Source of the DNA: Octopus bimaculoides
Taxonomy: Eukaryota
DNA length: 64,000 bases
Reading direction: 5' to 3'
Assembly: GCF_001194135.2 (NCBI RefSeq)
Contig: NC_068986.1
Span: 70,925,833 to 70,989,832 of the forward strand
A model generated the notes under the pieces. It saw only the letters and a list, made by a program, of their open reading frames with translations, had not been told where the DNA came from and ran no database searches. The position numbers were made by a program, and so were the translations under genes. This document shows, in pieces, positions 1-64,000 of the stretch (within the stretch, counting starts at the first letter, position 1; each line of letters begins with the position of its first letter).

Positions 1-41010: not shown

Positions 41011-43959
41011 CAGTTGCAGACACGAATTCTTTCTGCGAACGAAGTATCTTGTGTAAGAAATGAAACAAACACTCAAATAATTTGTTTAATTTCTTATTTG
41101 AACGGGCGAAACAAATTAATTTTTGTAAACAAATTTTCGTAATACAACTTTGCGGGAATATCTGAAGAAGTGCTTCTTTTAATGCTTTTACTCCGGCGAT
41201 GAAAATTTCTGTTTCATAGGTTTGAATCTGATCCTTGACTTGAGACTTGGATAAAAGTATTTTGTACGTGTTTCAGTATTGTTCCCACTAAAATCAAGTT
41301 CTGTTCTGTGGCTAAGAAAAAATTTTCCGTTTTTAACAAAGGTTAAGATCAAAGACAAATAACACGGAAGTACATAAGTGGATACCAAAAACGATCTGTT
41401 GAAATTTCTGAATATCAAAAGCTATTGAACTGTTTTACAATGCAAAGTTTGTCAACATATACAAACGCAACATAGCCAAGCACCAGTGAAGCCAGTGATA
41501 ACGTAAAAACAGTAGAAGCTCTTTGTAACCATTTTCATACCACTGTTGACATTTTTGATCGAGACAATGATAACTTAAATATGTTTTGCCTAAAGATTGG
41601 CCCAGAATATGTCTAATTTAATAGCACCACCTGAAAGGATCTGGTAAATAACTTTAAAAGTCAAGTTTTGAGGTATCTTGGCCCATTCAAGTCGGAAGTT
41701 ATTGTTGACTGAGATGTATTCCGTTATAAGTACCTTATCTGCTATCCCTTGAAGAAACTTGTCCAGGTATCGTTTGAAGGTGATGGCTCTTTTTCTTCTT
41801 TGATTTATTTTGGGATAATGTTAAATAGAACAAGGCCTGTTAGAACAGGAAAAGAAATTGTGTTGCAGTGAACTTATGCACTGTGAGCCTGAATTGTGTA
41901 GGGGCGTACATGGACCCAGCCTTAGATGAATTCTGAATTTGTTATTAGGTGGTATATTCTCCACCTTGTGCAAATGATATAGCGTTCACATCGGTGTAGG
42001 ACAGAATAAATTATCAAGGCTTTAACTCGGTCCCAATAATCAAGATCAGTCATGCCTGTTATAATTCTTTTTTAGTGATTGCTGTCTGAGGTTACTCAGA
42101 TCTCGTAATGTTTTGTTTGATGTGGAGAGAACATTCTAGGTGTGGCCATACAAAGGAGAAAAGAGGAATGATGACAGCTTGTTCTCTGGACCGGAAAGTT
42201 TTAAGGATCTAGAAACTTATCCTGCAAACCGTATCGACTTTATTGTTGGTGTGAGCAGCACTGCCGAAGTTGTCAACAATTACTCCCAAGCCCCTGACAT
42301 TATTGGATGTTGTGAGTAGTTCCCCTGAAAAGAAGAAAATGAGGTTGTTTGAGTGCATTCTTTTTCCAAAGTGCATAAGTTCAAATTTTATCTCGTTTAG
42401 CCGCATGTTGTCTTACCACAGAGCAGTTAACCACAGATTCCGATATTGGATAATTTTAACTGGAAGATATTGTGGAGGACTCTGTCGAAAGTTTTACTGA
42501 ACTCACAGGGTAATCTAAAGTTTTGTATGGTCTTCACATATTGAAGCAGTTAGAATAATTAATAACGGATACGAGGGTATTTTACAAACTCTTACATATG
42601 TTGTTGAAGACCTAGAGAATCCCCAAAGTAAACAAGATGCAAAGAATTTATATCACAGATAGATAAATCTGGTATTTGCTATTTTAATGGTCGTTTAGTA
42701 TGTTGGAGTATTTCAGCAAAACAAGAAACTCTAAACTCCGTGTTTTGATGTTTTTGAAGAACGTTATCTTCTGATGTCATTTTATATTTTGTTTGCTGAA
42801 GAACTTCAATAAAATTTGAGATAAGACAATGACTCAGAAGTAAACGCTTTATCATTATGTTGCTTCCAAATGTATTTTGGCAAATTTTCAAATGGAACAA
42901 GTCGTAGCGATTCTTTGAGAAGAACCGATAGCAGAGGTGAAATTTTAAACCAATTTCAAATCTGCTTGGTTATCTAATTAGTTAAGAGAACTGGCCCATA
43001 TGAATGTTTTTGAAATTGATTAGGAATTATAATATCATATTACAAAGAGGATATTGACCTCAAATTAGTCAATGAATATTTATCAGTTCAGAGAATATTT
43101 GCACTTTAGAAAATCCCAGAACACGGAAGAAAACACGTCATCCACGATACAATGCGCAGAAATTCTTTAATTATTTGTGAGTAACACCTACTTGAAGTTT
43201 TTCCCAACATTACTAGGCCACTTAAGCTGTACTTAACGCCTCTCACGAATTATAGAGCAGAGAGGAATTTCATAAAGCTGTCCTTTGTAAAGAATAAATT
43301 TCGGTCTACTATGACTGAAAAGAACTTAAACTCTTTATCCATATTGTCCCTAGAAAATAACATTTCAGGGAAAATTTCATATGACATTTGCGTAAATATA
43401 TTGCTAGAAGAAAAGAGAAAAAAGAATATTTTGTAAAATCGTGTTCATATAATATATATTCTAATAGGTATTTAAAATGGAAGATTATATTAACACTGGT
43501 CCTTACTATGTTTATTTCACCAGTCTGCAATGTATGAAGCATGTATTTAAAAGACCCTTAATTTTCGTCCTCTCAACTACTAAAATGCTATAAAGTATAG
43601 GTCATTTTTATTTGCATTAGTGATTTAGATATGTGAGATAACTGCAGTACAATTTAAATCAAAATCTGAGATGCTCTGGTTAATTTAAAAAAATTGGGTA
43701 TTTTATGTCATGGAACAAACACATTGAATATGGTAACTGCTTATTCAGAGCTCGTTAATAGAAGGAAGGGTCTCACTTCACGATCCCATTTTCAAAGACT
43801 TCATCCAATCATTGTTTTCCACTCTTTGAGCTTGAAGATCCTTACATGGGCAACAAAGCCTTTCAGACTTTGTTGGATGTTGCCAAATTGTCATTGATTT
43901 CTAAGGAGGCCCCATATTAGTTCATGCTTCAGGGCCTCAAGACTGTAAGTCTGCCACTG
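41011..43959 (+). mobile_element. Decayed hAT transposon (ZMYM1-like-type transposase) with nested insertion
   Basis: WSSHIEAVRII...QSKQDAKNL (about 42530-42660) and hAT dimerisation motif EVFPNITRPLKLYLT...AERNFIKLSFVKNKFRSTMTEKNLNSLSILSLE (about 43190-43355). Candidate TIRs CAGTTGCAGAC / GTCTGCCACTG; no matching 8-bp TSD. Confidence 0.75.
41880..42410 (-). mobile_element. CR1/L2-clade LINE RT C-terminal fragment nested in the hAT element
   Basis: MRLNEIKFELMHFG...VRGLGVIVD...ILKTFRSRE...PHLE...LDYWDRVKAL. Confidence 0.75.
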
Positions 43960-45209
43960 AACATTAAGCGATTAAGTGAAGAATTCCTGAACAGGAATAC
44001 TGAAAGTATAGCTCGTCCTTACGAAACAGGTTCTACTGAACTAGAGAAGCAGAAAAAAGTAGCCTCCTCTGAACTCGTGCTAGCTTCTTTACGCCTTTGC
44101 TAAACTGAATCAAGAGTACCTACTAAATACCCGATAAACAAGAGAGTTAAGGATGCCTTTAAACCTCTTCTATCACAGTATTAATATTGGGAAAATATTG
44201 TGATAAAAAATATTGATTGTGCCACAGCAACGAGGGAGATATTCACATCATCATCAGCTGTCCAGAAGTGTCTAGAAAGTACTACCTTCCTATGAATTAT
44301 ATCATTGTTGTTAAAACCATTTAAAATGCTATCTGCACAAAGGATTGTCTTGATGGCTATATCAAAAGCACACCAGAAGGCGAATGTGTTCACACCTTTA
44401 GAAATAAGGAATATTGGGATTGTGGCCTGTCTGCAGCAATCCTATTCAATCAGGGTTTGACCAGCCTCCAATAGCTTCAAATAATTGTTTAAATTGAGCC
44501 TAAGCTCAATTCAAAGATATGGGCTTGAACCCTGGCTTGCAGACGCAGTCAGAACACCTGCTGGGTCCTTTCATGCTGGCCACAGCTTCGTAGTCTCCAT
44601 TGCAGCTGTTCATGTCTTACAGTCCTTACAGTGTGCACAGAGCATTGAGTAACATCAAGATGTCGACATTTTGATACCCGACGCGAAGCATCATGATACA
44701 GGTAACTTCGTTTCGAATATTCAGATGACTTCCAGCCCTCCATATCAGCTAATTTTTTCTCGACTACACCTTTAATTTTTATGCTCTCTAGCGCCGTTGA
44801 CTGTTCACCAGTACATGAAATTGTTCCTGAAAAAAAGAAAATGAGACATTAAAACATCGTCAAGTTTTGCTCGACGTCCTATGTATATATCACTATATAA
44901 CTATGTGTGTGTATGTGTTTGTAATTAGGGAACAACTTCTCTTTCAAACATAATATGTGTGTGTGTGTACGTGTGTGTGTGAGTGTAGTTTTCGAAATAA
45001 AAGCTGTACACACGTACGCACGCACACACACATACACACACAAAATACACGCAGAACACACACACACACATCTTTAATGGTGACTCTTACAGAACTTATG
45101 TTTCATTATTCGTAGAGAAATCATCATAGTTATACACATACGTACATACACATACGTACATATACATAAAAACATATATACATACATACATACATACATA
45201 CATACAGAA

Positions 45210-45623
45210 AATCCCTCTGTTATGGAATACATACATGAACACAAACTCAAGGAATACTAGTGGAATATTCCCATCAAAACTTCTGTCAAATGTAAACCTA
45301 ACAGGCTGGATATTGTTGTTTGGGACAGAGGGGCAAAGGTATGTACCATCATAGAGATCAGCTGCCCTGCAGATATAAATATCTCTTTGAAAATCTATGG
45401 AGAACTTCTTCGAAACCTCCAGCTTCTATATCCAGACTATGAATTCATATTCATACCAATAATATTTGGAGCACTAGGTTTTGTTAGTAAATGCTTAAAA
45501 GAGAATCTGGATAAACTGGGATTTTCGGAAAGAGAAATCGACCGACTAATTTGTACATTACAAGTGCAATCTGTAAGTGGAACAGTAAAAATATGCAAGA
45601 CTTTTCTCAAGTTCCAAACGTGA
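45210..45623 (+). mobile_element. 3' fragment of an RLE-encoding (R2/R4-group) non-LTR retrotransposon
   Basis: WNIPIKTSVKCKPNRLDIVVWDR...CTIIEISCPAD.N (PD-(D/E)xK-like), then IPIIFGALG...KICKTFLKFQT*. Confidence 0.8.
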
Positions 45624-46423
45624 ATTTGTCTGTGTTAACTACATCCCAAGGATGGAACCTTGTATCTTTGTTGGAAACCGGCTCCCTCCTCAGTGGAAGA
45701 TTTATAATAATTAAAAAGTAGAAAAGAGACATACATACATACTCACACACATACCTACACATATATTCTCGTACTCCACGAGGAAAGAGAAAGGAGGGCT
45801 GATACAATTGAGCGATGTAATTACAAGTAACACACACACACAAACGTACACAGAAAAATGCACACATACACGCACAGAATGGTACACACACATACGTAGC
45901 GCAGTGTGAAAAGTTGATAATATTACATCTTGGCAACTTTTCTGTTTCATTTGTTTTTATCTCCATCTAATCCTCTTGCTATTTATTTATCTTTATATGC
46001 CTTTTTAACTAGCGATATCTACCTCTCTGACGTATATGGTTTTGTTTGTCTATTTTTCTGTCATTAATTGCTTATATGCCTCTATTGCTCTCTCTTTTCA
46101 TCACTTTTCACCTATCAACCTTCCATAAGCTCACATATACTTCTGTATTAATTCGTAAAATAAGATGGCTGATCGATCAAAATCAACAACTAGAAGAGCC
46201 ACGATCTAACGTGAGTGAGCCTTTTCTGTGTTCGCTCCAACTGTAACAAACAACAGCCAAACCTTCTACAAGCCACATGTCCGATGATCTTGAAAAAAAA
46301 AAAAAAAAAAAAGAGAGGACATATTGAACAGTGAGACCTTTGTTAAGAGAAAAGACAGGATGGTTACAGTGGGAAGCCTTTTCTCGTAGGACAGCTCGAT
46401 CAGGGCTAAGCGGGTCTAAATTA

Positions 46424-46546
46424 GTCATGGGAAAACTGCGGCCCGTGGGCCTTTCTGGATGGCATGCTTAAAAAAAAATATCTTGAGTATTTTTTTAGTA
46501 ATGCGATCCGTCTGAGGATGAGCCGTATCTCATGCGGCCCGCATCT
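46424..46546 (+). mobile_element. hAT/Charlie-like MITE terminus running into a gap
   Basis: TAGTCATGGGAAAACTGCGGCCCGTGGGCC resembles CAGGGGTGGGCAAACTGCGGCCCGCGGGCC termini. Confidence 0.45.
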
Positions 46547-47012
46547 NNNNNNNNNNNNNNNNNNNNNNNNNNNNNNNNNNNNNNNNNNNNNNNNNNNNNN
46601 NNNNNNNNNNNNNNNNNNNNNNNNNNNNNNNNNNNNNNNNNNNNNNNNNNNNNNNNNNNNNNNNNNNNNNNNNNNNNNNNNNNNNNNNNNNNNNNNNNNN
46701 NNNNNNNNNNNNNNNNNNNNNNNNNNNNNNNNNNNNNNNNNNNNNNNNNNNNNNNNNNNNNNNNNNNNNNNNNNNNNNNNNNNNNNNNNNNNNNNNNNNN
46801 NNNNNNNNNNNNNNNNNNNNNNNNNNNNNNNCCTTTTTCTCTCTGTCTTTCTTCCCCATTTTCTCTATTACATGACTTTGTAAATGAACAATCTGGTGTG
46901 TTTATAGCAATGGCCTGAAAATGTACACAGTGCGTTTCTCTGCGCTTGGTGCCAGGAAGACACTCGGCAAGAAATGGAAACAGGATTGAAAGAAGATGAT
47001 TATGAAATAATA

Positions 47013-47079
<67 letters not shown>

Positions 47080-47735
47080 TAGTCTCTGCTATGCCGCATC
47101 TGTAATAGAATGGACGAAACCATTGCCCATATCGCGAACGAATGCCCTAGACTTGCCCAAAACCACTAAAAGTTGTGGCGACACGATCAGGTAGCGAAAG
47201 TGCTACATTGGAAATTGTGTGAAAAGTGGGGGCTAGAGAGAGGCAAGATGTGGTATGAGTACAAATTGCAGAGAGTGGCGGAGTCGGAGACTTGCAAAAT
47301 CTTCTGGGATTTCCCAATCCAAACAGATCAGGTGCTAGAGAGCATAACAGACAGGACCTAGTGGCAGTCGACAAGGTGCACCACGTGCTATATAGTTGAT
47401 GTTGCGTGCTTCTTGGACTCACGAATAGTCAAGAAGGAAGGCGAATCCACTTAAGTACGAAATAGCCCGGTTATGGAAAATGAAGAAGGTGAAGATAGTG
47501 CCAATTATTGTTGACTCCTTGGGGACAGTACCAGAAGGTATCAAGAGGAATATAAAGGAAATCGGAATGGGGTGCCAAGTAGAAGTATTACAAAAGGTTT
47601 GCATCCTTGGCACGACCAAAATAATCAGGAAAGTATTAGATAGCTGAAAGAACAGATAGCATGGTACCGTAGGCTGCAGGCAGCAAGCCCGCTACGCATG
47701 CAAGACTCCAGGAGTTCCGACAAAAACTTGTGACA
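47080..47735 (+). mobile_element. R4/Dong-like non-LTR retrotransposon 3' fragment, copy 1
   Basis: CCHC knuckle CRICNRMDETIAHIANEC, RHDQVAKVLHWKLC, WDFPIQTD, RLE motifs, IVPIIVDSLG, VLDS* (TGA 47645-47647). Preceded by (TAA)n. Confidence 0.85.
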
Positions 47736-49089
47736 AAAAGAAAAAAAAAATGATTTCAAATTTTGGCACAAGGCCATCAATTTCAGGGGAGGGGAAGTCG
47801 ATTATATCGACTCCAGTGTTCAACTGGTACTTATTTTATCAACCCCAAAAGGATGAACGGTGAAATCGACCATTATTTTACCGGCATCTGTTTTGATATT
47901 AAGATTGAAAAAAAATCGACTTTATTTGTAAAAGAGTTTGTACCTGGGTTTGTAACCCCCAAGCAAATTTTGTTCCTGCTCTTATGTTGTCAGCTTACCA
48001 GAATCAGGTACTGCAACGGCTTATATGTTTTCATTCAGGTGAACAGGGTCATTCCAAGAAGTATGTTGGTTATAGATACAGCATTGATACGATCTAAAGA
48101 TTTTTCGAGGAGTTAGCTGATATCGCATCAACTTCTGTCACTACGTCTATCAAGCGTTGCTCATTCTGTTACTTCAGCTTATAGCAATAATTTCATTATA
48201 ACTATCTTTACATTTATATCACTACAACGATGTAACATATGGTTCAGTACTCACAGTACTGATCTACACACATAGAAAAACATTATTAATATAATCGGTT
48301 ATTAACTCTTCATATAGTGAGATTATTATAATTTATTACAAAAATATTCACAAAAATTCGACCATAATTGCGACTCTAGCATTTAAGATCTAATGATTGC
48401 TAATATTTAGTCTCATAAATTACTAGAACCAACAATAATGAGTAACTTGTCTTTAGGGCAATTCATTTATCTTGCTTGATCAAATTAGGTCTACTACGGT
48501 TGAAAACGATCAAATAACCGAGGCAATCAATGTTGGCTCGTATTTCTTGGCACAGAGTATTGTATACCAATGAGGAAACTGTACATCATAATTTCCTGAT
48601 ATATTTGTAACTATATTGGTTTTACTTCCTTTAAGAACTGGGCATTTACTCCACTTCAGTATTAATGGGTGATAGGAACAAGAAATAACATCCAATCTTT
48701 TCAAGATTGATTTTTAAGCACATACGAATGCTCAGTGTTGTACACCATTAGTGCAACACTTCAAGGACCATGTCAAAACGCGCACTTCATTAGAGTTTAG
48801 CTTTATCCTCATTTTCTGTCTTTTGATACCAGATTTGCTTTTATCAAAACTTGTAACGTTAAATACACTTTTTAAAATTATCTTTTGACAAAGATTCATG
48901 AATATTTCAGTAGCATATACATTATAACTTTGAATCTATATTCATGCAGTTTCGAATAAATCATAACAAAGTAATATGAAGCATGCCTACATACATACAT
49001 ACATACATACACACACACACATGTGGATGTGTGTATTCACCCCATTCAGTCGACGAGCGTAGGCTCGAAACGTAAAAGACTTCCATTTT

Positions 49090-50045
49090 TCCCGAGTAGT
49101 TTTCTTTTTCGTTGTTCGAAAAAAAGTTCGCTTTCTATGTTTTTGTTATTTATGTTCTCATTTCTCATTCTGTTCACGTTTTTTGATGTCCTGTACTCAT
49201 ATATGCATGTATATATACATATATTTGTAGTTATGTACATATATGTATATATATATGCATATATTTATATATTATTTATATTATTATATGATCGAACGCC
49301 ATGCATCCTTTTCCAAGTAAGTTTTATCTTCTTAATTACAATGCGCACTCTTATTCTATCTTTTCTGTCTATCTGCCTCCCTCTCTTGTTCTTCTTCCTT
49401 TCTGTTTTTCTCTCCCACCCTTTCCCTATTCTTCTCCTCTCCCCTTCACCGTTCCCTCTCTCTCTCTAACTCTTCCTCCTTGACTCTCTCGTGACTAACG
49501 GCCATTCTCTCTTTCTTCCACTTCCGTCCTAAAGACAAGACGTGCTTTTATCTGTCTCTTCTCAAAGCTCGTTTTCCAAGCATTCACTACTTCACATCGT
49601 CTTGGTTTAACGGCCCTTACCGTTTGCTTTTACTGTTTTGTTCTCACTGCCCTGTTTTTGTTACCACTTTCACCCCCGGCAAAAAATCCCATATTTTTTA
49701 TTTAATTTGCTTTGTGGGTAGGATTGTTTTAACAAAGTCGCGTCTTGTCGTTACCTTCGAAACGCGGAGTAGATAAAACAGGGGACAACTGATGAAGAGA
49801 ATGTTCTTTATGTTGCATGTTTCGTTTCTCTGTTTTTGTTTCGTTGTTCAACAAAAAGTTCGTATTCGATGTTTTTGTTTTTTATGTTCTCATTTCTCAT
49901 TCTGTCCGTTTTTTGATGTCCTGTACTCATATATGCATGTATATACACGTATATATAAGTATGTACATATATGTATGTATATATGCATATATTTATATAT
50001 ATATATAGGCGTGTACATATATGTATGTACATATGCATATATTTA
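49090..50045 (+). mobile_element. Non-coding, terminally redundant ~730-bp element carrying a hammerhead-like motif (copy 1)
   Basis: About 49090-49265 repeats at about 49830-50045 (anchor GATGTCCTGTACTCATATATGCATG at 49185 and 49915). Homologous throughout to 58480-59335. Confidence 0.8.
49724..49799 (+). ncRNA. Candidate non-circularly permuted hammerhead ribozyme, copy 1
   Basis: CGCGU-C-UUGUC (49739-49749), CUUC-GAA-ACGCG (49755-49766), GACAA-CUGAUGA-AGAG (49784-49799). Stems I and III pair perfectly; first pair of stem II is A-C. Confidence 0.7.
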
Positions 50046-50158
50046 TTGTAGTTCATTGCCATATAATGAGTAAATTTATGGTTCATAAGTTAGTTTCATA
50101 AGTGACATGAACGAAACTTTCGGTTGTTGAATCACTATTGTAACTTTTCGCCGAGTAA

Positions 50159-50232
<74 letters not shown>

Positions 50233-51559
50233 ACACACACACATGCATATATGCATACACAATACATACATGCAAACACATATGCAGCACTATTTTTAGC
50301 TAGAGTCAACTACTAAACGTTAATCTTATAATATTGCACGTCAATACAAATGGAAGCCTATTTTTTTTAGTTGCCTAGATACAAATTTAATATTTACAAA
50401 CTAGGGGAATGAAATTATTGCTTTATAGTCGTTTGTATTCCAAGAAACAGCAATTGCTCATTCGCAACGATTTGGTAAATATTATTAGTGCTTTTCAGCC
50501 GCAATATATCGAACGTCTTTCTATTTATACATCTCATATTGATTTTACGATTATAATATACTCTAAAAGTCTTAACAAAATTACTGAAGATTGAAATAAA
50601 ATAAAAAAGAAAGAAAATTACTTTCCGCGTTCCATTATATTAATAAGGTATGTCTAATGGGGTTGAAACAGCGAAGCATCCATACAATTTTGACAATAAT
50701 AAAATCCGTGGTCTTCTCCTAGTACAAGAGACTAAATTTTTTTAAGATCAATTCTAAATTGAATCTTCTTCAGACACTGAAAATATCATGAATATCGTAT
50801 TGTCGTCGCTGGTACAATACATATATACACACGAGTGAGTGAACAAACGAAAGAAAGTAGCATTCAACACATTTGGTAGGAGTTACGTATAGTTTAATAA
50901 CAGCTTGATTCAGCTTTAGATGATTTTTAACGTTTCATGAGCACGTAATACCAGCTCATCTTATGAGATGCTAGATGCCGAGACTTTACGCCAAGCATCT
51001 AAGCAGATGGACTTGTCCCAGGCGCTTAGGAAGCTTTGAGTCATGTGGAGATGAGTCAAGCCGTTATCAAAAATATAGCCATATACAGGCGCAGCTACGT
51101 TGTAAGAAGCCTGCTTCTCAACCACTTGACTTCGGTACAGTTCCACTGCGTGGTACCTTGGGCAAGTGTTTCTACTATATCCTCGGCCGACCAAAGCTTT
51201 GTGAGTGGATTTGGTAGACGGAAACTGAAAGAAACCCGTCGTATACTTGCATTTATATACATATATATGCCTATGTGTGTCTGTGTGTGACTGTGTGTGA
51301 CTGTGTGTGTGTGTCTTGTATACAAATGCAGTCCAATAATGGCTTCTAAGTCACTGTCAAAATGAAAACTTCTTTTTATTATAACGTAAAAGCAAGCGTT
51401 AATATATATGTACATATGTATATATATGTATATATATATGTATATATATATATACAAAGGGGTTTGAATGATTGTGTATAGAAGAATATAGAATATATTA
51501 CTCAAAGGAATTCCAACTCTGTCTGTTTTTCACGTTTTATCTATAATCTTATAATATTA

Positions 51560-51745
51560 ATATAAGATATAAAATAATAAAGTAAAAAGAAATGAAACGA
51601 AGTATCAATAATGATTCTGATAATAACGAGTCGATTATGAGTTGTCTTTTAATTTATATAATGTTATGTGTTTGTAATACGTGATTCATCCTTGCTTTCT
51701 TTTCCACTATTGGCATGATTTGAAATATATATTGTTGTTCAGAAT
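51560..51745 (-). mobile_element. Short Penelope-like fragment homologous to about 53120-53235
   Basis: QQYIFQIMPIVEKKARMNHVLQTHNII versus NNIFQIMPTVEKDARMNHILQTHNIF in the larger copy. Confidence 0.7.
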
Positions 51746-52535
51746 AATTACAACAACAGAAGTTGCTGGAAAGCATAGGTGAGATTGGCTGAAGAAAGGA
51801 ACACTGAAAAAAAATACTGAGAGCACTAAACTGGTAGCGCAGAACCAAGCTTTGGCCACGAAGTGGAGGGTCAACCCCAGAAATGAGCAAGTGTCTCCGC
51901 TGTGCCGCATCTATAACAGAGTAGATGAAACCATTGCCCGTATCGCGAACGAATGCCCAAGACTTACCCAAAACCACTACAAGTTGTGGTGACACGATCA
52001 GGTAGCGAAAGTGCTACATTGGAAATTGTGTGAAAAGTGGGGGCTAGAGGGAGGCAAGACATGGTGGAGTCGGTGACTAGCAAAATCGTCTGGGATTTCC
52101 CAATCCAAACAGATCAGGTGATAGAGTATAACAGGCCGGACCTAGTGACAGTCGACAAGATGCACCACGTGCTATATAGATGATGTTGCGTGCTTCTTTG
52201 ACTCACGAATAAATAGTCAAGAAGGAAAGCGAAAAAATAGATAAATACAACCCTCTTAAGTACGAAATAGCCCGGTTATGGAAAATGAAGAAGATGAAGA
52301 TAGTGCCAATTGTTGTTGGCTCCTTGGGGACAGTATCAGAAGGCATCAAGAGAAATATAAAGGAAATCGGAATAAAGTGTCGAGTAGAAGTATTACAAAA
52401 GGTTTACCTCCTTGGCACGGCCAGAATAATCAGGAAAATATTAGATAGCTGAAAGAACAGATAGCATGGTACCGTAGGCTGCAGGCAGCAAACCTGCTAT
52501 GCATGCAAGCACCAAGAATTCTAACAAAACCATGA
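51745..52535 (+). mobile_element. R4/Dong-like non-LTR retrotransposon 3' fragment, copy 2
   Basis: WLKKGTLKK...AQNQALAT...SPLCRIYNRVDETIARIANEC...; highly similar to copy 1; TGA 52450-52452; followed by (TAAA)n(TAA)n. Confidence 0.85.
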
Positions 52536-52545
52536 TAAAAATAAA

Positions 52546-52615
<70 letters not shown>

Positions 52616-52769
52616 TAATCATGTGCCTATAATCATATCAAAACAAGATCAACATGGAAAAAACAATTTAGTATTATTTAGAAGAAGCATCGTTTAGCAG
52701 TAATAGTAGCAGCAATGTTAATGGTCGTAATGTTATTCGTACTAATGGTCGTATTAGTGACTGTATTAG

Positions 52770-54400
52770 CCAAGTAGCAAGTTGAACCAATGATAGCAAT
52801 ATATTGATAGTATCAGTATGTTGATACTAGGAGATCGTAAAATTTGGTTATTTCTTACTGACACATATGTCTATATATTCACTGAGGCCTCTTTGCCTGT
52901 ACCGTTGTGTTGAAATATGTTGTTTCTGCAGAGTCATTCGTAGCTTTAAGGACATCCCTATTTTATATAGTTTTTGCTTTTTATTTTGAAAACGTCACCC
53001 TTTTAAAAAAGGATCTCCGATTCTTCTGATAAATTTAGATATATATCACAGCTGGGCTGTCTTCATTTTTTTTTACAGTCGGTTCGGTTGTTATTGTGTA
53101 AAGTTTGGCACTTGTTAATATTTTCATTGATTTGAATTGTCTTAATTTTGAAAATGTTATGTGTTTGTAAAATGTGATTCATTCTTGCGTCCTTTTCCAC
53201 TGTTGGCATGATTTGAAATATATATTGTTGTTCTGATTGTTTTTAGGATTGTAGGTGGAGATATACGGCAAAACTTTCTTTGTTTTGTTGGATATTCATT
53301 TTCTTGACTCGTTGTATTCCATTATCTGTTAAGGATAGTGACAATTTTCTGTCGAGCACTGTAACCTTAAGGTTTTAAAGTCATATGTCGCGAATATTTT
53401 CATCGGAAACTGTTATGCAGATTATTTTGGTTAAATTATAAGAGAAATCTACTATGCTGTGTCTCAGATGGTACGAATTGTAAAATAAATATCATTTAGA
53501 GTCGGTTGCTTTGTGGTATATAATTCTTACTATATTCGGTTGTTGATTTCCTTCCTTAAGATGTTTGTTTTGGTTGGATTCCATTGTGAACTGTATATTT
53601 TGGTTTATTCCACTGAGTAGTATTTTAAATTCTTTCAGTTTGTCGATAATAGTTGCTTTGCAGTATTAATTGTAGCTTTTCAATGATTTATTCCTTTTCC
53701 ATACATTGCGGTAGTTCAGCTGTATAGTTAACTAACCAGAATTTAATGATTTCAGTTCAATAATCATGAGGGAGTATGTACATAGATTCACAACATCGAA
53801 ATATACAGAGTTTGTAACCAGAATTTAATGATTTCAGTTCAATAATCACGAGAGAGTATGTACATAGATTCACAACATCGAAATATACAGAGTTTGTCCA
53901 TTAACTGCTTCGGGAAGTTGATTTAACAGAGCTAACTCTTATTTGAGGAATTGTTTGAAGACGTCTAAAATGTTACTGAGATAGTAAGTTTCACATACAG
54001 GATAAGCTATTATTAATTTTAATTTCAAATTATTTGGCACCAAATAATTATATTAATTAAATATATTATTTGTCGCTAATATATATTAATGTCAGTCTCT
54101 TCGGGGTTTATGTAAATCTAAGTCTTTTGGATAATTTGTCATGTCGTTGTGTACTTTCTTTGATAAATTTATGATTTTTATTGTTTGGTATACCGAGTGT
54201 TTCTGTTCCTCTGGACAGGGGTGTAGTTTTGTTGCTCGGGATTGTTGGATATCTTTTCGATTTTCGTTTCGTTGGCGAGTTTCGGGAAGATCTCACCAGT
54301 TATTTCTACTGTAAGAAGAAAGTTGTAATGTCACATTGAAAGTAATTTTTTTCTTGTTTTATTTCTACTTTGTGAGGTAATTCTCTTACTGATTCTTTTA
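52770..54400 (-). mobile_element. Decayed Penelope-like element (RT plus GIY-YIG endonuclease)
   Basis: Minus strand: YFDVVNL (RT), NIQFTMES, IYHKATDSK*YL...YHLRH, VLPYISTYNP, LKLRMTLQKQHI...LSEYIDIC. May extend to about 54830. Confidence 0.8.
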
Positions 54401-54885
54401 CTGATATGAGGACTGATAAGATTGGTCTTTTATTATCATATTATCATATCTCATTTGGTTTCCTTGTTCTTTTTACAGCACTTTGGTATTTGTGATTTTC
54501 TTTTCTTCAGGAAAAACTTGTTGAAAACGTGTTCCCTTTTGAGTTTGGTTTCGTATATTTTTCTAAACAGTCACCGCTTTTACCTAATGTTGGAGAGAAT
54601 TCAGTTTTTCCGCTTCACATTCTTCTTTGTGGACTGATTAACCTCAAGGCAAATCATCGACGATCAATATGCTTAGGAATTTGCTGCTGGTACCAAGCAA
54701 TTTTTTTGGTTAACTTCTTTTCTTTTTTTTCCAATATGTCCAAGAATTTGGTCTGGCACATGGGGCGCACTCCATTTACATCATTGCTAATGATAGTTTC
54801 AAACTTTCTTGGCTACTCTTCACAACCTTTCAAAACAATATGTGTAAATATATACCTCTCTCTCCTTCTCTGTCTGTCTGTTTGC

Positions 54886-54935
<50 letters not shown>

Positions 54936-55352
54936 GTCTATATATACGCATAAAGTGATGTTTAACACACGCGTGAGCGCATTCGGACATAATAAGACCT
55001 TTCGCTGCGGAAATTTTAGACATGTATGAAAACATATTTTGTGCGTGATTGCGCGCGCGTGTGAGTGTATGTGCGTGTGTGTGTGTGCATGCGCACGTGT
55101 GTGTGCATGCGTGCGTGTGTGTGTGCATGCGTGCGTGTGTGTGTGCTGAGAGCAACGCCATTCATTCCAGTTATCTCGCTCGCAGTATCTTGATCCACAA
55201 ATTGTGTTTCCGTACATGGCTAGGTGGAGAATTTCCTTCTGGGACTATTTATGCAGCAAAAGTTCTTATCTCGTCCGAATACACCCGAACGTGTTAAGTA
55301 TAACTTGACACAAATATATTTTATTCAACGGTGCTTCGTGCGACATTAATTA

Positions 55353-55383
<31 letters not shown>

Positions 55384-56559
55384 TGTATGTATGTATGTAT
55401 GTATGTATGATGTATGTATGCATGTATAAGAATTGCCTATAGGTTCTAACTTACTTAGACGATAGTTAATATGATAGTTAATAAAACTCTTACTTTAAAA
55501 ATTAAAACTTTGAAGTTAGGAGTAAAGGTCATGAAAAGTAACTTAAACCTACCAAACATGCGCAGATGATATATTCTGCATGCATTGAATCTCAGTACAG
55601 ACAACAAACATACATGTGTTAAAGGAATCAAAATTCTTTATGAAAGGATATTATACATGTGAATAATATAGAAGCACAAATGGAATAAAACGAATTCAAT
55701 GTCTATATTATTCGTAAAAAATAACTTTTCTCACATCTATTGCGTTTATATAAAGGCCATTTGAACTTCCGACACATTTAAGTTTTTAAAACACAAAAAT
55801 CAATTTTCATTTATAGAAAATACACAAACGAAAGCAATTTCCTATATTTATATGCATACAAAATCAATTTCCTGAGTTTATATACATAGTCACATGCATA
55901 AATAGGCAAGGGATACCAACATAGAATACGATTAGTGGTAATTTTCTTCCTACTATCACTTGAATATATACACAGTCATTCTCCTGTTTTTCCTTTTACA
56001 TTACAAAACCATTTTCTTCTCTTGCAAGCGTACACTATTATTAATAAACGTGTCTCAAAGTTATCAAAGAAAGTTAAATAACTAATGACCTTTCCACCGA
56101 AGAAAGATGTGCCCGGTGCAAAAGTTCAGCTACTTTGGTGCAGAACTGTGACTTACATCTTGGAGCATAGAGAAATACATACATACATACATACATACAT
56201 ACATACATACACATATGATAGCTGCAACTCCATTTGAGCAATGCTACCTTTGATTGCTCTCTTAAAACAACTCGGATGTGGCTTTAACTCCTTTTCACAG
56301 ATGTGGGAACGATGGGTGCTTCTTGCAGCAGATAGATATTCACAGAGCTACCATTCACATTGACCCATGCCTTCTTTCGTCGTGTAACTTTACATTGAAT
56401 GTTTTGCCTTTTTTTTTTAACTACGGCCATCCAGTATATGCAACACATAATAGAGATTCTAAAAATCAAGCAATGCCTCTGCCTGAGACTTTTTAAAGTG
56501 AGGAAAGACCTTGAACGAGTTCAATCCTACTCTCTAAGCAACTCGTGCATTTGTCTAAA

Positions 56560-58310
56560 AAGAAAAAGGCTTGTCAACATCATTGGATGCAAACGAAGTC
56601 GCAGGTGTTACATCAGAGTTTTCCTTCTTCAGAGTTTTCCTTCTAAATGGCTACGAGAAATTTATCTCTCCTAGTCGGCGGGGCGGTAGCGTGGTGGTCC
56701 TATTCAGGAAAAACTTGGACGTGCAGTTAAGTGCAGTTTTTCTAGACCCAGAAGGTAGGTTGGTCGTTCTAGATTTGACACACGCGAGTAAACAGTCCTT
56801 CAGGTTGATAGCTGTCTACGCTCCAAATAAGTGTAGGCAGGCTGGTTTTTAACGGGACCTGGAGAGTTCCTTAGTGACGTCAAAAACTCTAGTTGTACTT
56901 GGAGACTTTAACACTATTCTCGACGCACGGGTGGATAGTGTTGGCTCGGCTGATAGAAAGGAAAATCCTGACCTCAAAAGGCTACTAGAGAGCTATAATC
57001 TAGTAGACCGGTATAGACTGGATGAGCCGCTCGTTCCACAGTGGACGTGGTCTAATAACGACGGTTCATACAGATCTTATTTAGATAGGATTATTATTAG
57101 AGATACAGACAAGGATACTGTTAGTTGCCCACACTTTTGTTGTGTCCCCTACACGGACAACAAGTTTGTGACGTGTAAGGTGTACCTAGTTAAGTGTCAT
57201 AGACAGGCACCTGGGTTCTGAAAGATGAACAAATCTACTTTGACTTGTAAAACCTTCCGTGCTCGGGTTAAAGAGTTGGTGCAGAGGGCATTAACAGGTG
57301 CCATTATCAATAATAGGTAGTGGTGCGCCCCCAAACGAGCCATTCGTTCTGAGTCTATTAGATTTAGCAAGCAGTTAAGTCTAGATAAGACTAGAATAGA
57401 AGGGAGTTACGTAAGGAATTAGATGAAGGTCTGGCTCTGCTTCTAGAGTGTTGGTGACCAAACACGAAGGATGTAAGGTCAGAACTAAACTTCGTACGGT
57501 GGGAAGAGAAGGTATTAGCGTTACCGGATGGGCACGTGGTGTGGAAAGTCGGAGAGGTAGAGAAGCCTCTATTAAGCCTTACAGACGAACAGAGGTGTTC
57601 GATGGAAGGACAAGAGGAGATGCGAAAGACTTTTCATCAGCATTTCGCCCGGTTGTTCGGGAGGAGCGGCGAGTTGGACCGTGGGGAGCCCCTAAGGGAT
57701 TTCCTCACCGGTGGGCTGCGACTCTTGGCATGAGAGGCGGAATGCTGTGAAGGATCGATTACGGCTACAGAGGTTGAAGAGGTACTGGCTGAGTGCGCCA
57801 GAGACAAATCGCCGGGACTGTAGTATGCCGGACTTGTACGGGCACTTGCTGGCCTGCGTCTACACAAACTGGTAGCAGAATGGGAGGATTCCCAGTTCTG
57901 TGAGTCGGAAAGTGGTGACGCTGATCAGAAAAGACCCGAACAAGGGGGATCATATCAATAATTTTAGGCCCATAGCTCTACTTAATGTAGAGTTAAAGAT
58001 TTTGGCCAAGGTGCTAGCTAAGAGGTTAGTGCGTATCGCGGAGAAACTTGTTGAGAGGGCGCAGACGTGCCATCCCAGGCAGGTCGATCCAGGAAATCTT
58101 CATCTCCTGCGCTACACCTTAGACAGGGTGGGTAAATTATCCGGTAAAGGTGGGTCACTGGTCCATTTAAACCAAAGTAAAGCTTTTGATGGGGTAGATC
58201 ACCAGTGCCTGAATGCAGTCCTCGAGGCAGCTGGGCTGGGCCCAGACTTCTGTGGCTGGGCCCAGACTTCTGTGGCTGGGCCCAGACTTCTGTGGCTGGA
58301 TCCCTGCCAT
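56560..58310 (+). mobile_element. Tx1/L1-like LINE ORF2 remnant (APE endonuclease plus RT N-terminal half), interrupted
   Basis: GRLVVLD...FRLIAVYAPN, LVVLGDFN, QWTWSN...SYLDRI, LIRKDPNKGDHINNFRPIALLNVELKILAKVLAKRL, LNQSKAFDGVDH; several stops and frameshifts. Confidence 0.9.
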
Positions 58311-58396
58311 AAGTACAGGACATTAAGAAAAACGTTAAACACAATGAGNNNNNNNNNNTGGCTGGGCCCAGACTTCTGTGGCTGGATCCCTGCCAT

Positions 58397-59335
58397 AAGT
58401 ACAGGACATTAAGAAAAACGTTAAACACAATGAGAAACGAAAACATAAAAACGAAAACAGAAAACGAACGTTTTACCAATGTATGCATGTATGTATACAT
58501 ATAGATGAGGTATGTACATATATGTATGGATATATGCATATATTTCTATATTTTTATATTATTATATGATCGAACGCTACGCATCCTTTTCCAAGTAAGT
58601 TTTATCTTAATAATTACAATGCGCACCCTACTGCTATCTCTTCCCTGTCTGTCTCTCTCCCTCTCTTGTTCTTCTTCCTTTCTGTTTTTCTCTCCCATCC
58701 TTTCCCTGTTCTTTTCTCCCTTTCACCGTTCCCTCTCTCTCTCTCTCATTCTTCCTCCTTGACCCTCTCGTCGCTCACATGAGACGAAAGGGGGATCTCT
58801 CTTTCTGTTCACTGCCTTCCTATAGAAAAGACGTGTTGTTTCTGTCTCTTCTCTCATGCACGACTATCTAGCGTTCAAAATAATATTTTTTCTATCGCCT
58901 TGGCTTAACAGCCCTCACTGTTTGTTTTTACTGTCTTGTTCTCACTGTCCTGTTCTTACTGTTTTTACTGTCTTGTTCTCACTGTCCTGTTCTTGTTAAC
59001 ACTTTCACCCTCCGCAAAATATTCCAAATTTTATTTAATTTGCTTTGCGGTAAGGACTGTTCCAACGAAGTCGCGTATTGTCCTTGCCTTCGAAACTCGG
59101 AGTAGATGGAACAGGGACAACCGACGAGGGGATACACTCTTTTTGTTGCATGTCTCGTTGCTCTGTTTTTTTTCGTTGCTCGAAAAAAGTTCGTTTTCTG
59201 TATTCGTTTTTATGTTTTCGTTTCTCATTGTGTTTAACGTTTTTCTTGATATCCTGTACCCATGCGTGCATGTATGTATACATATAGATGTAGGTATGTA
59301 CATATATGTATGGATATATGCATATATTTATCTAT
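58397..59335 (+). mobile_element. Hammerhead-bearing non-coding element, copy 2, with an inverted 5' segment
   Basis: 58397-58474 is the reverse complement of about 59184-59260; direct repeat anchors at 58484 and 59267 (period 783 bp); homologous to 49090-50045. Confidence 0.8.
59057..59131 (+). ncRNA. Candidate non-circularly permuted hammerhead ribozyme, copy 2
   Basis: CGCGU-A-UUGUCC (59072-59083), CUUC-GAA-ACUCG (59088-59099), GGACAA-CCGACGA-GGGG (59115-59131). U4 is changed to C and stem III has one mismatch. Confidence 0.65.
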
Positions 59336-59353
59336 TATTTATATATATATACA

Positions 59354-59397
<44 letters not shown>

Positions 59398-59639
59398 GAC
59401 GGGCTTCTTTCAATTTCTGTCTATCAAATCCACTCACAAGGCTATTGGTCGGCTCGAGGCTATTGTGAAAGGCACTCGTCCAAGATGCCACGCAGTGGGA
59501 CTGAACCCAGAACCATGTAGTTGGAAAGCAAGCTGCTTACCACACAGCCACGCCTGCGTCTATGTAAATGCTTTAAATATTTTTTAAAATCAAAACTGCA
59601 AGTTTAAAAAAATTAATAATACACGTATGTGGTTACTAC

Positions 59640-60160
59640 TGTTACCTGGTATTTCAATATTTCAAGGTTAGGACCCCTTCTTCAGGAAATTTAGGAAGAA
59701 AAAGGTGTTGATAGCTGACTTCTCTGCTCTCTAGTGTGTGTGTAGGAAGTGTTGTTTTGCGTTGCTATAATATGCAATCAGCTGCGTGCAGTTCAGATCC
59801 CTCATTAAGTCGCGGGCTATACTTGTTAATTAAAATAGCTTAATTTATTCTCAAGCTTCCAATGTTTCTTCCAGTAGTTTTAATGGAAACTTGGATGTCT
59901 TAGGAGTGATATTTCCGTAGGTGCTTTATGACGGAAGGAGCATTTGCATGGGGGATGTTCTTTAGCCCGTATGTGAACTTGTCTGATGAAACTTCTACAT
60001 TTGCTACACCTAATTATATACACCACCCAGAAGGTATATATATATATATTTTCATCTCTGATCCTGAAGTTGGACAATGTACATAAGGTGTTGCTTTGTC
60101 GCAGTCTGTTTTTAGTGAGGATCCTCAGGAAAGGTTCGGAGTATAGGATATCAATGAACA
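59640..60160 (-). mobile_element. Penelope-like element 3' fragment (GIY-YIG endonuclease plus 3' region)
   Basis: LRILTKNRL...VVYIIRCSKC...HIRAKEH...LRIN*AILINKYSPRLN. Confidence 0.75.
59651..59690 (-). ncRNA. Minimal type I hammerhead ribozyme candidate at the Penelope-like 3' end
   Basis: Minus strand AUUUC-CUGAAGA-AGGG-GUCCUAA-CCUU-GAA-AUAU-U-GAAAU: 5-bp stem I, intact core, 4-bp stem II, palindromic AUAU stem III, AUU cleavage triplet. Confidence 0.7.
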
Positions 60161-60660
60161 TATAAAATTTGAAGTGGAACACCTCAATAACACCGATTCC
60201 TTATCTCTGCTTGATTTTGAGCTACAAACCACAGAGAACGTATCGATTTCCACAAACATTTCAGAAAGGCAGCATGCAGGGGCCTATTTTTTACATCATA
60301 ATTCACCCTTGCTTATTAGAGCAACGATGGCCTACATTAGAAATGAAATCCACAGGATGATTTGTAGATGCAGCGATGCAGGAAGCAAATGCACCAACTC
60401 CATACGATTTTAAAAAATCCTGATGACTATGCATACTCTTTCATTAAATACAAGGGCATCGCTAGATCACTTAACAAAATCCACACTTTCAAGGATAACG
60501 TGATTTTTTTGAACTTGCCACATTTTAACGAACAAATAACTGTTGCAATCCGCTTTGCGACCTGTAAAGGAGAGATTGAATATACAACCTGAGGTTCATT
60601 ATTGAAAACGGACCGAGACAAAGTAACACCTTATGTACATTGTCCAAATACCCGGTCAGA
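60150..60660 (+). mobile_element. Penelope-like RT thumb/linker fragment, opposite orientation to the adjacent EN fragment
   Basis: NEHIKFEVEHLNNTDSLSLLDF...FLHHNSP...IRNEIHRMICRCS...ILKNPDDYAYSFIK...FLNLPHFNEQI. Confidence 0.7.
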
Positions 60661-60674
60661 AATGAAAATGGAAA

Positions 60675-60952
60675 AATATTTGCCTTGTGTTATTACTTGT
60701 TCCAATCCATGTTTCACTTCCTGCGATCGCGACGCTTCATCAACCAAGAAGACGTGGAAGCTTCAATGAAGGAATTCTTCGCTTCGAAGGACAAGAACTG
60801 GTATCAGTGTGGGATCAAAGAACTGGCAGAAAGGTAGCTTCAGACGGTGCAACACGATGACCTCTACATTAAATGCCAGGTTGCTTTTGTTGTAACTTGA
60901 ATAAAGTAAATAAGTTACTAAAATATTGCAAAACTTTTTACTCAGCACAATA
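60675..60952 (+). mobile_element. Mariner transposase 3' fragment with right TIR
   Basis: YYLFQSMFHFLRSRRFINQEDVEASMKEFFASKDKNWYQCGIKELAER*LQTVQHDDLY; ends CAAAACTTTTTACTCAGCACAATA. Confidence 0.85.
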
Positions 60953-63054
60953 TTTAATTCATCCTAATATTTCAGGTATAATAGATGTTTTGAAAAATGT
61001 TAAGAAAAAGAGAGAAATATGTCCGTTCGCCTGGAATGTTCAGAAACAGATGCCATGCAAACAGATGATTTCTTTCTTGTTTTCTAAACACTTTTGTAAA
61101 GAGGTATTTTACTCGAAATATCAGGACTATTGGTTTACCTTTCACGCCAAACGTGCTCTGCCTAGATGAAATATTTCCAAGTGGGAACAATCAAACCTGC
61201 ACCCTAAATACTAGCCTTCCTTTACAAATTTAGCAAGTACTTGTGCTCAGAACTGTTGCCAACTTTCTCCATAGCTGAAGTTGCACATTGGGGTACTGCC
61301 CAAACATCCGGGATGAGAGTACTGCTGCACACAGAAAAAATTCTAGGCCTCATCAAAATAAAACCATTATACTTATTGAATAAAAAATAATTTAACATAC
61401 TTCAACCGCTTACCATAAACATACTAACCCCGCAGCCAGCCTTTTATGCAAATATAACGACTTCGGCTCCTCAGAGCTAGCTATTCGCATTCTATCTATA
61501 CCTATACACATACGGCTCACTTATTTTCCCACCCGTCTCCAACCTTTGTATATCTCATCTCATTTCGAATTTCTAAGCAAGGGACAATGTGCCAAACACA
61601 CATAGGTGTTGTGAAGTTGGGGAACACTTCCATTGAATTCACTTTGGGATACTAAACGACAAAGATGCCACCTAATGTTTAAATATACTTTTCGAACAGG
61701 GTTACCTCAACGATAGCCACTAAATACTCGTGAGCAACTCGGCGAATGAATTTTTACGGATCTAAATGGATTAAATTTCTTTTAAAGCTATATGTTGATT
61801 AAACCATCCCCACAGTGTATCAACACGAGATGGAGGTTCGTCTGATTGGTCTTGATGGATCAATAAGTTTGTGCAAATGCGATACTGTTAACCAAGGTAT
61901 GTTTTTCGACTTTTATGATGATGATTGACTTTTATTACGTATGGTTGTAATTATACATTACAGACTAAGATTTTAATGTAATGGTATTACACATAATAAA
62001 TATGCATCTGAGGCAGAAAAAGGGGAACAAGACCCCTGAAGCGGCTCAACTCCTGTGTTACAGAATGACTATCATTATCTCTATCAAATTAGCAACTATA
62101 AGTGATTTTCAGCGCTACATAAATACCACTTGTTTCATATATAATTTGTCAGCCACTTATCACTTGCTCAGTAACCTATTCAACAAGTGATAATAGCCTC
62201 TTAGCAGGTGTTCTACCCCCGTTCGATCTATGAACCCTATAAATATGTATAATTTATGAATTAACGGCAAATCTATTTATTTTACAGCTATGGCTGAGAC
62301 AATAAAACCATGGAATGTTCACGCTGTGCAGGCTACAGCGTTGCAACAAGAAACGAACCCAAAACTATTTGATTGCAACAGGCAAGACTGAATAGTTAGT
62401 AATTTGTTTCGCAATCATGAAGCTTCGTGTTTCACATCACTATCCGACTCATTGGACAATTGCTCTCGGTGATAGCTTCGTGTTCGTCCCACCAGAGTAG
62501 ATAAAAACAACTCTACATGCCCATGAAAAATTGTCAGCTGAAGAATAATTGTAATTTTAGGGGTTAAACTTGTAACAATGTCATGTTGAGTCTCGTAGAG
62601 AACTACATCGAGAATACAAAGGAAATATCCATCCACTTACATTTAATACAATGGGCAGGTAGGTAGATGATAGAACAATTGCAAAACTGATCATTATTTC
62701 GGCACACTGCGCTCATGTCATTTACAATAATCTCGGATTGCAAATCAGTGTAAATGCAATGCGGTACTTACTAGTCTAAAGAGTTGTAACTAAATAATGA
62801 GGCAAACTTTGTAATTCGACAGAATTACTAAAATTAATACCAGACTAAGTTGATATAATACTTTCGAAGACAGTGCCCCAGCATAGCCTTAGTTGAATGA
62901 CTGAAACTAATAGACTGATATGCATGTATGTATGTATGTATGTATGTATGTATGTATGTATGTATGTGTGTATGTATGTATGTATGTATGTGTGTATGTA
63001 TGTATGTATGTATGTATGTATGGATATCATTAACCTCACAAAGGCCAGAGTAAT

Positions 63055-64000
63055 ATTTACTCCTCCTCCAGGCTAACCTCATGTCGATCCAAACATAACA
63101 GTTGACGGTATACGGTTCGATAGGTTTCCATATCTTGAAAGCATTATCGGTAAATACTGATCACTTGATACAGAAATCAATCAGAGAATTCAAAATGCCA
63201 CTTTATCATTTGGAAAACTAAAGAAAAAGCTACAAGAGTATCGGGTTTTCAACTTGTAATTATATTGTATACAGATCATGCGTACTAACTGTATTGTATG
63301 TATCTGAAGAGGAGGACAACCTTCAGGTGGCACATGAAATGGCCTGAAAGGTTTCACATTGAATTTTAATTCTGGATTGAAATCTCCTGGAATTTACTCT
63401 GTTTTCTTCCTTTCGCAAGAGTCATTTGAGCTCTGCATGTTCAATATTTGCTTCAAATTCCCCGCAACCAACTTTAATTATACAACGGCAACCTGATATG
63501 TTCTTTACTAAGGACTCTCAATTTCTAATGTCCTCAGAATCTTCAAGTTATCCTTAGCTGCATGTATGAATCGCATTTAACTGAAGTGAACTTTTTTGAA
63601 ACCAGATACGGATGTACTGAGGAGAGCCGGCTGTGAAAGTATTGAGATGATTACTAACAATCAAATGCATTGGACTGGTTGTGTCAGGATAGACGATACC
63701 AGATTACCCAAGAGGTCGCTTTATGGACAACTTTCAAATAAAAAGAGGCCAAATCATAAACCAAACAAGCGATTCGAAGATGTAGTTAAGAACAGTTTTA
63801 ATATTCTGAATTTTATATTAGAAATTGGAATCCTTTGCAAAGAACAGAACAGGCTGGCTTCGTATGATTAAAGAAGTTTGCGAGAAGTTTGAGGCAAAGC
63901 GTATTTACATGCAGAGTTCAAGAGATCATTGCAAAAGGGATAAAACAGAATTTAAATTCAATGTATGCAACAAAGTATTGCTTTCTAGAAGCGGTCTCGT
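63055..64000 (+). mobile_element. RTE/BovB-like LINE 3' portion, decayed, runs off the window
   Basis: DPNITVDG...FPYLES...EINQRIQNATLSFGKL...PDTDVLRRAGCESIE...QMHWTGCVRIDDTRLPKRSLYGQL...KPNKRFEDVVK. Confidence 0.85.

What the first reader, a model, noticed from the sequence alone, without database searches (positions are those of the whole stretch)
49724..49799. Hammerhead ribozyme core in a non-circularly permuted (pseudoknotted) strand order
Seen: three hammerhead strands. X = CGCGU-C-UUGUC (stem III 5', GUC cleavage triplet, stem I 5'; 49739-49749). Z = CUUC-GAA-ACGCG (stem II 3', GAAA, stem III 3'; 49755-49766). Y = GACAA-CUGAUGA-AGAG (stem I 3', core, stem II 5'; 49784-49799). Their order is X-Z-Y. 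Established: types I, II and III are all circular permutations of X-Y-Z, so X-Z-Y fits none of them. Here a 5-nt linker joins the end of stem I to the end of stem II, which is plausible because those two helices pack side by side in the active fold. Inference: a self-cleaving RNA with unusual topology, likely missed by standard hammerhead models. From memory (not verified), natural non-circular hammerhead permutations have been reported, so the novelty may be the host lineage and element rather than the topology. This copy has A instead of G at position 10.1 and may be impaired.
Basis: partly seen in the sequence, partly recalled or inferred. Interest (0 to 1): 0.9.

Follow-up and report, generated by a model that had tools for sequence, protein, structure and literature searches.

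The report
Probable chance hammerhead look-alike in octopus repeat
A 61-base stretch in an octopus repeat spells the three parts of a hammerhead ribozyme in the rearranged "type-SGC" order published in 2023, but one stem is too weak, the only sister copy breaks the catalytic core, and it is conserved no better than its flanks, so it is more likely a look-alike than a working ribozyme.

Summary
Their order, cleavage-site block, then GAAA block, then CUGAUGA block, is not new. It is the "type-SGC" non-circular hammerhead permutation of Eckert et al. 2023 (PMC10085705), so far known only from metatranscriptomes.

For a ribozyme:
- Stems I and III are perfect (5 bp each) and the motif spans only 61 nt.
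- It is the top hit in the window of a model I built from 16 published type-SGC ribozymes, but only at 14.3 bits, E about 0.1.
- It lies on the sense strand near the 3' end of a ~730-bp tandem or inverted-arranged repeat, a layout like the Penelope-type retroelements that carry hammerheads in animals.

Against:
- Stem II is 3 weak pairs plus an A·C mismatch at 10.1/11.1, with no net stability.
- The stem I/II clamp helix of known SGC ribozymes is not clearly present.
- A competing hairpin sequesters the core.
- The only paralogue (77% identical) reads CCGACGA and has a mismatch in stem III.
- The motif is 82% identical between copies, like its flanks (80-83%).
- Matches of this quality arise by chance in 0.4-5% of such windows.

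No further family copies could be retrieved. The window shares repeat families (up to 96% identity) with a locus of Octopus bimaculoides.

I put a real, at least ancestral, ribozyme at about 0.17.

The parts
49739..49749 (+). Block S: stem III 3' strand CGCGU, C17 (49744, predicted cleavage 3' of it), stem I 5' strand UUGUC
   Evidence: descriptor hit
49750..49754 (+). 5-nt linker GUUAC joining the distal ends of stems I and II. Published type-SGC ribozymes typically have 3 nt here.
49755..49766 (+). Block G: stem II 3' strand CUUC, G12-A13-A14, stem III 5' strand ACGCG
49784..49799 (+). Block C: stem I 3' strand GACAA, CUGAUGA core, stem II 5' strand AGAG (A at 10.1)
49725..49780 (+). Hairpin 1. 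Helix A (49725-49731 with 49774-49780) encloses the stem III hairpin. Helix A shows two compensatory U-A to C-G changes in copy 2.
   Evidence: Significance is only modest: 13 of 300 column shuffles do as well.
49782..49823 (+). Competing hairpin 2. It pairs the stem I 3' strand, the CUGAUGA core and AGAG with downstream U/G-rich sequence. Energy is -7.6 kcal/mol in copy 1 and -16.7 in copy 2. All paired columns stay paired in both copies.
49198..50026 (+). Repeat unit, copy 1: an AT/GT-rich 'M' segment (49198-49290), the body (49291-49928), then the next M (49929-50026). The period is about 732 bp.
49101..49197 (+). Direct, 5'-truncated upstream partial unit, equivalent to the 3' end of the body (49833-49928)
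58475..59393 (+). Repeat unit, copy 2, about 77% identical to copy 1. Its motif is at 59072-59131: CGCGU-A-UUGUC / CUUC-GAA-ACUCG / GACAA-CCGACGA-GGGG.
58385..58474 (-). Inverted, 5'-truncated partial unit (3' end of the body) abutting copy 2. It lies next to an assembly gap.
60147..60410 (+). Remnant of a Penelope-like element ORF. Its homologues carry RVT_1 followed by a C-terminal GIY-YIG domain. It lies about 750 bp downstream of copy 2, on the same strand.

Best explanation
The hammerhead letters are most likely a fortuitous or long-dead composite, not a working ribozyme.

They lie in the 3' part of a ~730-bp non-coding repeat in an octopus-like genome. The repeat occurs as partial tandems and with an inverted truncated copy, which suggests a retroelement-derived, possibly Penelope-like, non-autonomous element.

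Shown:
- The 61-nt motif matches the published type-SGC hammerhead layout in stems I and III and in all core letters.
- Stem II is essentially unstable.
- The paralogue breaks core position 4 and stem III.
- The motif is no better conserved than its flanks.

Inferred:
- As RNA, the region would fold into two ordinary hairpins, 49725-49780 and 49782-49823, and the second would sequester the CUGAUGA core.
- The T's of CTGATGA in copy 1 may come from CpG to TpG decay of an ancestral CCGACGA.
- No self-cleavage occurs at C49744.
For: Chance level:
- 0.05 hits per window for the descriptor, from shuffles and from scrambled-core decoys.
- 0.004-0.011 per window for compact hits.
- A model built from 16 published HRIMA-1 ribozymes gives only 14.3 bits, E about 0.11, and misses copy 2.

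Structure:
- Stem II duplex energy is +0.5 (copy 1), 0.0 (copy 2) and -0.8 (best-of-both) kcal/mol. A published HRIMA-1 example has -6.2.
- 10.1/11.1 is A.C.
- Competing hairpin 2 is -7.6 and -16.7 kcal/mol, with every pair kept in both copies. The two T/C core sites read U.G in copy 1 and C-G in copy 2.

Paralogue:
- Copy 2 reads CCGACGA and ACUCG.
- Identity is 82% over the motif and 80-83% in the flanks. The best-conserved part of the unit is its 5' region, at 87-93%.
- CpG observed/expected is 0.50. Copy 2 holds the CpG at 8 of 10 CG/TG/CA sites, including both core sites.

Rfam 15 gives no hammerhead hit. Eckert et al. searched RefSeq with such patterns, expected false positives, and accepted none from genomes of known organisms.
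Against: - The motif is very compact (61 nt) and is the best match in 128 kb of sequence (both strands) to a model trained on real type-SGC ribozymes.
- It sits on the sense strand near the 3' end of a repeat with a Penelope-like layout: partial tandem, inverted truncated copy, TA-rich junctions. That is the context in which animal hammerheads occur. Only about 1% of the window-plus-strand space is such sequence.
- Of 11 differences between the copies, 9 fall where a hammerhead tolerates change: H17 C/A, the linker, the loop, N7, and 10.3 A-U to G.U. At 10.1, copy 2 has the canonical G. A best-of-both ancestor would therefore be a formally complete hammerhead.
- Both copies are probably dead elements, so their defects do not exclude an active ancestor.
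Confidence: 0.62

Rival explanations
1. It descends from a genuine type-SGC (non-circularly permuted) hammerhead carried by a Penelope-like or retrozyme-like tandem repeat. In transcripts of tandem units, the ribozyme would cut once per ~730-nt unit, 3' of the GUC/GUA triplet. Both copies in the window are decayed: copy 1 through A10.1, copy 2 through C4 and U15.3.
For: - All blocks are in SGC order, with 5-bp stems I and III and a short I-II linker.
- It is the top hit of the HRIMA-1 model in the window.
- With filters off, a possible clamp helix appears: ACAGG 49778-82 with UCUGU 49829-33, present in both copies.
- The substitution pattern is mostly hammerhead-tolerated, and 10.1 is G in copy 2.
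- Helix A extends stem III and covaries.
- The repeat has a tandem or inverted layout, and a Penelope-like element remnant lies nearby.
- Craig et al. 2021 report that some Penelope-like elements without a canonical hammerhead carry core halves that do not fit the descriptors, with the second half 'on either side'.
Against: - Stem II is marginal even in the best-of-both consensus, at -0.8 kcal/mol.
- The candidate clamp helix lies 29 nt away and overlaps helix A.
- There is no covariation in stems I, II or III.
- The motif is no better conserved than its flanks.
- U4 in copy 1 may derive from CpG decay.
- Only two copies are available.
- The one octopus Penelope-like element examined carries a degenerate canonical type-I-like motif, not an SGC one.
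Confidence: 0.17
2. The conserved feature is an ordinary structured 3' module of a retroposon. Hairpin 1, with or without hairpin 2, would be used for recognition by the reverse transcriptase of its autonomous partner. The hammerhead letters would be incidental to that structure.
For: - Helix A has two compensatory pairs.
- All 32 pairs of the nested two-hairpin consensus are kept in both copies, five of them through one-sided wobble changes.
- 5'-truncated copies retain the 3' end of the unit.
Against: - Folding energies are not unusual: z = -0.15 and -1.19.
- Covariation as strong as that in helix A arises in 13 of 300 column shuffles.
- G/U-rich sequence pairs promiscuously.
- No partner element was identified.
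Confidence: 0.15
3. It is a relic of a rearranged canonical (type I, Penelope-style) hammerhead. In this reading GAAAC-NCGGA-GUA (49759-49771) would be a G block with a minimal stem III and its own cleavage triplet. Helix A would be its stem I. The original C block would have been lost, and a second C block left downstream.
For: - GAAAC-(G/U)CGGA-GUA is followed by GA-UAAAACA, which pairs with UGUUUUA upstream. That helix covaries.
- It resembles GAAAC-UCGA-GUU of the hammerhead-like string in the octopus Penelope-like element locus L014.
Against: - No CUGANGA-like core lies between the would-be stem I 3' strand and the G block (AAAGUCG / GAAGUCG).
- The similarity to L014 is not significant: 82 of 300 shuffles score as well.
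Confidence: 0.06

Closest known systems
Type-SGC hammerhead ribozymes (HRIMA-1 motif and type-SGC variants; Eckert, Friedrich, Weinberg and Weinberg, NAR 2023, PMC10085705)
   Same: - Same block order: cleavage site, then GAAA, then CUGANGA.
- A 5-bp stem I.
- A short linker from stem I straight into stem II.
- Compact size of about 55-80 nt.
- The cleavage site lies at the 5' edge.
- All core letters are present in copy 1.
- A model built from 16 published members ranks this site first in the window.
   Different: - Known members have a GC-rich 5-bp stem II with G10.1-C11.1. Here there are 3 weak pairs plus A.C.
- Known members have a 4-9-bp clamp helix directly after stems III and II, which was needed for cleavage in SGC-3. 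Here the only candidate is 5 bp and sits 29 nt away.
- Known members show covariation in all stems. Here there is none.
- Known members come only from metatranscriptomes, probably circular RNA replicons associated with hairpin ribozymes. This one is DNA-encoded in an animal repeat.
- The stem I sequence differs: UUGUC/GACAA here, invariant AUGUU/AACAU in HRIMA-1.
Hammerheads of Penelope-like elements and animal non-LTR retrozymes (Cervera and de la Pena 2014, as cited in PMC8557442; Craig et al. 2021, PMC8557442; Li et al. 2026 bioRxiv 10.64898/2026.07.22.740005)
   Same: - Genomic context: a repeat arranged as a partial tandem, with an inverted 5'-truncated copy upstream.
- TA-rich junctions.
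- The motif lies near the 3' end on the sense strand.
- A remnant of a Penelope-like element with a C-terminal GIY-YIG domain is adjacent.
   Different: - Those hammerheads are canonical type I with a minimal stem III, and standard descriptors or Rfam models detect them.
- Here the order is non-circularly permuted and no canonical hammerhead is present.
- No sequence homology between the unit and a Penelope-like element was shown.
Structured 3' ends of retroposons that serve in recognition by a partner reverse transcriptase (stringent LINE/SINE pairs; from my own knowledge)
   Same: - A conserved stem-loop close to the 3' end of a non-coding retroposon-like repeat.
- 5'-truncated copies keep the 3' end.
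- A microsatellite-like sequence follows the body.
   Different: - No partner LINE shares this 3' end in the window.
- The tandem or inverted layout is more Penelope-like than LINE-like.

Membership tests
Type-SGC hammerhead ribozyme | Blocks in the 5'-3' order S (cleavage site), G (GAAA), C (CUGANGA) | tested here: met
   Blocks at 49739-49749, 49755-49766 and 49784-49799. Definition.
Type-SGC hammerhead ribozyme | Invariant core: C3 U4 G5 A6 N7 G8 A9, G12 A13 A14, A15.1-U16.1, and H17 not G | tested here: inconclusive
   Copy 1 has all of them. Copy 2 has C at position 4, reading CCGACGA. With only two copies the ancestral state is open, and CpG decay favours C.
Type-SGC hammerhead ribozyme | Stem II of about 4-6 pairs that begins with G10.1-C11.1 | tested here: not met
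   Copy 1 has A.C, G.U, A-U and G-C, with a duplex energy of +0.5 kcal/mol. Copy 2 scores 0.0 and a published example -6.2.
Type-SGC hammerhead ribozyme | Stems I and III formed next to the core | tested here: met
   Both are 5/5 pairs in copy 1. In copy 2, stem I is 5/5 and stem III is 4/5 with a central U.C mismatch.
Type-SGC hammerhead ribozyme | Short linker (typically 3 nt) from the stem I 5' strand to the stem II 3' strand | tested here: met
   5 nt in both copies: GUUAC and CUUGC.
Type-SGC hammerhead ribozyme | Helix joining the other sides of stems I and II (required for cleavage in SGC-3) | tested here: inconclusive
   No adjacent helix is present. With filters off, the model pairs ACAGG 49778-82 with UCUGU 49829-33 after a 29-nt insert. 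That candidate overlaps helix A and is invariant in both copies.
Type-SGC hammerhead ribozyme | Covariation in stems I, II and III among homologues | tested here: not met
   With two sequences only: stem I is invariant, stem II has one wobble change and one mismatch, and stem III has one break. The only compensatory pairs are in helix A, outside the hammerhead core.
Type-SGC hammerhead ribozyme | Sequence and structure similarity to published members | tested here: inconclusive
   Model R1, built from 16 HRIMA-1 rows, gives 14.3 bits and E about 0.11. This is the top hit of the window. Copy 2 is not found at E up to 10.
Type-SGC hammerhead ribozyme | Site-specific self-cleavage 3' of H17, abolished by a G5 mutation | not testable with these tools
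   Needs an in vitro transcription assay.
Penelope-like element or non-LTR retrozyme (as host element) | Partial tandem (pseudo-LTR) and/or an inverted 5'-truncated upstream copy, with a microsatellite-biased junction | tested here: met
   A direct partial copy lies at 49101-49197 and an inverted partial copy at 58385-58474. TA/TG-rich M segments flank both bodies. Criteria.
Penelope-like element or non-LTR retrozyme (as host element) | Canonical type I hammerhead in the terminal repeat | tested here: not met
   No Rfam hammerhead at gathering score or at E up to 10. My descriptor finds no canonical-order hit in the unit.
Penelope-like element or non-LTR retrozyme (as host element) | Sequence homology of the unit to the terminus of an autonomous Penelope-like element | tested here: not met
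   No similarity was found to the Penelope-like remnant region of the window (nhmmer over the whole window) or to the O. bimaculoides locus L014. Only one octopus element was available.

The most novel reading that the evidence does not exclude
The ~730-bp octopus repeat would be a retrozyme-like, Penelope-related element whose ancestor used a type-SGC hammerhead. That would be the first DNA-encoded, eukaryotic example of a non-circularly permuted ribozyme. It would also hint that 'hammerhead-less' Penelope-like elements may hide permuted hammerheads that canonical descriptors cannot see.
Probability: 0.15. Interest if true: 0.75.

Novelty: not a real feature. Interest (0 to 1): 0.32.

Why it matters
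If real, this would move non-circularly permuted hammerheads from anonymous metatranscriptome RNAs into an animal genome and a mobile element.

It would give a testable answer to a question Craig et al. 2021 left open. Some Penelope-like elements carry hammerhead core halves that fit no descriptor, and this could explain why.

It would also argue that ribozyme surveys should routinely use all six block orders.

As the evidence stands, the case mainly shows how easily a compact, formally complete permuted hammerhead arises by chance. Such matches occur in about 0.4-5% of 64-kb windows. Family-level conservation is therefore indispensable.

Tried and rejected
Searches for more family copies all failed:
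- The translated ORF of copy 2 had no protein hit.
- Exact DNA patterns from the motif found nothing in metagenomes or viral contigs.
- In GTDB genomes the pattern gave 3 unrelated bacterial hits.
- A 22-mer conserved in both copies gave 7 marine metagenome contigs that share only those 22-24 bases.
- nhmmer over the window finds only the two copies.
- 21 kb of O. bimaculoides (L014) and 45 kb of ENA contigs contain no copy.

Other dead ends:
- The LINE reverse transcriptase query reached only 60% identity, in anonymous contigs.
- A stitched query from the Penelope-like ORF remnant found nothing.
- I considered that 49026-49100 is a diverged third copy of the motif region. I rejected this because 272 and 412 of 500 shuffles align as well.
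- I considered homology between the G block and the hammerhead-like string of an octopus Penelope-like element. I rejected this as not significant.
- The canonical type I, II and III readings of the same letters fail. Type I lacks a downstream GAAA and S block. In type II the purine-rich 17 nt between GUA and the core cannot form a stem I hairpin. This follows from direct reading.
- Relaxed descriptor hits elsewhere in the window (near 41.1 kb and 5.5-6.4 kb) are spread out and unconvincing.

Full report
**Observation**

The + strand reads GTCGCGTCTTGTCGTTACCTTCGAAACGCGGAGTAGATAAAACAGGGGACAACTGATGAAGAG.
- Block S: CGCGU-C-UUGUC, 49739-49749.
- Block G: CUUC-GAA-ACGCG, 49755-49766.
- Block C: GACAA-CUGAUGA-AGAG, 49784-49799.

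Stem I (UUGUC/GACAA) and stem III (CGCGU/ACGCG, including A15.1-U16.1) are perfect 5-bp helices. Stem II is A.C, G.U, A-U, G-C. The linker is GUUAC. C17 is 49744.

**Is the topology new?**

No. Eckert et al. 2023 (PMC10085705) divide the hammerhead into the same three blocks. Types I, II and III are CGS, GSC and SCG. They describe "type SGC", the order seen here, as a natural non-circular permutation.
- They report 583 predicted examples: 407 HRIMA-1 and 176 variants.
- Cleavage occurs at the predicted site.
- Stem I runs straight into stem II through a linker of typically 3 nt.
- Apart from one weak GCS candidate, none of their RNAs came from a genome of a known organism.
- They searched RefSeq with pattern descriptors, expected false positives, and kept only alignments with covariation.

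A later full-text search finds no other paper that uses this class.

**Chance**

I wrote a descriptor with the observed stringency: stem I 5/5, stem III 5/5, stem II at least 3/4, all six block orders, both strands, span up to 150 nt.
- It hits only this site in the window.
- It hits 0.0525 times per dinucleotide-shuffled window.
- It hits 0.052-0.054 times per scrambled-core decoy set on the real sequence.
- For compact hits the decoy rate falls to 0.011 at 80 nt or less, and 0.004 at 65 nt or less.

So the site is unusual for one window. At these rates many chance matches would be expected in a genome thousands of times larger than the window.

Rfam 15 gives no hammerhead match at gathering score or at E up to 10. 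A covariance model built from 16 published HRIMA-1 sequences ranks 49738-49808 first in the whole window. The score is only 14.3 bits, E about 0.11 with rough calibration. That model does not find copy 2.

**Structure quality**

- The isolated stem II duplex is worth +0.5 kcal/mol in copy 1, 0.0 in copy 2, and -0.8 in a best-of-both consensus. A published member scores -6.2.
- Published members have a 4-9-bp clamp helix directly after stem III and stem II. Here there is none adjacent. With filters off, the model pairs ACAGG (49778-82) with UCUGU (49829-33) across a 29-nt insert. This candidate overlaps another helix and is invariant in both copies.
- The minimum-energy fold is two ordinary hairpins. 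Hairpin 1 spans 49725-49780: helix A closes a stem-loop whose inner stem is stem III. Hairpin 2 spans 49782-49823 and sequesters the stem I 3' strand, the core and AGAG. Its energy is -7.6 kcal/mol in copy 1 and -16.7 in copy 2.
- Neither fold is more stable than shuffles (z = -0.15 and -1.19).

**The paralogue**

The motif lies in a repeat with a second copy at 58475-59393, 77% identical. Copy 2 reads CGCGU-A-UUGUC / CUUC-GAA-ACUCG / GACAA-CCGACGA-GGGG.

Of the 11 differences, 9 are tolerated by a hammerhead or improve it:
- H17 changes C to A.
- Two differences fall in the linker.
- Three fall in the loop.
- One is at N7.
- 10.1 changes A to G, which restores G-C.
- 10.3 changes from A-U to G.U.

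Two differences are disruptive: U4 to C, and a central stem III mismatch.

A best-of-both ancestor would be formally complete. That keeps the ribozyme hypothesis alive. The other results do not support it:
- Constrained positions differ at 4 of 37 and free positions at 7 of 24, counted by hand on the alignment. The contrast is suggestive only.
- Identity across the motif is 82%, the same as the 80-83% of the surrounding 200 nt. The best-conserved part of the unit is its 5' region, at 87-93%.
- The window is CpG-depleted (observed/expected 0.50). Both T/C core differences are CpG in copy 2 and TpG in copy 1. Copy 2 keeps the CpG at 8 of 10 such sites. CTGATGA may therefore be a product of CpG decay from CCGACGA.
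- In hairpin 2 these same sites read C-G in copy 2 and U.G in copy 1.
- The only compensatory changes are two U-A to C-G pairs in helix A. Helix A is compatible with a hammerhead, as an extension of stem III, but is not specific to it. Covariation of that strength appears in 13 of 300 column shuffles.

**Context**

Shared repeat families point to an octopus-like genome.
- ORF 60147-60410 has homologues with RVT_1 followed by a C-terminal GIY-YIG domain. These are Penelope-like elements.
- One homologue is XP_052834550.1 of Octopus bimaculoides.
- Repeats in the window match that protein's locus at up to 96% identity.

The unit is about 732 bp: an AT/GT-rich M segment plus a 637-bp body with no long open reading frame.
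- At locus 1 it is preceded by a direct partial unit that keeps only the 3' end of the body (49101-49197).
- At locus 2 it is preceded by an inverted partial 3' end (58385-58474).
- M follows each body.

Partial tandems, inverted 5'-truncated upstream copies and TA-rich targets are the hallmark layout of Penelope-like elements. Those elements, and the retrozymes derived from them, are where animal hammerheads live.

Craig et al. also note that some elements lacking a canonical hammerhead carry core halves that fit no descriptor. This context is the main reason I do not dismiss the candidate outright.

I could show no sequence homology between the unit and any Penelope-like element. The one octopus Penelope-like locus I could read carries a degenerate canonical-order hammerhead-like string, not an SGC one.

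**More copies**

Every route to further family members failed. The decisive test, family-wide conservation and covariation, could not be run here.

**Verdict**

- The topology is a published class.
- The claim of a self-cleaving RNA is not supported.

My estimates:
- About 0.62 that the motif is a fortuitous or dead composite in a retroelement-derived repeat.
- About 0.17 that it descends from a real type-SGC hammerhead.
- About 0.15 that the conserved entity is an ordinary structured 3' module, with the hammerhead letters incidental.
- About 0.06 that it is a rearranged relic of a canonical hammerhead.

No step had to be referred.

Noticed in passing
window 49043-49065 (+): The string TCGACGAGCGTAGGCTCGAAACG resembles the C-to-G half of a canonical hammerhead: YYGAYGAG, a stem-loop GAGC-GUAG-GCUC, then GAAAC. 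The core letters deviate. It lies just upstream of the partial unit. It is unique in the window and not significantly homologous to the motif region.
   Followed up: partly
L014 11498-11534 (Octopus bimaculoides CM046602.1): About 370 nt after the stop of a Penelope-like ORF lies CATGACGA-AGGG-AAATAG-CCCT-GAAAC-TCGA-GTT-GCC. This looks like a degenerate canonical type I hammerhead with a minimal, palindromic stem III loop and A in place of C3. Rfam does not report it.
   Followed up: partly
window ~59900-60700 (+); inverted repeat arms 60028-60129 and 60588-60689: A degenerate remnant of a Penelope-like element of the RT plus C-terminal GIY-YIG type. A 102-nt inverted repeat (78% complementary) brackets the ORF piece at 60147-60410.
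   Followed up: partly
window 56853-58290 (+): A LINE remnant with an Exo_endo_phos endonuclease at 56853-57218 and RVT_1 at 57900-58260. It is cut short by a 20-bp tandem repeat (GGCTGGGCCCAGACTTCTGT x3.3, 58234-58299) and by the inverted repeat fragment. The sequence on either side of the N gap at 58349-58358 is duplicated, which suggests an assembly artefact.
   Followed up: partly
window 49317-49535 (+); copy 2 58595-58830: The best-conserved part of the repeat unit contains CCAA|GTAAGT, a long polypyrimidine tract, CTAAC-like branch sites and a conserved YAG. It could be a retained intron, a feature reported for Penelope-like elements. This is sequence reading only.
   Followed up: no
window e.g. 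12110-12299, 17530-17714, 19805-19995, 51086-51268, 59370-59560: A SINE-like repeat family of about 190 bp has at least a dozen copies in the window, at 72-92% identity. It also occurs in the O. bimaculoides locus L013. One copy sits right after copy 2 of the unit.
   Followed up: no
window 47082-47750 and 51893-52552: A pair of ~670-bp direct repeats, 84% identical, brackets copy 1 at about 2 kb on each side. Their nature is unknown.
   Followed up: no
L001-L007 (marine metagenome contigs): The 22-mer CATCCTTTTCCAAGTAAGTTTT, from the conserved 5' part of the unit, occurs exactly in 7 marine metagenome contigs. These share nothing else with the element. I roughly estimated well under one chance match; this was not computed. 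The reason is unexplained.
   Followed up: partly
window 49921-50046, 62918-62980 and other TA/TG microsatellites: Microsatellite-like sequence gives sub-threshold Rfam matches to mir-297, mir-466, mir-3149 and similar families, with E as low as 1e-9 but far below gathering score. These are low-complexity false positives.
   Followed up: yes
window 63590-63868 (+): An ORF piece that, from memory, resembles the C-terminal end of invertebrate LINE reverse-transcriptase ORFs (...RLPKRSLYGQL...KRPNHKPNKRFEDV...). Pfam gave no hit for it. It is unrelated to the finding.
   Followed up: no
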